This document shows, one piece after another, positions 1 through 64,000 of a DNA stretch of 64,000 bases. Position 1 is the first letter of the stretch. Each line of letters starts with the position of its first letter. The notes beneath the pieces were generated by a model. That model saw only the letters and a list, made by a program, of their open reading frames with translations, searched no databases and was not told the origin of the DNA. The stretch spans positions 64,001-128,000 of the forward strand of contig CAVYHV010000017.1 in assembly GCA_963768425.1 (NCBI GenBank), in the 5' to 3' direction. The position numbers and the translations under genes are program-made. This stretch comes from Candidatus Bathyarchaeota archaeon (GTDB lineage Archaea; Thermoproteota; Bathyarchaeia; Bathyarchaeales; Bathycorpusculaceae).

Positions 1-273
1 GTCAGGAGTCTGATCTGCGGGAACATGTCGTTCAATTGCTGCTTCTGCCGTCGCCTCAATAACGCTTGTGGCAAAACCTGTGGTTAGGCTTGCGGCGATT
101 TGCGCCCATTTCTCGTTTTGAGCGGTGATCAAAACTCTTCCAACCCAAAGGGCAAACATCTCTGCAAAGGTGTCCTGAACCTTCACGACATTTCCGTAGG
201 GCGACTTAACAAGGAACATTTTTTCTTTATCATCATAGCTTTGGACTTCAAGCACGTTAGTATTCGATGACAT
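1..273 (-). CDS. ftr: Formylmethanofuran--tetrahydromethanopterin N-formyltransferase, N-terminal part (runs off the window edge)
   Basis: Manual translation from ATG at 273: MSSNTNVLEV...VQDTFAEMFALWVGRVLITAQNEKWAQIAASLTTGFATSVIEATAEAAIERHVPADQTPD, matching Ftr motifs DTFAE, RVLITA, TGF.TSVI and TPD(GRPG). Confidence 0.9.
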   Translation of the reverse strand, partial: MSSNTNVLEVQSYDDKEKMFLVKSPYGNVVKVQDTFAEMFALWVGRVLITAQNEKWAQIAASLTTGFATSVIEATAEAAIERHVPADQTPD

Positions 274-549
274 GGAAGAGACCTTGCATTCAGTTGGGAA
301 TTGTATGATTTAAGAGTTTTCATAAACCAAACAGGGTTTCACCGTTTTTTAAAGCCCAAAAACAAGACCCATTCCGTTTAAAACGGAGGGACTATGAGCC
401 TTTTTCATGTAGCAAGCGGCTTCTCTACTTGTTTTGTTGTCAGCGGAGGTAGCGGATCCAGCTAATCGATTAAACTCTCCAAAAACTTGGAGCAGTCAGC
501 CCTCTGAAAAGCAATTAGCACAGGGGCGTGAAAAGAGTTCAAAGTCAAT

Positions 550-1254
550 TTATGCTTCAACTTTGATTATTTCGGGGATTTTCCCAGCCATCCCAACCTT
601 GCCCTTGAAAATTATCAACACGCCATCAACACCTTCAATCGACATGCCACGGTTGATTCCCGCCTTAATTCCCGAAACTGAATCCAACCCTTTAACCACG
701 TTGCCGACGGCGGTAGCAGCTGCATCCGCCAGGCCTGCGTTCTTGCAAAAAATCGTAGCTGCTTCCGCGTCTCCGTAGCTAAGTGCATGGCTGAAACGTC
801 CTGAACTTGTGGCAACGCCTATAGGAAATTCCGTGAGCCTAAAGCCGAAACGCTTGGAGAGCGGTTCGTTTCCTACGGCAACTGCAACGTCAACAGGCAC
901 GTTGGATGCTGCAGAAATTTCGCCGCCATTTTCTACCACCGTCACCTCGCAGCCCACGCGCTTCATTTCTTCTACGGCTAGGTCCGCGATGACTCCTGCG
1001 ACGGCTGCCATAGGTCCTACCCCTGCCACCTGTGAGGCTTGAGCCATCAACTTTGCCACCAATGGCTTTTCAGGTGCTGGGTACGGCTTAAGAGTGTAGA
1101 GGAACTTGGGGTTTTCTTTTATGTAGACTTCGAGTTCTCGCCTGCTTTGCCCAATCGATTCTTTAGCGGTTTGGATGCCCTGCTGTTTGTCAGAAATAAT
1201 TGTGCACGCCGTTTCTTTAAGAGTGAAGCTTTCCTTGAAAAGGTTTTTTGGCAA
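550..1254 (-). CDS. UPF0280/ApbE-like protein (COG2122)
   Basis: VGPMAAVAG, VENGGEI, ATSSG..HALSYG.A and LADAAATA.GN motifs; clustered with the DUF39 homocysteine genes. Confidence 0.85.
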   Translation of the reverse strand: MPKNLFKESFTLKETACTIISDKQQGIQTAKESIGQSRRELEVYIKENPKFLYTLKPYPAPEKPLVAKLMAQASQVAGVGPMAAVAGVIADLAVEEMKRVGCEVTVVENGGEISAASNVPVDVAVAVGNEPLSKRFGFRLTEFPIGVATSSGRFSHALSYGDAEAATIFCKNAGLADAAATAVGNVVKGLDSVSGIKAGINRGMSIEGVDGVLIIFKGKVGMAGKIPEIIKVEA

Positions 1255-1255
1255 C

Positions 1256-1687
1256 TTATTTTTTCCTGTTGGGGGCTGTTTGTTCCCCGTTGCTTTGCTT
1301 GACGGATTTTATAGCTCTTGCTGGGCACGCGTCTACGCAGACGCTGCAGGTGCTGCCGACACATTTCTCCTTGTTGAATTGGACCTGTGAGTCTTTGTCT
1401 GTGCTTATTGCTTCCACTGGGCAGAGAGCAACGCATGAGCCGCAACTGAAGCATTTTTCAGCGTCGACCTCGATGAGTTTGGGCACGGTGACCGAGACGC
1501 CTCTTTTTCGGAACGCGTTCACGATCTTTTCCTGCGCTTCATCAGGTACTTCAGCTAGGATTTCGCCGCCTTTGGAGTTTATGTGCGCTGACAAAATCGC
1601 CATAGGAACATTGTATTCAATTATTATTTGGGATGCAATCGGTTGTGGCACTTGCTCTTCCGTAAACCGTAATAAGAGTCTTACCAT
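1256..1687 (-). CDS. NIL-domain 2[4Fe-4S] ferredoxin, partner subunit of aspartate-semialdehyde sulfurtransferase
   Basis: N-terminal NIL-like domain, then CFSCGSCVALCP and CVGSTCSVCVDACP; directly downstream of the DUF39-CBS gene. Confidence 0.85.
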   Translation of the reverse strand: MVRLLLRFTEEQVPQPIASQIIIEYNVPMAILSAHINSKGGEILAEVPDEAQEKIVNAFRKRGVSVTVPKLIEVDAEKCFSCGSCVALCPVEAISTDKDSQVQFNKEKCVGSTCSVCVDACPARAIKSVKQSNGEQTAPNRKK

Positions 1688-3195
1688 GGTTTTTGCCTGC
1701 CTAACAGTTTAGATACGTCTTCTGACGTGACGATGCCTAGCACCTTCTTCTCAACGTCTATAACGGGTAATGCGGAGATGTTGTGTTGTGCCATTCGTTT
1801 AGAGGCAACTTCCAGGGGTTCATCAGGTTTGGCGGTATGGACGTTTTGGGTTTCGATGTCGGCCAACGCTTTTTTGTCTTCAGCCATAGCTTTGGTAATG
1901 TCCCATGAAGTGACTATGCCGCGGAGTTTGCCGGCGCCGTCGATTACGACGATATGGTTAACGGATTTAGTTACTATGCGTTCCGCAATCGCCTGAATCT
2001 TCTCGTCCTCCGTGCATGTAACAGCAGGGTGCATGACTGAAACAACGAAGGGAATTTCTTCTGTTTGCCGCATCGGCTTAAACACGCTGTCGGTGGGTAG
2101 GCGCTCAACAGGTGCGGTGAGCAAGAAGGAGCCACCCTCAATCCATGTCTTAAGCGTTTGGCTAACTTTCTTCGCCATTTTTATGCTGGATAGGCTGCTG
2201 ACCCTTATTTTTTTGTCATTCACGGTTATTGAGCCGGATTTGAGCTCTTTGTAGCTTACTTGCTTAAGTTTGGGCCGTTCCCGCCGTGGCACGCTGTAAT
2301 CCACAACATCCGTAAAGATTTCGCTGTCCCGGATCCCCGTTTTCTTTGCTAAGCCTTCGTTCAAGATTGGGATAGGGATTCCTAAGCCAACGTACAATGA
2401 GGTACCATATTTTGTGAAAGCCGCACCCTGCAAAAACTCAGGCGACATTTTCTTGGCGTCTCCTTTGACCATAAGGGTGCCGTTTAGGTTTTTGGGGCTA
2501 TGCTGGGTTCCTTCGCCGATAACGTAGCCTTGAGCGCCACCGAGAAAGATGCGGGTGCCCATACCGATGGTCTCGTAGTCGGGGTCGTTCATGAGGGGGT
2601 TCAGTTCGCCTGCGCCTGAAAACGTGGCGTTGCGCATCCTCGGCAACAGTTTACTCATGTAAGTGTAAATGGTCTCGTCGCTTGTGTTGACTGCGCAGTT
2701 GTAGCGTTGGTAGCAGTTGCGGAAGTTTAAGAGCTGAAACTGATTGAGGTCGTCTTTGGTTACGTTAGTCTTAAGCTGGGTTCTCGGGTAACAGTCCGTT
2801 CCGTAAGCTGTAGCACGGAGCTCAACTTCTTTTCCTCCAACGAGGTCTTGGATAACGTGTCCTCCGCCGTACTCGAACGGCTGCTTGAGCGACATGTTCG
2901 TTGCCCCGATGTACAGGTCCACTGCTGCGCCGGGATGGCAAACCTCCACGTCGTTCATCCATGCATGGTCGATCTTTATGGGCGGGTCCGAGTGCCCAAG
3001 GTTGATGACTGCGCCTGAACTGCACATGGCGCCGAAAGTTCCCGTTGTAACTACATCTACTTCTTTGAACGCAACTTCAACACCGCTGCTTTCCACTAGT
3101 TTTTTCATTTCTTCAGCGGTTAAAACCTGAGCGTCGCCTTTGCGGATTTTCTCGTTAATCTCTTCTACCGTTCGAGTTTTGCCTGGGTTGGACAA
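1681..3195 (-). CDS. Homocysteine biosynthesis protein (L-aspartate semialdehyde sulfurtransferase; DUF39 plus two CBS domains)
   Basis: RTVEEINEKI, VDVVTTGTFGAMCSSGA, YGGGHVI, YGTDCYPR, IGMGTRIFLGGA motifs and a C-terminal CBS pair. Confidence 0.92.
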   Translation of the reverse strand: MSNPGKTRTVEEINEKIRKGDAQVLTAEEMKKLVESSGVEVAFKEVDVVTTGTFGAMCSSGAVINLGHSDPPIKIDHAWMNDVEVCHPGAAVDLYIGATNMSLKQPFEYGGGHVIQDLVGGKEVELRATAYGTDCYPRTQLKTNVTKDDLNQFQLLNFRNCYQRYNCAVNTSDETIYTYMSKLLPRMRNATFSGAGELNPLMNDPDYETIGMGTRIFLGGAQGYVIGEGTQHSPKNLNGTLMVKGDAKKMSPEFLQGAAFTKYGTSLYVGLGIPIPILNEGLAKKTGIRDSEIFTDVVDYSVPRRERPKLKQVSYKELKSGSITVNDKKIRVSSLSSIKMAKKVSQTLKTWIEGGSFLLTAPVERLPTDSVFKPMRQTEEIPFVVSVMHPAVTCTEDEKIQAIAERIVTKSVNHIVVIDGAGKLRGIVTSWDITKAMAEDKKALADIETQNVHTAKPDEPLEVASKRMAQHNISALPVIDVEKKVLGIVTSEDVSKLLGRQKPW

Positions 3196-3351
3196 TTAGC
3201 CTTACCTTTAATGCCAATCGAAGAGGCTACGCAAGAATATATTTTTTGCGCAAAAACCAAGGAAACCACCGATTTGTGGTTGCAAACTGAACCAACATAC
3301 CCTAAAATCCGTTGAAAACATCTTTCAAGCTTAGAGTAAGAGGAATTTTGC

Positions 3352-4212
3352 ATGGCAAGAATAATCACGAATGGAGCAGAAATCTTCTACAAGGACTGGG
3401 GAAATGGAAAGCCAATAGTCTTCAGTCACGGTTGGCCGCTTAACTCAGATGCTTTCGAAGACCAAATGTTCTTCCTTGCTTCCCGCGGTTACAGATGTAT
3501 TGCACATGACAGACGGGGACACGGGCGTTCAAGTCAGCCTTGGGAAGGAAACGACATGGATACCTACGCGGACGACCTTTCCGAAGTCATAGAGAAGCTC
3601 AAGCTTGAAGAGGCAGTTCTAGTGGGTCACTCCACAGGCGGCGGAGAAGTCGCTCGCTACATCGCCCGATACGGAACTAAACGGATATCGAAAGCTGTGC
3701 TCATTGGGGCAGTGCCACCGTTGATGGTGAAAACGATGTCTAACCCTGGCGGCTTGCCGATTGAAGTTTTCGACCAGCTTCGAGCAAACGTGGTTGCTGA
3801 CCGCTCGCAGTTCTTCAAAGACTTAAGCATGCCATTCTACGGATACAACCGACAGGGCGCAAAGATTTCTGAAGGTGTACGGAACGCTTTTTGGAGGATG
3901 GGAATGATAGCTGGGTTTCCTGCTGCATACTTCTGCATTAAAGCGTTCTCGGAAACAGACCAGATGGAAGATTTGAAAAAAATTGATGTCCCAACCTTGC
4001 TGCTGCACGGCGACGACGACCAAATTGTCCCAATTGCTGACTCATCGATGCTTTCAGCTAAAATCATCAGAAACTCAACCCTCAAAGTCTGCCCAGGTGC
4101 TCCACATGGCATGTGCACAACACATAAACAACAAGTCAACCAAGACATTCTTGCATTCATAGAGAACAAGTTGCCGTCTCCTGAAAAAACTCCAACGTTG
4201 CACGCCGTTTAA
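3352..4212 (+). CDS. cpo: Non-heme haloperoxidase/perhydrolase (alpha/beta hydrolase)
   Basis: [34 protein letters not shown] nucleophile elbow, [14 protein letters not shown]. Confidence 0.88.
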
Positions 4213-4395
4213 AGCCCCGCGTGAAAAGTACGAATGTTGGTGCATATGCAAACTTTTACTGGAGAGTTTACTTATGATTTTTCTTAAAGCTTCTTTTAAC
4301 TGATATGCAATCTCAAAAGCGTTTCTGGGAGACTCTGAAAAGTTAGGTTATCTTGGCAGGGGTTGCTTCATATTCGTGCTAAACTCTGCGCGACT

Positions 4396-4665
4396 TTATG
4401 TGGGTTCAAGCGTTATTTCTACGAGGGTGCCTGTTAGATTGTCTAGTTTTCCAAATGCGGCGAATAGAATTGTTTTTGGAATGTATATGCGTCCGTCTTT
4501 GGCCATTTTTGCGTAGAAAGGCTCATGTCCGCCTCGACTGCTTATGTTTACTTTAAGGATTTGGTCTGGCTCCAGTTTGAATTGCCAGCGGATGATTTTT
4601 GGAACCTGCACTTTGCTGCATTTTTCAATTGGGTTTTTGAAAGTGACTTCTTGATGCAGTGGCAT
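4396..4665 (-). CDS. Small tandem AbrB/MazE/SpoVT-like DNA-binding protein
   Basis: MPLHQEVTF...KVQVPKIIRWQFKLEPDQILKV and AKMAKDGRIYIPK: two swapped-hairpin-like half repeats; ATG at 4665 preferred over GTG at 4698. Confidence 0.65.
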   Translation of the reverse strand: MPLHQEVTFKNPIEKCSKVQVPKIIRWQFKLEPDQILKVNISSRGGHEPFYAKMAKDGRIYIPKTILFAAFGKLDNLTGTLVEITLEPT

Positions 4666-4680
4666 AGTGATTGTGTGCTC

Positions 4681-4842
4681 CTTTTCACTTTTATTCACTT
4701 ATTTTGACTTATTTTAACTTTTATTGACTTCTTTCGACTTTATTTGACTTATTTTGACTTTCCTTGACTTTTTTTGACGCAACCTGCAAACAATCCAAGA
4801 CCCAAACCAAAAAAGCAACCCAAAACACAAAATAAAAAACGC
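4681..4842 (+). repeat. Dispersed repeat, copy 1: ten phased 10-bp units (consensus about WWTTTGACTT) plus a ~60-bp A/C-rich tail
   Basis: cttttcactt ttattcactt attttgactt attttaactt ttattgactt ctttcgactt tatttgactt attttgactt tccttgactt tttttgacgc aacctgcaaacaatccaagacccaaaccaaaaaagcaacccaaaacacaaaataaaaaacgc. Confidence 0.95.
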
Positions 4843-4874
4843 AGGCAAAAAAATCTCGGGAAAACCACGTTACG

Positions 4875-7800
4875 CTACCACATTTTCCAGGGAAGCTCAT
4901 CCATGTACTCGTTTAGGCTGCGTATGGTGTTGCCGTTCTTGCTTTTTTGCTTGAGTACGTCAACGAGGGCGGCGGCTAGTTGCAGGTTAGTGATGACGGG
5001 GACGTTGAATTCTACGGCTTGGCGGCGGATGATGTAGCCGTCGGTTAAGATGTCGCTGTAGTTAGTCTGCTTGTTAGCTATGGGCACGTTGATGACTAAG
5101 TCTATTTTGCGTTCCTGCAAGTAATCCAGCACGTTAGGCGATACATCAGCCTCTTTGACTTTGTAGAGCTTCACCGCGTTCACACCTGAAGCGCACAGCA
5201 CGTCAGCCGTGTGGTCAGTCGCGTAGATCTTGAAACCCATTTCGATGAAAGCTTGAGCGATCGGGATAACCCGTTTTTTACGTTCGATGCTGCCGCCAAC
5301 GCTGATGAAAACTGTGCCGTCTCTGTCGGGAATGTTGAATTCCGCGGACCGCAACGCTTTGGAGAACGCGTCTGCGAAGTTCTCGCCTAGGCATGCGACC
5401 TCTCCTGTGCTGAGCATTTCAACACCTAACACTGGGTCAGCGCCGCTCAGGCGCATGAAGCTAAACTGAGGAACTTTCACGCCGACATGCTTAGTTTTAG
5501 TCATAGGTGAGAGCTTGAGCACATCAATCTTCTTGCCCAGCATCGCTAAAGTCGCAAGCTCAATCAGGTTTATCCCGCGGGTTTTGCTGACAAACGGCAT
5601 CGAACGAGACGCCCGAAGGTTGCATTCAATCACGTTAACTACGTCGTCTTTGACAAGGTACTGGATGTTGAAGGGACCATGGATGTTAAGAGCCTTGACT
5701 ATTCGTTCGGTGCAGTTCGCGATGTTCTCCTGAACCTCAAGCTTAAGCGCCTGCGGAGGAATAGTCATGGTCGCGTCGCCGCTGTGCACACCCGCGTACT
5801 CCACATGCTCCATTATGGCGCCGATAAGCACGTTTTCTCCATCTGAAACCCCGTCAACCTCAACCTCTTTGGCGTGGTCTATGAATTTGCTGATTACAAC
5901 GGGGTGGTCACGCGAAACCTTCGCAGCCAACTTTAAAAAGTTCTCAAGCGATGTCTCATTGTAGGCAACACGCATCGCTGAACCTGACAGCACGTAGCTT
6001 GGACGGACAAGAACAGGGTAACCGATTTTCTCCGCAAACCGCTTCGCCTCACCAATCGAGAGAAGCTTGCTCCAGCTAGGCTGGCAAATCTTGAGCTGGT
6101 CAAGCAACGCACTGAATTTGGAACGGTCTTCAGCTAAATCGACGTTTTCAGCCGAAGTGCCGAGCAGTTTGACGCCTTTTCCGGAGAGCCCCATTGCTAG
6201 GTTGTTTGGGATTTGTCCTCCGACACTGGTGATAACGCCCATCGGGTTCTCTTTCTCGTAAATGTCCAGTATACGTTCTTCGGTGAGTTCTTCGAAGTAG
6301 AGTTTGTCGGAGACGTCGTAGTCAGTGGATACGGTTTCAGGGTTGTAGTTAACCATTATTGCTTCTTGGATACCGTTCTTTTTCAACGCCCAAATCGTGT
6401 TGACGCCGCACCAGTCAAACTCCACGCTTGACCCTATCCGAAAGACACCTGCGCCTAAAACGATGACTTTGCTTATGCCACTTTTGAGTTCGATGTCGTC
6501 TTCGTCTCCGCCATAGGTAAGGTAAAGGTAATTGGTTTTCGCTGGCCACTCAGCCGCCAAGGTATCGATCTGCTTGATAACGGGAATAATGTTTGCGCCC
6601 TTCCGGTACGCTCGGATTGTTGGTTCATCGGTTTTCTGGCATTGGGCTATTTGCTCATCGGAGAACCCTAAGCCGTTTAGCTTCACGAACCACCTCAGCG
6701 GCGGATGCATCAGCCAAATTTATCTTCCGCAACTCATCCTCCATGCTGATGATGTTTTGGATTTTGTGGAGGAAGAAGGGGTCAACTCCGCTTATTCGGT
6801 AAATCTCAGGGATCGAAATGCCCATTTTCAAAGCTTTGACGAGCTTGTAGAGTCTCTCGTCTGTAGGGTTCGCAACGGCGTCACGGATCCTTGCTTCGCT
6901 TTCAGGCTCATCATCTTCAGGGTTGCACACTAAGCCTATCTTGCCCGTGTCAAGCATGCGTACGGCTTTCTGAAGTGCCTCTTCAAAGCAGCGGCCGATT
7001 GCCATCACTTCGCCTACGGAACGCATCTGCGGACCCACGTGGCGGTCAGCGTTCTTGAATTTCTGCAGATCCCAACGCGGAATCTTCACGGTGATGTAAT
7101 CTAAGGCGGGTTCGAAGCAGGCTGTGGTGACTTCTGTCACTTTGTTGATTAATTCAGGGAGAAGGTAGCCTAAAGTAAGTTTCGTAGCTATGTACGCAAG
7201 CGGGTAACCCGTTACTTTGCTTGCTAGCGCGCTGCTTCGGGACATGCGGGAGTTAACTTCGATTACGCGGAACTCTTCAGATTTTGGGTGAAGAGCCCAC
7301 TGAATGTTACATTCGCCAACGATGCCTAAGGCTCGTATCGCGTTTATGGATGTTGAGCGGATAAGATGGTACTCTCGGTTGCTCATGGTCTGCGAAGGCG
7401 CGACAACGATGGAGTCGCCTGTGTGAACGCCCATCGGGTCAAAGTTCTCCATGTTGCACACCGTTAAGCAGTTATCTGCATAGTCGCGCATAACCTCGTA
7501 TTCAACTTCCTTCCAGTGCCCAACGTACTCTTCAATAAGTATCTGGCCGATTCGACTCTGAGCCAAACCGCGAGTGGCTGTTTCTTTAAGTTCCTCAGCG
7601 TTGCGGCACACACCAGCTCCTTTGCCCCCAAGAGTGTAAGCAACACGGACGATGACTGGGTAACCGATCTCAGCCGCTACATCCAACGCATGCTGAACGC
7701 TTGTGGCTGATTTGCTGTTCAATGGCGGAACATTGGCTTTAAGCATCGCCTGACGGAACCGTTCCCTGTCACCCGTATCTTCAATCGAGTGGATAGGTGT

Positions 7801-8151
7801 ACCCAAAACTTTGACGTTGTATTTTTGCAGGATACCTTTTTTGTCCAGTTCTAAGCCGCAGTTCAAGGCGGTTTGCCCTCCGAAACCTAGCAGTATGCCG
7901 TTGGGACGTTCTTTCTCAATGACGCGCTCTACGTATTCGGGTGTGACAGGTAAAAGATACACTTTTCCCGAAAGGCGCGGGTCAGTCTGAATCGTCGCTA
8001 TGTTGGGGTTAACCAAGACGGTTTCAATGCCTTCTTCCCGCAGAGCTTTGAGGCATTGGCTTCCTGAGTAGTCGAATTCGGCTGCTTCACCGATTTTTAT
8101 AGCTCCACTGCCCAAAACCAGCACTTTCTTTATCCAGTCAAACTTCGGCAT
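4875..8151 (-). CDS. carB: Carbamoyl-phosphate synthase large subunit, split by one frameshift near 6670
   Basis: GSGAIKIGEAAEFDYSGSQ, NFDPMGVHTGDS, IDTLAAEWPAKTNYLYLTY, RPSYVLSG and C-terminal MGS domain; the two ORFs join as AKRL/GFSDEQIA. Confidence 0.95.
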
Positions 8152-9308
8152 CAAGGAGCCTCCAGCGTTTTCGCGAATTTGTCAAACAACATCTCCGTGT
8201 CGTAGGGTCCCGGCGAAGCTTCAGGATGCCACTGAACAGCGAAGACCGGCTTATTCTTGTGTTTGACTCCCTCAGCTGTTTTGTCGTTCGGATTGAGGAA
8301 CCATGCTTCAAGCGGAGTCTTCTTTAGGGATTCAATGTCAACTGCGTAACCATGATTTTGTGTTGTAATGTAGCACCGCTGACTGCTTAAGTCGAGCGCA
8401 GGCTGGTTCTGAGCACGGTGACCAAACTTCAACTTGTACGTATCCCCGCCCATAGCCAACGCCAAGATCTGAGCGCCAAGACAGATACCCATGAACGGAA
8501 CCTGATCGACCACTTCACGGACGCAGTCAATGGTCTTCACACATTTCTTAGGGTCGCCTGGACCGTTGCTGAGGAAAACGCCGTCAGGGTTGTAAGCTAA
8601 GACTTCGCTGGCTGAAGAGTCATAAGGCATGCGAACAACGTTTATGCCCCGTTTAAGCAGGTTACGGATAATGCTGAATTTTACTCCGCAGTCGATTAAC
8701 ACCACGGTTTTTCTGCCATCTACACCGTATTTGACAGGTTCCTTCACCGAGACTTCTTTAACCAAATCTGTTAGGTTAGGGTCAGCAATGTTCTTTCCGT
8801 CGTTTAGAAGCGCCTCCAAATCAGGCTTCACACCCTCATCGAAAACTTGCATGAGTCCCAACATGACACCGTACGTTCGAAGTTTCTTTGTTAGGCGCCG
8901 TGTGTCTACCCCGTATATTCCCGGGATGCCTTCGTCAAGTAGCCATTTGTCCAAGGTTCTTGTGGACGCCCAATGAAAAGGATCTAGGCATAACTCGTGG
9001 ATGACTAATCCTTGAACTTGAATATGGTCCGATTCAAAGTAGAGAGGTAAACCAAGGTTCTGCTCGTTTGATGGGACGCCGTAGTTACCTATGAGCGGGT
9101 AAGTCAAGGTTAAAACTTGACCTTTATATGATGGATCAGTTAACGCTTCGGGGTAGCCGACCATCTGAGTTGAAAAGACTACTTCACCCGAGATTTTTCC
9201 TGTTGCCCCGAAACCTTTACCGAGAAATGACGTTCCGTCTTCGAGAAGCAGAATCGCTTTTTTGCCTTTTTCGAACGTGCTATGTTGTGGGACCAAAGCC
9301 CTATTCAA
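8151..9308 (-). CDS. carA: Carbamoyl-phosphate synthase small subunit
   Basis: GYPEALTDPSY.GQ, LSNGPGDP, GICLG, TTQNHGYAV, QWHPEASPGP. Confidence 0.96.
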   Translation of the reverse strand: MNRALVPQHSTFEKGKKAILLLEDGTSFLGKGFGATGKISGEVVFSTQMVGYPEALTDPSYKGQVLTLTYPLIGNYGVPSNEQNLGLPLYFESDHIQVQGLVIHELCLDPFHWASTRTLDKWLLDEGIPGIYGVDTRRLTKKLRTYGVMLGLMQVFDEGVKPDLEALLNDGKNIADPNLTDLVKEVSVKEPVKYGVDGRKTVVLIDCGVKFSIIRNLLKRGINVVRMPYDSSASEVLAYNPDGVFLSNGPGDPKKCVKTIDCVREVVDQVPFMGICLGAQILALAMGGDTYKLKFGHRAQNQPALDLSSQRCYITTQNHGYAVDIESLKKTPLEAWFLNPNDKTAEGVKHKNKPVFAVQWHPEASPGPYDTEMLFDKFAKTLEAP

Positions 9309-9309
9309 C

Positions 9310-10827
9310 CTATAAGTTTGAATTTTTAAATCTTACGTTTTCAGTCGTAGACATCGTTTTTGAAACGTAAGATTCGGCGACACTGTTAAGGTTCCTTTGT
9401 GCATCTTCAAGGTTGTTTTTAAGTTTAGCTATGTTGATTTTAGCTTCTGCCATGTTTTTCTTGTTTGTTTTTATAGCCTTTTCAACCTCGATGGCTGATG
9501 GCCCCCCTATCACTTTATAGGTTTCTACTAGTTTTCGGGGATTTGTGCAATCGACGATGTCTTCCATTTTAACAGACAAATTCACGCCTGCGGTTTCCAT
9601 TGCGACCGCCTGAAGCAGTTTGGGGGTGGCATCTGACAGAGTTTTGTTTGAGTTTATGAGCGATTTGACGAGGGCTCCCACAATCTTGTGTGATGTTCTG
9701 AAGGCAATATTGTATTTCTGTACAATCATGTTTGCAAGCTCGGTTGCACCCGTAAAGCCTGTAGCCGCTTTGCCTTCAACGTTTGCTGACACCTTCAAGT
9801 TCGGGATAAGCGCAGAAAATATTGTGAGAGATGAAGAAAGGTTGCCAACTGAAGCCCAAAGCTTGGTGGTTACTTCTTGAAAATCAAGGTTGTACACAGT
9901 CGGTAGGCTCTTGATGGCTGCGGCTGAAGCTACAAAGTCCCCGAGCGCGTAGCTGGCTCTTGCACGAATAACCTCAAGCACCTCGGGATTCTTCTTCTGC
10001 GGCATAATGCTACTCGTAGACGTGAATTCGTCAGGCAATTCAACCATGCCGAACTCTTGCGAACTCCAAATTATCAAATCCTCAGCCAGACGACTCAAGT
10101 TCACCGCGAGCAAAGTTAGAGCGGATTGGGTTTCAAGGATGAAATCTCGGCTGCCAACCGCGTCAATAGAGTTCTCCAAAACCAAGTTAAAACCTAAAAG
10201 GGACGCAGTTCTTACCCGGTTTATTGGAAAACTAGTTGTTGCCAATGCACCTGCACCAAGAGGACACATATTGACCCGTTCATAGGCTCCTTGGAACCGA
10301 TGCAAATCCCGTTCCAAAGCCTGCACCCATGATATCAGATAATGGGCGAATGTGACAGGTTGTGCTGCCTGCAAATGAGTGTACTCCAAAATGACAGTGT
10401 CGACATGTTTGCCGGCTTTTTCCAGAAGGCTTTCTTGCATCTGAAGCACTTGAAGCATGATTTCAACAAGTTCGTTTCGGAGCTGCATTCGAATGGCCGT
10501 TGCAACTTGGTCGTTTCTGCTTTTCGCAATGTGAAGGTTCCCGCCGACTTCCGGTCCTGTCTCTTTAAGGACGGCTTCTTCAACAGCCATATGAACGTCC
10601 TCGGCACCGGGATCAAGCGCAACGTTTGATAGCTTCTGAAGGGCTTCGAGAATTTTGCTGCCATCTAGCGACTGGATTATTTTCTGCTCAATCAGCATTA
10701 CAATGTGGGCTTTGTTGATATCGATGATAGCTGGGGCTAAGCGTTCGTCGTCTTTTCGAGAAGAAGTAAACTTCGCTACATCTTCACGCACCGACGACAG
10801 TCGTCCACCATGCAGTATCTTCGACAC
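9310..10827 (-). CDS. argH: Argininosuccinate lyase
   Basis: EDVHMAVE, SRNDQVAT, YTHLQAAQP, STSSIMPQKKNP. Confidence 0.96.
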   Translation of the reverse strand: MSKILHGGRLSSVREDVAKFTSSRKDDERLAPAIIDINKAHIVMLIEQKIIQSLDGSKILEALQKLSNVALDPGAEDVHMAVEEAVLKETGPEVGGNLHIAKSRNDQVATAIRMQLRNELVEIMLQVLQMQESLLEKAGKHVDTVILEYTHLQAAQPVTFAHYLISWVQALERDLHRFQGAYERVNMCPLGAGALATTSFPINRVRTASLLGFNLVLENSIDAVGSRDFILETQSALTLLAVNLSRLAEDLIIWSSQEFGMVELPDEFTSTSSIMPQKKNPEVLEVIRARASYALGDFVASAAAIKSLPTVYNLDFQEVTTKLWASVGNLSSSLTIFSALIPNLKVSANVEGKAATGFTGATELANMIVQKYNIAFRTSHKIVGALVKSLINSNKTLSDATPKLLQAVAMETAGVNLSVKMEDIVDCTNPRKLVETYKVIGGPSAIEVEKAIKTNKKNMAEAKINIAKLKNNLEDAQRNLNSVAESYVSKTMSTTENVRFKNSNL

Positions 10828-10851
10828 TTCTTCGTTCCCCGCTTTCAGTAT

Positions 10852-12096
10852 TTACTTTTCGGTTTTCCTGGTTTTCCTACCTGTTTTCTGGCTTGTTTTT
10901 TTAAGGGCATTGTACATTCTTGTTTGGAGCCCCCACAGTTCAATAAAGCCTTTGGAGTACGACTGATTAAATGTGGCTTTTATGTTGTAATTAGCCAAAT
11001 TCTTGTCGTAGAGCGACATCGCTGATGAGCGACCGATGACTTGCAAGCTGCCCTTGTAGAGTTTAAGTTTGACTTCACCAGTCACATTTTCCTGCGATTT
11101 GTTGATGAAGGCGTCCAAATCATCCTTTAGAGGATCAACCCACAACCCAGCGTAGGCTAAGAAAACCCATTCTGCATCGACCTGTTGCTTAAAGAGAACT
11201 TGGTGGCGGGTCATAACCATTTTTTCAAGGTCTTTGTGAGCTTCCAGAATAACCGTTGCGGCTGGGCACTCGTAGACTTCTCTTGATTTAATGCCGACCA
11301 ATCGGTCCTCAATGTGGTCTATGCGGCCAACGCCGTTTCTGCCTGCAATCTTATTCATTTCTTCAATAAGTTCGAGGGGCAGCATAGCTTTGCCGTTTAC
11401 TGCCACGGGTACACCAGCCTCAAATTGTATGGTGACAATCTCTGGAGTGTTCGGTGCTTTTTCAGGCGAAGTTGTCCATTCGTAAGCATCTTCCGGGGGT
11501 TCTTGGCTTGCATCTTCCAACAAACCGCATTCGATTGCCCTTCCCCAAACGCTTGCGTCAATACTGTATTTTTTAGCTGCGTCGGAGACTGGGATACCTT
11601 TTGTTTTCGCGTAAGCAATCTCCTCTTCGCGCGTCATTCCCCATTCCCGCACTGGCGCAATGATTTTTCTATCAGGGGCCAATGATCCAAGCGTTACATC
11701 AAATCGAACTTGGTCGTTTCCTCTTCCCGTGCATCCGTGAGCCAAGGCTGTTGCACCTTCTGTTTCCGCTACTTCAACCATCTTTGCTGCTATGAGTGGT
11801 CGCGAGAGAGAGGTGCTTATCGGATACTTCCCCTCATAAAGTGCGTTGGCTTTTATCGCCGGGAAAATGTAGTCTTTTGCAAACTCGTCTTTGGCATCGA
11901 TTGAAAAATGTTTCAAAACCCCAAGTTTTTTGGCTTTTTGCTCAGCGGCTTTCAAGTTTTCTTGTTGACCAACGTCAACGGTTACAGTAATCACTTGGGC
12001 GTCGTACTTCTCTTGCAGGTACTTGATTAGAACAGACGTGTCTAACCCGCCTGAGTACGCTAACACTATTTTTTCGGTTATGTCTTGCTCCCCCAT
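10852..12096 (-). CDS. argG: Argininosuccinate synthase
   Basis: LAYSGGLDTS, AHGCTGRGNDQVRF, EDRLVGIKSREVYE. Confidence 0.97.
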   Translation of the reverse strand: MGEQDITEKIVLAYSGGLDTSVLIKYLQEKYDAQVITVTVDVGQQENLKAAEQKAKKLGVLKHFSIDAKDEFAKDYIFPAIKANALYEGKYPISTSLSRPLIAAKMVEVAETEGATALAHGCTGRGNDQVRFDVTLGSLAPDRKIIAPVREWGMTREEEIAYAKTKGIPVSDAAKKYSIDASVWGRAIECGLLEDASQEPPEDAYEWTTSPEKAPNTPEIVTIQFEAGVPVAVNGKAMLPLELIEEMNKIAGRNGVGRIDHIEDRLVGIKSREVYECPAATVILEAHKDLEKMVMTRHQVLFKQQVDAEWVFLAYAGLWVDPLKDDLDAFINKSQENVTGEVKLKLYKGSLQVIGRSSAMSLYDKNLANYNIKATFNQSYSKGFIELWGLQTRMYNALKKTSQKTGRKTRKTEK

Positions 12097-12208
12097 TTTT
12101 TTAGCTTGAACTATTTCCCCTAACCTTGAACCTTATCTTCTTAAACCTTGCGACTTTTTTGTTACTTAAGAAAACTTAAATGTTCCATTTGATACATGTT
12201 GCATTAAC

Positions 12209-12787
12209 ATGAGTATAGCTCAAAACGTCAGGAATTATCTCAGAAACAAACCGTACATACTTGAAGCTCTGGAAAAAGGAATTGTGAACCTCAGCGAGTT
12301 GGCAAGACAAATACAGAAAGAACTAAAAACCAAAGACCCAAGTGCAATAAAAGCCGCTCTGCGCCGTTACTCAGAGGAACTACAAAAACACAAACAGAAA
12401 AGAGAAGAAAAAGTCCTCCATCTTCTCAAATGCAGTAGCATAGCGGTTTATGACCGAAAATCTGTTATAATAACGGGCAATGAAATCAGTTCGAAAACGG
12501 GCATGAAGGTAGATTTGCTCGACAAATTCGTTTACTTGCTTGACAGAAACGATTTGCCTGAACGCATAAACACATTAATGAAGCATGACAACTGCACCAT
12601 GATCGTTGTGCACTCCCCTGAAGAACTCGAAGCAACACCGGGAGTTGTCGCTTTTATAGCTACCCTTTTGGCCGAGCAGAGCGTAAACATAGTTGAGTTC
12701 ATTTCTTGCTGGACAGAAACCATCATCGTTATCGAGAAAAAAGACAGCTTGAAAGTCTATGAAACCCTATCCAACCTAGTGGGCTAG
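12209..12787 (+). CDS. Archaeal ACT-domain protein with N-terminal HTH-like segment, putative amino-acid-sensing regulator
   Basis: ALEKGIVNLSELAR..AIKAALRR N-terminus; TPGVVAFIATLLAEQSVNIVEFISCWTE ACT-like C-terminus; divergent from argG. Confidence 0.75.
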   Translation: MSIAQNVRNYLRNKPYILEALEKGIVNLSELARQIQKELKTKDPSAIKAALRRYSEELQKHKQKREEKVLHLLKCSSIAVYDRKSVIITGNEISSKTGMKVDLLDKFVYLLDRNDLPERINTLMKHDNCTMIVVHSPEELEATPGVVAFIATLLAEQSVNIVEFISCWTETIIVIEKKDSLKVYETLSNLVG

Positions 12788-12870
12788 CAGCAATGGGCAA
12801 ATAAGCTAAGTCATGCCAGAAATAAACAGAGGTTTTGTAATCAGGGAGGTAGACTTCTTGTGTGGACAAG

Positions 12871-12924
12871 CCGACCGGTCGGTCAAATGTATATACATTT
12901 TGTTGATACAGTTTGTTGATACAG
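12871..12924. promoter_or_regulatory. Cluster of palindromes and a direct repeat upstream of thrC-hom-ask
   Basis: CCGACCGGTCGG (12871-12882), AAATGTATATACATTT (12885-12900) and two tandem TTTGTTGATACAG (12899-12924). Confidence 0.5.
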
Positions 12925-13111
12925 GAGCAAAGGGTTTGGACTTTTTCGTGTGCCTCCAGAGGTCTTCTCGGGTTTTCAACTTAACACTATTACAAAAGAC
13001 GTTACAGGAAAATGGAAGCAACAAAAATTAATAATGCCAAAGCAGTTAATTCAGCATTGACCTTCAGTGTTTCCTTAGCTAAGAGGGTTCATTGGCTGGA
13101 GAGGCTAAAAC

Positions 13112-14361
13112 ATGGTACATCAAGAATGTATTAACTGCAAAACAAGATATGACATAGACGAAATCATCTACTTCTGCAAGAAATGCGGAGACATCCTTGA
13201 AATAAAATTTGATTTCAAAGAGTTAGCGCAAACCCTCAAAACCAGCGACTGGAAAACAAAGCCTCTATCCGTTTGGCGCTACCGAGACTTCATGCCCATT
13301 CATGAAACCGCACACGTCGTCACGCTTAACGAAGGGGAACAGGCCTACATCGTTCCCAACACTTGGGCCACGAAGTAGGAATAAAGGAAGTATACGTTAA
13401 GAATGAAGGCGAGAATCCAACCGGCAGTTTCAAAGACCGAGGCATGACCGTTGGCGTTACCAAAGCCGTCGAGCTTGGAGCTAGGCATGTTATCTGCGCT
13501 TCAACCGGGAACACCAGCGCCAGTTTAGCAGCTTACGCTGCAAGAGCAGGGATAAAGTGCACCGTTTTGATTCCCTCGGGCAAGATTGCATATGGTAAGC
13601 TGGCCCAAGCCATGATTCACGGCGCAAAAGTCCTGCAGGTAAATGGAAACTTCGACCAATCATTAGAATTCGTCCTAAAGTTAGCTGAGAAGCATAAGAG
13701 CATTTACCTGCTTAATTCAATTAACCCTTTCCGCATCGAAGGACAGAAATCCTTGGGATTCGAAATCTGTGAGCAACTAAACTACGAAGCTCCAGACAGA
13801 ATCATCATACCCGTCGGCAATGCAGGAAACATAAGCGCCGTTTGGAAAGGATTAACTGAATTTCACAGACTGGGATTCATAAAAAAATTGCCTAAAATGA
13901 CAGGTATACAAGCGGCTGGCTCGGCGCCCATAGCACAAGCTATCAAAACCAACAGCGATAAAATCGTCCCTGTTGAACATCCAGAAACAGTTGCCACTGC
14001 CATCAGAATTGGTGCTCCAGTGAGCTGGAAAAAAGCCATCAACGCCATCCGCGAATCCCACGGCACCGCCGAAACTGTCACTGATGAGGAAATCTTGGAT
14101 GCTCAAAAAATGCTGGCGAGAATTGAAGGGATCTTTGTGGAGCCTGCCAGCGCTTCATCGATAGCGGGTTTAAAGAAGCTGGTTAAGAACGGTGTCATCG
14201 CCAAAGATGAGCGGATTGTATGTATAACTACTGGACATGGATTAAAAGACCCAGATACTGCCATAAAACAATGTGAGAAGCCAGTCGAGGTCGAGGCGGA
14301 TATGTTATCTATTGAACAAGCGCTGGGATTGAAACAGCAAAGAGTAATTATTGCAAGGTGA
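13112..14361 (+). CDS. thrC: Threonine synthase, frameshifted near 13335
   Basis: N-terminal CxxC...CxxCG, SVWRYRDFMP, KNEGENPTGSFKDRG, ASTGNTSAS, PVGNAGN, EPASA; break in a G run (NEG-GTGL). Confidence 0.95.
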
Positions 14362-15413
14362 AAAGGAAAATGAGGATAATTTTAGTTGGGTTCGGGGTAG
14401 TTGGGAAGAGTGTAACAACCATTCTGGCGAAGAGATACGTGGAAAAAGTCAAAGACTACGGGTTCAACCCAAAAATCGTCGCGATAGCTGACATAGACGG
14501 AGCGGTCATAAACCCAAGAGGTTTAAGCCCTGAAAAATTAGGTGAGATTAGGCAGAAGGGCTTTCCTATATCAAAAGACTCTGAGTTTGGTCACCCGGGA
14601 ATGTCGGTGCAAGATGTTATCGAGTCAGTTGAGGCAGAAGTGGTTGTTGAGGTAACACCGGTTAACATCAAGAATGCTGAACCCGCTTTATCACATATTA
14701 CCAAAGCCTTCCAAACAGGAAAACACGTGGTCACAACAAATAAAGGACCATTAGCCTTAGCAATGCCCGCCCTTACGGAACTGGCAGAATACAATAACGT
14801 TTATTTGCGATTTAGCGGAACCGTTGGCGGCGGAACACCAGTACTTGAGTTCGCAAAGCGATGTCTGGCTGGAGACAAAATATTAGCTATCAAAGGCATA
14901 CTAAACGGAACAACAAATTATATACTGACTGAAATGGCTCAAAACCGCTTAACCTTCCAAGAAGCACTCTCAAACGCCCAGAAGCTTGGCTACGCGGAGC
15001 GAGAGCCATCCATGGACGTCGACGGCTTCGACGCTGCATGCAAAGTGGTTATTTTGGCCAACTGGATATTGAACAAGAAAATAACTTTAAAAGACGTCGA
15101 TATCACTGGAATAAGAGGGGTTTCTTTGGAAGCGCTTGATGAAGCCGCAAAAAGGGGAAACACAATCAAGCTCATAGGATCCATAGACGTCGGCAAACCC
15201 TCTGTCAAACCCATGGAGATAGCGAAGAGCAGCCCTCTTTGCGTCAGCGGAGTTCTTAATGCGGTGACGTTCCTTACAGAATATGCAGGTGAAGAAACCA
15301 TTGTTGGCAAAGGTGCAGGCGGCGTGGAGACGGCCAGTGCAGTTTTAAGAGACCTCTTAGATATAAGGCACAAGTTAGCAGACAGAATGCTATATGAAAA
15401 CTCGGAGTCCTAA
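14358..15413 (+). CDS. hom: Homoserine dehydrogenase
   Basis: GFGVVG, HVVTTNKGP, GILNGTTNYIL, GYAE..P..DVDG.DAA.K, GKGAGG.ETASAV. Confidence 0.95.
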   Translation: MKRKMRIILVGFGVVGKSVTTILAKRYVEKVKDYGFNPKIVAIADIDGAVINPRGLSPEKLGEIRQKGFPISKDSEFGHPGMSVQDVIESVEAEVVVEVTPVNIKNAEPALSHITKAFQTGKHVVTTNKGPLALAMPALTELAEYNNVYLRFSGTVGGGTPVLEFAKRCLAGDKILAIKGILNGTTNYILTEMAQNRLTFQEALSNAQKLGYAEREPSMDVDGFDAACKVVILANWILNKKITLKDVDITGIRGVSLEALDEAAKRGNTIKLIGSIDVGKPSVKPMEIAKSSPLCVSGVLNAVTFLTEYAGEETIVGKGAGGVETASAVLRDLLDIRHKLADRMLYENSES

Positions 15414-15415
15414 AA

Positions 15416-16825
15416 ATGAAGATAGTCATGAAGTTTGGCGGAAGCAGTGTAGCCACAGGCGAAAACATACGCCATGTAAGTGACATAGTGACCCAACAGA
15501 CAAAGAGCGACTGCAGAATAGCCGTTGTTGTGTCAGCTTTGGCAGGTGTAACTAACAGCCTAATTGAGGTGGCTGAGCAGGCAAGGAAAAGCGATGAAAA
15601 ACACATTCAAGCCTTTACCACAGGTCTTTCAAAGAAACATTTGGCAGCGATCGAATCAGCAATTGCCAGCAAGCCGATACAGAAAGAAGTGACTCAAATC
15701 ACGGAGAAAACCATCGCTGAACTCGAGAAAGTGTTAACGGGCATATGTTATGTTGGCGAGTTGACGCCTAAATCGAAAGACTATGTTTTATCGTTCGGCG
15801 AGCGGTTGTCAGCACCTATCGTTTGGGGAGCCATAAAAGACCGCAAGCTGGAAACCCAATGCTTCACAGGCAAAGAAGCTGGCATCGTAACAGACTCAAA
15901 CTTCGGCGAAGCAGATCCCCTCATGAATTTCACAACCCACCTAATCCGCGAACGGCTAAGCCCCCTGCTTGAAAAAGGTATCATCCCAGTAGTTACAGGT
16001 TACATTGCCGCGGACCAAAACGGAGTAGTCACAACGGTTGGACGGGGCGGATCAGATTACACCGCAACAATCTTGGGAGTCGCCTTAGGAGCTGACGAAA
16101 TATGGATTTGGACTGACGTCGAAGGCATAATGACCACCGACCCAAAAATAGTCCCAACCGCAAAAATGCTCCCGCAATTAAGCTATCAAGAAGCAGCGGA
16201 AATGGCGATTTTCGGCGCAAAAGCCATGCATCCACGAGCCTTAGAGCCAGTCATAAAACAAAACGTTCCAGTCAGGATACGCAGCGTTTTTCACCCAGAA
16301 AACATTGGCACATTGATTACTGCAGAACCTTTTGCGAACTCTAAAGAAGCCGTCAAAGCTGTAGCAATGATAAAAGACGTTGCCATGTTAAACGTTAGCG
16401 GCGCAGGAATGGTCGGCGCGCCTGGAAGCTACGCAAAAGTCTTCGATGTACTTGGGAAAAACAACATTAATGTTATGATGATATCAACCGCTGCATCAGA
16501 AGCTAACATATCAATGGTTATTCGACGTGGGGTTTTAGGCAGGGCTATTAGCAACCTTGAAATAGCGTTGCTTGATAGGGGCGGGTTGATAAGTGATATA
16601 TCTTCGGAAGACGACGTGGCAGTCATCGCTGTTGTCGGCGCTAACATGAAAGGAACTTTAGGCGTGGCCTCAAAAATATTCACCACAGTCGCCAAAAACG
16701 GCATAAACATTCGGATGATAGCACAGGGCTCCTCAGAGCTCAACATTTCTTTCGTAGTTAAAGAGAAAGACGGGGAAGCCGTAGTTCAAGCCATTCACAA
16801 AGCGTTCAACCTCGACAAGATGTAG
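15416..16825 (+). CDS. lysC: Aspartate kinase with two ACT domains
   Basis: VMKFGGSSV, VVVSALAGVT, GRGGSDYTA, WTDVEG..T.DP, SSELNISFVV. Confidence 0.95.
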   Translation: MKIVMKFGGSSVATGENIRHVSDIVTQQTKSDCRIAVVVSALAGVTNSLIEVAEQARKSDEKHIQAFTTGLSKKHLAAIESAIASKPIQKEVTQITEKTIAELEKVLTGICYVGELTPKSKDYVLSFGERLSAPIVWGAIKDRKLETQCFTGKEAGIVTDSNFGEADPLMNFTTHLIRERLSPLLEKGIIPVVTGYIAADQNGVVTTVGRGGSDYTATILGVALGADEIWIWTDVEGIMTTDPKIVPTAKMLPQLSYQEAAEMAIFGAKAMHPRALEPVIKQNVPVRIRSVFHPENIGTLITAEPFANSKEAVKAVAMIKDVAMLNVSGAGMVGAPGSYAKVFDVLGKNNINVMMISTAASEANISMVIRRGVLGRAISNLEIALLDRGGLISDISSEDDVAVIAVVGANMKGTLGVASKIFTTVAKNGINIRMIAQGSSELNISFVVKEKDGEAVVQAIHKAFNLDKM

Positions 16826-16877
16826 ATTTAAACGTGAAAATGCAAGTTCGGAGCAATCCCCCAAAGTTTTCTTTATT

Positions 16878-17363
16878 TCAATGGGCGGTTTTGTTTTGCA
16901 TCCAACGTTGCCGCATATACTGTCTTCTTGCCCTCCAGAAAAGCATACGGGCTAGGAACAAAATCACTAAGACAACCAGTAGTATTAGGATAATTTCGCC
17001 TGGGAAGTATCCATTTCCACCATCCACGTTAAAGTAGAGCACAAGCAAACCGACAACTACGATTCCGAGCGGTAACATTAGAAGAATTCCCCCGTAACGC
17101 AGCCAACCCGGGGTGCCCTGCCGATTAAAGCCGTTTCCGCCAGCCCCTCCTTCGCGTTGCTGCCGGATTTGCTTAAGCCGCTCTTCGTTAAGGTAGTATT
17201 TTCCGTTTACTTCCACGAAAATTCCTGATTGACCAAGTCTTCGATGCATGGCTTGCTCGAACCGAGGCGGCAAACCCAGTTCTTGGATGGTCAAGGCTGT
17301 TTCCGGGTTGAGGGCACCTTTCTCCCTGAATTTCTGAATTATTGCTTCAATGCGTTGCTGCAT
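16878..17363 (-). CDS. Hypothetical membrane protein (winged-helix-like N-terminus, two TM helices)
   Basis: 161-aa ORF with a soluble N-terminus and two C-terminal hydrophobic segments. Confidence 0.7.
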   Translation of the reverse strand: MQQRIEAIIQKFREKGALNPETALTIQELGLPPRFEQAMHRRLGQSGIFVEVNGKYYLNEERLKQIRQQREGGAGGNGFNRQGTPGWLRYGGILLMLPLGIVVVGLLVLYFNVDGGNGYFPGEIILILLVVLVILFLARMLFWRARRQYMRQRWMQNKTAH

Positions 17364-17731
17364 CCTTTACCTGTATCTAAACATACGTTCCCGTATGATT
17401 TATTTTTTTCAGACGGTTGCCTCAAGTTAACTGGGAATCCTAAAGTTTAGCGCCGTAGCAGATTTCTAACTGGCTTACAGGAAAAGAAATTGCCAATTCA
17501 GGTTTCTTTAATGGAATTTTTTAGGAGAGGTTTGCTGAGGCTCTGGCGGATTTTGATTCTTCTTTAAGGAGAAAAAAGAAATGAAAATCTACATCACTCT
17601 ACAATCGCAGCTTCGTGATATTAGCCAGAGCCTTCTCAGCCGCATTTCTTTTTCCATCTCTTACTATTGTTTCTTCAGGTTTTTTTAACGGGACTAAAAA
17701 AGGGGAAATGTTGATGTTAGGATTGTTTAGT

Positions 17732-20441
17732 TTACGGGTGTTTTCTTGTGAGGAGAAGTGCCAGTACTGCGCCGATTATGATTATCACGATGATGATTGC
17801 GACGATACCGTATTCAAGTGCGGTTTGTGTGGCTACACCGCTCAGTGGTGTTGCCGTTGGTGCTGCTGTTGCGGACGCTTGCATCACGGTGAAGCTTGTT
17901 GCGTCGGATGATGGCCAGTAACCGTTAGTACCAGCGAAGTTTGCGTAGACCGTGTAGTTGCCTGCAATGTCAGGTGTCCAAGTTAGCGTGTACATTCCGT
18001 TTGAGTTGGTTGTGGCAGTGCCTATTTGTCTGTAATTGTTGTTTGAGTCTAATACGTAGATGTTTACTGGGACTCCGGTGAAGTTAGTTGGTTTAGGTTG
18101 TTGCTGGTAAACGTAGCCCATCCATGCTTGCATCCTAGCATCAGAACTGACTGGAACTCCGTTTGGAAAGTCAGATGCCTGCTCGTTTTGCTTTGTGCCT
18201 GCAGAAACGTCGGTGACTGTGCCGCGTATTACTACTGGCTGTCCAGATGCTAAACCTGCATTTGGAGCGGTAACTGTAGTTTGGCTTGGTCCTCTGCCAA
18301 CAACGTAGATTTGAGCGTCATAACCGTTAAACCATGTATTGTATCCGTCTGCTGCTGCATAACTGAAGACTTGGAATTCGCCTGTGTACTCTGAGATGGT
18401 CCAGATTTCTTTTCCAGTTGTAGCATTGATGGCTCGTGCTAATCCACCTTTGAAAAGTGGTGTTTCAGGTGTGTGTTCAGTCGTGACAAGGTAAACTACA
18501 TCGTTGCCTACAGCGTTGACGAAGGTTGGATAGTGAGAGAATGGTGTTTCAAGACCTGAATTGGTGCTGTTGCCTTCGCCGCCGTTACCGTATGTCCATA
18601 GAAGATCGCCGGTCTTTGTGTCGTAGCAGTAGACAATTCCTGCGTATGCGCTGCTGTACATTTTTCCGTAAGCAAATGCGTTTGCTAAACTTCCGGATGC
18701 TGGGCTACCATAGTAGTCGAGGTCTGCTTGAGGTGCGGTTGGACCCCAGATCTTCTGTCCTGTATCTAAGCTGTAGCCTACGTATTGCGAAGTTTCTCTC
18801 CAGTTTTCAACGAATACGCGATTTATTGGGTCAATTCCTGCTTCTAGAACTGTGATGTTATTTGCCGGTGGGTTGTAGGTCTGGTGCCAAAGTATCGAAC
18901 CTAACGAGCTTGGATGACTTTCGCTAATGCTGACAGCAAAGTAAGTGTATGGAGTATCGCTTTGTGAACCCATGAATATTGCGCCTGTTGAAGGTAGGTT
19001 GCCTGTGTAGCACAGTAGTCGGTCGTCTAGGATTGCTCCGACTTGAGTGACTGCTCCACTTGGAACTCCTGTCACGGAGACGTTAAAGTCTAACAGCGAT
19101 GGGTCTGCTCCGTTAGTAATAGGTGGAATTACTGGTGGTGATGTTGATTCGCCTGAGTAGTCACCATCCCAAAGCCTTGATGAGTTCCATTCCTGCAAAT
19201 AGTAGTTTGGCTTCGCAATGCTACCGTAGTTCGTCAAGCTAAGTACAAGTTCTTCACCGTTCGGACCGAGCAAAGATGTGCCTACTGGAACGTTGGTTAC
19301 ATTGAACATCGGATCGCCTGTAAATGCGTCAAAAGCCATCCAGGTGAGCGGGAAAACTCCGAAGAGTGAAGCTCCTCCAGATGCTGCGAATAGTATTGGT
19401 TGGTAGACTCCGTGTTGATTGGGGTCTTGGACGTCATAAAGATAAGCGAATGACAACGCTGGTACATCGGAGCGGCTCCAAATAAGTTGTCCAGTTTGCA
19501 AGTTGACGCAGTCAGTTGGTCCGTAAGCACTGCCGCTTAATCCGCCTGGTACTCCTGCGAAAGATATTGGTTCAGTGTAATAGAGCATTCCATCAACAAT
19601 TATGGGGTTGGTATATCTTTGATTATATGCCGAGCCTTCAAAGTATGTGTCACCGGCGATAGCTGTTTGGTTTCCGCCGACAACTCCGCCGCTGTCAAGG
19701 GGCTTAGTCCACATCACGTGGCCAGTCATTGAACCGACGACATCGCCTGCTCCGGCTAATTGCTCGCCGTTACCTCCAGCATTATATGTGCTTAAGAAGC
19801 CGCCGTATCCTGGTGCACCTGTGCCTAGCCAGTTTGACGAAATTGAGAACCAGTTTGTGTTATATCCGTAGATTGGGCGCGTCCAGTAGACTAGTTGGAA
19901 GTGGGGTTGTTGGGTAATAGGAAATTGGTGCTTGCTGAACAGTAAGGGTTGTTGACGCGGAGCTGGGTGCATAATAATCGCCTTCGTATGGAGCGTTGGA
20001 ACCGAACATGGTAAAGGTAATTGGGAAGTTGTATGTTTGTCCTGGGAATGTGAAATTAAGGCTGTATGTGCCTACTTGATCTGGTGTGAATGCATAGTCT
20101 TGGGCTGATGTTGAGTCCGCAACTACGGGGAAGGTCTCTGTTTGCTTGTCGCCGTTTGGTGCAGTTATTACGAGCTGGTAGTTGTGGAATCGGATGTCAT
20201 TTGGAATGGCAGCGTTAAATATTACTTGATTAAGCCAAATTATGACTTCAACTGATTGACCTGTTCCAACTGGGTTGGGTGAGACACTGATGTATGCGTA
20301 TGTTGGAATTGTTTCTCCTGGCGTTTGTGCTTTAGCAATTGGCACTAGCATCATTGATGCTGACATCGAAAGTATAAAGAATATAGAGATCGCAATGGCT
20401 CCTGTTTTGTTTTTTGAAAATGCTTTTAGTATGTTTGACAT
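17732..20441 (-). CDS. Large secreted PQQ-like beta-propeller surface protein with Ig-like domains and C-terminal TM anchor, frameshifted near 19900
   Basis: Signal peptide; PNPVGTGQ, YWTRPI, HVMWTKPL..GGVVGG, CYDTKTGDLLWTY, YVVGRGPSQTTVTAP; TM plus RKHP tail; ORFs 19860-20441 and 17732-19972 are two halves. Confidence 0.85.
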
Positions 20442-20774
20442 TTTTCTTCTTCCTTTTCTGTACTCTGGGTTTCAAAACATTTGTATTTAAGATTTTGCAA
20501 AATTATTAAAATTATCAAATAAAATTGCTGTTTAAATAAAAAATATGCAACTTTATAAGAAAACAGCCATTAACTCGGAACCAGACTTTTGAGCGGCAAC
20601 ATGCAAGAACCCTCTGTTTTGGTTGCCAAAATCAAAAAAAGAAAGTGTAGTTTGGATACTCTAATTTTGGTTGCAGGTTATGGTTGTTTTCGCATGACGG
20701 CCAATATCAAAAATCTGCGATTAATTTAAATAGAATGAAAAAAGTAGCATGAACATCAACGAGGGATAATAGCT

Positions 20775-21761
20775 TTAAGTGAGCAAATTAGTGCAGTCCA
20801 AGCAAAAATCCTCAAAGAGTTATTAGCAGACGGACGCCAAACTGACAATGAAATTGCCAAAAAAATAGGTGAGACAAAAGAAAACATTAAGATGTATCTT
20901 AGCAAAATGGAAGAAATGGGAATAATTACCGGTGCGACTATACACATCAATTATAATATTTTCGGTTTCAAGGCAGTAACCCACATTTTAATCAATGTTG
21001 ATTCGCAGCAAGAAGATCAGCTTGTCAGTTACTTGCAGAAAATGCCTGAAGTTTACTCATTCTACAGCAGGGGAATTAAAGGAAACTGGGATGTTGTTGT
21101 TATTCTCAAAACGCTTGAACAATTGAACGCTATCAAAGACCAATTTAAGAGACGCTTTTCAATCGTTGAGATGAGAACTGCAATCTGGACAGACGTAAAA
21201 GAAATGAATTACAACCTGGGAATAACAAGCGGTAATGCGGAAAATCAAGAGGCAGGAACTAATTATCACGTAAAGATTCAGAGAAGTTGTCCTCAATCAA
21301 TGATTCTCGACCAAATTGACCAAAAAATAGCTGATAAACTTTCTGAGAATGGACGGATGTCCATGGAAACGCTTGGGAGAGAAATTGGAATATCATCAGA
21401 CACTGTTAAAAGAAGATATGAAAAACTCAAGAAAAACGGAGCGCTAAAAGTCACAATTCAAGTTAATCCGAATAAAATCGGGTACCAAGCAATGTGTGTT
21501 TTTTTCACTGTAACCTCTCACGAAAATTCGTTGGCAATTATTGAAAAAATCGTTGACATACCCAACATCATAAGCATCATGAAAACAACAGGGGATTACG
21601 ACCTGCAAATATGGGCAATGGTGAAAGATTTAAGCCAATTTTTTTCGGTTCAAGAGCAGTTGGGAAAAATTCAAGGCATAACAAAAATGGATATAGAACT
21701 ATCATCTTTAGAAAAATGGGAAAAATGGCCTAGTCCTCGCCAATATATATCTACCTTCTAA
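20775..21761 (+). CDS. Lrp/AsnC family regulator with duplicated HTH-RAM units
   Basis: Frame stays open upstream of ATG 20892 and encodes the first HTH (KILKELLADGRQTDNEIAKKIG); second unit IDQKIADKLSENGR, TTGDYDL; start codon uncertain. Confidence 0.85.
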   Translation, partial: LSEQISAVQAKILKELLADGRQTDNEIAKKIGETKENIKMYLSKMEEMGIITGATIHINYNIFGFKAVTHILINVDSQQEDQLVSYLQKMPEVYSFYSRGIKGNWDVVVILKTLEQLNAIKDQFKRRFSIVEMRTAIWTDVKEMNYNLGITSGNAENQEAGTNYHVKIQRSCPQSMILDQIDQKIADKLSENGRMSMETLGREIGISSDTVKRRYEKLKKNGALKVTIQVNPNKIGYQAMCVFFTVTSHENSLAIIEKIVDIPNIISIMKTTGDYDLQIWAMVKDLSQFFSVQEQLGKIQGITKMDIELSSLEKWEKWPSPRQYISTF

Positions 21762-21888
21762 AGCCATCTTTCATTTTCTACAAATTAGCCAAGAATTTAA
21801 TAAATTTGCAAGTTTAGACGATAAACCCAAGAAAATGAGAAATTTTATATCTTGATAGTAGTCATAACTTTAGCCAAAAGGAAGAACT

Positions 21889-22872
21889 GTGCCTAAAATC
21901 AAAGAACTTGATTCTGAAATTCTAAAAAGTCTACTGAAGGATGGTAGAACTGGTTATTATGAAATAGCTAAGCAGTGTGGTGTGTCGGAGAACAAAGTTT
22001 GGAAACGCTGCAGAGCAATGGAGGAAAAAGGGGTAATAAATGGGGCGACAGTGCAGATTAATTTTGGTTCCTTCGGATTTGACGCACTTGCAACGTTTCT
22101 CATCGGAATTGAAGCTCAGCAACTCGAACAAGCAATGGAACTCATTAAGAACATAACTGAGATACGGTCTTACCGGCAATATAATAGCGTTTTCAATATT
22201 CGGGCAGTCGCAACTTTAAGGAACCTTAACGAACTAGATTATTTGAAGCAGGTGATTAGGCGAAAATTACCTACAGTGGGTTTAAAAACTTACATTTGGA
22301 CAGGTGTCAGAAACATTCCTGAAAACTTGAATTTCACTGGGGCTCTGAAGAACGTCTATGGAATAGAACAACCTGATCAGGCTCCGGGAGACCGTAAGTT
22401 GAGCGAAAAAATCACGGTTGATGACCTGGATAAACAAATAGCTTCAAAGCTAGCCTTGGATGGGAGGGAATCATTTACGAAAATTGCGCAGGAAATGGGA
22501 GTGTCAACCGACACAATTGTGAAGAGATATCATAGACTTAAAGAAAAGGGCGCGATAAAGGTTTCAATCCAAATAAACCCGAACAAAATCGGGTACACGT
22601 CAATATTGGATTTCAACATCGCTTTCACGAGACCTGGTGGCTTGTCCAACCCGGTAGTTGAGTCGCTTGCAAAAATTCCTGATGTTATCATAATTACAGA
22701 AACTAGCGGTGACTATGACCTGCAATTGTCGGCAATGATAAGAGACACTGCGCAATCATTTGATATGCAAGATCAAATTGCAAGAATCAGCGGCATAACA
22801 AAAATTGAAGTGGGTGCTAGGAAAATTCCAGAGAGTTGGCCAACGCCTCACCAATACATATCAACATTCTGA
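21889..22872 (+). CDS. Lrp/AsnC family regulator with duplicated HTH-RAM units, paralog of the upstream gene
   Basis: LDSEILKSLLKDGR, LDKQIASKLALDGRESFTKIA, TSGDYDL; shares the C-terminal WP.P.QYISTF with its neighbour. Confidence 0.88.
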   Translation: MPKIKELDSEILKSLLKDGRTGYYEIAKQCGVSENKVWKRCRAMEEKGVINGATVQINFGSFGFDALATFLIGIEAQQLEQAMELIKNITEIRSYRQYNSVFNIRAVATLRNLNELDYLKQVIRRKLPTVGLKTYIWTGVRNIPENLNFTGALKNVYGIEQPDQAPGDRKLSEKITVDDLDKQIASKLALDGRESFTKIAQEMGVSTDTIVKRYHRLKEKGAIKVSIQINPNKIGYTSILDFNIAFTRPGGLSNPVVESLAKIPDVIIITETSGDYDLQLSAMIRDTAQSFDMQDQIARISGITKIEVGARKIPESWPTPHQYISTF

Positions 22873-22984
22873 GAACCACACTTTTCAATCGCTTTTTATT
22901 TTTATATTGAGGGGATCATTGAGGGACAACCTATAGTCGCACCCTTTATCCAAGCTCTGCTGGCTTTTCGAGATTTTTATGGAT

Positions 22985-23094
22985 TTTTTGACTTCTATTG
23001 ACTTTTCTACATTTTGACCGTTTTTACTGACTACTATTGACTTAGCCTGCCAACGCCCCAAGTCCAAAACCGAGAAAAGCAACTCAAAACACAA
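22985..23094 (+). repeat. Dispersed repeat, copy 3 (degenerate)
   Basis: Eroded TTGACT units, then gacttagcctgccaacgccccaagtccaaaaccgagaaaagcaactcaaaacacaa, which aligns to the copy 1 tail. Confidence 0.75.
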
Positions 23095-23136
23095 GCAACC
23101 CGCGGCATCAAAGAGCGGAACAGTTCAAGCCGAGAT

Positions 23137-25218
23137 TCAATGTTTCGCCTCTTTTTCACTTAGTTGCTCAAGCATAGTCACCAAGCTGTTGGTAGCTGGT
23201 AGGCAGGTCTGGTCGCGGCACACATAGGCAGTTGTTTTGCCTTCGATTTGCTGGTAACCTAAGCCTCCCTTATCTGGATGCTTAAGTTGGACTACGGTTG
23301 TTGGCAGGTAATGTTGCCTCAATATCTTGAGCATTTCTAGCGTGTCTTTTGAGTTGATGTCGCCGACGACTGTGACCATGTAGGATGGACCAAGCTGAAA
23401 GTCAAGTCCTGAGAGAAAGAACGTGTAGGCGTCGGGTGCCCCTTCAACTTCTGCAGCAAAAGTCTTAATCATTTGGGTTGCCATCTGGTCGTAAGTAGGC
23501 TCGTTGGTCAAGCGGCTAAGCCACAGCAAGTCAATAAGTGCCACTGAGTTGCCTGATGGAATTGCGCCGTCGTAGAGTTGCTTGATTTTAGGCATGCCCG
23601 CGGGTGCGCTTTGTGTTTGGTAGAATCCTCCGTTCTGCTTATCCCAAAACTTGCTGACCATGCTTTTAGCAAGGTCTGCGGCGGCTTGAAGGTACACATC
23701 ATTGAACGTTACCTCGTAAAGCTGCATTAACCCATACGTTAAGTAGGCATAGTCGTCTAGAAACGCCTCAATTGCAACTTCGCCTTTCGCGTAACGATGA
23801 TACAAAACATCGCCTTTGCGCATGTAATTCAATATGAAGTCTGCAGTCTTAGATGCCGCATTCAAGATACGCTGGGGTCCCAAACACACTCCCAGCTTTG
23901 GCCAAAGCTGCAATCATCAGGCCATTCCAATCGGCCAAGATCTTGTCATCAACCGGCTGGAGCAACCCGTTTCTGTCTCTGCTTTAAAAAGGGCATTTTG
24001 GATTTTTCCCATCTCCATAATCAGCTGATCGATTGTCAAACCCTTGTATGAAGCAAGGTCTTCAAGGGGTTCTGCGATGTGGAGAATGTTTTTGCCGTTG
24101 GCATGCCCTCTTTCGTCAGGGTAGTTTCCTTCTGGTTTTAAGCCGTAGAGGTGCACTGCCAGCTCTGCATCTGCAGGAGATAGAACATCGAGAACTTCAT
24201 CGACCGTCCACAGGTAAAATTTGCCTTCTTCACCCTCGGAGTCAGCATCCTGAGCTGAGAAAAACCCGCCTTCCCCACCCGCAGGCAAATCACGAAGAAC
24301 ATATTCTATTGTTTCTTTCGCTGTTATTTTGAACTTGGGCGCACCTGTCGCCTGATAGGCCTCAGCATACGCCATTATCAGCAACGCTTGGTCGTAGAGT
24401 GTTTTTTCGTAATGCGGAACTAGCCAGCTGGGGTCGGTGCTGTACCTGTGAAATCCAAAACCGAGTTGGTCAAAGATTCCGCCCAAACGCATTTGGCGTA
24501 AAGTGTTTTCAGCCATAGACAGCGCATTTTTCTCTCCTGTGTGAGAATAGTGACGCAGAAGATAGAGGATTTTGTGTGGAGTAGGGAACTTTGGTGCTGA
24601 CCCGAACCCGCCGTTTTCTTTGTCGTATTCCAGCTTTAGACGGTCGAACCCATCCTGCAAGACTTCTGTGGTTAGTTGGTTTTGGGGTGTTCGTTTTTCG
24701 ACGGCTTCTATGCGTGATTTGATGTCAGCGCCCACCATTTCCATTTGGGAACGCTGGGTTTTCCATATTTGCGTCACCTGCGGCACAAGATCCAGCATGC
24801 CGATTATTCCTGGCCGACTGTGTTTGGGTATGTAGCTCTGAGCATAAAATGGGTTCAATTTAGGCGTCATTATTATGTTAAGGGGCCAGCCGCAGTTTCT
24901 GCCCATAGCCTGGCAAACTGCCATGTACGAAGCATCTAAGTCTGGTCTTTCTTCGCGGTCAACCTTTATGCATACAAACGCTTGGTTAAGCAAATCTGCA
25001 ACTTGATTGTCGCTGAAGCACTCCATTTCCATGACGTGGCACCAGTGACAGGTCGAATAGCCTATGCTGAGGAAAATTGGCTTTTCTTCTGCTTTGGCTT
25101 TAGCTAAAGCTTCTTGTCCCCATGGGTACCAGTCTACTGGGTTGTAGGCGTGTTGGAGAAGGTAGGGGCTTTTTTCATTGATAAGCCTATTGGACTTTGT
25201 TTCCTGTTTTGGCTGCAT
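23137..25218 (-). CDS. Thioredoxin-domain protein YyaL/SSP411 (DUF255 plus six-hairpin glycosidase-like domain), frameshifted at about 23900-23960
   Basis: [71 protein letters not shown]. Confidence 0.93.
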
Positions 25219-25404
25219 AAAAGGTGCCTTCTTGTTTTCAATATGTTCAGTGTCTTTTATTAACTGTTAGGGTTTGGAGACTTCTTTTTTTCAACACGTT
25301 TACTTCTGATGAAACCCGCCATCCTATTGGGGTCTCTTCTTGAACGCGAAGGAAGCCTTGTCCAAGCTGCTGCCGAGCGCCTTTGAATTGAATAAACAGG
25401 GAAT

Positions 25405-25419
25405 GAAGAAATTTAAATA
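25405..25419 (+). promoter_or_regulatory. Archaeal BRE/TATA promoter for queT
   Basis: Purine-rich GAAGAAA followed by TTTAAATA (25412-25419); predicted start about 25441-25446. Confidence 0.6.
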
Positions 25420-25447
25420 GTTCTGGATTGATAGTTGCGTTTCTCGC

Positions 25448-25485
25448 GGTAGTTTCCGTATATAACCTACCTTAAAAAACCCGGG
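25448..25485 (+). ncRNA. preQ1-I (class I) riboswitch-like aptamer in the queT leader
   Basis: GGTAG-TTTCCGTATATAAC-CTACC-TTAAAAAAC-CCGGG: 5-bp P1, loop starting with U and ending with C, A-rich tail ending in C, loop UCCG complementary to tail CGGG; directly before queT. Confidence 0.75.
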
Positions 25486-25986
25486 TTGAATAAAATGAAA
25501 TTGAATGCCAAACAATTAGCTGTGATGGCTATCTTCGCCGCCTTGTACGCGGTTGGAGTTATTTTTTTGGCGCCCATAAGCTTCGGTCCAGGCCAAATAA
25601 GAGTTGCTGACGCAATGTTGCCTTTGACGATGATTTTTGGGCTTCCGAGCGCGTTTGGTCTCAGCTTAGGTTGCTTGGTCTCTAATATTTATAGTCCATT
25701 TGGAGCAATCGACATATTTGGTGGGGCAGTTGCAAATCTAGCCGCCTGCGTTCTAGGATGGTACATTGGAAGGAACGGAGGAAGGATTCTACGTTTTGCA
25801 GCAACCATTTTGCAGTCAGCTATAGTTGCTTTAATCGTTGGAACGTACCTTTCACCGTTGACTAGTGTGCCTCTGATGCTAAGCATATTCGGAGTGCTTA
25901 TTGGAGAAATCGTTGCAATCAACATCATTGGGTATCCACTTCAAGAAGCCATCAGGCGGAGCAAAATCTTCAGCAAATTCAGTTAA
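25486..25986 (+). CDS. queT: QueT family queuosine-precursor transporter (ECF S-component-like)
   Basis: AIFAALY, PISFGPGQIRVADA, GCLVSNIYSPFGAIDIFGG, GEIVA; start is TTG 25486 or ATG 25495. Confidence 0.9.
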   Translation: MNKMKLNAKQLAVMAIFAALYAVGVIFLAPISFGPGQIRVADAMLPLTMIFGLPSAFGLSLGCLVSNIYSPFGAIDIFGGAVANLAACVLGWYIGRNGGRILRFAATILQSAIVALIVGTYLSPLTSVPLMLSIFGVLIGEIVAINIIGYPLQEAIRRSKIFSKFS

Positions 25987-26022
25987 GAACTGGGTTTTCC
26001 CAAAAAAGCTTCTGCTTTTTTC

Positions 26023-26598
26023 CTATTTTTGCAGTTGACAGGACCTTATGCATTCAACTAGTGACTTAAGATTTTCCATGCCTTCATCTAACGTGACGAA
26101 GTTTTCGACGGCGCCTATTGCTTTGCTTGGAACGATCACGACTACTTTGCTTGCGAAAGGTCGGCTGAAGCCTAGTTCAGACGCAGCTTCATCCGTTAAG
26201 GCAACCTGTAAGCCGTTAACTTGCCAATCGTTGAAATCTACATCTAAACCCTCAACTTCTCCCACTAGAAAGCCATTTGGGCTAACTACTCTTTTGCCTT
26301 CAACTTTGACACTTTTTACCTGAATTTCTTTTTCCGCGACATCTTTGATGTTTCGGATTGGTTCCTTAAGAGTTATTACGTCGCCAACTGCGGCTATCAG
26401 TTGAGTCGGCAGGCAAATCATTATTCTGCGCAGGAAGGGCTTTTTCAAGTTAAGTTCTGCCGCTGCTTCGTTGCTGAGGACGATGCAGAAGGCGGTTAGT
26501 TGCCACAGGTTGAAGTCGACCTGCAGATCGTTGATTTCGCCTAATATGTAACCTTCTGTTCCGACTACTTTCTTGGATTTTAACAATAGAGGATTCAT
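26023..26598 (-). CDS. Tandem PRC-barrel domain protein
   Basis: Two repeats of K.VV...G..[LV]GE[IV]..L.VDFN.WQ...[IL]P...I.AV...[IV]TL; ATG at 26598 preferred. Confidence 0.8.
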   Translation of the reverse strand: MNPLLLKSKKVVGTEGYILGEINDLQVDFNLWQLTAFCIVLSNEAAAELNLKKPFLRRIMICLPTQLIAAVGDVITLKEPIRNIKDVAEKEIQVKSVKVEGKRVVSPNGFLVGEVEGLDVDFNDWQVNGLQVALTDEAASELGFSRPFASKVVVIVPSKAIGAVENFVTLDEGMENLKSLVECIRSCQLQK

Positions 26599-26706
26599 CG
26601 GATTCACTCGCTTGCTAACTTCAGATGCTTCCAGAATAAATAATTTGCTTAAGTGTCGGTCCGCCGAGCGAGGCATGTTGAAGTATTTTTTGGCGATTAG
26701 CGTGTT

Positions 26707-26913
26707 TTATCCGTTAGATTGCCTGTCGATTCTTCTGAAAATGTAGTTAGCAGCTAACCCGACAACTAAATCAGCAATTACAAAGACAATTATATCAAAA
26801 ATCCCATAAAAAAAGAGAACGAGAAAAAGCACTACAAACGCGATTGCCACAACGCCGACGGTTTGTTTTTTTCTCCGGACATCGGCTGAAACAGAACCAC
26901 TCGACGCAGACAT
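26707..26913 (-). CDS. Small two-TM hypothetical membrane protein
   Basis: 68 aa, two hydrophobic helices with basic flanks, GAGGTG upstream on the minus strand. Confidence 0.65.
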   Translation of the reverse strand: MSASSGSVSADVRRKKQTVGVVAIAFVVLFLVLFFYGIFDIIVFVIADLVVGLAANYIFRRIDRQSNG

Positions 26914-26990
26914 TTAGTATACCACACCTCACCAAGGCATCAATAACCTATAATTGTTGCTATCGCAAAAATCGAGAATCAGGATCGTCC

Positions 26991-27146
26991 GCATTTTTTA
27001 TTTTGTCTTTTGGGTTGCTTTTTTGGTTTAGGGCTTGGATTGTTTGCAGGTTGCGTCAAAAAAAGTCAAGGAAAGTCAAAATAAGTCAAATAAAGTCGAA
27101 AAAAGTCAAGAAAAGTTAAAATAAGTCAAAATAAGTGAATAAAAGT
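26991..27146 (-). repeat. Dispersed repeat, copy 2 (inverted relative to copy 1)
   Basis: Reverse complement matches 4687-4842 without gaps, 6 mismatches in 156 bp by manual alignment. Confidence 0.95.
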
Positions 27147-27235
27147 CAAGAAAAGACGGGCAGACAGATGGAAATTTTGGCGCTCGCTCAACGACGCAGA
27201 AACTGCATTAATGCCTCGGTGTTTCTCAGCTTTTT

Positions 27236-27671
27236 CTAAATTTTCGGGAAGAACGGAGCCGGATACGCAATCCCGAACAAGGCGCCAACAATGATGCTCA
27301 ATATGATGAAGATTACCCATGCCAAAATCGCAATCGCGATAGCTTGAAGCCAACCTGTCTTGAAACTAGCCTTGAAGACCCAGATCCAAGCGAGCAGCGC
27401 CAAAATGTAGCCGAAGACAAAGGCCGCTGAACCAATCAATGAGCTAAGTAAGAACCCTACCAAAAAAGAGACAATAAAGTACACGATTCGGCCCGACAAG
27501 CGTTGCAAGCAAGGAGTCGCCGAAAGTTGCTTTGCCGCCGGTTACCGCTTTTCCAGCAAGCCAAACAGGAATCGAAACAATAATCCAGAGAATAATCAGC
27601 GCAATCAAAGTAACAAGCAAGCCCGTAAGACTCACCGTATTACCCGCAACAGTCAAATATGGCAAAAACAA
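27236..27671 (-). CDS. Hypothetical multi-TM membrane protein, frameshifted near 27500
   Basis: ORFs 27444-27671 and 27236-27508 join: IPVWLAGKAVTGGKATFGD...WIWVFKASFKTGWLQAIAIAILAW. Confidence 0.7.
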
Positions 27672-28167
27672 CCCAAAAACCTCAATCTATAATAAAAAAA
27701 GCGTATTATTTAAGAGTTTTCGAAACAAAAAAACACGGGAAAACTGCATGGTTTTTGTCGCCCAAACGGCTTCCGCTTTGTTGGCTCAGCGAAGATAGAT
27801 TGAAATCGAGTCCAGTAACGAGCAGAAAAAGTTGGTTTATGAATGCTGAGCGAATAGGTTTTCGCGGACCAAATTTTCGCCGAATTTGTTCGGCTGGCAT
27901 TGGATTCAAACGCCAAGTTGAGCACTTTCTGCTGCAAGATGTTTGGTCGTTTTGGTCGGAGCAAGGATGAATTATCCGAACTGACATCAGAACAATTAGG
28001 AGTCGTAGGTTTCAGCGAAACAGTTGTTACAGGATAAGTTCGCGGAGCTTGGAAGAATGGCTGAGGATGCATGCAGTATTTAACCTGAAGTGTATTTGTG
28101 TTGTGCACATCTACTAATCTTATTCAAAATTCGCAACCTTTATTATTTTTTACACGCCTGAAAGGGT

Positions 28168-28332
28168 ATGCAACCACAACAAAGTAACAAAAAGCCGAAG
28201 CAGCCGTCACAACGCTCGTTCAAAACGAGCCTAGCTAAATCTGGTTACTCTGAGGACGCTGCGGATAAGATTTGGAAATGGTACAGCACAAGAATAGTGA
28301 AGCGATCAGAAACTTCTGTAAAAGCCACTTAA
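28168..28332 (+). CDS. Small hypothetical protein (54 aa), below the ORF-track cutoff
   Basis: MQPQQSNKKPKQPSQRSFKTSLAKSGYSEDAADKIWKWYSTRIVKRSETSVKAT; TTTATTA box about 25-30 bp upstream. Confidence 0.55.
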   Translation: MQPQQSNKKPKQPSQRSFKTSLAKSGYSEDAADKIWKWYSTRIVKRSETSVKAT

Positions 28333-28356
28333 AGTGTGGTTTGCGAGACAAAAGTT

Positions 28357-28950
28357 CTATTCGTTTTTTTGCAACATCACGATTCTGGCGTCAATGGTTC
28401 CAGCGCTAGATGAAAGCAAAATAGGAACAACTGCGCCTCGACGCCACCTTGATTTTGGAAACGCTTTGTCGACCGCCACCTCGGTAATTGGGTTAAAACG
28501 ATCTTGACCTATTTCTTCGCTTGCCCCACGAATCACAACGCAACCAGAAGGTCTTAGGACACGAAACATTTCAGAACTGTACCCTAATCGGTCGACGTCC
28601 TCAATTACATGGAACAATCCGCGGTCAGTGACTAAATCGAAAGATTCAGCCCGAAGAGGCAAACCAAGAACGCTACCGACTAACCAATCAACCTCAACTC
28701 TGGTCTTCTCTGCTCTTTCTCTCGCGATTTCAAGCGCTCTTTTGCTTAAATCGACCCCCAACACTCTAAGCCCGCATTGTGCCAAAAAAATTGAGTCCAA
28801 TCCACCTCCACAGCCAACATCCAAAACCTTAGCGTTCTCGTCAATCAACCCAGCGGCGACTAACGCAGCGAGCTCAGGAGACGAAGCATTCGGCTCCCAA
28901 TGCCTAAAATCCCCTGACTCATAATCTGAATCCCAATCATAACTACTCAT
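28357..28950 (-). CDS. Class I SAM-dependent methyltransferase
   Basis: VLDVGCGGG, GVDLS, FDLVTDRGLFH, RVLRPSG. Confidence 0.9.
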   Translation of the reverse strand: MSSYDWDSDYESGDFRHWEPNASSPELAALVAAGLIDENAKVLDVGCGGGLDSIFLAQCGLRVLGVDLSKRALEIARERAEKTRVEVDWLVGSVLGLPLRAESFDLVTDRGLFHVIEDVDRLGYSSEMFRVLRPSGCVVIRGASEEIGQDRFNPITEVAVDKAFPKSRWRRGAVVPILLSSSAGTIDARIVMLQKNE

Positions 28951-29131
28951 CGGGGTCGACTCTCAATTAAAGAAGTCTACGGTGTTAGATAGGCTTTTTC
29001 TCGGGTTATCTGTTTAGAAGCAGTTATTAATGGTACTTACAATCTAGAATTGACCCTGAACTGACAAACTTAGGCACCGAGCAGATGCATCTAATTCTCG
29101 AGGGGTCCAAAAAAAGCATGAAGTGGTTGAA

Positions 29132-30595
29132 ATGGTTTCGAAATATCAATTATTCATCAATGGCGAATGGGTAAGTTCGGAATCAGGGGAAACCTTCACA
29201 AGGGTTAACCCTGCAGACCCAGACGAAGTCATCGGGAATTTTCAGAAAGGGAATGCTATTGACATGGAAAAGGCAATTGATTCGGCTGAGAGGGCTTTTG
29301 ATTCTTGGTCGGATACGCCGGCTCCGAAACGGGCCGAATACATTTTCAAAGCAGCCCAATTGTTGAGCGAGAACAAGGATGAGCTGTCTCAAATCATGAC
29401 CCGCGAAATGGGGAAGACGCTTCTTGACGCAAGCGCCGATGTTCAAGAAGCAATCAACGTTGGGTTCTACGTTGCAGGAGAAGGCAAAAGGCTCTTCGGA
29501 TCCACAGCGCCCTCGGAAAAACCGAACAAGTTCGCAATGACCGTGCGGCTTCCAATTGGAGTGGCAGGATTGATTTCGCCTTGGAACTTTCCCATAGCTA
29601 TTCCAGCCAAAAAAGTCTTTTACTCCCTTATTTGTGGAAACACGGCAGTGCTCAAGCCTGCATCCGACACGCCTCTTTGCGCAACTAAGCTTGCGGAGAT
29701 GGCGGAAAAAGCAGGTATCCCGAAGGGGGTTTTGAACTTGGTTACTGGTCCTGGTGAAACCGTCGGGATGGCTTTGATCAGGGATAAGCGAGTTAAGGTT
29801 ATCAGCTTTACAGGGCACAAAGACACTGGTGCCGCCATTTTAAGGGAGGCTGGACTCAAACGCTTAAATCTTGAGATGGGTGGAAAGAACCCTATTGTCG
29901 TTATGGATGATGCCGATCTTAAGCTGGCGGTTAACGGCGTTCTTTGGGGCGGCTTCGAAACTACTGGGCAAAGATGCACAGCCAGTTCAAGAGTTATAGT
30001 TCACGAGAAAATCAAAGAAGACTTTGAAGCAATGCTGATTGACCAGGTTCGAAGGCTCAGGCTTGGAAACGGTTTGGACCCGAAAACAGACATTGGACCC
30101 TTAGTAAACAAAGCAGCTCAGGATAAAGTAGGCCGATATGTAGAAATCGGTAAAAGTGAAGGCGCCAAACTCCTCAAAGGGGGTGAAGTGCCTAAAGATT
30201 TGAAGGGGTACTTTTTTGAGCCGACAGTTTTCACTGATTGCACTGTGAACATGCGGATTGCTCAGGAAGAAATCTTCGGACCAGTAATCTCGATTTTTTC
30301 AGCACACGACTTGGACGAAGCCATTGAAATCGCAAATTCCGTGGAATACGGTTTAAGCTCATCAATCTACACTAAAAACATAAGCAACGCTTTCGTCGCA
30401 ATCAACAAACTGCAGGCGGGATTAACATACGTTAATAGCCCGACAATCGGCGCTGAATGCCACCTTCCCTTCGGGGGCATGAAACATTCAGGAAACACAC
30501 GGGAAGACGGGCCCGAAGGCATCAAGGAATTTACTGAGTTGAAAACGGTATACATTGATTATTCAGGGAAACTTCAGAAAACCTATATAGAGTGA
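29132..30595 (+). CDS. NAD(P)-dependent aldehyde dehydrogenase
   Basis: ISPWNFP, LKPASDTP, SFTG, LEMGGKNP, GQRCTA, EEIFGPV, PFGGMKHSG. Confidence 0.95.
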   Translation: MVSKYQLFINGEWVSSESGETFTRVNPADPDEVIGNFQKGNAIDMEKAIDSAERAFDSWSDTPAPKRAEYIFKAAQLLSENKDELSQIMTREMGKTLLDASADVQEAINVGFYVAGEGKRLFGSTAPSEKPNKFAMTVRLPIGVAGLISPWNFPIAIPAKKVFYSLICGNTAVLKPASDTPLCATKLAEMAEKAGIPKGVLNLVTGPGETVGMALIRDKRVKVISFTGHKDTGAAILREAGLKRLNLEMGGKNPIVVMDDADLKLAVNGVLWGGFETTGQRCTASSRVIVHEKIKEDFEAMLIDQVRRLRLGNGLDPKTDIGPLVNKAAQDKVGRYVEIGKSEGAKLLKGGEVPKDLKGYFFEPTVFTDCTVNMRIAQEEIFGPVISIFSAHDLDEAIEIANSVEYGLSSSIYTKNISNAFVAINKLQAGLTYVNSPTIGAECHLPFGGMKHSGNTREDGPEGIKEFTELKTVYIDYSGKLQKTYIE

Positions 30596-30656
30596 TAAAG
30601 ACAATCGGCTCGCTGACTGCCAACAGCTAAAGTCGATTTTCTCACCATTTCTCTAG

Positions 30657-31933
30657 CTAAAGTCTTTTTTTGTTTATCATGTTCTTTTTTGAGGCAATTA
30701 CAGCGAATGCAGAGCATGACACAAGGGCAACTAATGAAAAGGCAACTGCTTGGTTTGGGAACTCGGGGATCGGTGGTTGATAGGGGGCGGCTGGGAAACC
30801 GTAATTGCGCCAAAAGCGTAGACGCTGTCGTCTTCTGACCCAACGTAAACTACACCATTGGCAATTGCGGGAGAAGAATCTACGAGACCAGTGGTTCCGT
30901 AAGTCCATATGGTAGTGCCTGCAGAAGCGTTCAAGGCATACAAGTTGTTATCATCTGAGCCAACGTATACTATGCCGTTAGCGACAGCGGGAGAAGACTC
31001 CACTTGGCTGCCCGTGCTATAGCTCCAGATTTTGCTGCCGGTTACAGCGTTTATAGCGTAGACGTTAAAGTCTTCTGAACCAACATAAACAACGCCGTTA
31101 GCGACGGCGGGGCATGAAACCACATAATCGCCTGTGCCGAAACTCCAAACTCTCGTGCCAGTTTGAATGCTTATCGCGTACACATTGTCATCGTCTGAGC
31201 CAATGTAAACTGTGCCATTAAACACTGCTGGCGAGCTATCCACAGAGCCGGCTGTTGCGAAACTCCAGATTTTGGCGCCTGTTGCAGCGTTCAGAGCATA
31301 AACGTTGTTGTCTTCTGATCCGACATAGACGACGCCGTTTGAAACTGCAGGGGAAGAGACAACCGCGTTACCTGTGCTGTAACTCCATTCTTTGGTGCCT
31401 GTCTGCGCGTTTAAAGCGTAAACTTTGTTATCGTCTGAACCAACATAAACTACGCCGTTCACAACCGCAGGTGAAGACTCAACCTGGTCGCCCGTTTGAT
31501 AACTCCACAGTTTAACGCCTGAGGTAGCGTTTATGGCGTAAACTTTGTGATCCTCTGAGCCAATGTAAACTACGCCGTTCGCGATTGCAGGCGAAGAATC
31601 GATGGAGCCGCCAGTTTTGTAGCTCCAGATATAATCTCCGTTTGCAGCGTTCAGGGCATAAACATAGTGATCATCCGAGCCGACAAAAACAACTCCGTTC
31701 ACAACAGCGGGAGAACTGTAGGCTACATAGTTGCCTGTTGCGTAACTCCACAGAAGCGTGTTTTCAATCGGACCAGTTGAGGTAGAGTAAGCCGTGTGCG
31801 CTGTGTCATGGCGGAAACTGGACCACCAGTCCAATGATTGTTGCGCCTCACCTTTTGGCGCGAATGCTACAAAAATCGATAAACATAAAATTCCCAGAAG
31901 CAAAGAAGCAAATATTCTCTTCATTTTTTCCAT
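30657..31933 (-). CDS. Secreted PQQ-like beta-propeller repeat protein with a PEF-CTERM-like tail (frameshift near 30780)
   Basis: Eight ~40-aa repeats WSY.TG..V.SSPAV.NG.VYVGS.D..VYA; alternate frame gives PPIPEFP, a TM helix and a basic tail. Confidence 0.88.
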
Positions 31934-32191
31934 CTTCAATAAGTTTCTTGGATTAAAATAGACCACATTGAATGTAAGCTTTTAAAATTTTCCGTTCTGA
32001 ACAGGCATTTTGCCAGCTAAGTCCTGCAAAAGGGGATTTAAAAGTCCCCGCGATATTAGGAAGTTTGAATGTGGTAGAGGTAGAAAGTTTTTCTTTGTCC
32101 GCTCTCGCAGTCAGGAATTTCATCTTGATTTAGCGTTTTCAACCATTCACTGACTGTTGGGAACCCTGATTTCGTGACGTAGAATCCCAGG

Positions 32192-32488
32192 TTAGAAGGC
32201 ATGGTGTTTGATGGGGGAATTTACGTTGAATACGGTGACGACAAATTCTGCGGACGGATTGTTTGGGTCATTTTGATCTTCAGGGTATCCTTTGCAGAAT
32301 TCCACGAATTCTTCGAACTTGATTTTAAGGTTAGCGTCGTAACCCTTCACCCTGTAGTAAGTGTATTGCGGGTTTTGAACATCCGTTAGGACAAAGACGT
32401 CACCACTTTTCTTAAGAAACTCAAGAGCATGAGGATCAATCTCGATTTCCAAGCTATCCATGCTGTTTTCACTCATCCTAATCTTCAC
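32192..32488 (-). CDS. Hypothetical protein
   Basis: ~95-aa ORF with globular composition and no recognised motif. Confidence 0.55.
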   Translation of the reverse strand: MKIRMSENSMDSLEIEIDPHALEFLKKSGDVFVLTDVQNPQYTYYRVKGYDANLKIKFEEFVEFCKGYPEDQNDPNNPSAEFVVTVFNVNSPIKHHAF

Positions 32489-32682
32489 CGCTGATGACTT
32501 TCATTATTACTTAATGCATCCTATTTTAATATTAAACACTATCGACACTTAGCTACTTTTTTTGCGGCGAAAACCAAGAGTCTCTGGCGGTTTTCTGTTT
32601 TCAAATAACTTGTCATCTGTTCCTTGGCAAAAAGCGCTTGTAATAAGCAAAAAATATAAGCGGCTTTTACGCATGCCAATGG

Positions 32683-33669
32683 TTGACCAATATGGGTATA
32701 GTTGAACTTAGGCTTTCAATGTTAGCGACCCTGACGATCATCATCGGGTTGTCTACGCTAGTCTTAACGGGTGTTATGCTTTACTTCGGTGTATTCAACA
32801 TCATTGCAGTGGGCATAATCGTAGTAGCCATAAACATTGCCGCAATGGCTCTTCGCGCCGTACTTACTAGGCTTCGTTTACAAGATTAGAAAAATTTCAC
32901 AAACAGAGAATCCGCAACTTCACCAAATCGTCAACAACCTAAGCCAGAAATGCCACATAAAAACCCCAGAACTCATGCTAGCTCAGGTTCCTGTTCCAAA
33001 CGCTTTCGCATATGGTTCACCGCTTACAGGCAGCCGCGTCGCAGTAACTCCGGGATTGCTGACAGCGCTGAACACGGACGAGGTTGAAGCGGTTTTAGGA
33101 CATGAACTGGGACATCTCAGGCACAAGGACGTTCAGGTTATGATGGCTGTTTCTGTCCTTCCGTCTGTTTTCATGTACCTTGGTTATTCACTTATGTGGT
33201 CAGGAAATGGCTTCTGGAGGAAGCAGAAGAAGCGGCGGCGGCAACGGCAACGGTGCAATCATCGGCATAGGCTTGATGGGATTCGGTTATCTGCTTACCT
33301 TCTTTACGTTGTGGCTCAGCAGGGTACGCGAGTACTACGCAGACAGGAACAGCGTCCAAGTGGTAGATAACGGCGCATGGAAGCTTTCAACGGGCCTCGC
33401 GAAAATCGTCAGCGCCTCAAAGAAACCCAGCAAGTCAAAGAGGACAAGGACAGCAGCAAGGCGCAAGCGCTTTCAGATGCCTCTTCATCTCCGACCCAGG
33501 CGATTCAGACCAAGCTGCGAAAAGCATCGACGCATCGCTCATGGTTCAGGAAATCCTCTCGAGAAAAATAACAGGCGAAGACAAGCTGGCAGAAGCTTTC
33601 TCGACTCACCCGAACATAACCAAACGTCTACGAGCACTTCAGCAGCTAAGCCAAAACCCCAACGCCTAA
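32683..33669 (+). CDS. htpX: HtpX family M48 zinc metalloprotease, several frameshifts
   Basis: PNAFAYGSP, AVLGHELGHLRHKD, LSRVREYYAD and C-terminal FSTHPN spread over different frames. Confidence 0.9.
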
Positions 33670-33671
33670 TC

Positions 33672-35025
33672 TTAGGCGTATTTTCCTTCTTGACTTAAGG
33701 GATTAGTCCATTTGATTATTGCGCTAACCGAGTTCTGGTTGAACCCCTTGAAACCTTGACCGCGCTGAATATTCTCTAAATGGCTCGCAACTGCCCCATC
33801 CCGAAGAAACACTGAAGCTTGCTCGCTGGTTAAGCTATGGTTTTTCAGGAGCAAATTCAGTTTTTCGCCGTGAACCTGCCATTTCTCAGGCTCAGTGAAT
33901 GCTTGTTTGAGGAACGGGAAATTGGAGAAAGGCTTCATCATGCCGACGCCCAAAGCCTTGAGGTCTTCTCGGGCAGCTTCGAAGTTGAACCGCGCGGCTA
34001 AATGATGCATCCCAGCTTCAAGAATGCTTTCGCCATGCAGCCCGACCCATAAGCCTACCGTACCCAGCTGGCTTCGCGTTTCAAGCGCTTTATGAGCGAA
34101 ATCAATGTCTTTTTCCTCAACCGACAAGTCAACATCGGCGAAAACAACGTTTCTTCCATCTTTCTCCTCAAGAATTTGGGCTCCCCAACCTGCTTGGGCG
34201 CCAGCATGAAAACTTTCCCGAGGCTCAAGCCCAAGGTACTCGAACATATGAATTAAAGCGGCAAAGTTCCCTCGTGAAGACCTGAAGGTGTGGTGGTCGA
34301 CGTTTCCCCACCCCATGCCGACTTTATCCTGCCTGCTTTTCTGAACTTTGGCTGCGTCGGTTTCGGGTTTCCCAGTAACGTCTTTCCGCTCGGAAGAAGA
34401 CGTCAGCTAAGCGTGGCTTGCTAAGTTTGTTTTCGAAGTTTTTAAGCAGTTTTTCAGTTTCGTAAATCCCTTCTTCAGCAGACAAGAACACTCGTTTACG
34501 CGATTCCAAAGCACTTCAACGCTTCAACGTATGAGTCAATGTCGCCTGTATCTTCAACTGCATATCCTGATGAGCCCCGCCTCTCCACAAAGGAAAACGC
34601 AAAATCATTTTCGTTGACAAGGGAAAGCTTTCTAAAGCTTGAGTTGGGTGCTCCCTGAACGCTTTTTTCTTTGCCAATGGTCTTTCGGAAATCATCCATG
34701 TTTTCAACCGCAAGTGCAACTTCTGAACTTTTGCCGCTTTTCAGAACCAAAGGAAAAAGCGAGCTTCCGCCTACCCGAAAAACAGTTGCGTCGTCAATGC
34801 TTTTCTGGGATTCTTTAAATCCCATCTTCAAAAGTTCCTCAACGTTTACGCTTTCTGCTGGAAGCGCAAGGTGGTCTACCCAGTCGAAAATGTTGGTTGA
34901 AGTGCTGCGTTGAATCTCCGTCGCTTGCTGCTAAAGCAAAACTACTCTTGTTTAAGAGTTCCTTAAGCCTACATTTGAAGGAAAGATTCCGCATCGGCAA
35001 AAAGTTGCCAATCAAATAAGCTCAA
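33672..35025 (-). CDS. Uncharacterised protein with putative VOC/DUF1338-like metal site, several frameshifts
   Basis: TTG start after GGAGG; MSLFDWQLFADAESF...TSTNIFDWVDHL...GWGNVDHHTFRSSR...AGMHHLAARF...SHLENIQRGQGFKGFNQ. Confidence 0.7.
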
Positions 35026-35169
35026 AAAAATCCTCCTAAGAACATTGAAATGCCCACATTTTAACGAGTTAAAGGTTTCTTATAAAGCTGTTTTACTAAG
35101 TCTGACACGACGGAAAAACGGAGTACAGGATAAACTTAAAACTGAAAGCACACTTATCGCTTACAAGAT

Positions 35170-36024
35170 GTGTTCGCCTTGGATGTTTCCGTAACCAAAG
35201 CAGATGGCTCTAAACAGCTCTTTAACAGAGAAAAGGTCGTTCAAACTTGTTTAAAGATGGGCGCAACCATTCAGATGGCCAATGAGGTTGCTGGACAGGT
35301 TCAAAGAAGCCTTTTTGAAGGCGTATCAACTCGAACAATTCTTCAGTTGATTTTCAGGCTCATGGAGGAATACAAACCTGAAGTCGGGCATCTCTTGGAT
35401 TTAAGGACGGGTATAAGCCTGATGGATAGCAAACCAGAATTTGAAATGTTCGTTCAGGTCTTGCTTGCCCACAGCGACTTCGACGTTTCGCCTAACAGGA
35501 TTCTCAGGGGAAAATGCGGGAGACACGAGGTAGACGGCATCGCGAAACGTGACGGCGTCATCTATTTTGTGGAAATAAAACATCATCTAAGCTATCACTC
35601 CTTAACTGGGTTGGATGAGAGCCGCATTGCACAAGCCATACTGGAAGACGTCCAGGAAGCGGTTGCTTTAGGATTGACCGATTTCAAAGTGGACCGTGCT
35701 ATGATAGTAACCAACACAAGATATTCCGAGCATGCTGTTGAATATGGAACCTGCAAAAATATCTTGCTGATTGGGTGGAGTTCGCCGCAGACGCTGGGGT
35801 TGCGAGAAATAATTGAAAAAGGCAATTTGTACCCGCTCAGTTGCCTTCGAGGCTTAAGCCACGACGACAGGATAAGGTTTGTCAACTCGGGGATACTTCT
35901 CTTAAAACAACTGCTTGAACAAGACCGATCCTCAATAGCTACGAAAACTGGGTTGCCATATGAAGTAGTCGTAGAAGTCACGAAAAAAGCTCGAGCTAGC
36001 GCGAATGCACTCTGGGGCCAATAG
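35170..36024 (+). CDS. ATP-cone domain plus Mrr-like PD-(D/E)XK restriction endonuclease domain protein
   Basis: VTKADGSKQLFNREKV ATP cone; FE..V..LL, HEVDGIA, FVEIKHH, IVTNTRYS. Confidence 0.85.
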   Translation: MFALDVSVTKADGSKQLFNREKVVQTCLKMGATIQMANEVAGQVQRSLFEGVSTRTILQLIFRLMEEYKPEVGHLLDLRTGISLMDSKPEFEMFVQVLLAHSDFDVSPNRILRGKCGRHEVDGIAKRDGVIYFVEIKHHLSYHSLTGLDESRIAQAILEDVQEAVALGLTDFKVDRAMIVTNTRYSEHAVEYGTCKNILLIGWSSPQTLGLREIIEKGNLYPLSCLRGLSHDDRIRFVNSGILLLKQLLEQDRSSIATKTGLPYEVVVEVTKKARASANALWGQ

Positions 36025-36039
36025 CCGCTTCTGGGAATT

Positions 36040-36360
36040 TTATGTCGATCTTGCGATTTCAACCATTATCTTTCCATTTTCAACCTTGCATCGGTAACAA
36101 GACAATTTCACCTGCGGAATTTCTTGGTATTGCCCATTTCGTATGTCGAATTTCCAGCCATGACAGGGGCACATCAATGTGTAACCATTGAGGATTCCCC
36201 CTTGAAAGCTACAACCTTCATGGGGACAATAGTTTGAAACACCATAAACTTCACCACCAACCCTCAATAGCAAAACAGGCTTTCCCTTTAGCCTGACAGC
36301 TTTCATTTTGCCTTCCCCCAGCTCGCTTTCCTTAATCGAAACCACAAAACCGTCATTCAT
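36040..36360 (-). CDS. Rieske [2Fe-2S] ferredoxin
   Basis: CPHEG...CPCHGWKFDIRNG. Confidence 0.92.
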   Translation of the reverse strand: MNDGFVVSIKESELGEGKMKAVRLKGKPVLLLRVGGEVYGVSNYCPHEGCSFQGGILNGYTLMCPCHGWKFDIRNGQYQEIPQVKLSCYRCKVENGKIMVEIARST

Positions 36361-36543
36361 AACGACTGAACCTTCTGTATAAATGGGATGGGAAAGCTCA
36401 AAAACCTTGCCTACACGAACCTTTCGACCGTCTTTTTTGATCGTAACCAAAATACAAAATGTTTGGGACAAAATTCAAAAAGGATAAATGCTAATGTTTG
36501 GTATTGTAGTCGGTTCAAAATTACTTCATGTTGTAGGATATAC

Positions 36544-38466
36544 ATGAGTTTTGTAAATTGCCGCAAAGCCACTGTTCTTCTGTTCATTGTTCTCTTGACG
36601 GCCTTCATAATTCCCGTTTCGGCAGTTAGCAACGTCGAAAAAACTTACTCCATAAAACCGCCATCAACCATCAGCCACCAATACAGCATCATCAATGTGC
36701 AGCCGAGACTTCTCACCAATGAACACAACGAAAAACTATACGTCTCCACACCCATGTCGCTTGTTAATTATTATGGTAATTTGTCTCACACAATAAACGA
36801 CAACGGCGACTACGCATGGCTCGTCACACCGCAGGCAGTAGCGCCGATAGCAGCATCCCTCCTCAAAATCACTAACGGCCTTTCTAACCGCGACGAACAA
36901 TTCGCCGATGTCGTGTTAGGCTTCGTGCATCAACTTTCATACAATGTTACAAGCCCACAGTACCCTGTTGAAACTCTTGCAAGCAACAAGGGCGACTGCG
37001 TGGGATTATCACTTCTTACCGCATCCATTATGGAAGCGGGCGGCTTGGACGTTGTTTTGATTCTCTACACGGGCATAAATCCGCAGCACATGAACGTAGG
37101 AGTCTATTTGCCTTATACTCCGATCTATCATACGCCTTTACTTGCTCCGACAAGCTTCACTTACGATAACAAAACCTATTGGACTGCTGAAACCACCCCT
37201 GAAGGCAACTGGAAAGTCGGGGATCAATCCCAAGCCTTATCCGGGGCAAAAGCAAACATTATTCCCCTCAACCAAACTGCCCAGTCGCTTTCTCCATCCC
37301 AAGTTTCAGCAAGCCTGAAAACTGCATTAGTTCCTTCAGCGATAACTGTTGACACAAGCCAGCAGGCAACAACCCCAGATGTGAATGGGAAAAGATCAAT
37401 CTCAATCTCGGGCCAAATAACTCCTGCAATCGCCGGTCAAACAGTTAACGTATACGTAAGCAGCACCAACTACGAAGGTGAAGTGCTTAACTTCTTTACA
37501 ACGGTAACGGACAATTACGGCAACTACAAATTAATCTGGAACTTCACCAATTCAGGAACATACTACATAACAGCAAACTGGAACGGTGCCTCAAACAATG
37601 CAGCCGCAGACAGCCAAACAGTACCAGTCTTTGTTGGACCCCAATCTTATATGCAGTTTAGCTCGCCTGATTACAACTACATTTTCGGGCAGCCCGGCTT
37701 AGCAGCCTTCGCTACATATCCCATGCAAGGCGAAAACGATTTCCTAACAGTCCCACTTGGCACCCAAGCTTCGTTGAGCTATAACTTCATCGTGCTGCAG
37801 GCAGGACAAACCATATCTAACGTTCCCACCACGAACATAACAGTGCCTGCCACAATGGAAAAAGTGCTGACAAGCCAGGGGAAAGCGGAAACAATCGAGA
37901 TACCTGCCCACAACGAAACGGTACCTCTCGGGGTTCCAAACGGTCTTGAGCCGCTCATGTTACCAGACGATTTCAACCAAACATTAGACAATCAATTCAG
38001 TCTTGTCCTTCAAAATAACGCAGGCAACTACAGCCTGAACTTTAAAGCGTTAAGCCAAGACGACATAGCTAACATGCAAGCAACGGCGACAGTCACAAAC
38101 GCCACCGAGACCATTAGAGAAAACACCTGGTATCAAGTAACCACGAAACTAAACGGAAATTCAGCTACCACCACCTTGAGCAACGAAAACGGCACCGTAA
38201 TCCAAAACACAACAAACCAAACCAGCGACAACCCAGCTGTGCTCCTTATAACAAACAACGAAGATACCGCTATAGCAATCAAAAACCTTACAATCCAAAC
38301 CCCAAACGCCAACCCCGTTCAGCCTCAGACAACCCAAAAACCAACCGGTATCCTCAGTTACACAAATCTTGCCCTATACGCGATTATCGCAATCCTGGCA
38401 GCTGCGACAGTAGTGGCTGTGCTTTACATAAAGAGAGCCAAGAAAACCGCACCAATCACTCGTTAG
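36544..38466 (+). CDS. Membrane-anchored surface protein with a transglutaminase-like domain and an Ig-like domain
   Basis: Signal peptide; YPVETL...GDC..LSLL.ASI, HMNVGV, AETT; Thr/Asn-rich stalk; C-terminal TM plus basic tail. Confidence 0.75.
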   Translation: MSFVNCRKATVLLFIVLLTAFIIPVSAVSNVEKTYSIKPPSTISHQYSIINVQPRLLTNEHNEKLYVSTPMSLVNYYGNLSHTINDNGDYAWLVTPQAVAPIAASLLKITNGLSNRDEQFADVVLGFVHQLSYNVTSPQYPVETLASNKGDCVGLSLLTASIMEAGGLDVVLILYTGINPQHMNVGVYLPYTPIYHTPLLAPTSFTYDNKTYWTAETTPEGNWKVGDQSQALSGAKANIIPLNQTAQSLSPSQVSASLKTALVPSAITVDTSQQATTPDVNGKRSISISGQITPAIAGQTVNVYVSSTNYEGEVLNFFTTVTDNYGNYKLIWNFTNSGTYYITANWNGASNNAAADSQTVPVFVGPQSYMQFSSPDYNYIFGQPGLAAFATYPMQGENDFLTVPLGTQASLSYNFIVLQAGQTISNVPTTNITVPATMEKVLTSQGKAETIEIPAHNETVPLGVPNGLEPLMLPDDFNQTLDNQFSLVLQNNAGNYSLNFKALSQDDIANMQATATVTNATETIRENTWYQVTTKLNGNSATTTLSNENGTVIQNTTNQTSDNPAVLLITNNEDTAIAIKNLTIQTPNANPVQPQTTQKPTGILSYTNLALYAIIAILAAATVVAVLYIKRAKKTAPITR

Positions 38467-38558
38467 CGACGCCATTGGCGACTTAGGTGTTTAAAATAGG
38501 AATTCTTAAAAAATCTAGTATTTTATGGTTGGATTCCACCATAAAAATGGGTTTGTTC

Positions 38559-39686
38559 CTATTCGCTCGAGTTCTTAATGTTGTGGAGTTCGCAGAGTTT
38601 AAGCAGGGTTTCTTTGTAGACTTGGATAGACTTCAGATATTCTGCTACGTCGATATGCTCGTCTAGAGTATGGTCAAGTCGGCTATTGCCCGGTCCATAA
38701 GTCACAATTGGCAAGTTCATGGCTTTGCCCAGGATGTTCATATCGCCAGTTCCAGTCTTATGCAGAAGCGTTGCAGGCTTGTTTAGGACTTTTCGGACGG
38801 AAGAAGAAAAGACGTGGACAAGCGGCGAAGCCTTGTTCACCTCGAAAGGCTCCACAGTATCCAGCACAGTTGCCTTCACAGAAACCTTCGGGTTAGCAGC
38901 CTGATACTTTGCAATGATCTTCTCTATCTGCTCAAAAATCTGAGACGTCGAAAACTGAATTGGCACACGAACATCAATGTTCATTTCAGCCTCAAAAGGA
39001 ACAACAGACATCGCTCTGCCACCGGCAACTTTAACCAAACAGGCAGTAAGCGCGTTAAAAGGGCTCTCTGAAGGGTCCAGCGACGGGAAAGAAGAAGCAT
39101 TCTTGATCTGCATCCAAACCTCAAACGCCTTCTCCAACGCGTTTTCATAAAGCCAGGGCGTAGAAGAGTGACCAGTCTCAGTTTTGCACACAACCTTCAG
39201 CTGAATCTGCCCCTTGTAGCCAACCGTAATGTTTTCGACACCACTTGGTTCTCCAAAGATGGCGTAGTCGGCTTTGATCCCCTGAGTGATAAGGTGCTTG
39301 ACGCCTCGGCTAGTAGCTTCCTCCTCGACCACGCTTGCAACCAAAATTTTACCTTTAAACCCTGGCTCCTGCGCAACGGAAACGGCAGCCATAACCATTG
39401 CGGCAAGCGGACCCTTTGCATCCACAGCGCCCCGAGCGTATATTTTGCCTTCTTCAATGCGCAGCGGCAAGTGTCCAGCCACAGTATCCATGTGACCACA
39501 CAGCAAGATTACGGGTTCGCCTTCGCCAACGACGCCAATCACGTTTCCGATTGCATCTTTGCCGACTTCAAAACCCATCTTCTTCATTTCAACCGCTAAA
39601 AAGTTAGCCGCATCCTCTTCTTTCCCTGAAGGGCTATAAATGCCCAAAAGGTTAGTTAGAAATCGTACTGCTTCCTGCTCGCTCAT
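38559..39686 (-). CDS. lysK: [LysW]-lysine/[LysW]-ornithine hydrolase (M20 family)
   Basis: GHMDTV, RGAVDAKGPL, VEEE, GEPSG, KTGTGDMN, YGPG.S.LDHT.DEH; last gene of the lysW cluster. Confidence 0.88.
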   Translation of the reverse strand: MSEQEAVRFLTNLLGIYSPSGKEEDAANFLAVEMKKMGFEVGKDAIGNVIGVVGEGEPVILLCGHMDTVAGHLPLRIEEGKIYARGAVDAKGPLAAMVMAAVSVAQEPGFKGKILVASVVEEEATSRGVKHLITQGIKADYAIFGEPSGVENITVGYKGQIQLKVVCKTETGHSSTPWLYENALEKAFEVWMQIKNASSFPSLDPSESPFNALTACLVKVAGGRAMSVVPFEAEMNIDVRVPIQFSTSQIFEQIEKIIAKYQAANPKVSVKATVLDTVEPFEVNKASPLVHVFSSSVRKVLNKPATLLHKTGTGDMNILGKAMNLPIVTYGPGNSRLDHTLDEHIDVAEYLKSIQVYKETLLKLCELHNIKNSSE

Positions 39687-40866
39687 TCTCTTCCTCACCT
39701 AAAACTTCATCCAGCACAGCTACCACAAGATCGATTTGATCCTTTTGAATAACTAGAGGCGGCAACATACGAACCACAGTTCGCCCTGCATCCAAGACTA
39801 AAACGCCCTTCGCAGCCGCCTTCACAATAACGTTCAAAACATCGAAGCGCAACTCCATCCCAAGCATCAAACCCAAGCCGCGAACTTCTTTAACGATTCT
39901 ATGCTTAGTATGCAACTTCTCTAATTCAGCCTTAAAGTAGCTACCCATTTCCAGGGCGCGTTCAGTCAAGTTTTCCTCGACAAGCGCCTCTATCGCTGCG
40001 CATCCAGCCGCACAGACCAGTGGGCTGCCGCTGAAGGTAGTTGAGTGCTCGCCAATTTTGAGGGCTGACATAACATTTTCTTTAGCTGCAGTTATGCCAA
40101 TGGGTAATCCACCTGCAAAAGGCTTAGCTAAACACATCACGTCGGGCGTTACATCCCAGTTCTGGCAACCGAACAGCTTGCCCGTGCGCCCGAAACTTGT
40201 CTGCACTTCATCAAGAATAAGCAAAACATTCTTCTCGTCGCAGATTTTCCGTACCTCTTGCAGGTAACCGTCAGGAGGAACCCTCACGCCGCCTTCCCCT
40301 CGAATAGGCTCCATAAGAACCGCCGCCGTTTTCTCGCTAATAGCTTCACGGATTTTGTCAGCGTTATCAGGGGCAACATGCTTTATTTCAGGAACCAAAG
40401 GCATGAAAGGCTCGCGGTATTTTTTATCCCATGTCGCCGAAAGGGCACCCATGGTTTTGCCGTGAAAGGCACCCATCAAAGCGATGATTTCAGGTTTGCC
40501 CATGTATTTACGGGCGAGTTTAATGGCGCATTCAACTGATTCGGCGCCGCTGTTGGACAGAAACACCTTGTCTAAGCCTTTCGGCGTTAGGTGCACAAGT
40601 TTTTTGACAAATTCTGCACGTCTATCGTTGTAGTAGGCTCCGTGACAAGTGATAAGCTGCTCTGCTTGAGCCTGAATCGCCGAGACAACTTTAGGGTGAC
40701 AGTGTCCCAGCAAAGCTACGCCGTAACTGGTTGAGCAGTCAACGTATTCTTTGCCGTTAATATCCCAAACTTTAGCGCCTTTGCCTTTTACAAGAACGAC
40801 TGGTTTTTTGGAGAAAACGTTTGCCATGAACCGCGTTTCAACATCAATTATTTCTCTTTCATTCAC
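39652..40866 (-). CDS. lysJ: [LysW]-aminoadipate/glutamate semialdehyde transaminase
   Basis: NSGAESVECAIK, FHGKTMGALS, EPIRGEGGV, DEVQT.FGRTG, AK..AGG. Confidence 0.88.
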   Translation of the reverse strand: MNEREIIDVETRFMANVFSKKPVVLVKGKGAKVWDINGKEYVDCSTSYGVALLGHCHPKVVSAIQAQAEQLITCHGAYYNDRRAEFVKKLVHLTPKGLDKVFLSNSGAESVECAIKLARKYMGKPEIIALMGAFHGKTMGALSATWDKKYREPFMPLVPEIKHVAPDNADKIREAISEKTAAVLMEPIRGEGGVRVPPDGYLQEVRKICDEKNVLLILDEVQTSFGRTGKLFGCQNWDVTPDVMCLAKPFAGGLPIGITAAKENVMSALKIGEHSTTFSGSPLVCAAGCAAIEALVEENLTERALEMGSYFKAELEKLHTKHRIVKEVRGLGLMLGMELRFDVLNVIVKAAAKGVLVLDAGRTVVRMLPPLVIQKDQIDLVVAVLDEVLGEEENERAGSSTISN

Positions 40867-41668
40867 CAGTTATCACCGTTCCAACCTTATGATTCAAAGC
40901 TGAACTGATGGGTTCATTTCCCGTGCCCGCCGTAACCAAAACCTCTTTAACGCCTTGGTTTAAAGCCTCCAGTGCTGCATGTACTTTGGTGCTCATGCCT
41001 TGCCCGATACTGGATAGGACCTCTTTAACTTCGATGGCGGCAATTTTGGGAACACACTCGCCGTGAAGCATCAAACCCTTTACATCCGTGAGAAGAACCA
41101 AACGGTCAGCCTTCAATGCGCCAGCGATTACAGCCGCTGTTCGGTCACCATCTACGTTGAGGGGCTCGTAGTCCTGACTGACCGCGATAGGCGTCACAAT
41201 CGGCACATATCCCTTTTCAAGCAGAAGAGTAAGCAGGCCGCTGTTAACCTCAGTTATCTTTCCTGTGTAGCCGCCGTCTATGATTTTTTTGCGTCCCCGC
41301 TCGTCAACGGCTATAAGTTTCGTTTTACGCTCAGCCTTCAACGTACCGGCATCCAACCCAGTTATTCCAACTGCATTTATACCCTGGCTTTGCAGGGCTA
41401 AGACGATTTGTTTATTGATTTTGCCAGCCATAACCATGGTGTAGATCTCTATAGTTTCTTTGTCGGTGTAGCGACTTCTGAACCCTTCTGGTGAAACGAT
41501 GAATTTCTGTTCCTTCCCAAGTTTGGAGGCTATCTCGGTGACTTCAACCCCGCCGCCGTGGACCAAAACCATCTTGTTGGTTTTCGACACCTCTTTCAGG
41601 TCAGCAACCAGGTCTTTAGATGCCCCTTCTTTGAGTATGCTTCCGCCTATCTTGATAACGAGCAACAT
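40859..41668 (-). CDS. lysZ: [LysW]-aminoadipate/glutamate kinase
   Basis: VIKIGGS, VHGGG, SPEGFRSRYTD, DGGYTGKI, LNVDGDR. Confidence 0.92.
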   Translation of the reverse strand: MLLVIKIGGSILKEGASKDLVADLKEVSKTNKMVLVHGGGVEVTEIASKLGKEQKFIVSPEGFRSRYTDKETIEIYTMVMAGKINKQIVLALQSQGINAVGITGLDAGTLKAERKTKLIAVDERGRKKIIDGGYTGKITEVNSGLLTLLLEKGYVPIVTPIAVSQDYEPLNVDGDRTAAVIAGALKADRLVLLTDVKGLMLHGECVPKIAAIEVKEVLSSIGQGMSTKVHAALEALNQGVKEVLVTAGTGNEPISSALNHKVGTVITGE

Positions 41669-41673
41669 AGCTA

Positions 41674-42729
41674 TCACACCGGATGGAACCCTGTGCTCTT
41701 CAAGCCAACGGTCTCGTCAATGCCTAGCTGTATGTTCATGCATTGCACGGCTTGGCCTGCGGCGCCTTTAGTCATGTTGTCGATTGCTGAGAAAAGCAGA
41801 AGCCGATTCGCATGCTCGTCGATTTCGAAGCCGACGTCGCAGAAGTTTGTTCCTAAAGTCACCTTCGGATCAGGCAGTTGATAAGGACCCTTCTGATACT
41901 TTACCAAACGCACAAACGGCTCGTTCCCGTACATACCTCGCAGGGCTCGCCAAAGATCCTTGTTCTCCAGCTTCTGTTTGGGAAAAGTGTGAATAGTCGC
42001 CAAAATCCCGCGAACCATATTAACCGCATGCGGAGTAAACGAAATCTTAACGGGTTTACTACCCAACGCATTAAGTTCTTGTTCAACTTCGGCGGTGTGG
42101 CGGTGACCAGCCACCTGATAGGGGCGGACTCCACCGAATCGTTCAGGGTGATGGGACGAAGCGGTCGGTTTGCTACCTCCGCCTGAAGAGCCAACCTTCA
42201 GGTCAACGACAATCTTGTCTTCATCAACCAGACCAGCCTTCACCACAGGCGCCAAACCCAGAATGGCTGATGTCGCCATGCAGCCTGGGCAAGCGATGAT
42301 TTTGCCGTTTTTGATTTCTTCGCGATGAAGTTCCGGCAACCCGTATACGGCGTCTTTGAGCATTTCGGGGTGTGCATGCTTCCACCCATAGTAGCTTTCA
42401 TAGTCAGCTGGGTTTTTGAGGCGGAAATCAGCGCTCATGTCAATTACTTTTAATCCAGCGTCTAAAAGTTTAGGCACAAGATTAACCGAGCCCCCATGCG
42501 GCGTTGCCGTGAATATTAAATCGCAGTTTTTCTGCAGCTCAGCAACGTCTAAGGGTACAAATTTCAGCTGTGTTAAGCCTCGCAGGTTGGGGTGAACGTT
42601 GAAAACATATTCTCCTGCGCTTTGCCGTGAAGTAACCATAGTGACCTCTGCTTGGGGATGAAGAAGCAGCAGCCGCAACAGTTCGCTGCCAACGTAGCCT
42701 GAACCGCCGATTATTCCAACTCGCACCAT
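41674..42729 (-). CDS. lysY: [LysW]-aminoadipate/glutamate phosphate reductase (ArgC family)
   Basis: GGSGYVG.ELLRLL, SADFRL, YGLPELHR, PGCMAT, HHPER, IDNMTKGAAGQA. Confidence 0.92.
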   Translation of the reverse strand: MVRVGIIGGSGYVGSELLRLLLLHPQAEVTMVTSRQSAGEYVFNVHPNLRGLTQLKFVPLDVAELQKNCDLIFTATPHGGSVNLVPKLLDAGLKVIDMSADFRLKNPADYESYYGWKHAHPEMLKDAVYGLPELHREEIKNGKIIACPGCMATSAILGLAPVVKAGLVDEDKIVVDLKVGSSGGGSKPTASSHHPERFGGVRPYQVAGHRHTAEVEQELNALGSKPVKISFTPHAVNMVRGILATIHTFPKQKLENKDLWRALRGMYGNEPFVRLVKYQKGPYQLPDPKVTLGTNFCDVGFEIDEHANRLLLFSAIDNMTKGAAGQAVQCMNIQLGIDETVGLKSTGFHPV

Positions 42730-42754
42730 TTTTCAGTCTTCCTTTGTCATACTA

Positions 42755-43954
42755 TTAATGATCAATCAAGCTTTGAGCACCCTTCAGGAGGGAAACTGCA
42801 ACGTTAAGACCAGTTGCAAGCCGAGTGTTCTCCCAGAACTCGGGACACGAATTTGATTCATGAAACACAAGGGCGCTCTTATTTTTTTCTACACTCTCTT
42901 CAATGACATTCTTAACATTTTCGTAACAGTCACTGTTCGCATAAACCTGAAAAGCCTTCTCAAGCTTCATGGTCCAAACTGGGAAATCGGTCAAGCGCAT
43001 TTCATCTTGCTTAACCTTCTGAACGGGCAAAAACGCTTGCCCAGCCTTATCCAACTGACCCTTTACGTAAGCATCATCGACGGTTTTGTTTTCTTCAACG
43101 TTCACCATCGCGTCCAAAGCAAAAATCCACGCTTCGCTGCCTTTGCCAAGGGTCTTGCCACATCTCACAGCGGTTTCTTGAACACTTTTTGGAAGTTTGG
43201 CACCGAAAACCAAGTTGCCGAGAAAAGTGTTTGTTCTGAAATCTTTGAAGCCAGCACGGGCCATCGAAGTTGGGTAGCAAACGGGTTTTTTGCCTTTTTC
43301 CTTTGAAACGATTATCCTCAGATCGTAAAACCATTTTTCAACGAGTTCCTGCGCAACCACGCCGACTGGGTTGATGATTGACGGTTTGGTTTCTTTGATG
43401 TTGGTGATAAGTTCGTCACTATTTTTTGCCAGCATAATCATTTTGCCGTGTGTTCCAGCGTCAGCCTTGATCACGATGCCTTTGGAGAGAGAGATTTCCT
43501 GCTGGAGAAGCTCTGCTATGTCTTTTTCGTTGTGGATTTCTTTACCGTTTTTGAGGGCGTCAGTCGGGTCGCATGGAACGTAAACTGTTTTGGGAATCGG
43601 CAAGCCTTCCTTCCAAAGATTAAGCAGCGTGCGAAGTTTGCTGTAGCAGACAAATTCGGCTTGAGATGTGTTGAGGGTTTTCTTGCCAAGTTGCTCCATG
43701 AGATATGAGGCTTGGAGTCTGCGGTTTTTGCTTTGCGCACGATTAAGCACTACCGCGATGTCTTTGATTATTCCAGTGTAATCCTTGCCCTTTGTTTTAG
43801 CCGCAAACCCTTCTTTAGAAATTGACAAAGCGATTTTTCTGAAGGGCAGAAAAGTCAAATCCACGCCTAATTGCTGCGCTGTGAGCTTAATGCCGTTTTC
43901 GTCGTTTTCAGAACGTTCATATAAAAGGGCAATGCTCAACGCTGTTTCCACCAA
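42755..43954 (-). CDS. lysX: Divergent, elongated LysX/ArgX-like ATP-grasp ligase
   Basis: Lies between lysW and lysY; GLPIPKT, QELVEK..YDLRI, FRTNT..G, HESNSCPEF (compare EVN..PEF). Confidence 0.72.
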   Translation of the reverse strand: MVETALSIALLYERSENDENGIKLTAQQLGVDLTFLPFRKIALSISKEGFAAKTKGKDYTGIIKDIAVVLNRAQSKNRRLQASYLMEQLGKKTLNTSQAEFVCYSKLRTLLNLWKEGLPIPKTVYVPCDPTDALKNGKEIHNEKDIAELLQQEISLSKGIVIKADAGTHGKMIMLAKNSDELITNIKETKPSIINPVGVVAQELVEKWFYDLRIIVSKEKGKKPVCYPTSMARAGFKDFRTNTFLGNLVFGAKLPKSVQETAVRCGKTLGKGSEAWIFALDAMVNVEENKTVDDAYVKGQLDKAGQAFLPVQKVKQDEMRLTDFPVWTMKLEKAFQVYANSDCYENVKNVIEESVEKNKSALVFHESNSCPEFWENTRLATGLNVAVSLLKGAQSLIDH

Positions 43955-44003
43955 AAAATGCTAAAAAATCAAGTAAAATGAAAGCTATAGCGATGAATAC
44001 TGC

Positions 44004-44177
44004 TTATTCTCCCCAGTCTTCCCCTTCAATCGTTAACTCTTGAAGGTCCACGCAGCCGCCTTTAACTTGTTTGACTTCAAGTTCAAGCCCGCAGCCCGGG
44101 CAACTGAGGATTTCTCCTTTCTCTGTGTCAACTGGAACATCAAGTTCTGCTTCACAGTCAGGACATTTTGCCTTCAT
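44004..44177 (-). CDS. lysW: Amino-group carrier protein LysW/ArgW
   Basis: CPDC...CPGCG.ELEV zinc ribbon and C-terminal EDWGE. Confidence 0.95.
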   Translation of the reverse strand: MKAKCPDCEAELDVPVDTEKGEILSCPGCGLELEVKQVKGGCVDLQELTIEGEDWGE

Positions 44178-44460
44178 GCATTGCGAATTTGAATTTACAG
44201 GTTTAATCATTTTGTATTCGTCACTTTATTTTTTCTATCGGAAATGACTTTTCCATTAATTCAATACCAAATTTAAACATTGTGACTAATTTGTTACAAC
44301 TTGAACTGCTAATGTTCCATTTGGTGCACCACTAAGCCAGCCACACGTAAAGAAACAGTAACCAAACATGCTAAACCTTAGCGAAAAACGCACTGCCAGC
44401 CAAGTGCTGTAAAGGGAAACGTTAAATTTTCCCCAAAACAATAACCCTACGGCGACACAG

Positions 44461-44871
44461 ATGGACGAGAAAGACAAAGAAATAATCAGGCTTCTAAGAG
44501 ATAACGCACGAGCAGGCTACGGAGAATTAGGTACGCAAATCGGGCTGTCAGAGGGCGCGGTTCGAAAGAGAATCAGAACATTAACCAATGAAGGAATAAT
44601 ACGTAAATTCACAGTTAAAATCAGCCTTGCAGAAGGCGCCCAAGCCATAACTCTGCTCACGGCAAACACAGCTTACCCAACGCAAGAAGTATCAAGGAAG
44701 ATTCAGGCAATCCCAAACGTGGAAACAACCTACGAAGTCAGCGGCGAATATGACATTGTCGCAGTTATCGGCGGCATGAACATGACTGAAGTCAACGAGT
44801 GCATCGAAAAAATCCGCATGGTTGAAGGCATCGTCAAAACCAACACAATGATCGTCTTACGCAGCTCATAA
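44461..44871 (+). CDS. Lrp/AsnC regulator (LysM-like), divergent from the lysW cluster
   Basis: MDEKDKEII..L..NAR, SEGAVRKRI, YEVSGEYDI. Confidence 0.9.
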   Translation: MDEKDKEIIRLLRDNARAGYGELGTQIGLSEGAVRKRIRTLTNEGIIRKFTVKISLAEGAQAITLLTANTAYPTQEVSRKIQAIPNVETTYEVSGEYDIVAVIGGMNMTEVNECIEKIRMVEGIVKTNTMIVLRSS

Positions 44872-45010
44872 GGCGCTTTTTCCCAATTTTTACTTTGGCA
44901 AAAGTTGTTTTCTATTCAGAGTGTTGATATGTTGAACAGATATTTAGTTGAGAACAGAATGAATAATGCTTATTAAGATTCACTATACATCTTTTGTTGA
45001 GAGAGCTAAA

Positions 45011-45655
45011 ATGAATGAAAAACTTCAAGAAAGCGCTCAATACCTCAAATGCTTCAGCAACCTAGAAATCGAAGCCTTCCGCGTTTACGAAGCAATGTCC
45101 AAGAAAATTAATCAACCCGAAAGCAGCTTTGTCTTAGGCTTAGCCTACGACAGCTTCAAATGCTCCAAAATCCTTCAGGGAATACTTAGCCACCTTAACC
45201 CCTCTGAAATCGAAAACACCGAATGCAAGAAAGAAATAACGGAGTTAGCCGCCGAAATCTCAACATTCACCAAGATAGTTTCAACCATCAACAATCTAAG
45301 CCCCCTTCTTAGCTGCGAAATACTTAGTGAACTAATCAACATGGAAGACCTCCTCAACGAAACATACGCAAATTACCTGCAATCCTCAACAACCAAGTTT
45401 GTTGCAGACGAATTTTCAGCGCTGATACCGCAGAGCTCAAACAATTTCAAGCGGATCTTCGAATGCTTCGTGGAAGAAAAAGAAGCACATCGTCAAACCC
45501 TCATCGAAGTCATCTACAACCTCGAATCCAAAGAAGCCGAAAGAGTCAGGCACGTGTCACCTGTCGTGAAATATCAAAACCCCGATGCTTGGTACCACGA
45601 ATCAACAATCCACGCCTTCACCAGAATCCCACTGAGAGCCAAAAACCAACCATAA
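45011..45655 (+). CDS. Hypothetical ferritin-like helical protein
   Basis: E...Y helix, IFE...EEKEAH motif, C-terminal PVVKYQNPDAW. Confidence 0.6.
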   Translation: MNEKLQESAQYLKCFSNLEIEAFRVYEAMSKKINQPESSFVLGLAYDSFKCSKILQGILSHLNPSEIENTECKKEITELAAEISTFTKIVSTINNLSPLLSCEILSELINMEDLLNETYANYLQSSTTKFVADEFSALIPQSSNNFKRIFECFVEEKEAHRQTLIEVIYNLESKEAERVRHVSPVVKYQNPDAWYHESTIHAFTRIPLRAKNQP

Positions 45656-45674
45656 GTCAAGTCTTCTTATGGCT

Positions 45675-45711
45675 ATAGTCCCTGTTGCTTAAGGTAACAG
45701 GGGCTATTTTT
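45675..45711 (+). terminator. Stem-loop followed by a T-run downstream of the 45011-45655 gene
   Basis: ATAGTCCCTGTTGC-ttaag-GTAACAGGGGCTAT-TTTT; 14-bp stem with two G-U pairs. Confidence 0.6.
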
Positions 45712-45960
45712 GGCTCCACAAACGTCCCTTTTGCCACCGCTCGGAAAATTCCTCTGTTTTTAGTTTTGCACTAGAATTGGTTGTTTGATTCTGCGCAAAT
45801 CTCTTCCTGGACTCAATTTGCCTAAGGGCGATACACGTTAGCTGCGAGGTTTTTCTTCTGCTTTTGGTTTTCACTTTCACTAACCTCTCCCCTTCCTCGA
45901 ACATTAGTTTCTCAGTTCACCTTTTAACCGCCGGCAACAATAAGCCGGCTTCACAGGTGA

Positions 45961-46185
45961 TTGACAATAAAAAAGAAAACAGTGCTTTTAGCCCCACAGG
46001 AGGAACTTCAGATTGACTTGACACTTCATGATGTTCCCGCTTCGCTGGTCAGCGAGTTTGCGGAAAAAATCGTGAGACTCTACTACAACGGCAACCTAAA
46101 CGCTGCCATACAAGACCTAATAAACAAAGCCCTCACGGAACAAGAATTCGTACACTCACACATAACCCATGTCAAAAACTTATAA
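45961..46185 (+). CDS. Small hypothetical protein, possibly ribbon-helix-helix
   Basis: IDLTLHDVPASLVSEFAEKIV..YYNGNLNAAIQDLINKAL; AGGTGA upstream. Confidence 0.6.
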   Translation: MTIKKKTVLLAPQEELQIDLTLHDVPASLVSEFAEKIVRLYYNGNLNAAIQDLINKALTEQEFVHSHITHVKNL

Positions 46186-46200
46186 ACAAACTATTTGCGT

Positions 46201-46911
46201 TTAGCCTTTCTTAATTTTCTCCACAGACCCAGCTGCCGTTCCTATGTAGACGAGGTCAGTTAAACCGACGAAAAAACCCGTTTCAACAACACCCGGAACC
46301 ATTTTGACTTTGACTTCTAGCTCCGCTGGGTTGGCGATTTCGCCGAAGTATGAATCTAAGATTGCGTTTCCGTTGTCCGTGATTGTTGGGCCAAGTTTAC
46401 CTTTGCCTTCCCGCAAAACAGGCTTGCCTCCATTTGCCATGATTTTTCGTTTAGCCAAAGAAATAGCGAAGGGCAAAACCTCAACTGGGACACTCTGACC
46501 TTTTTCGCCTAGCAACTTGACTTTCTTTTGCTCATCCGCAATAATAATGTTCAATTCTGAAGCGGCGGCCACTATTTTTTCTCTTGCCAGAGCAGCGCCC
46601 ATTCCTTTGATAAGATACAATTCTGGGGTCACTTGGTCGGCTCCATCTATTGTTAAGTCGACTTCGGGATGTTCATCTAAAGTTGTTATCGGGATTCCGC
46701 ATTCGACGGCCAGCAGGAAAGCTTGATATGAAGTGGGTATGCCCATCACATGCAGGTTTTCGAGTTTCACTCTTTCGCCTAACGCTTCTATGGCAAACGC
46801 GGCCGTGCTTCCACTGCCCAAGCCGACAATAAATCCATCGTTAACATGCTTAACAGCGGACAGCGCTGCATTCCTCTTTGCCTCTTGAATTGGATCAATG
46901 TTAGCTTTCAA
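46201..46911 (-). CDS. rpiA: Ribose-5-phosphate isomerase A
   Basis: GLGSGST, IDGADQV, IKG.GAAL.REKI, PVEV.P, PGVVETG. Confidence 0.96.
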   Translation of the reverse strand: MKANIDPIQEAKRNAALSAVKHVNDGFIVGLGSGSTAAFAIEALGERVKLENLHVMGIPTSYQAFLLAVECGIPITTLDEHPEVDLTIDGADQVTPELYLIKGMGAALAREKIVAAASELNIIIADEQKKVKLLGEKGQSVPVEVLPFAISLAKRKIMANGGKPVLREGKGKLGPTITDNGNAILDSYFGEIANPAELEVKVKMVPGVVETGFFVGLTDLVYIGTAAGSVEKIKKG

Positions 46912-47656
46912 TTTCCATCTGCCCCAGCTTATCTAAAACCTTCTCAACTTCACTTCGAATAACCTCAATTCTTTTCTCCGCCTCTGTTTTGGCATCAGGC
47001 TTCTCTTCAGGCGGCTTGCGTTTACGCTTCTGCTTTTCCTCAGCTGCTTCTGTTTCTTCCTCTTCTTCCTCCGCCGCCTCAGTTTTCTCCATTTGAGGAA
47101 CACCGACGGTTGTAGGCATCCTAACAGGTATCTCTTTGATAGGTTTGACGTCGATTCGAGTTCTTAGTTCCTCAACCTTTGACGTTAATTCAGTGAAACG
47201 TGAGCTGAAAAGTTTCATCAAGTCTTCCTGCATGTCTTCAAGGTCGTGCAATGCAACAATGGATTCATCTTTAGAGATGGATTCTTTAATCGACATCATT
47301 CTTGCCGTGTAAGTGCCAGCAAGCTTCTCGCGTTCTTGCTCATTGATCTTACCTTCAGCTTGTGCTTCATAAAGACGACGAATTGCATCGCCAAGAATTT
47401 CCCGCTCCAAATCCAGCATCCGCAACTCGTTTTTCGCGTTGGAAGCAGCTGATGCTTGGACACTCTTGGAGATTTTGAATGGTAAACCTGAATAATCAAG
47501 ATTCGGGTCGCCCACTAATGCCTGGGTCTGCTGGGGTTTTTTCTTGGGCGGGTTTTTGGCGCCGAGGCGTCTCATAGCGTAGATGACTACTCCGCATGCG
47601 AAAATTATCACTACCGCAACTGCAATGACCGTTAACGGATCGTCATACCAAGCCAT
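46901..47656 (-). CDS. Membrane-anchored coiled-coil hypothetical protein
   Basis: N-terminal TM, helical LEREIL..AI.RLYEA..EGKI segment, acidic/basic tail; overlaps the rpiA start. Confidence 0.7.
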   Translation of the reverse strand: MAWYDDPLTVIAVAVVIIFACGVVIYAMRRLGAKNPPKKKPQQTQALVGDPNLDYSGLPFKISKSVQASAASNAKNELRMLDLEREILGDAIRRLYEAQAEGKINEQEREKLAGTYTARMMSIKESISKDESIVALHDLEDMQEDLMKLFSSRFTELTSKVEELRTRIDVKPIKEIPVRMPTTVGVPQMEKTEAAEEEEEETEAAEEKQKRKRKPPEEKPDAKTEAEKRIEVIRSEVEKVLDKLGQMEIES

Positions 47657-47726
47657 GCCAAGCTGTCCTCGGTATCTTGATTATGTACCATTAATATATA
47701 AATTATACAAATGTAAGCGATTGTTT

Positions 47727-48559
47727 TCACTTCTGCGTGTGCAATGTTTTAAGCATGCTGCCTGACTGGTAACCGTCTAGATCAAATGTCACATATTTGA
47801 AACCCAGCTGTTTCAACCGCTCAGATACCTCATCCAAAACGTTGACGTTGCAGAAAGTGGCACGCTCCGTTTTTCCTACTTCTATTCTGGCTAAGCTATT
47901 GTGGTCCCTTACTCGAACCTGCTTAACCCCAGTTAACGCTTTCACTGCTTGCTCCGCCTTATCAATTCGATTCAACTTTTCAGCCGTAATTCTCTCGTTG
48001 AACGGGACCCTCGAAGCCAAACATGCAAGAGCAAGCTTATCGTGAACACTGAGTCCCATTTCTTTGGCTATTTGCCGAATTTCGCTTTTTGTAAACTTGT
48101 TTAGCATCCACGGGCTGCATACGTCTGTTGCTTCTTTGACCGCTTGGAACCCAGGTCTGTGATCATTTAGGTCGGAGAAGTTCGTACCTTCAAAAACTGT
48201 CTTGAAGCCGATTTCATGTGCGAAATCACTCAAGGTTTTTGAGCAGTTCTTTTTTGCAGTAGTAGCAACGGTTTTCTGGGTTTCGGCAAAAATTCTCGTT
48301 GGATAGCTCGTTGGTTTCTATGATGAATAGTTTGATGCCTATCTCTTTGGCTACTATCTTTGCATCCTCCAGCTCTTCAGAGGTGTAAGTGGGCGACTTT
48401 GCGATAACAGCAACTGTTTTTTCACCCAGAACCTCGCGAGTGACTGCTGCCAAAGTTGAACTATCTACGCCACCGGAAAAAGCGATGACAACACCATCTT
48501 TGCCAGTTTCCTTGATGAAACGTCGAAGCCTGCTCAAGTTTGCCGCTTAACTCTTCCAT
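47727..48559 (-). CDS. larE: ATP-dependent sacrificial sulfur transferase LarE, two frameshifts
   Basis: AFSGGVDSS, NPENRCYYCK, DHRPG, ACLASRVP, QVRVRDH, DLDGYQSGSM. Confidence 0.92.
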
Positions 48560-48564
48560 TGCGA

Positions 48565-49819
48565 TTACCTTTCTCGTAGAAAAATCTCTCTTGCCCGTGA
48601 AACCGCCATCTCTGAAAGTTCCCTTAGGGGCTTACTCGTTTTTTCCGCGAGTCTCTTGAGGTCATCGTACTCTGGTTTTAAGCGGATGATGTTGCCGTCT
48701 GTGTCTTTGGCGATTTTGACTTTTACAAATTCCTTTGATCCGCCGATAAGGATGTCTACAGAGCTTAGTTCCCGATTTATTATGTGCCGTTCACATGGGT
48801 AAACTCTGACGCCAAGAGTCCCTGTCTCTTCAATCAGCACGCGAGAGAGCCGTTTGGAATCTTTTTGGTCAGCAACCACCTTGATTATTTGCCCAGGCCT
48901 GTTCTTTTTGGTGAACATGGGAATAACGCTTACGTCCTTTGCCCCTTCAGCAAGAAGCCTGTCGACAGCGTGTCCTACGATTTCTCCTGAAACATCATCA
49001 ATGTTGGTTTCCAACACTGCAATCTGATCCTTCAACAAGCCATTCTCCAGAGGCTTTCCAATCACTATTCGGAGAACATTGGGGATTTCAGCAAAATCTT
49101 TGCCGCCTGCGCCGTACCCAACCCCCAGGGGAATCATTTCAGGGTAGAAACTGGTCAATTCCTGCGCCAAATTAACAATCAAAGAAGCCCCAGTAGGCGT
49201 AGCTAACTCTGACTCTACAGGTCCCCCTTTAATCGGGAAACTTTTCGATTGAAAAATAGCCAACGCAGCCGGTGACGGGCTTGAGACAGTGCCATGAGAG
49301 AACTGAAACAGCCCTCCGCCAACAGATACGGGTGTAGAAACGATCTTTGCATCGAAGAAGCCGAGCTCCTCCATAGCAACTGCTGACCCGATTATTTCCG
49401 CGGCGGTGTCGACCAATCCGACCTCATGCAGATGCGCGTCGGCTAAAGTGATGCCCATGAAGTTTCGTTTCCGCGTCAACGAGAGTGTGGATAACGTTTG
49501 AGGCGAACTGCCTTGCCTTTGCGGAAAGCCCTATTTTTTCCGCTGTTTTTTCGATTATCGTGATTAATTGTTTGCCGTCTTTTCTTGATTTTCCTTCGGC
49601 GGTAACGTCAACTTTGGTCGCTCTGAACCCCTTTCGCATAACCTGCTTGATATCTATTGTCACGTTTTTGTAGCCATACTCGGTGCTTTCCAAGCTTTTT
49701 ATTGCAGCGGTAACTTTATCCTGGTTTGCACCAAGGTCCAGCAACGCGCCTAGCATCATGTCTCCAGAAACTCCAGCGACCTGGCAATCAACGATAACTA
49801 TTTTAGAAAACTCAGCCAT
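48565..49819 (-). CDS. larC: Nickel pincer cofactor nickel insertase LarC, frameshift near 49455
   Basis: GVSGDMMLGALLDLG, HLHEVG..D, ELATPTGA, LETNIDD, KKNRPG, ETGTLGVR, KPEYDD. Confidence 0.93.
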
Positions 49820-49896
49820 TATGTTTCGACCGCTTGCAATATTGAAAACAGCAAAAACGATATATTACTTGTGGTTCTATGGCGAGTGATTAAGTC

Positions 49897-50682
49897 ATGA
49901 GCGCGTTGAAGGATATTTTGGAGAAAACTGCTAAAGGCGAATTAACGGTTGAGGAAGCTGAGAAACTCGTTCGTTTGCAAGCCGTCGCTGAGCTTGAAGG
50001 CGTGGCGAAAATCGATTGTAACAGAGAACTGAGGAAAGGCATTCCCGAGGTAATATTGGCAGAAAACAAGACAGCAGCAGACGTGGTCGACATAACCTTG
50101 CGGATGATGCGTGAATGCGGAAGAGTCATAGTCAGCCGTTGCAGTCCAGAGCAGATTCAAGCACTCAAAGACGCGTTCCTCCGTAAAGCCGTTTTTGAGG
50201 TGAATGAAAAAGCAAGAATAGCCGTCGTAAAAACCAAGGATTTCTCCGTGAAAAGCACGGGAGGAAAAATTGGGATTTTGACTGCTGGTACCTCTGACAT
50301 CCCCGTGGCTGAAGAAGCAAAGGTTATTGCCCAAGAGATGGGCTGCGAAGTTTACGCTTCGTACGATTTAGGTGTCGCTGGAATCCACAGGCTGCTTGCG
50401 CCTCTAAAGGACTTAATCATGAAGGACGTTGATGTCATAGTTGTTGTTGCAGGCAGGGAAGGCGCCTTATGCTCCGTTGTCGCCGGCATGGTTAATGTTC
50501 CAGTGATTGCTGTTCCAACATCTAACAGCTACGGTTTCGGCGAAAAAGGAATCAGCACGCTTATGGCGATGCTTCAGTCATGCTCGCTGGGTCTGTCAGT
50601 TGTGAACATTGACGCGGGAGTTGCAGCAGGCGCAGCAGCGACGTTAATCGCTAATCGCGCCGCCAAATTTAGAGAAAAATAA
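49897..50682 (-). other. No feature on this strand (antisense shadow of larB); see the next entry
   Basis: Minus-strand ORFs here have no motifs and overlap larB. Confidence 0.05.
49897..50682 (+). CDS. larB: Nickel pincer cofactor biosynthesis protein LarB
   Basis: RKGIPEVI, AGTSDIPVAEEA, DLGVAGIHRL, VAGREGAL, PVIAVPTS..YG, VVNID. Confidence 0.94.
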   Translation: MSALKDILEKTAKGELTVEEAEKLVRLQAVAELEGVAKIDCNRELRKGIPEVILAENKTAADVVDITLRMMRECGRVIVSRCSPEQIQALKDAFLRKAVFEVNEKARIAVVKTKDFSVKSTGGKIGILTAGTSDIPVAEEAKVIAQEMGCEVYASYDLGVAGIHRLLAPLKDLIMKDVDVIVVVAGREGALCSVVAGMVNVPVIAVPTSNSYGFGEKGISTLMAMLQSCSLGLSVVNIDAGVAAGAAATLIANRAAKFREK

Positions 50683-50803
50683 CCTGACTATTTTCAAATT
50701 AAACTTTCATGCACTGGACTTTCCGTTGGACAGTATGATTTATCTTTAACAAGTTACCATTTCCTCGTTAAGCAGCGAGGCATGTTTGTGAGTTTCGAGT
50801 GAA

Positions 50804-52047
50804 ATGGGTGCGTCAGAGAAAACTAGGCTTGTCGTATTCGATGTAGAAGGAGTGCTGGTTCCGAAAAACCGCTTCATATTTGAAGTTGGAAAGAAATTAG
50901 GCTTCGCTAGGCTTTTTAAGCTTCTTTTTTTCGGTTTCCTCTACGAAGCGGGGATTCTTAGGCTTGATTCCGTGTTAAAACGCCTTACAATGAATTGGAA
51001 GGGGTTAAAGTTGAAGTTTTAAAGGAAGTCTTCGAAAAAATCTCGTCAACCAACCTACCTCAAAGGCATCTTTTCTCAGATAAAGGCAAGAAACTGCAAG
51101 ATTGCCTTGATCAGCTCTGGGTTGCCGACAGTCGTTGTTAAAGAATTAGCTGATGCCTTAGGCGCGGAATACGCTTACGGAGTTGAAGTTGAAACTGTAG
51201 ACGGCAAGCTAACAGGGAAAATCTGGGGCGACGCGATTCAACCTGAAGGAAAACTGAAGATTGTTGACGCAGATATCTGACAGCTGAGAACCTGAGACTG
51301 AGGGACTGCGTTGTTGTGGCTGACGATAGAAACAACCGTTGCATGTTTCTGCCTGGAATGCTCAAGATCGGTTTCAACCCTGACTTTGTGATACGGGTAA
51401 AAGCAGACAGGGTGGTTAACGGCAAGCTTTCAGCAATCATCCCCATAATAGATGGAAAACCCCGCAAGCGTTCCTTCCCCTCGACCAACGATTTTGTCCG
51501 AGAAGACATTCATGCATCTGGTGTATTCATGCCCGTTATCGCAGGTTTAATCGGTGTACCCGCAGTTGGAACGTTAATTTTCCTTATAGCCGCGGTGTAC
51601 ACGATATCTGAACTTTGGCGCTTGGAAGGTAAAGAGCTGAGGATTGTTTCAGCTGTGACCCGCCACGCTGCTTCCCAATCTGAACTGCATGGGTTCGCGG
51701 CAGCGCCACTGTATTTTGCAGGCGGCATCCTGTTTACACTGGTTGTTTTTCCCCATCCTGCAAGCTATGCTGCAATTGCCATGTTCTGCCTAGGCGACAG
51801 CGCAGCATCACTGTTCGGAGGCTTAGTTTCAGATTCTTTGCCGTTTAACAAGGGGAAAACTTGGGAAGGCTCATTGGCCGGGTTTTTCTTCGCGTTTTTG
51901 GCTGGGATGTTCTTTTTGCCGACGAAGCCACTTGTAGCTCTTGCCGGAGCAGCAATCGCGATGACAGTTGAGGTTCTTCCTTTGCCGATAAACGATAATG
52001 TTCTGATTCCAATAATCACAGGTGCAGCGTTGACATTACTGATTTAA
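50804..52047 (+). CDS. HAD (SerB-like) phosphatase fused to a SEC59/DGK1/VTE5-like CTP-dependent membrane kinase domain, frameshifts at about 50985 and 51250
   Basis: VVFDVEGVL, LISSG, VADDRNN HAD motifs; REDIH, GDSAASLFG, KTWEGS, INDN.LIP kinase motifs. Confidence 0.75.
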
Positions 52048-52515
52048 CGCTATGACCGAGTTCAGGTAGTCTTTGACGAAATATTTCTTGCCAATTTTGG
52101 CTACAATGTGCCCTTCCTCCTCGAAAAGGCGCTTTTGATTTTCCATGCCGCCCGGATATTTCTCGTTTAGGAACCCGCCTGTTTTGAGGGTACGCCAGTA
52201 AGGAGTAATATCAACAGTGCCTTGCATTCTTTGTTCTTCCGCCGCATTAGCAGATATCCAAGCGAAAATGCCTGTCGTCAAAGGACAACCGATTGTAGCG
52301 GTGTGTTTCTTTGCAAGGGCTGAGCGGATCTCGTTAATTGTCGTCAGTTTGCCTTTGGGCACCATCTTCATTAACATGTCAACTTCGATCGGCGCCGGGA
52401 TAACTAATGTGCCTGTGCCCCATTTAGCCGCCATCTTACCAGTAAGCGGCTCAACTTTGGGGTAGCCTTTGCTGTTGTTGAGTTTCTCTTGCCAAGTCGC
52501 CTTCTTCTTAGCCAT
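52036..52515 (-). CDS. MGMT/alkyltransferase-like DNA-binding family protein
   Basis: VPKGKLTT, CPLTTGIF, TPYWRTLK..G.LN.KYPGG...Q...EEGH. Confidence 0.8.
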   Translation of the reverse strand: MAKKKATWQEKLNNSKGYPKVEPLTGKMAAKWGTGTLVIPAPIEVDMLMKMVPKGKLTTINEIRSALAKKHTATIGCPLTTGIFAWISANAAEEQRMQGTVDITPYWRTLKTGGFLNEKYPGGMENQKRLFEEEGHIVAKIGKKYFVKDYLNSVIALNQ

Positions 52516-52619
52516 TCAGTTAGCCCAGTGACTATGTAGCTGAAGTAATTTAATGAAACTTTCTAGCAACCCGTTTTTCAAGTAATTCTTGGTTCAAAAG
52601 AAAATCAATGGGCTGAAGT

Positions 52620-52873
52620 TTATTTCTTGCTTTGCGTGTTGATCAATTCTTGTTTTTGATGGTGGTTCATTTTTTTTAATTCCCGTTCTCGCTTCATGGC
52701 ATCGCTTCTGAGCCGAACAGTTCAGTGTAGGCGAGTTTTTGCGGTTTGTGGGATTTGGTGTATCTTGCTCCAATGCCGTTCATGTGCTGCTTGGTTCTGA
52801 CGTCTAAGTCTTTCGTGTATCCTGTATAAAATGTGCCATCGCTGCAAAGCAGGATGTAAACGCAGAAGGACGT
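52620..52873 (-). pseudogene. GIY-YIG nuclease (YazA/UPF0213), with ACG in the start position and one frameshift
   Basis: Manual translation SFCVYILLCSDGTFYTGYTKDLDVRTKQHMNGIGARYTKSHKPQKLAYTELFGS/RSDAMKRERELKK. Confidence 0.75.
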
Positions 52874-52877
52874 TTGC

Positions 52878-53559
52878 CTATGCCTCCCTTAGCTCTCGAG
52901 GCATGTAATCATAAACGATCCCTCTTTGAATGGCTCTTTTCAGGTAGGCTTCAGGGTCGATTTCTTGAACTTTCGCATGGTCAACGTCGATGATATAAAT
53001 TTCATGGATTCGCGCGTTCCTTATTTCTTCAAGTTGTGACTGGCGGCTTCTGGTAGTAGGCGTCGCAGAGCCGTTTTATCTGCTGGATTTCCCAGTCTTC
53101 ACGGTTTCGGGGCGGCTTAGCCAATGCACGGGGAAACGGCAGAATATAGTGGGGTGGTACGCCTAGAGCGAATTTTCCTGCGAAGCTGCTGTACCTGATT
53201 ATTTTGCTTGCCAAACGTGCTGAAGTGTAAGTAAGCGGCGCTAGGGCGTTTTCAGGAGGAATGAAGCCTGTTTCAACCTCAACTATAAGGTTCCCTAAGC
53301 CCTTTGTAGCGAACAAGTCGCAGGTTAAAATCTCGTTTAGGGGATATTCAATCTGGACTTCGTGACCTTTTTCAACCAGGTACTTGGCGCAGCCAAGCTC
53401 CATCACGGAATGATTGATCTTCACGATGTTTTCTTTCCGAAGGTCTACGAGACAGTTTTTGAGGATGTTAAGTTTGTTTTTGACTTGCTCATCCGAATCC
53501 ACCGTCAGCCTTGACAGAAAAAAAGTTAAATCCTCTTCGAACTGTTGCCTGCTGCTCAT
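52878..53559 (-). CDS. Conserved archaeal hypothetical protein with a PD-(D/E)XK-like motif, frameshift near 53030
   Basis: KINHSVMEL, CDLFATKG.G.LIVEVETGFIPP, SKIIRYS; continues as EEIRNARIHEIYIIDVD in another frame. Confidence 0.7.
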
Positions 53560-53742
53560 TTACCTTCCTTTCCAAATTGACCTGACATGTTTACTTAAAC
53601 TATTTGGTTTCGGAATTCAAGAAGCCAAAACGCTTGGTCGTAAAGAAACAAAGGGGATTGCTTTTTTTATTTAGAATAATTTTTGTTATTTACTTATTCC
53701 TTTATCATAAAGAGACGCTGCTGTTTTTTCTTGAAAGCCAAT

Positions 53743-53928
53743 TTAGGGTTTTACGGGAACGAGTACAAGCCTTGTGTAGTTAACGTCGACTTCCACGATT
53801 TTGCAGTCTTTGAACTCTTTTGATTCGCCCAAAATGTTCCTGACTGTCACGTTGTCGCCTTCAACTTTGACGTAAATCACATCTTTAAACAAGGTTTTTC
53901 CGCCGAGGATAATGTTGAATTCACACAT
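53743..53928 (-). CDS. cooT: CooT family nickel-binding protein
   Basis: MCE N-terminus, KDV..V.VEG..V....ILGE; 61 aa. Confidence 0.8.
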   Translation of the reverse strand: MCEFNIILGGKTLFKDVIYVKVEGDNVTVRNILGESKEFKDCKIVEVDVNYTRLVLVPVKP

Positions 53929-54106
53929 AATCTTTCACGACTAAGGAAAAAGTTGTTCTACGTATTAAGGGCTTTCCGAAAACAAACGCAAAGCTCCGAA
54001 AGCAACTGCTTTATTGATTGGAAATTAAATCGCGTCCGGAGCTGAACCACAAGCTTTTTATTGATTCAATCGTGTATTTTTAAAGAATATTTAAAGAGGC
54101 ATAAAA

Positions 54107-54157
54107 ATGAGGGATCGTCACCTCAATCGCTGGGATCGTCGGGTACTTATTCTTTGA
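54107..54157 (+). CDS. Putative leader peptide MRDRHLNRWDRRVLIL upstream of the ilvBN-leuCDBA operon
   Basis: ATG 54107 to TGA 54157; last four codons are Val-Leu-Ile-Leu; TTTTTAAA box at 54077-54084. Confidence 0.6.
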   Translation: MRDRHLNRWDRRVLIL

Positions 54158-54256
54158 TTCGCCCAGGAACCCCTCTGAAAAACACGCAGCAAGATTTGCA
54201 GCTATTATTTTTCGAGACGAGAGCATGTTTATTGAAAAAGGAGAGATCGTTGAAAA

Positions 54257-55972
54257 ATGACTAAAATGTCTGGTGCAAAGGTACTCGTAGAATCCCTCGA
54301 ACAGCAAAACGTCGACGTTATATTCGGCATTTTGGGCGGCGCAATACTACCTGTTTATGATGCATTATGTGGCAACGAGAAAATTAGACATATACTCGCT
54401 AGACACGAACAGGGAGCCGCACACGCAGCCGAAGGCTATGCTAGAGCCAGCGGAAGAGTTGGAGTATGCATTGCAACGTCAGGACCGGGAGCAACTAACC
54501 TAGTCACTGGAATAGCGAACGCATACTTGGATTCTTCGCCGTTGATAGCCATAACAGGGCAGGTTCCATCGACCGGTGTAAACTCTTCGTACATGATCGG
54601 CAAAGATGCCTTTCAAGAAGCAGACATCATCGGCATCACCACTCCAATTACCAAGCATAATTATCAGCCTCGAACGATCGCTGAAATTCAGCCAATGGTT
54701 AATGCAGCCTTCTACATCGCATCTTCCGGCAGACCTGGACCAGTTCTTATTGACTTACCTAAAAACGTACAGTCAGACATAGCCGACGTGGATATGGGAA
54801 TTACAGGGAAAATTGAAGCTCGAGGCTACAAACCAGCATTGACTCCCGACTTAACCAAAATCAGCAAAGCAGTTGATTTGTTAGCTAACGCAGTTGAACC
54901 AATGATACTGGCCGGCGGAGGAGTCATCTCTGCAAATGCCTCCGACGAATTAACGCAAATGTCCGATTTACTAATTGCGCCGGTTGCTACGACCTTTATG
55001 GGCAAAGGCGCTTTTCCCGAATGCCACCCCCTGTCAGTTGGATGCATCGGAATGCACGGAAACCCAGCTGCAAACAGGCTCATCGGGGAAGCTGATGTGC
55101 TGTTAGCTGTCGGAACAAGATTTTCTGACCGAGCAACAGCTAACTTGGATACCTTCGCGCCAAACGCCAAAAAGATACACATAGACATTGACCCGGCTGA
55201 ACTCGGTAAAAACATTGACGTCGACGTCCCCATTGTTGGAGATGCAAAAGTATCATTAAAGCTACTGCATAATGCCGCTGCAAAGAAGCTGCCCAAGATG
55301 AAAGTTAACGCATGGTGGTCAAAACGCATCAAAGAAACCAAGGAGCAGCTAAGTCCATTGCTAAAAGACAGACCCAGAGAGCTGGTGCCTAAAGCCTTAC
55401 TGATAGAGCTAAGGAAACTTCTGCCAGTAGACACAATCGTAACAACAGAAGTTGGGCAAAACCAGATGTGGTCAGCCCTATACTTCCAAGCATTAAAACC
55501 AAGAACCTTCATCAGTTCAGGAGGACTTGGAACCATGGGCTTTGGGTTCCCGGCAGCCATAGGCGCAAAAGTTGCCTGCCCAGATAGGCCCGTCGTGGAC
55601 ATAGCTGGCGACGGCAGCTTCCTGATGACTGAGCAAGAACTGGCGTGTTCGGTAGCGGAAAAGATTCCAGTCATAGTCATAGTGCTGAACAATTCGGTAC
55701 TTGGCATGGTGGCGCAGTGGCAAAGAATGCTCTACGAACGCCGTTACATGGCGGTTCACTTAGGAAAAACACCTGATTTCGTGAAACTTGCAGAAGCTTA
55801 TGGTGCACAAGGTCTTCGCGTAAACTCGATTGAAGAGTTCCAGAAAGCGGTAAAAACAGCGTTAAACAGCGATGTTACAACGGTAATCGACGTGCCTATT
55901 GGCTCAGAACAAGATGTTGTTCCATTTGTGCCTCCAGGCTGCGGTTTACCACAACAGAGAGGTGACTATTGA
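54257..55972 (+). CDS. ilvB: Acetolactate synthase large subunit
   Basis: RHEQGAAHAAEGYAR, TSGPGATN, GRPGPVLIDLPK, SGGLGTMGFG, GDGSF..NN..LGMV.QWQ. Confidence 0.96.
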   Translation: MTKMSGAKVLVESLEQQNVDVIFGILGGAILPVYDALCGNEKIRHILARHEQGAAHAAEGYARASGRVGVCIATSGPGATNLVTGIANAYLDSSPLIAITGQVPSTGVNSSYMIGKDAFQEADIIGITTPITKHNYQPRTIAEIQPMVNAAFYIASSGRPGPVLIDLPKNVQSDIADVDMGITGKIEARGYKPALTPDLTKISKAVDLLANAVEPMILAGGGVISANASDELTQMSDLLIAPVATTFMGKGAFPECHPLSVGCIGMHGNPAANRLIGEADVLLAVGTRFSDRATANLDTFAPNAKKIHIDIDPAELGKNIDVDVPIVGDAKVSLKLLHNAAAKKLPKMKVNAWWSKRIKETKEQLSPLLKDRPRELVPKALLIELRKLLPVDTIVTTEVGQNQMWSALYFQALKPRTFISSGGLGTMGFGFPAAIGAKVACPDRPVVDIAGDGSFLMTEQELACSVAEKIPVIVIVLNNSVLGMVAQWQRMLYERRYMAVHLGKTPDFVKLAEAYGAQGLRVNSIEEFQKAVKTALNSDVTTVIDVPIGSEQDVVPFVPPGCGLPQQRGDY

Positions 55973-56484
55973 TGGAAACTGACCAAACCAAGGTAATTTC
56001 GGTTCTCGTCGAAAACAAGCCCGGTGTCCTCCATGGGGTAGCAAACCTGTTCAGACGCAGAAACTTCAACATTGAAAGCATAACTGTTGGATTAAGCGAA
56101 AACATCGATACATCACGTATGACAATCACTGTAAAAGGCGACGAAAAAACGCTTGAACAAGTCGTGAAGCAATTAGCGAAACTCATTGATGTCCTAAAAG
56201 TGGAAGAGTTAGAGCCAGGGCATTTTGTGATGCGAGAGTTAGCTTTGATAAAAGTTAATGTACCGACCACGAAAGACCGCTCAGACATAATAAACTGCGT
56301 TGAGGTCTTCAGAGGGCGAATCATTGACGTCTCAACTGACAGCTTAACCGTAGAGATCACTGGAACACCAGACAAGCTTGACGCGTTCCTGAAACTAATG
56401 CAGACAAACGGCATCATTGAATTGGCAAGAACAGGCATAACAGCGTTGGCAAGAGGAGCAAAAACTGTAAGAATGGACGAATAA
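55969..56484 (+). CDS. ilvN: Acetolactate synthase small subunit
   Basis: VENKPGVL, RRNFNIESITVG, RELALIKV, ELARTG. Confidence 0.95.
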   Translation: MMETDQTKVISVLVENKPGVLHGVANLFRRRNFNIESITVGLSENIDTSRMTITVKGDEKTLEQVVKQLAKLIDVLKVEELEPGHFVMRELALIKVNVPTTKDRSDIINCVEVFRGRIIDVSTDSLTVEITGTPDKLDAFLKLMQTNGIIELARTGITALARGAKTVRMDE

Positions 56485-56528
56485 ATCGTTCCTGCAAACG
56501 GAAACCCTTAATTTCAAGTTTCTTAAAA

Positions 56529-56544
56529 ATGACAAACTTGTCAT
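56529..56544. promoter_or_regulatory. Inverted repeat (candidate operator) between ilvN and leuC
   Basis: ATGACAA-ac-TTGTCAT. Confidence 0.4.
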
Positions 56545-56589
56545 AGTTATCGGCAGCAAAAAAAGGGAATGATAGAGAAGAGAATTAAA

Positions 56590-57858
56590 ATGAATATTAC
56601 AGAAAAAATCTTGGCTAAAGCTTCAAGCAAAAAAGAGGTGCATCCAGGAGAAATCATCGACGCAAGCGTTGACATGGTTATGGTGCACGATTTAACTGGA
56701 CCTTTAGCGGTTGAAGCCTTCAATAAAATCGGTGTGCAGAAAGTTTGGGATAGCCAAAAGGCAGTGGTGATACTGGATCATCAGGTACCAGCTGAATCCG
56801 TGAAAGCGGCTGAACTGCACAAGACGATGCGTCAATTCGCCAAAGACCAAAACCTACGCATTTACGATGTTGGAAGAGGTGGAGTCTGCCATCAAGTTAT
56901 GCCTGAGAAGGGTCACGTGGTTCCTGGGACAGTAATCGTAGGCGCCGACTCACACACATGCACCTACGGAGCCTTCGGAGCTTTCGCCACTGGAATAGGT
57001 TCAACTGAAGCCGCGTCAGTCTTAGCTACGGGAAAAATCTGGTTAAAAGTGCCCGAAGCAATAAAAGTTAACGTGACTGGGCGTTTCCCAAAGTATGTAA
57101 CTCCAAAAGATCTAATACTGTTCATAATCGGGCAAGTAAGTGTTGAAGGCGCCATATACGAAAGCGCCGAATTCACCGGTCCAACAATCAAGGATATGAG
57201 CATCTCGGGAAGAATGACCCTGTGCAACATGGCTGTGGAAATGGGTGCTAAAAATGGTATCATCGAACCCGACGAAATAACCCGAAAGTTCTTAGATAGA
57301 AGAGTCAAAATCCTGCCAGATTTTGAAGCGTTAAGAAGCGACAAAGACGCGGTTTACCGACGCACATTAGAATTTGATGTTTCAAAAATGGAGCCACAGA
57401 TTGCCTGCCCATCCTCAGTTGACAACGTCAAGCCAGTTTCAGAAGTCGGCAACGTCTCCATCGAGCAGGCGTTTATCGGGTCATGCACCAACGGCAGAAT
57501 CGAAGATTTGCGCATAGCTGCTCAAGTCATGAAGGGCAGGCGCGTCAAAGATGGCGTTAGGGCACTGGTGATTCCAGCTTCACAGGAAGTTTACAAGCAG
57601 GCATTAGACGAAGGCTTAATGGACGTGTTCACGGACGCAGGCGCCATGGTTTGCGGTTCAGCGTGCGGACCATGTTTAGGCGGACACATAGGATTACTGG
57701 CGGCAAACGAAGTTTGCGTCAGCACATCCAACAGAAACTTCATCGGAAGAATGGGCAGCACCCAAGCAAGTGTGTATTTAGCTTCACCAGCAACAGTAGC
57801 TGCTTCAGCAGTAACAGGCAAAATCACCGACCCAAGAAAACTGGAGACAAAACAATGA
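56590..57858 (+). CDS. leuC: 3-isopropylmalate dehydratase/homoaconitase large subunit
   Basis: GVCHQV, GADSHTCTYGA, GSCTNGR.EDL, CGPCLGGH, STSNRNF.GRMG. Confidence 0.92.
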   Translation: MNITEKILAKASSKKEVHPGEIIDASVDMVMVHDLTGPLAVEAFNKIGVQKVWDSQKAVVILDHQVPAESVKAAELHKTMRQFAKDQNLRIYDVGRGGVCHQVMPEKGHVVPGTVIVGADSHTCTYGAFGAFATGIGSTEAASVLATGKIWLKVPEAIKVNVTGRFPKYVTPKDLILFIIGQVSVEGAIYESAEFTGPTIKDMSISGRMTLCNMAVEMGAKNGIIEPDEITRKFLDRRVKILPDFEALRSDKDAVYRRTLEFDVSKMEPQIACPSSVDNVKPVSEVGNVSIEQAFIGSCTNGRIEDLRIAAQVMKGRRVKDGVRALVIPASQEVYKQALDEGLMDVFTDAGAMVCGSACGPCLGGHIGLLAANEVCVSTSNRNFIGRMGSTQASVYLASPATVAASAVTGKITDPRKLETKQ

Positions 57859-58358
57859 ACATGAAAATCAAAGGCCCAGTCATAAAATTCGGAAACAACG
57901 TTGACACAGACGTCATTCTGCCAGGAAAATACCTGACGTTGGTTGATCCCCACGAGCTAGCAAAACATGCCTTGGAAAGTGTAGATATAGATTTTCCCCA
58001 GAAAGCAAAGAAAGGCGTGGTTGTAGTTGGCGGCAAAAACTTTGGATGCGGATCCAGCAGAGAACAAGCGCCCTTAGCCTTAAAATACGCTGGCGTGAAA
58101 TGTGTCTTAGCTGAGTCTTTCGCGCGTATATTTTTCCGAAACGCCATCAACATTGGCTTGCCAGTAATTGAATGCAAAGGCATATCGGCAGCTGTTGAGA
58201 CAGGCGATGAGTTGGCTGTAGATTTCGAAGCTGGTAAGGTAGAAAACGTCTCAAACGGCAAAAAGTTTCAAGTAGAGAAGCTACCTCCGTTTATCTTAGA
58301 AATCTTAGCTGATGGCGGATTAATAGAGAATTTACGTAGGAGAATGAACAAGAAATGA
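57855..58358 (+). CDS. leuD: 3-isopropylmalate dehydratase small subunit
   Basis: NVDTDVILPGKYL, NFGCGSSREQA, SFARIFFRNAINIGLP. Confidence 0.93.
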   Translation: MNMKIKGPVIKFGNNVDTDVILPGKYLTLVDPHELAKHALESVDIDFPQKAKKGVVVVGGKNFGCGSSREQAPLALKYAGVKCVLAESFARIFFRNAINIGLPVIECKGISAAVETGDELAVDFEAGKVENVSNGKKFQVEKLPPFILEILADGGLIENLRRRMNKK

Positions 58359-59392
58359 CAGAATACAAGATTTCGCTGATTCCCGGAGATGGAATCGGTC
58401 CGGAACTCACAGAAGCAACACTGAAAGTGTTAGATGCCGCCCAGAAAAAATACGGCATAAAACTGAAAATTATCGAGGCGGAAGCAGGCGACGACACCTT
58501 GGCAAAAAGAGGCGCAGCGCTACCTGCGGAAAGTGTAGAAATCATTAAGGCATCACACGCTTGCCTTAAAGGCCCGGTTGGCGAAACGGCAGCAGACGTC
58601 ATAGTTAAACTGCGGTTAATGTTTGATTTGTACGCGAATTTGCGTCCGTTGAAGGCTTATCCTAACGTTCCTGTAGCTAGACCCGACATTGACATGATGT
58701 TTGTTCGGGAGAACACCGAGGACGTTTACAAAGGCTTAGAATTCACCGTTGGCAACGACACAGCGATATGCATGAGAATTATTACAAGAGGAAATTGTGA
58801 ACGTATAGCCAAAAAAGCGTTTGAGATTGCACGTTTACGCAACGGCAAAAAGAAAGTAACCGCTATTCACAAGGCAAACGTTATGCGCGTAACAGACGGT
58901 TTATTCGCAAGCGTGTGCCGCGAAACCGCAAAACGCTACCCAGACATCGCATTTAACGAGCTTTATGTTGACGCGGCGTCAATGCGTCTTATCAAAGAGC
59001 CTCAGGTATTCGATGTGTTCTGCACATGCAACATGTTCGGCGACATCCTATCAGACGAAGCAGCCCAGCAAATCGGCGGCTTAGGAATGGCTCCTGGCGC
59101 AAACATCGGTGAAAACTTCGCGCTTTTTGAACCCATCCATGGTTCAGCTCCAAACAGGGCAGGAAAACACACCGCAAACCCAATCTCGATGGTTCTAAGC
59201 GCCAAAATGATGCTGGAGTGGCTCGGCGAAAAATACAACGATAAAAAATGCATGCAGGCAGGCGCGGCGATTGAGAACGGCGTCGTTTACGCGTTACGAA
59301 ACGGTCAAACTGTTCCAGACTGTGGCGGCAACACAACGACCGTGGGAATGGCGGAAGCCATTGCTGCAGCCTTAACAGTGAAAACTGGCTGA
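58355..59392 (+). CDS. leuB: 3-isopropylmalate/(homo)isocitrate dehydrogenase family enzyme
   Basis: PGDGIGPE, RENTED.Y, HKANV, NMFGDILSDEAA, FEPIHGSAP. Confidence 0.85.
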   Translation: MTEYKISLIPGDGIGPELTEATLKVLDAAQKKYGIKLKIIEAEAGDDTLAKRGAALPAESVEIIKASHACLKGPVGETAADVIVKLRLMFDLYANLRPLKAYPNVPVARPDIDMMFVRENTEDVYKGLEFTVGNDTAICMRIITRGNCERIAKKAFEIARLRNGKKKVTAIHKANVMRVTDGLFASVCRETAKRYPDIAFNELYVDAASMRLIKEPQVFDVFCTCNMFGDILSDEAAQQIGGLGMAPGANIGENFALFEPIHGSAPNRAGKHTANPISMVLSAKMMLEWLGEKYNDKKCMQAGAAIENGVVYALRNGQTVPDCGGNTTTVGMAEAIAAALTVKTG

Positions 59393-59396
59393 AAAA

Positions 59397-60908
59397 ATGA
59401 CGAGTAAATATATTCGAATCTTAGACACTACCCTAAGAGATGGTGAACAAACTCCCGGGGTTTCTTTAACCTCTGAAGAGAAAATTGAGATTGCACGCCA
59501 ACTAGACAAACTAGGCGTTGACGTTATCGAAGCGGGTTTTCCAAGCTCCTCCGACGGCGAAAAAAAAGTTGTAAGAGAAATTGTCAAGTTAGGTTTAAAT
59601 TCTGAAATCTGCGCCCTTTCCAGAGCGACAAAAAAAGATATTGACGCGGCACTGGATTGCGAAGTCGACTTGATTCACGTTTTCATCCCGACTTCTGCAG
59701 TGCAGATGAAGTACGCCGTCAATTTAACGCCTGAACAAGTTTTAACTTCAGCAGTTGAGTCGATTGAGTACGTTAAGGCACACGGCGTGAAATGCGAGTT
59801 TTCACCTATGGATGCAACACGCTCCGAAATGCCCTTCCTCAAAAAAATCTGCCAAGCCGCACAGAAAGCAGGAATGGACAGCTTAAACCTGCCCGACACA
59901 GTCGGCATAATGATCCCAAGATCAATCATAAAATTCGTTGAAGATGTAAAATCCGTCGTTAACGTTCCAATAAGCATCCACTGCCACGATGACTTCGGAT
60001 TGGCAGTTGCAAACTCGCTGGCTGCAGTTGAAGCAGGCGCCGCTCAAGTGCATGTTGCCGTCAACGGGTTAGGCGAAAGGGCAGGTAACGCTTCGCTGGA
60101 AGAAGTGATTATGGCGCTGCATGTAATTTACAAGTACAAGACAGGCGTAAACAGCCGACTGCTCTACGGCACATCCCGAATGGTTTCCGCATTAACCGGC
60201 ATAGCTGTGCAGGCTAACAAGGCATTAGTCGGCGAAAACGCTTTCGCGCATGAATCCGGCATCCACACACGCGGAGTAACTGAGAAGCCATTAACCTTTG
60301 AACCGATAGACCCCGCACTAGTCGGACGCACAAGAAAACTTGTAGCTGGAAAACTAGCGGGAACAAGCGGCATCAAAGCAGAGTTGGAAGAAGTTGGCAT
60401 TAACCCAACCGAAGAGCAACTGAAAGAGATTGTCCAACGTGTTAAAGAACTTGGTGACAAGGGCAAAATGGTTACAGATGCAGATTTACTGGCGTTAACT
60501 TCCGCAGTTATGGGCGAAGTCATCAAAGAAGAAAAAATCGTTGACTTATGCGATATGGCAGTCGTCACAGGCATAAAAGTCATACCAACAGCCTCAGTGC
60601 GGCTGGTTCTAGACGGCAAAGAATACGTTGCCGCCGAGACAGGCGTGGGTCCAGTTGACGCAGTTCTTAAGGCAATCCAGAAACTAATTAGCAGCCAAGA
60701 AAAAATCCGTCTCAGAGAATATCGGCTTGAAGCTATCACTGGCGGCTCAAACGCCGTTGCAGAAGTCATCATCAAAGTGGAAGATGAAAAAGGCAACATC
60801 GTCTCAGCCCGCGCAGCAAGAGAGGACATTGTGATGGCAAGCGTCGAAGCGATGATAAACGGTATGAACAAGCTTTTGATTAAGCATAAGCAGGAAAACA
60901 AACCTTGA
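59397..60908 (+). CDS. leuA: 2-isopropylmalate synthase (or citramalate synthase) with regulatory domain
   Basis: DTTLRDGEQTPG, HCHDDFGLAVAN, GERAGNA, AFAHESGIH, GVGPVDA. Confidence 0.85.
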   Translation: MTSKYIRILDTTLRDGEQTPGVSLTSEEKIEIARQLDKLGVDVIEAGFPSSSDGEKKVVREIVKLGLNSEICALSRATKKDIDAALDCEVDLIHVFIPTSAVQMKYAVNLTPEQVLTSAVESIEYVKAHGVKCEFSPMDATRSEMPFLKKICQAAQKAGMDSLNLPDTVGIMIPRSIIKFVEDVKSVVNVPISIHCHDDFGLAVANSLAAVEAGAAQVHVAVNGLGERAGNASLEEVIMALHVIYKYKTGVNSRLLYGTSRMVSALTGIAVQANKALVGENAFAHESGIHTRGVTEKPLTFEPIDPALVGRTRKLVAGKLAGTSGIKAELEEVGINPTEEQLKEIVQRVKELGDKGKMVTDADLLALTSAVMGEVIKEEKIVDLCDMAVVTGIKVIPTASVRLVLDGKEYVAAETGVGPVDAVLKAIQKLISSQEKIRLREYRLEAITGGSNAVAEVIIKVEDEKGNIVSARAAREDIVMASVEAMINGMNKLLIKHKQENKP

Positions 60909-61717
60909 AAGTAGCCTATCAAGGTGAAACTGGTGCCTACGGCGAAATGGCGGTCTACAAGTTTTTCGGCAGCAAAGTGGAGCCATTTCCCTGCAAGGAC
61001 TTCCGCGATGTCTTCGAATCTGTAAAGACAGGCGCTGTCCCAAATGGTGTGGTCCCGATTGAGAACTCCATCGAGGGAAGCGTCAACCAAAACTATGATC
61101 TTTTCCTCACCTATGACCTCAAAGTTTGCGGCGAAGTTGCTGTGAAGCTTGCCCACGTCCTAATCGGTAATCCAGAAACCAAATTCGAGGACATCAAAAC
61201 CGTTTACTCGCATCCCCAAGCATTAGCGCAGTGCCGCAAATACTTAGAAAAGCACAAGTGGGAAATCATCCCCGCTTATGATACTGCCGGAGCCGTAAAA
61301 ATCATAAAAGAAAAAAACCTCACAAACGCTGCAGCGATCGCAAGCGAAAAAGCTGCAGACCTTTACAGCATGAAGATTCTTTCTCGAGATATCGCCGATA
61401 ATCCATCTAACTACACTCGATTTCTTGTCCTGGGCAATGAAGATGCAGCACCCACAGGTGACGATAAGACCTCGATCATTTTTTCAGCCAAACATGCTCC
61501 TGGAACTCTATACCATGCTCTTGGAGAGTTCGCGTCAAGAAACATCAACCTAACCAGAATAGAATCCAGACCGACAAAAACCACAGCTTGGCAATACAAC
61601 TTTTACCTCGACTTCGAGGGGCACAGAACCGAAAAGCGCTGCGCAGAAGCCTTAGAAGCGCTGGAAAAATACGCTACCTTCGTGAAGATTCTGGGATCTT
61701 ACCCAAGAGTCATTTAA
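60905..61717 (+). CDS. pheA: Prephenate dehydratase
   Basis: PIENSIEGSV, SHPQALAQC, NYTRF, NLTRIESRP. Confidence 0.95.
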   Translation: MKVAYQGETGAYGEMAVYKFFGSKVEPFPCKDFRDVFESVKTGAVPNGVVPIENSIEGSVNQNYDLFLTYDLKVCGEVAVKLAHVLIGNPETKFEDIKTVYSHPQALAQCRKYLEKHKWEIIPAYDTAGAVKIIKEKNLTNAAAIASEKAADLYSMKILSRDIADNPSNYTRFLVLGNEDAAPTGDDKTSIIFSAKHAPGTLYHALGEFASRNINLTRIESRPTKTTAWQYNFYLDFEGHRTEKRCAEALEALEKYATFVKILGSYPRVI

Positions 61718-61781
61718 AAGCCGTCTAGCGAAGAACAACTGTTACTTGAGCGTTGCAGAGGCCGCGAATAGAAGCGGATTT

Positions 61782-62402
61782 CTATCGCTTAACCACGTTC
61801 TTGTAGAAGTTCCCGATTATTCTGTGTCCCTCAGGATGGGTTTCGCTTTTTACAGTTATGCGTTCAGGATGAAATTGGACGCCCCAGAAGGGTTTGCTTT
61901 TGTGTTTGACGGCTTCCACTTCGCATGAAGCTGAATCCGCGAGCAAGATGAAACCTGCTTCGCTCAAGTTCTCTTTCAAAACGTAATCGAAATGGTTTTC
62001 TGAGAGCGGAACAGTTTGGTCTTTTCTGAACCCATCAAATATTCCATTTAATTCAGCTACACGGACCGCCTCAAAACGGTCCAAAACTGGCTGTTTCAAT
62101 GACCCGACTTTGGCGCCGAACGCCCAGCAGAGCAACTGATGCCCAAAGCAAATGCCTAACGTAGGCAACTCACAGGTTCGTATCAGATTAACAACCCCCT
62201 CGAATAGGCGTCTGTCAGAAGAGTCAACTATTCTAACTCCAGAACCGCTGACGATGACAGCGTCAATTTCTCCTTTCACGCAATAGTCTTCATTAATGTC
62301 TTTGAAGTGGATAATTTGGCATTGGCTGAACTTTCCAACGGCTTCAACTAAAGCCTCGCTTTTCGATTTTAAAGAACAGTTCACAACCAACGATTTAGGC
62401 AT
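61782..62402 (-). CDS. Stand-alone class I glutamine amidotransferase (GMP synthase A-like)
   Basis: PTLGICFGHQLL, GVQFHPE. Confidence 0.85.
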   Translation of the reverse strand: MPKSLVVNCSLKSKSEALVEAVGKFSQCQIIHFKDINEDYCVKGEIDAVIVSGSGVRIVDSSDRRLFEGVVNLIRTCELPTLGICFGHQLLCWAFGAKVGSLKQPVLDRFEAVRVAELNGIFDGFRKDQTVPLSENHFDYVLKENLSEAGFILLADSASCEVEAVKHKSKPFWGVQFHPERITVKSETHPEGHRIIGNFYKNVVKR

Positions 62403-62411
62403 CTGGTTTCC

Positions 62412-63288
62412 TTACTTCTCTGTGGCTTCAAGCATTTTGTACATGACTTCGTAGGACTCCGCTAAGTCGGGATCAGCTTTGAGGAGTTTGGCTTTTAGCT
62501 GCTCCATTCGGTCAACGATCGCTTGCGAGTTCTTCTGCTTAAGCAAGTCCAGCCATTCCTGCGCTTTTGCGATGTAAAGGTCTTCGATTTTTGCCATCTC
62601 AGGCAGCTTAATCTGCAGGTTAGCAAATAGATCGGGAGTTTCAAGCGCGGTTACTTCCGCCAGGGTGAAGAGCATGCGGTAAGTCGTCCCAGCCACTTGC
62701 TTGGTTTCAACGAAGCCCTTTTGATCAAGGAGAGTTTCGCAGACGGCTAATCCAAGGAAATGGGGCAATCCGAGAACGACGGACATGAGTTGGTCATGTT
62801 TTTTGGGGGTCATTATGAAAACATGCGCTTCTTCCTTTTCCAGCCATTTCCTAAAGCCATCCGCATACTTCTCCTCGGCATCGTTCGTAGGTGTGAGGAC
62901 GTAAGCTTTGTGTTTTACGCCTTTGCTGCCTGGACCAAAAACCGGATGAGTGCCCAACACCAAGCCATGCTTGATGTATTGATGCATGACTTTGACGGGG
63001 TATTCCTTGATTGAACATATGTCCGTGACCGCCTGCCCATCATGAACGTAAGGAGCTATTTTTTTAACGACATCTTCAAAGCTGCTAATAGAAACGCAAA
63101 TCACGATTTCGTCGGCTGCCTTGACTGCTTCTACAAAGTCAGTGGTAGTTTCAACGCCTAGTTCTTTTCCGAGACTTAGACAGTTTCTCAGCTTTTCTGT
63201 CTGACAGAATTACGCTGTCGCCTTTCTCTTTGCAAAACTTTGCGAACCAAACACCCATTTTTCCCGCGCCGAGAACGGCGGTTTTCAT
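62412..63288 (-). CDS. tyrA: Prephenate dehydrogenase, frameshift near 63175
   Basis: Manual N-terminus MKTAVLGAGKMGVWFA; DICSIK, HPVFGP, HDQLMSVVLGLPH. Confidence 0.9.
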
Positions 63289-64000
63289 TTAAGCGCCTCG
63301 CTGATTTTATCCAACCCGACCTTTATTTCTTCTCTGGGGGCAGTCAAGGAGATTCGGAAGTGTTCTCTGTAGTCGCCAAATGCTGTTCCTGGAGCCACGG
63401 CGACGCCTTTGTCAAGCAGGTCCAATGTGAATTTTTCTGAGTCCAAACCTTTACGTTTGGGGAACACGTAGAAGGGTGCTTCAGGTTCTGTGAAGGAAAG
63501 CCCTGCTTTCGCCAATGTTTTGCATGCAATTTTTGCGCGTTGTGCGTATTCTTTTTCGATGGTTTTAGTAAGGTTCTTCTGCATTTCAAGGCCTTTCAGA
63601 GCTGCTTCTTGGATGAAGACTGGGACGTTGTTTATGGTAATTTGGTTTAGTTTTGTGATGTTGTCAATTAGTGGCTTGTTAGCTATGATGTAGCCGATTC
63701 GCCAGCCTGTCATGGTGAACATTTTTGAGAATCCATTTGAAAGAACGTGGGTGTTGTTGCCGTCGTATTCAAGGATGCTTTTTGTTTTCACGAAGCTGAT
63801 AGGACCATAAACTTCGTCTGACAGAATGGTAATGCCTTTCTTGTTGGCGATTTCCACAATGCCGTCTAAAGTCTTGGAATCCATAACTTTGCTTGTCGGG
63901 TTATTCGGGTTGTTTAGAATTATCATCTTTGTGTTTTTGTCTATCAATGCTTCAAGCTTGCATAAATCCACTTTCCAGCCGTCTTCCATTTCAGTTCTAA
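63285..64000 (-). CDS. PLP-dependent class I/II aminotransferase, C-terminal part (runs off the window edge)
   Basis: NNPNNPT, SDEVY, FSKMFTMTGWRIG, PGTAFG, RISL. Confidence 0.92.
   Translation of the reverse strand, partial: RTEMEDGWKVDLCKLEALIDKNTKMIILNNPNNPTSKVMDSKTLDGIVEIANKKGITILSDEVYGPISFVKTKSILEYDGNNTHVLSNGFSKMFTMTGWRIGYIIANKPLIDNITKLNQITINNVPVFIQEAALKGLEMQKNLTKTIEKEYAQRAKIACKTLAKAGLSFTEPEAPFYVFPKRKGLDSEKFTLDLLDKGVAVAPGTAFGDYREHFRISLTAPREEIKVGLDKISEALK

What the first reader, a model, noticed from the sequence alone, without database searches (positions are those of the whole stretch)
25448..25494. preQ1-I riboswitch-like aptamer upstream of queT, behind an archaeal promoter
Seen: GGTAG/CTACC forms a 5-bp stem (25448-52 with 25467-71) around a 14-nt loop TTTCCGTATATAAC. 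It is followed by TTAAAAAAC and CCGGGTTGA, then the queT start. Loop UCCG can pair with tail CGGG to make an H-type pseudoknot covering the SD-like GGGTTGA before ATG 25495 and abutting TTG 25486. A BRE/TATA (GAAGAAA-TTTAAATA, 25405-25419) would start transcription a few nt before the stem. Established: class I preQ1 riboswitches have this layout (short P1, loop starting with U and ending in the ligand-pairing C, A-run tail ending in C), regulate queT in Firmicutes, and also bind preQ0. Archaea make archaeosine from preQ0 rather than queuosine. Inference: a translational OFF switch sensing a 7-deazaguanine and gating precursor salvage in an archaeon. I know of no characterised archaeal preQ riboswitch, but cannot search to confirm that. 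The CC after the A-run (usually UA or AA) may alter ligand preference.
Basis: partly seen in the sequence, partly recalled or inferred. Interest (0 to 1): 0.92.

Follow-up and report, generated by a model that had tools for sequence, protein, structure and literature searches.

The report
Archaeal preQ1-like riboswitch candidate before queT
A 40-base stretch in front of a 7-deazaguanine transporter gene (queT) of a Bathyarchaeia archaeon is almost letter-for-letter conserved across many relatives and has the layout of the small bacterial preQ1-I riboswitch, so it is probably an RNA sensor of an archaeosine precursor, a kind of switch not yet described in archaea.

Summary
The downstream gene is QueT (PF06177, 105.6 bits).

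The block from the stem to CCGG recurs upstream of orthologous QueT genes.
- It occurs in 64 instances, 42 of them unique.
- Over 32 core positions it is 97% identical pairwise, against 35% for the 30 nt just upstream.
- A TATA-like box ends 26-29 nt before the stem in 23 of 42.

The block has the preQ1-I layout.
- It aligns gap-free with 16 Rfam-detected bacterial preQ1-I aptamers.
- It matches 7 of their 8 invariant columns.
- Home-made covariance models find each other's sites reciprocally but weakly.

The block is not a member by Rfam's standard.
- RF00522 gives no hit.
- The stem shows no significant covariation.

Other QueT genes of the lineage carry a second, larger leader, "motif B". 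It shows compensatory changes and pairing that sequesters the Shine-Dalgarno (SD) sequence. It also precedes QueC, including in this genome.

Verdict: a real, conserved 5'-UTR element. It is most likely a translational OFF riboswitch for preQ0 or a related 7-deazaguanine, and a new archaeal variant of the preQ1-I kind. Ligand binding is untested.

The parts
25405..25419 (+). BRE-like purine run plus TATA box (TTTAAATA 25412-25419). The inferred transcription start is about 25441-25445.
   Evidence: Sequence. A TATA-like 7-mer ends 26-29 nt before the stem in 23 of 42 unique relatives; 15 of 42 had none found by my regex. The start site is inferred from the usual archaeal TATA-to-start distance, which I recall and did not map.
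25448..25452 (+). P1 5' strand, GGUAG.
   Evidence: The core GUAG is present in 40 of 42 unique copies. The outer pair is G-C in 34, A-U in 1 and mismatched in 7. 95.9% of cells are paired.
25453..25455 (+). L1, UUU.
   Evidence: UUU in 41 of 42 and UUA in 1. The second U aligns with a column that is invariant T in 16 real preQ1-I aptamers.
25456..25458 (+). P2 5' strand, CCG. The G lies 6 nt after P1.
   Evidence: My retrieval regex required CCG here, so its presence in all 42 copies is not an independent count. It is complementary to CGG at 25482-25484. The pairing is inferred and shows no covariation.
25459..25466 (+). L2, UAUAUAAC. It ends in C25466, the candidate ligand-pairing C.
   Evidence: L2 is 7-9 nt long. 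Its middle varies and its end, AAC, is kept in 42 of 42. C25466 aligns with the last loop C of the real preQ1-I aptamers. The ligand-pairing role is recalled from preQ1-I structures, not tested.
25467..25471 (+). P1 3' strand, CUACC.
25472..25481 (+). L3, an A-rich linker, UUAAAAAACC.
   Evidence: In relatives it is 8 to 16 nt long and always ends in a run of at least 6 A. After the run comes C (18), nothing (10), an extra A (6) or T (1) among 35 short forms. The other 7 of 42 have other or longer forms. One further copy carries G.
25482..25485 (+). P2 3' strand, CGG(G), part of the invariant CCGG.
   Evidence: CCGG in 41 of 42 and CCGA in 1.
25483..25489 (+). SD-like GGGUUGA, overlapping P2.
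   Evidence: In relatives the GG of CCGG begins GGUGA in 14 of 42 and GG(G/A)UUGA in 20 of 42. Motif B leaders of the same lineage carry GGAGGUGA-type SDs.
25495..25986 (+). queT coding sequence (163 aa). ATG 25495 is the conserved start.
   Evidence: PF06177, 105.6 bits. Orthologues align from residue 1.

Best explanation
The stretch 25448-25489 is the 5' end of the queT mRNA. It most likely folds into a small H-type pseudoknot aptamer of the preQ1-I kind.

Proposed fold:
- P1: GGUAG pairs with CUACC.
- L1: UUU.
- P2: loop CCG pairs with tail CGG.
- L2: ends in an invariant AAC.
- L3: A-rich, expected to lie along P1.

Proposed mechanism:
- A 7-deazaguanine binds and stabilises P2. The likeliest ligand is preQ0, the archaeosine precursor; preQ1 or a relative is possible.
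- P2 takes up the first two G of the Shine-Dalgarno-like GGGUUGA (GGUGA in relatives), 6-12 nt before ATG 25495.
- Translation of the QueT transporter is therefore shut off when the precursor is plentiful.

Shown: the anatomy, extreme conservation confined to this block, exclusive association with queT, a position just downstream of a conserved TATA box, and a weak but reciprocal likeness to real preQ1-I aptamers.

Inferred: the pseudoknot, the ligand, the direction of regulation and the transcription start.
For: 1. Conservation. There are 64 instances (42 unique) upstream of QueT orthologues. Core identity is 0.97 against 0.35 in the flank. The L3 length varies from 8 to 16 nt, yet the A-run and CCGG are kept. 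That fits a pseudoknot linker.

2. Specificity. Model R2 hits one site in the 2.96-Mb genome. In a class-wide sample of 151 genomes it gives two strong hits, G000 and G337, both before queT.

3. Likeness to preQ1-I.
- The window aligns gap-free with 16 aptamers found by RF00522 in Bacillota. It is identical at 7 of 8 invariant columns. The eighth is a pair-preserving G-C to A-U change in P1.
- Model R1, built from those 16, ranks 25443-25489 first in 2 kb: 15.5 bits, E 0.0029, next hit 8.6 bits.
- Model R2 places 7 of its 20 hits exactly on the real aptamers of 16 bacterial loci, 48.7 kb in all.

4. Context.
- A TATA-like box ends 26-29 nt upstream in 23 of 42.
- SD-like purines overlap P2.

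5. A sister element, motif B.
- Other QueT genes of the lineage carry motif B. It has the same CCG / A-rich / CCGG arrangement.
- Its P1 is 100% paired with three G-C to C-G double changes, and its covariation score exceeds 500 of 500 shuffles.
- Its anti-SD:SD duplexes average -11.6 kcal/mol against -7.0 for shuffled tails.
- It is linked to QueC as well as QueT.
- In a quick tree all motif-A QueTs fall within one 58-row clade (53 motif A, 3 with too little upstream DNA, 2 with no leader; SH-aLRT 95). That clade is nested among B-bearing branches, as if one sensor replaced another at the same gene.

6. Pathway. QueC-like and QueD-like genes are present and QueF was not found. An arcTGT-length TGT was found in 56 of 61 genomes, counting the window's own.
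Against: - RF00522 gives nothing at this site, at the gathering score, at E<=10 on 141 nt or genome-wide. In one search the best hits elsewhere scored 15.3 bits and only 150 of 568 candidates were scored.
- My own preQ1-I model scores variant copies at 11-13 bits. A-rich background reaches the same level in 60 kb, and 2 of 5 variant loci were not hit.
- P1 shows no significant covariation. There is one double change, and 158 of 500 shuffles reach the observed score.
- One copy has a C.A mismatch in mid-stem (L216). One has CCGA in place of CCGG (L209). Seven lack the outer pair.
- P2 is invariant, so conservation is its only support.
- Near-invariance of a palindromic pair of arms also fits a protein-binding site.
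- The invariant C before the P2 3' strand stands where the 16 real aptamers have A.
- The window's own SD-like GGGUUGA is imperfect.
- The minimum-free-energy fold is not better than shuffles.
- TGT was not found in this genome, which is 91% complete.
- There is no ligand, structure-probing or transcript-end data.
Confidence: 0.6

Rival explanations
1. The block is a binding site for a protein. It could be a DNA operator for a dimeric transcription factor placed just downstream of the TATA box and start site, with the GGTAG-N14-CTACC arms as half-sites. Or it could be an RNA hairpin bound by a translational repressor. No small molecule would bind the RNA itself.
For: - The arms are nearly invariant rather than covarying: GTAG/CTAC in 40 of 42, with no significant covariation.
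- One copy tolerates a mid-stem C.A mismatch (L216).
- The position, from about +6 of the predicted transcript, is where archaeal repressors often act (recalled).
- Rfam finds no riboswitch here.
Against: - Conservation covers about 37 consecutive, non-palindromic letters, including the 14-nt loop and the A-run plus CCGG. That is far more than two 5-bp half-sites.
- The distance from the stem to CCGG varies by 8 nt while both ends stay fixed. A rigid operator would not tolerate that.
- The element keeps a fixed relation to the SD and start codon.
- It resembles real preQ1-I aptamers column by column.
- The sister motif B at the same gene shows RNA-level compensatory changes.
Confidence: 0.17
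2. The block is a structured leader RNA, but not a 7-deazaguanine sensor of the preQ1-I fold. It could be a riboswitch for another ligand with a convergent look, or a constitutive element that sets mRNA stability or translation efficiency.
For: - Likeness to preQ1-I by covariance model is weak: 15.5 bits at best, and noise-level in larger searches.
- RF00522 fails.
- The P2 sequence (CCG:CGG) and the invariant C before it differ from the 16 real aptamers.
- QueT substrates in archaea have not been tested. PMC5372724, passages read, calls even the bacterial assignments predictions.
Against: - The element is found only before queT.
- The alternative leader of the same gene family, motif B, also controls QueC. 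That ties regulation of these genes to the 7-deazaguanine pathway.
- The letters that are invariant in real preQ1-I aptamers are kept here: the closing G-C pair, the U in L1, the loop-final C and the A-run.
Confidence: 0.2
3. It is a chance hairpin next to an A-rich stretch, with no function.
For: The single-sequence fold is not better than shuffles.
Against: - Core identity is 97% across 42 unique copies while the flanks are at 35%.
- There is a single site per genome, always before queT.
Confidence: 0.01

Closest known systems
preQ1-I riboswitch (Rfam RF00522), especially type-2-like and translational members of Bacillota
   Same: - 5-bp P1 closed by G-C.
- Loop that begins with UU.
- A G six letters into the loop that can start P2.
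- Loop-final C.
- A linker with a run of 6 or more A, then a 3-4 bp P2 that runs into the SD.
- Association with 7-deazaguanine genes, queT among them (PMC5372724, passages read).
- Gap-free alignment with identity at 7 of 8 invariant columns of 16 real members.
- Reciprocal model hits.
   Different: - It scores below any reporting threshold with RF00522, where real members scored 30-56 bits.
- P2 is CCG:CGG, where the real ones have UAG:CUA-like or weaker pairings.
- One to three extra letters, ending in an invariant C, stand between the A-run and P2, where the real ones have A.
- L2 is long (7-9 nt).
- P1 is nearly invariant rather than covarying.
- The host is an archaeon with an archaeal promoter, where the expected ligand is preQ0 (QueF was not found).
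   Same: - It sits at the same place before the same gene family, including in this genome.
- It has a 5-bp P1, a loop CCG, an A-rich linker, CC(C)GG and an SD.
- Neither motif has an Rfam match.
   Different: - It is about 70 nt long and carries an inserted variable hairpin.
- It has an explicit three-part switch: an anti-anti-SD, an anti-SD and the SD.
- The loop ends in GUU, not AAC.
- It is much wider in taxonomy: 51 of 401 genomes of the phylum sample, against 2 of 151 class genomes for motif A.
- Its P1 has compensatory changes.
- My preQ1-I model does not hit it.
preQ1-II riboswitch (COG4708 motif, RF01054)
   Same: It lies upstream of QueT-family (COG4708) genes and sequesters the SD in a pseudoknot. 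Both points are recalled, not taken from a call.
   Different: It is a larger fold with an embedded hairpin, found in Lactobacillales (recalled). Rfam reported no hit to it on the window leader or on a motif B leader at E<=10.
Archaeal fluoride and TPP riboswitches
   Same: They are cis-acting RNA sensors in archaeal leaders.
   Different: Their ligands and folds are different. By the passages I read, they are the classes commonly present in archaea (PMC5473149). Fluoride is the native archaeal riboswitch named as experimentally validated (PMC11549558). No preQ class is listed there.

Membership tests
preQ1-I riboswitch (RF00522) | Scores at or above the Rfam gathering score (39 bits) with the family covariance model | tested here: not met
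   No match at the gathering score on the whole window. No PreQ1 match at E<=10 on 25380-25520. The site is not among the 10 matches at E<=10 in the own genome, where the best was 15.3 bits and 150 of 568 candidates were scored. Real members scored 29.7-55.9 bits.
preQ1-I riboswitch (RF00522) | Short P1 hairpin (about 5 bp) closed by a G-C pair on the loop side | tested here: met
   GGUAG pairs with CUACC. The closing G and C align with columns that are invariant in 16 real aptamers.
preQ1-I riboswitch (RF00522) | P1 supported by covariation | tested here: inconclusive
   95.9% of cells are paired. There is only one double change (A-U in L196) and one G.U, and 158 of 500 shuffles reach the observed score. 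The stem hardly varies.
preQ1-I riboswitch (RF00522) | Loop begins with U(U) and ends with the C that pairs with the ligand (roles recalled from solved structures) | tested here: met
   UUU in 41 of 42, and the loop ends AAC in 42 of 42. The function of these letters was not tested.
preQ1-I riboswitch (RF00522) | A-rich L3 directly after P1 | tested here: met
   UUAAAAAA(C) in the window. All 42 unique copies have a run of at least 6 A. Four A columns that are invariant in real aptamers are matched.
preQ1-I riboswitch (RF00522) | P2 pseudoknot between the loop and the 3' tail, directly after the A-run | tested here: inconclusive
   Complementary CCG and CGG are present, and CCGG is kept in 41 of 42. 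There is no variation to test pairing. One to three unpaired letters, ending in an invariant C, separate the A-run from P2, unlike the 16 real aptamers.
preQ1-I riboswitch (RF00522) | Binds preQ1 (and preQ0) selectively | not testable with these tools
   This needs in-line probing, ITC or a solved structure.
preQ1-I riboswitch (RF00522) | Lies upstream of queuosine or 7-deazaguanine genes | tested here: met
   The downstream gene is QueT, PF06177, 105.6 bits. All strong motif hits lie before queT.
preQ1-II (RF01054) and preQ1-III (RF02680) | Match to the family model | tested here: not met
   Neither was reported at the gathering score or at E<=10 on the leaders.
QueT transporter (PF06177), the regulated gene | Match above the curated cut-off over the full profile | tested here: met
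   105.6 bits against 33.7, profile positions 1-140 of 141. No NCBIfam model matched.

The most novel reading that the evidence does not exclude
Archaea of this phylum would use at least two RNA sensors for the archaeosine precursor preQ0.
- Motif B would be a wholly new riboswitch class. It is a roughly 70-nt pseudoknot switch with an anti-SD and an anti-anti-SD, it controls queT and queC, and it occurs in about an eighth of the sampled genomes of the phylum.
- Motif A, the finding, would be an archaeal offshoot or convergent re-invention of the preQ1-I fold with an altered pocket: an invariant C where bacterial aptamers have A.
- Motif A would have replaced motif B at one queT lineage.

Together they would be the first 7-deazapurine riboswitches in Archaea, and a case of sensor-class turnover at an orthologous gene.
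Probability: 0.4. Interest if true: 0.88.

Novelty: new variant of a known kind. Interest (0 to 1): 0.78.

Why it matters
Few natural riboswitches are known in archaea. By the passages I read, TPP and fluoride are the common classes (PMC5473149) and only fluoride is named as validated natively (PMC11549558).

If this is a preQ-type sensor, several things would follow.
- It would extend one of the smallest known aptamer folds to a second domain of life.
- It would show RNA-level feedback on archaeosine-precursor salvage.
- It would give a natural test of how the preQ1-I pocket adapts to preQ0.
- It would offer a compact ligand-controlled translation switch for archaeal genetics.

The companion motif B widens this into a possible new riboswitch class with a clear regulon of queT and queC.

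Tried and rejected
Rfam
- Whole window at the gathering score: 0 matches.
- The leader at E<=10 gave only three weak, unrelated matches: DdR1, SBWMV1_UPD-PKe and SAM_alpha.
- 20 and then 13 related loci at the gathering score gave only an archaeal LSU rRNA piece and two tRNAs.
- A motif B leader at E<=10 gave only a weak CRISPR-repeat match.

Single-sequence fold
- Not better than shuffles.
- Its alternative AACC:GGUU helix is not conserved in relatives that carry GGUGA, so I dropped it.

Pattern scan of genome contigs
Most were chance matches in bacteria.
- After filtering for the stem, only 6 were the motif.
- The scan therefore cannot bound the distribution.

- My pattern demanded too long a gap before the A-run and missed even the window's own site. 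Its '2 of 401' is meaningless and I discard it. I did not repeat it with a corrected pattern.

Viral contigs
- The motif A pattern gave 2 hits and the motif B pattern 18.
- All lie in GC-rich or unrelated DNA, with no A-rich tail and no QueT. They are chance matches.

RNA evidence
- One metatranscriptome run held a small share of the words.
- When laid, it gave a single 190-nt contig on 25820-26000 and nothing on the leader.
- This is no evidence for or against transcription of the leader, or for a start site.

Weak R2 hits in other genomes
- Six hits of 21-25 bits (L266-L271) are not before QueT and lack the loop. I rejected them as noise.

Literature
- Searches found no archaeal preQ0/preQ1 riboswitch.
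- One search was badly framed and uninformative.
- I read passages of PMC5473149, PMC5372724, PMC11549558 and PMC5737381 by term search, not the whole texts.
- PMC4145258 (McCown 2014) is not held.
- Supplementary lists of riboswitch representatives and candidate motifs (McCown 2017, Weinberg 2017) could name archaeal hits. I could not see them.

Other limits
- The QueT tree is the quick IQ-TREE version with SH-aLRT support only. The careful search did not finish.
- No rows were dropped from the tree except identical proteins and alignments shorter than 130 residues.
I added it and sent the same report again.
Full report
**1. Observation**

- Stem: GGTAG 25448-25452 pairs with CTACC 25467-25471.
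- Loop: TTTCCGTATATAAC, 14 nt.
- Tail: TTAAAAAAC, then CCGGGTTGA.
- Start codons: TTG at 25486 and ATG at 25495.
- Promoter: a purine run plus TTTAAATA at 25405-25419.

The ORF from ATG 25495 is QueT (PF06177, 105.6 bits). It lies between a DUF255/thioredoxin-like gene and a PRC-barrel gene on the other strand.

On its own the hairpin is unremarkable. The minimum-free-energy fold of 25430-25510 has z = -0.25, and 78 of 200 shuffles fold as well.

**2. Known-family searches**

Rfam 15 finds nothing.
- No match at the gathering score in the window.
- No preQ1 family at E<=10 on the 141 nt around the site.
- RF00522 run over the whole 2.96-Mb genome lists ten matches of 13.4-15.3 bits, none of them here. 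Only 150 of 568 candidates were scored.

**3. Comparative evidence**

*Relatives in the genome collection.* The window's QueT was sought in 61 genomes: the window's own genome and 60 relatives of its order. 50 had a match. I read the upstream DNA of the 30 best loci.
- Seven loci carry the block from GGTAG to CCGG almost unchanged. These are the window's own and six relatives of the genus, with 59-77% protein identity. Everything around the block differs.
- 22 loci carry a different, larger conserved leader, which I call motif B: GGCGGGTGAG, a variable hairpin, CCGTTCCGCC, an A-rich stretch, CC(C)GG and a strong SD.
- One locus carries a third type.

*Metagenomes.* A protein-guided scan returned 80 more QueT loci, and I read their upstream DNA.

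*Tally of leaders.* Over all rows with a QueT alignment of at least 130 residues the leaders were: motif A 63, motif B 36, the third type 3, none 7, too little upstream DNA 3.

*Statistics of motif A.*
- 64 instances, 42 unique.
- 0.97 mean pairwise identity over 32 core positions, against 0.35 for the 30 nt upstream (40 sequences).
- Stem core GTAG in 40 of 42; one copy has GTGG (giving a G.U pair) and one has GCAG (giving a C.A mismatch).
- Outer pair G-C in 34, A-U in 1, mismatched in 7.
- L1 is UUU in 41 of 42.
- L2 is 7-9 nt with a variable middle and always ends AAC.
- The A-rich linker is 8 to 16 nt and always ends in at least six A.
- CCGG in 41 of 42.
- A TATA-like 7-mer ends 26-29 nt before the stem in 23 of 42.

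*Specificity.* A covariance model of the motif (R2) hits only this site in the own genome: 79.6 bits, next hit 17.2 bits. In an even sample of 151 genomes of the class it gives two strong hits, both before queT.

*Origin of the contig.* The contig is archaeal and not chimeric.
- Relatives' records are titled Bathyarchaeota or Bathyarchaeia.
- An archaeal LSU rRNA piece lies on one relative's locus.
- The DUF255-queT-PRC order is kept in the closest relatives.

**4. Is it RNA structure?**

For motif A the formal answer is "not shown". P1 is 95.9% paired but has one double change only, and 158 of 500 shuffles reach the observed covariation score. P2 never varies.

Indirect support for an RNA reading:
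- The conserved block is long and asymmetric. It is not just two arms.
- The linker length changes while both ends stay fixed.
- The element sits between a conserved promoter and the SD and start codon.
- Motif B, at the same place before the same gene family, does show RNA-level constraints.

The RNA-level constraints in motif B are these.
- Its P1 is 100% paired with G-C to C-G double changes in 3 of 35 unique sequences, and its covariation score exceeds 500 of 500 shuffles. Further genomes carry the same double change.
- The loop's 3' half is complementary to the SD region. Mean duplex energy is -11.6 kcal/mol against -7.0 for shuffled tails (35 sequences).
- The two- or three-C forms of the loop go with two- or three-G forms of the SD, and variants such as L033 and L020 keep complementarity with other letters.

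**5. Likeness to preQ1-I**

I fetched real aptamers by running RF00522 on Bacillota genomes: 18 matches, 16 of them unique, scoring 29.7-55.9 bits.
- The window's 47 nt align to them without a gap.
- Of the 8 columns invariant in the 16, the window is identical at 7. These are the loop-side G of P1 and its partner C, a U of L1, and four A of the linker.
- At the eighth column it differs in a way that keeps a P1 pair.
- The loop-final C also aligns.
- A model built from the 16 (R1) ranks 25443-25489 first in a 2-kb search with filters off: 15.5 bits, rough E 0.0029, next hit 8.6 bits.
- In a 60-kb search, variant copies scored 11.4-13.2 bits, no better than A-rich background. Two of five variant loci were not hit, and no motif B locus was.
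- Reciprocally, R2 run over 16 bacterial loci (48.7 kb) puts 7 of its 20 hits at E<=10 exactly on the real aptamers, including the top two. All are weak, at 6.8-14.7 bits.

My reading is that the architecture and the key letters are those of preQ1-I, but the sequence lies outside what the family model recognises.

Differences from the real aptamers:
- P2 is CCG:CGG.
- One to three letters, ending in an invariant C, lie between the A-run and P2, where the real ones have A.
- L2 is long.
- P1 is frozen.

Residue roles (ligand-pairing C, U of L1, last linker A) are recalled from the solved bacterial structures and come from no call.

**6. Pathway context**
- The genome has a second QueT 43 kb upstream, outside the window.
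- That QueT is the last gene of an operon: motif B (G000:C17:45390-45420), a 40-codon ORF, then a QueC-like gene, then QueT.
- The QueC-like gene scores 123 bits with Pfam. It scores 96.6 bits with TIGR00364, below that model's cut-off of 150.
- A QueD/PTPS gene is present. QueF was not found.
- TGT was not found in this genome, which is 91% complete. It is present, at arcTGT length, in 56 of the 61 genomes, counting the window's own.
- In eight further loci from other genera and classes motif B is followed by QueT (8 of 8). In two of them QueT is followed by QueC at 202-220 bits. In G016 motif B precedes a small ORF and then QueC.
- The motif B pattern occurs once per genome, apart from G023 which has two copies. 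It occurs in 40 of the 61 genomes and in 51 of 401 genomes sampled across the phylum, with none for the reversed control pattern.

The regulon of the two leaders is therefore queT and queC. That is the signature of preQ-type riboswitches in bacteria.

**7. Evolution**

In a quick maximum-likelihood tree of 99 QueT proteins, all motif-A genes fall within one clade of 58 rows (SH-aLRT 95). The clade holds 53 motif-A rows, 3 with too little upstream DNA and 2 with no leader. It is nested among branches that carry motif B. A second, distant QueT clade, which includes this genome's second copy, also carries motif B. The tree is midpoint-rooted and the careful search did not finish.

This pattern suggests that motif A replaced motif B once, at one queT lineage.

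**8. Mechanism proposed**
- Transcription starts a few nt before 25448. This is inferred from the TATA position.
- The nascent leader folds P1.
- With a 7-deazaguanine bound, P2 (25456-25458 with 25482-25484) forms over the A-rich linker.
- P2 occupies the first G's of the SD-like GGGUUGA. In relatives the SD is GGUGA, a direct match to the lineage's GGAGGUGA-type SDs seen in motif B leaders.
- Translation of QueT is thereby lowered.
- There is no T-run between the motif and the ATG, so a transcription-termination mechanism is unlikely.
- preQ0 is the likeliest ligand, because QueF was not found and archaea use preQ0 for archaeosine (PMC5372724, passages read).

**9. Rivals and verdict**
- A protein-binding operator or RNA hairpin remains possible (about 0.17), because the stem does not covary.
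- A structured leader with another ligand or no ligand is possible (about 0.2).
- Chance is excluded by the conservation.
- I put the preQ1-I-like 7-deazaguanine riboswitch reading at about 0.6.

I found nothing in print on an archaeal preQ riboswitch. The passages read in PMC5473149 list TPP, fluoride and occasional FMN, Mg2+-I and guanidine-II classes in archaea. McCown 2014 and all supplements could not be seen.

Novelty: a new variant of a known kind. The companion motif B is a possibly new class.

Noticed in passing
Outside the window: G000:C17:45390-45420 (L010:536-566; L272): A second conserved leader, motif B (GGCGGGTGAG, hairpin, CCGTTCCGCC, A-rich stretch, CCCGG, GGAGG), lies in the same genome. 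It precedes a 40-codon ORF, a QueC-like gene and a second QueT. It has compensatory changes in P1 and strong anti-SD:SD pairing, and it has no Rfam match. It is probably a separate riboswitch class.
   Followed up: partly
Relatives and phylum sample; loci L296, L297, L302-L308: The motif B pattern occurs in 40 of 61 genomes of the relatives set, counting the window's own, with one copy each except G023, which has two. It occurs in 51 of 401 genomes sampled across the phylum, other classes included, with 0 hits for the reversed control. In 8 of 8 fetched loci QueT follows it. In two of these QueC follows QueT. In G016 a small ORF and then QueC follow it.
   Followed up: partly
L018:1340-1500, L223 and L224 (upstream of QueT): A third conserved QueT leader type begins with a GGCGG...CCGCC hairpin and ends in a purine-rich SD region. 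It has no Rfam match. Its structure was not analysed.
   Followed up: no
Whole genomes G000, G035, G026: TGT (PF01702) was not found in 3 of the 7 genomes that carry motif A. Their completeness is 91%, 82% and 96%. Among the other 54 genomes it was not found in 2. The cause may be incompleteness or a real loss of archaeosine insertion. Relatives are not independent, so no test was made.
   Followed up: no
L199, L204, L213, L215, L218, L220 (metagenome loci): One subgroup of motif A copies has a long linker of 13-16 nt and an extra GC-rich hairpin directly upstream of P1. It has no TATA box at the usual distance, so the transcript probably starts further upstream.
   Followed up: no
L071 (genome contigs record titled as a Chloroflexia MAG): This locus carries motif A and queT. 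It is 90% identical over 1,733 nt to a Bathyarchaeia locus of the window's genus, L013. The contig is probably mis-binned or mislabelled.
   Followed up: partly
window 23137-25218, minus strand: The DUF255/thioredoxin-like gene is read as two adjacent same-strand ORFs: 433 aa at 23917-25218 and 258 aa at 23137-23913. The second has only a weak glycosidase-like match. This could be a split gene, a frameshift or a true two-gene arrangement.
   Followed up: no
L013, L014, L133 and other motif A loci, just before the QueT start: Many copies read ...GAATGAAATGAG... There an out-of-frame ATG five bases upstream of the real start opens a two-codon ORF, M-K-stop. The window itself lacks it and has AATAAAATG.
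   Followed up: no
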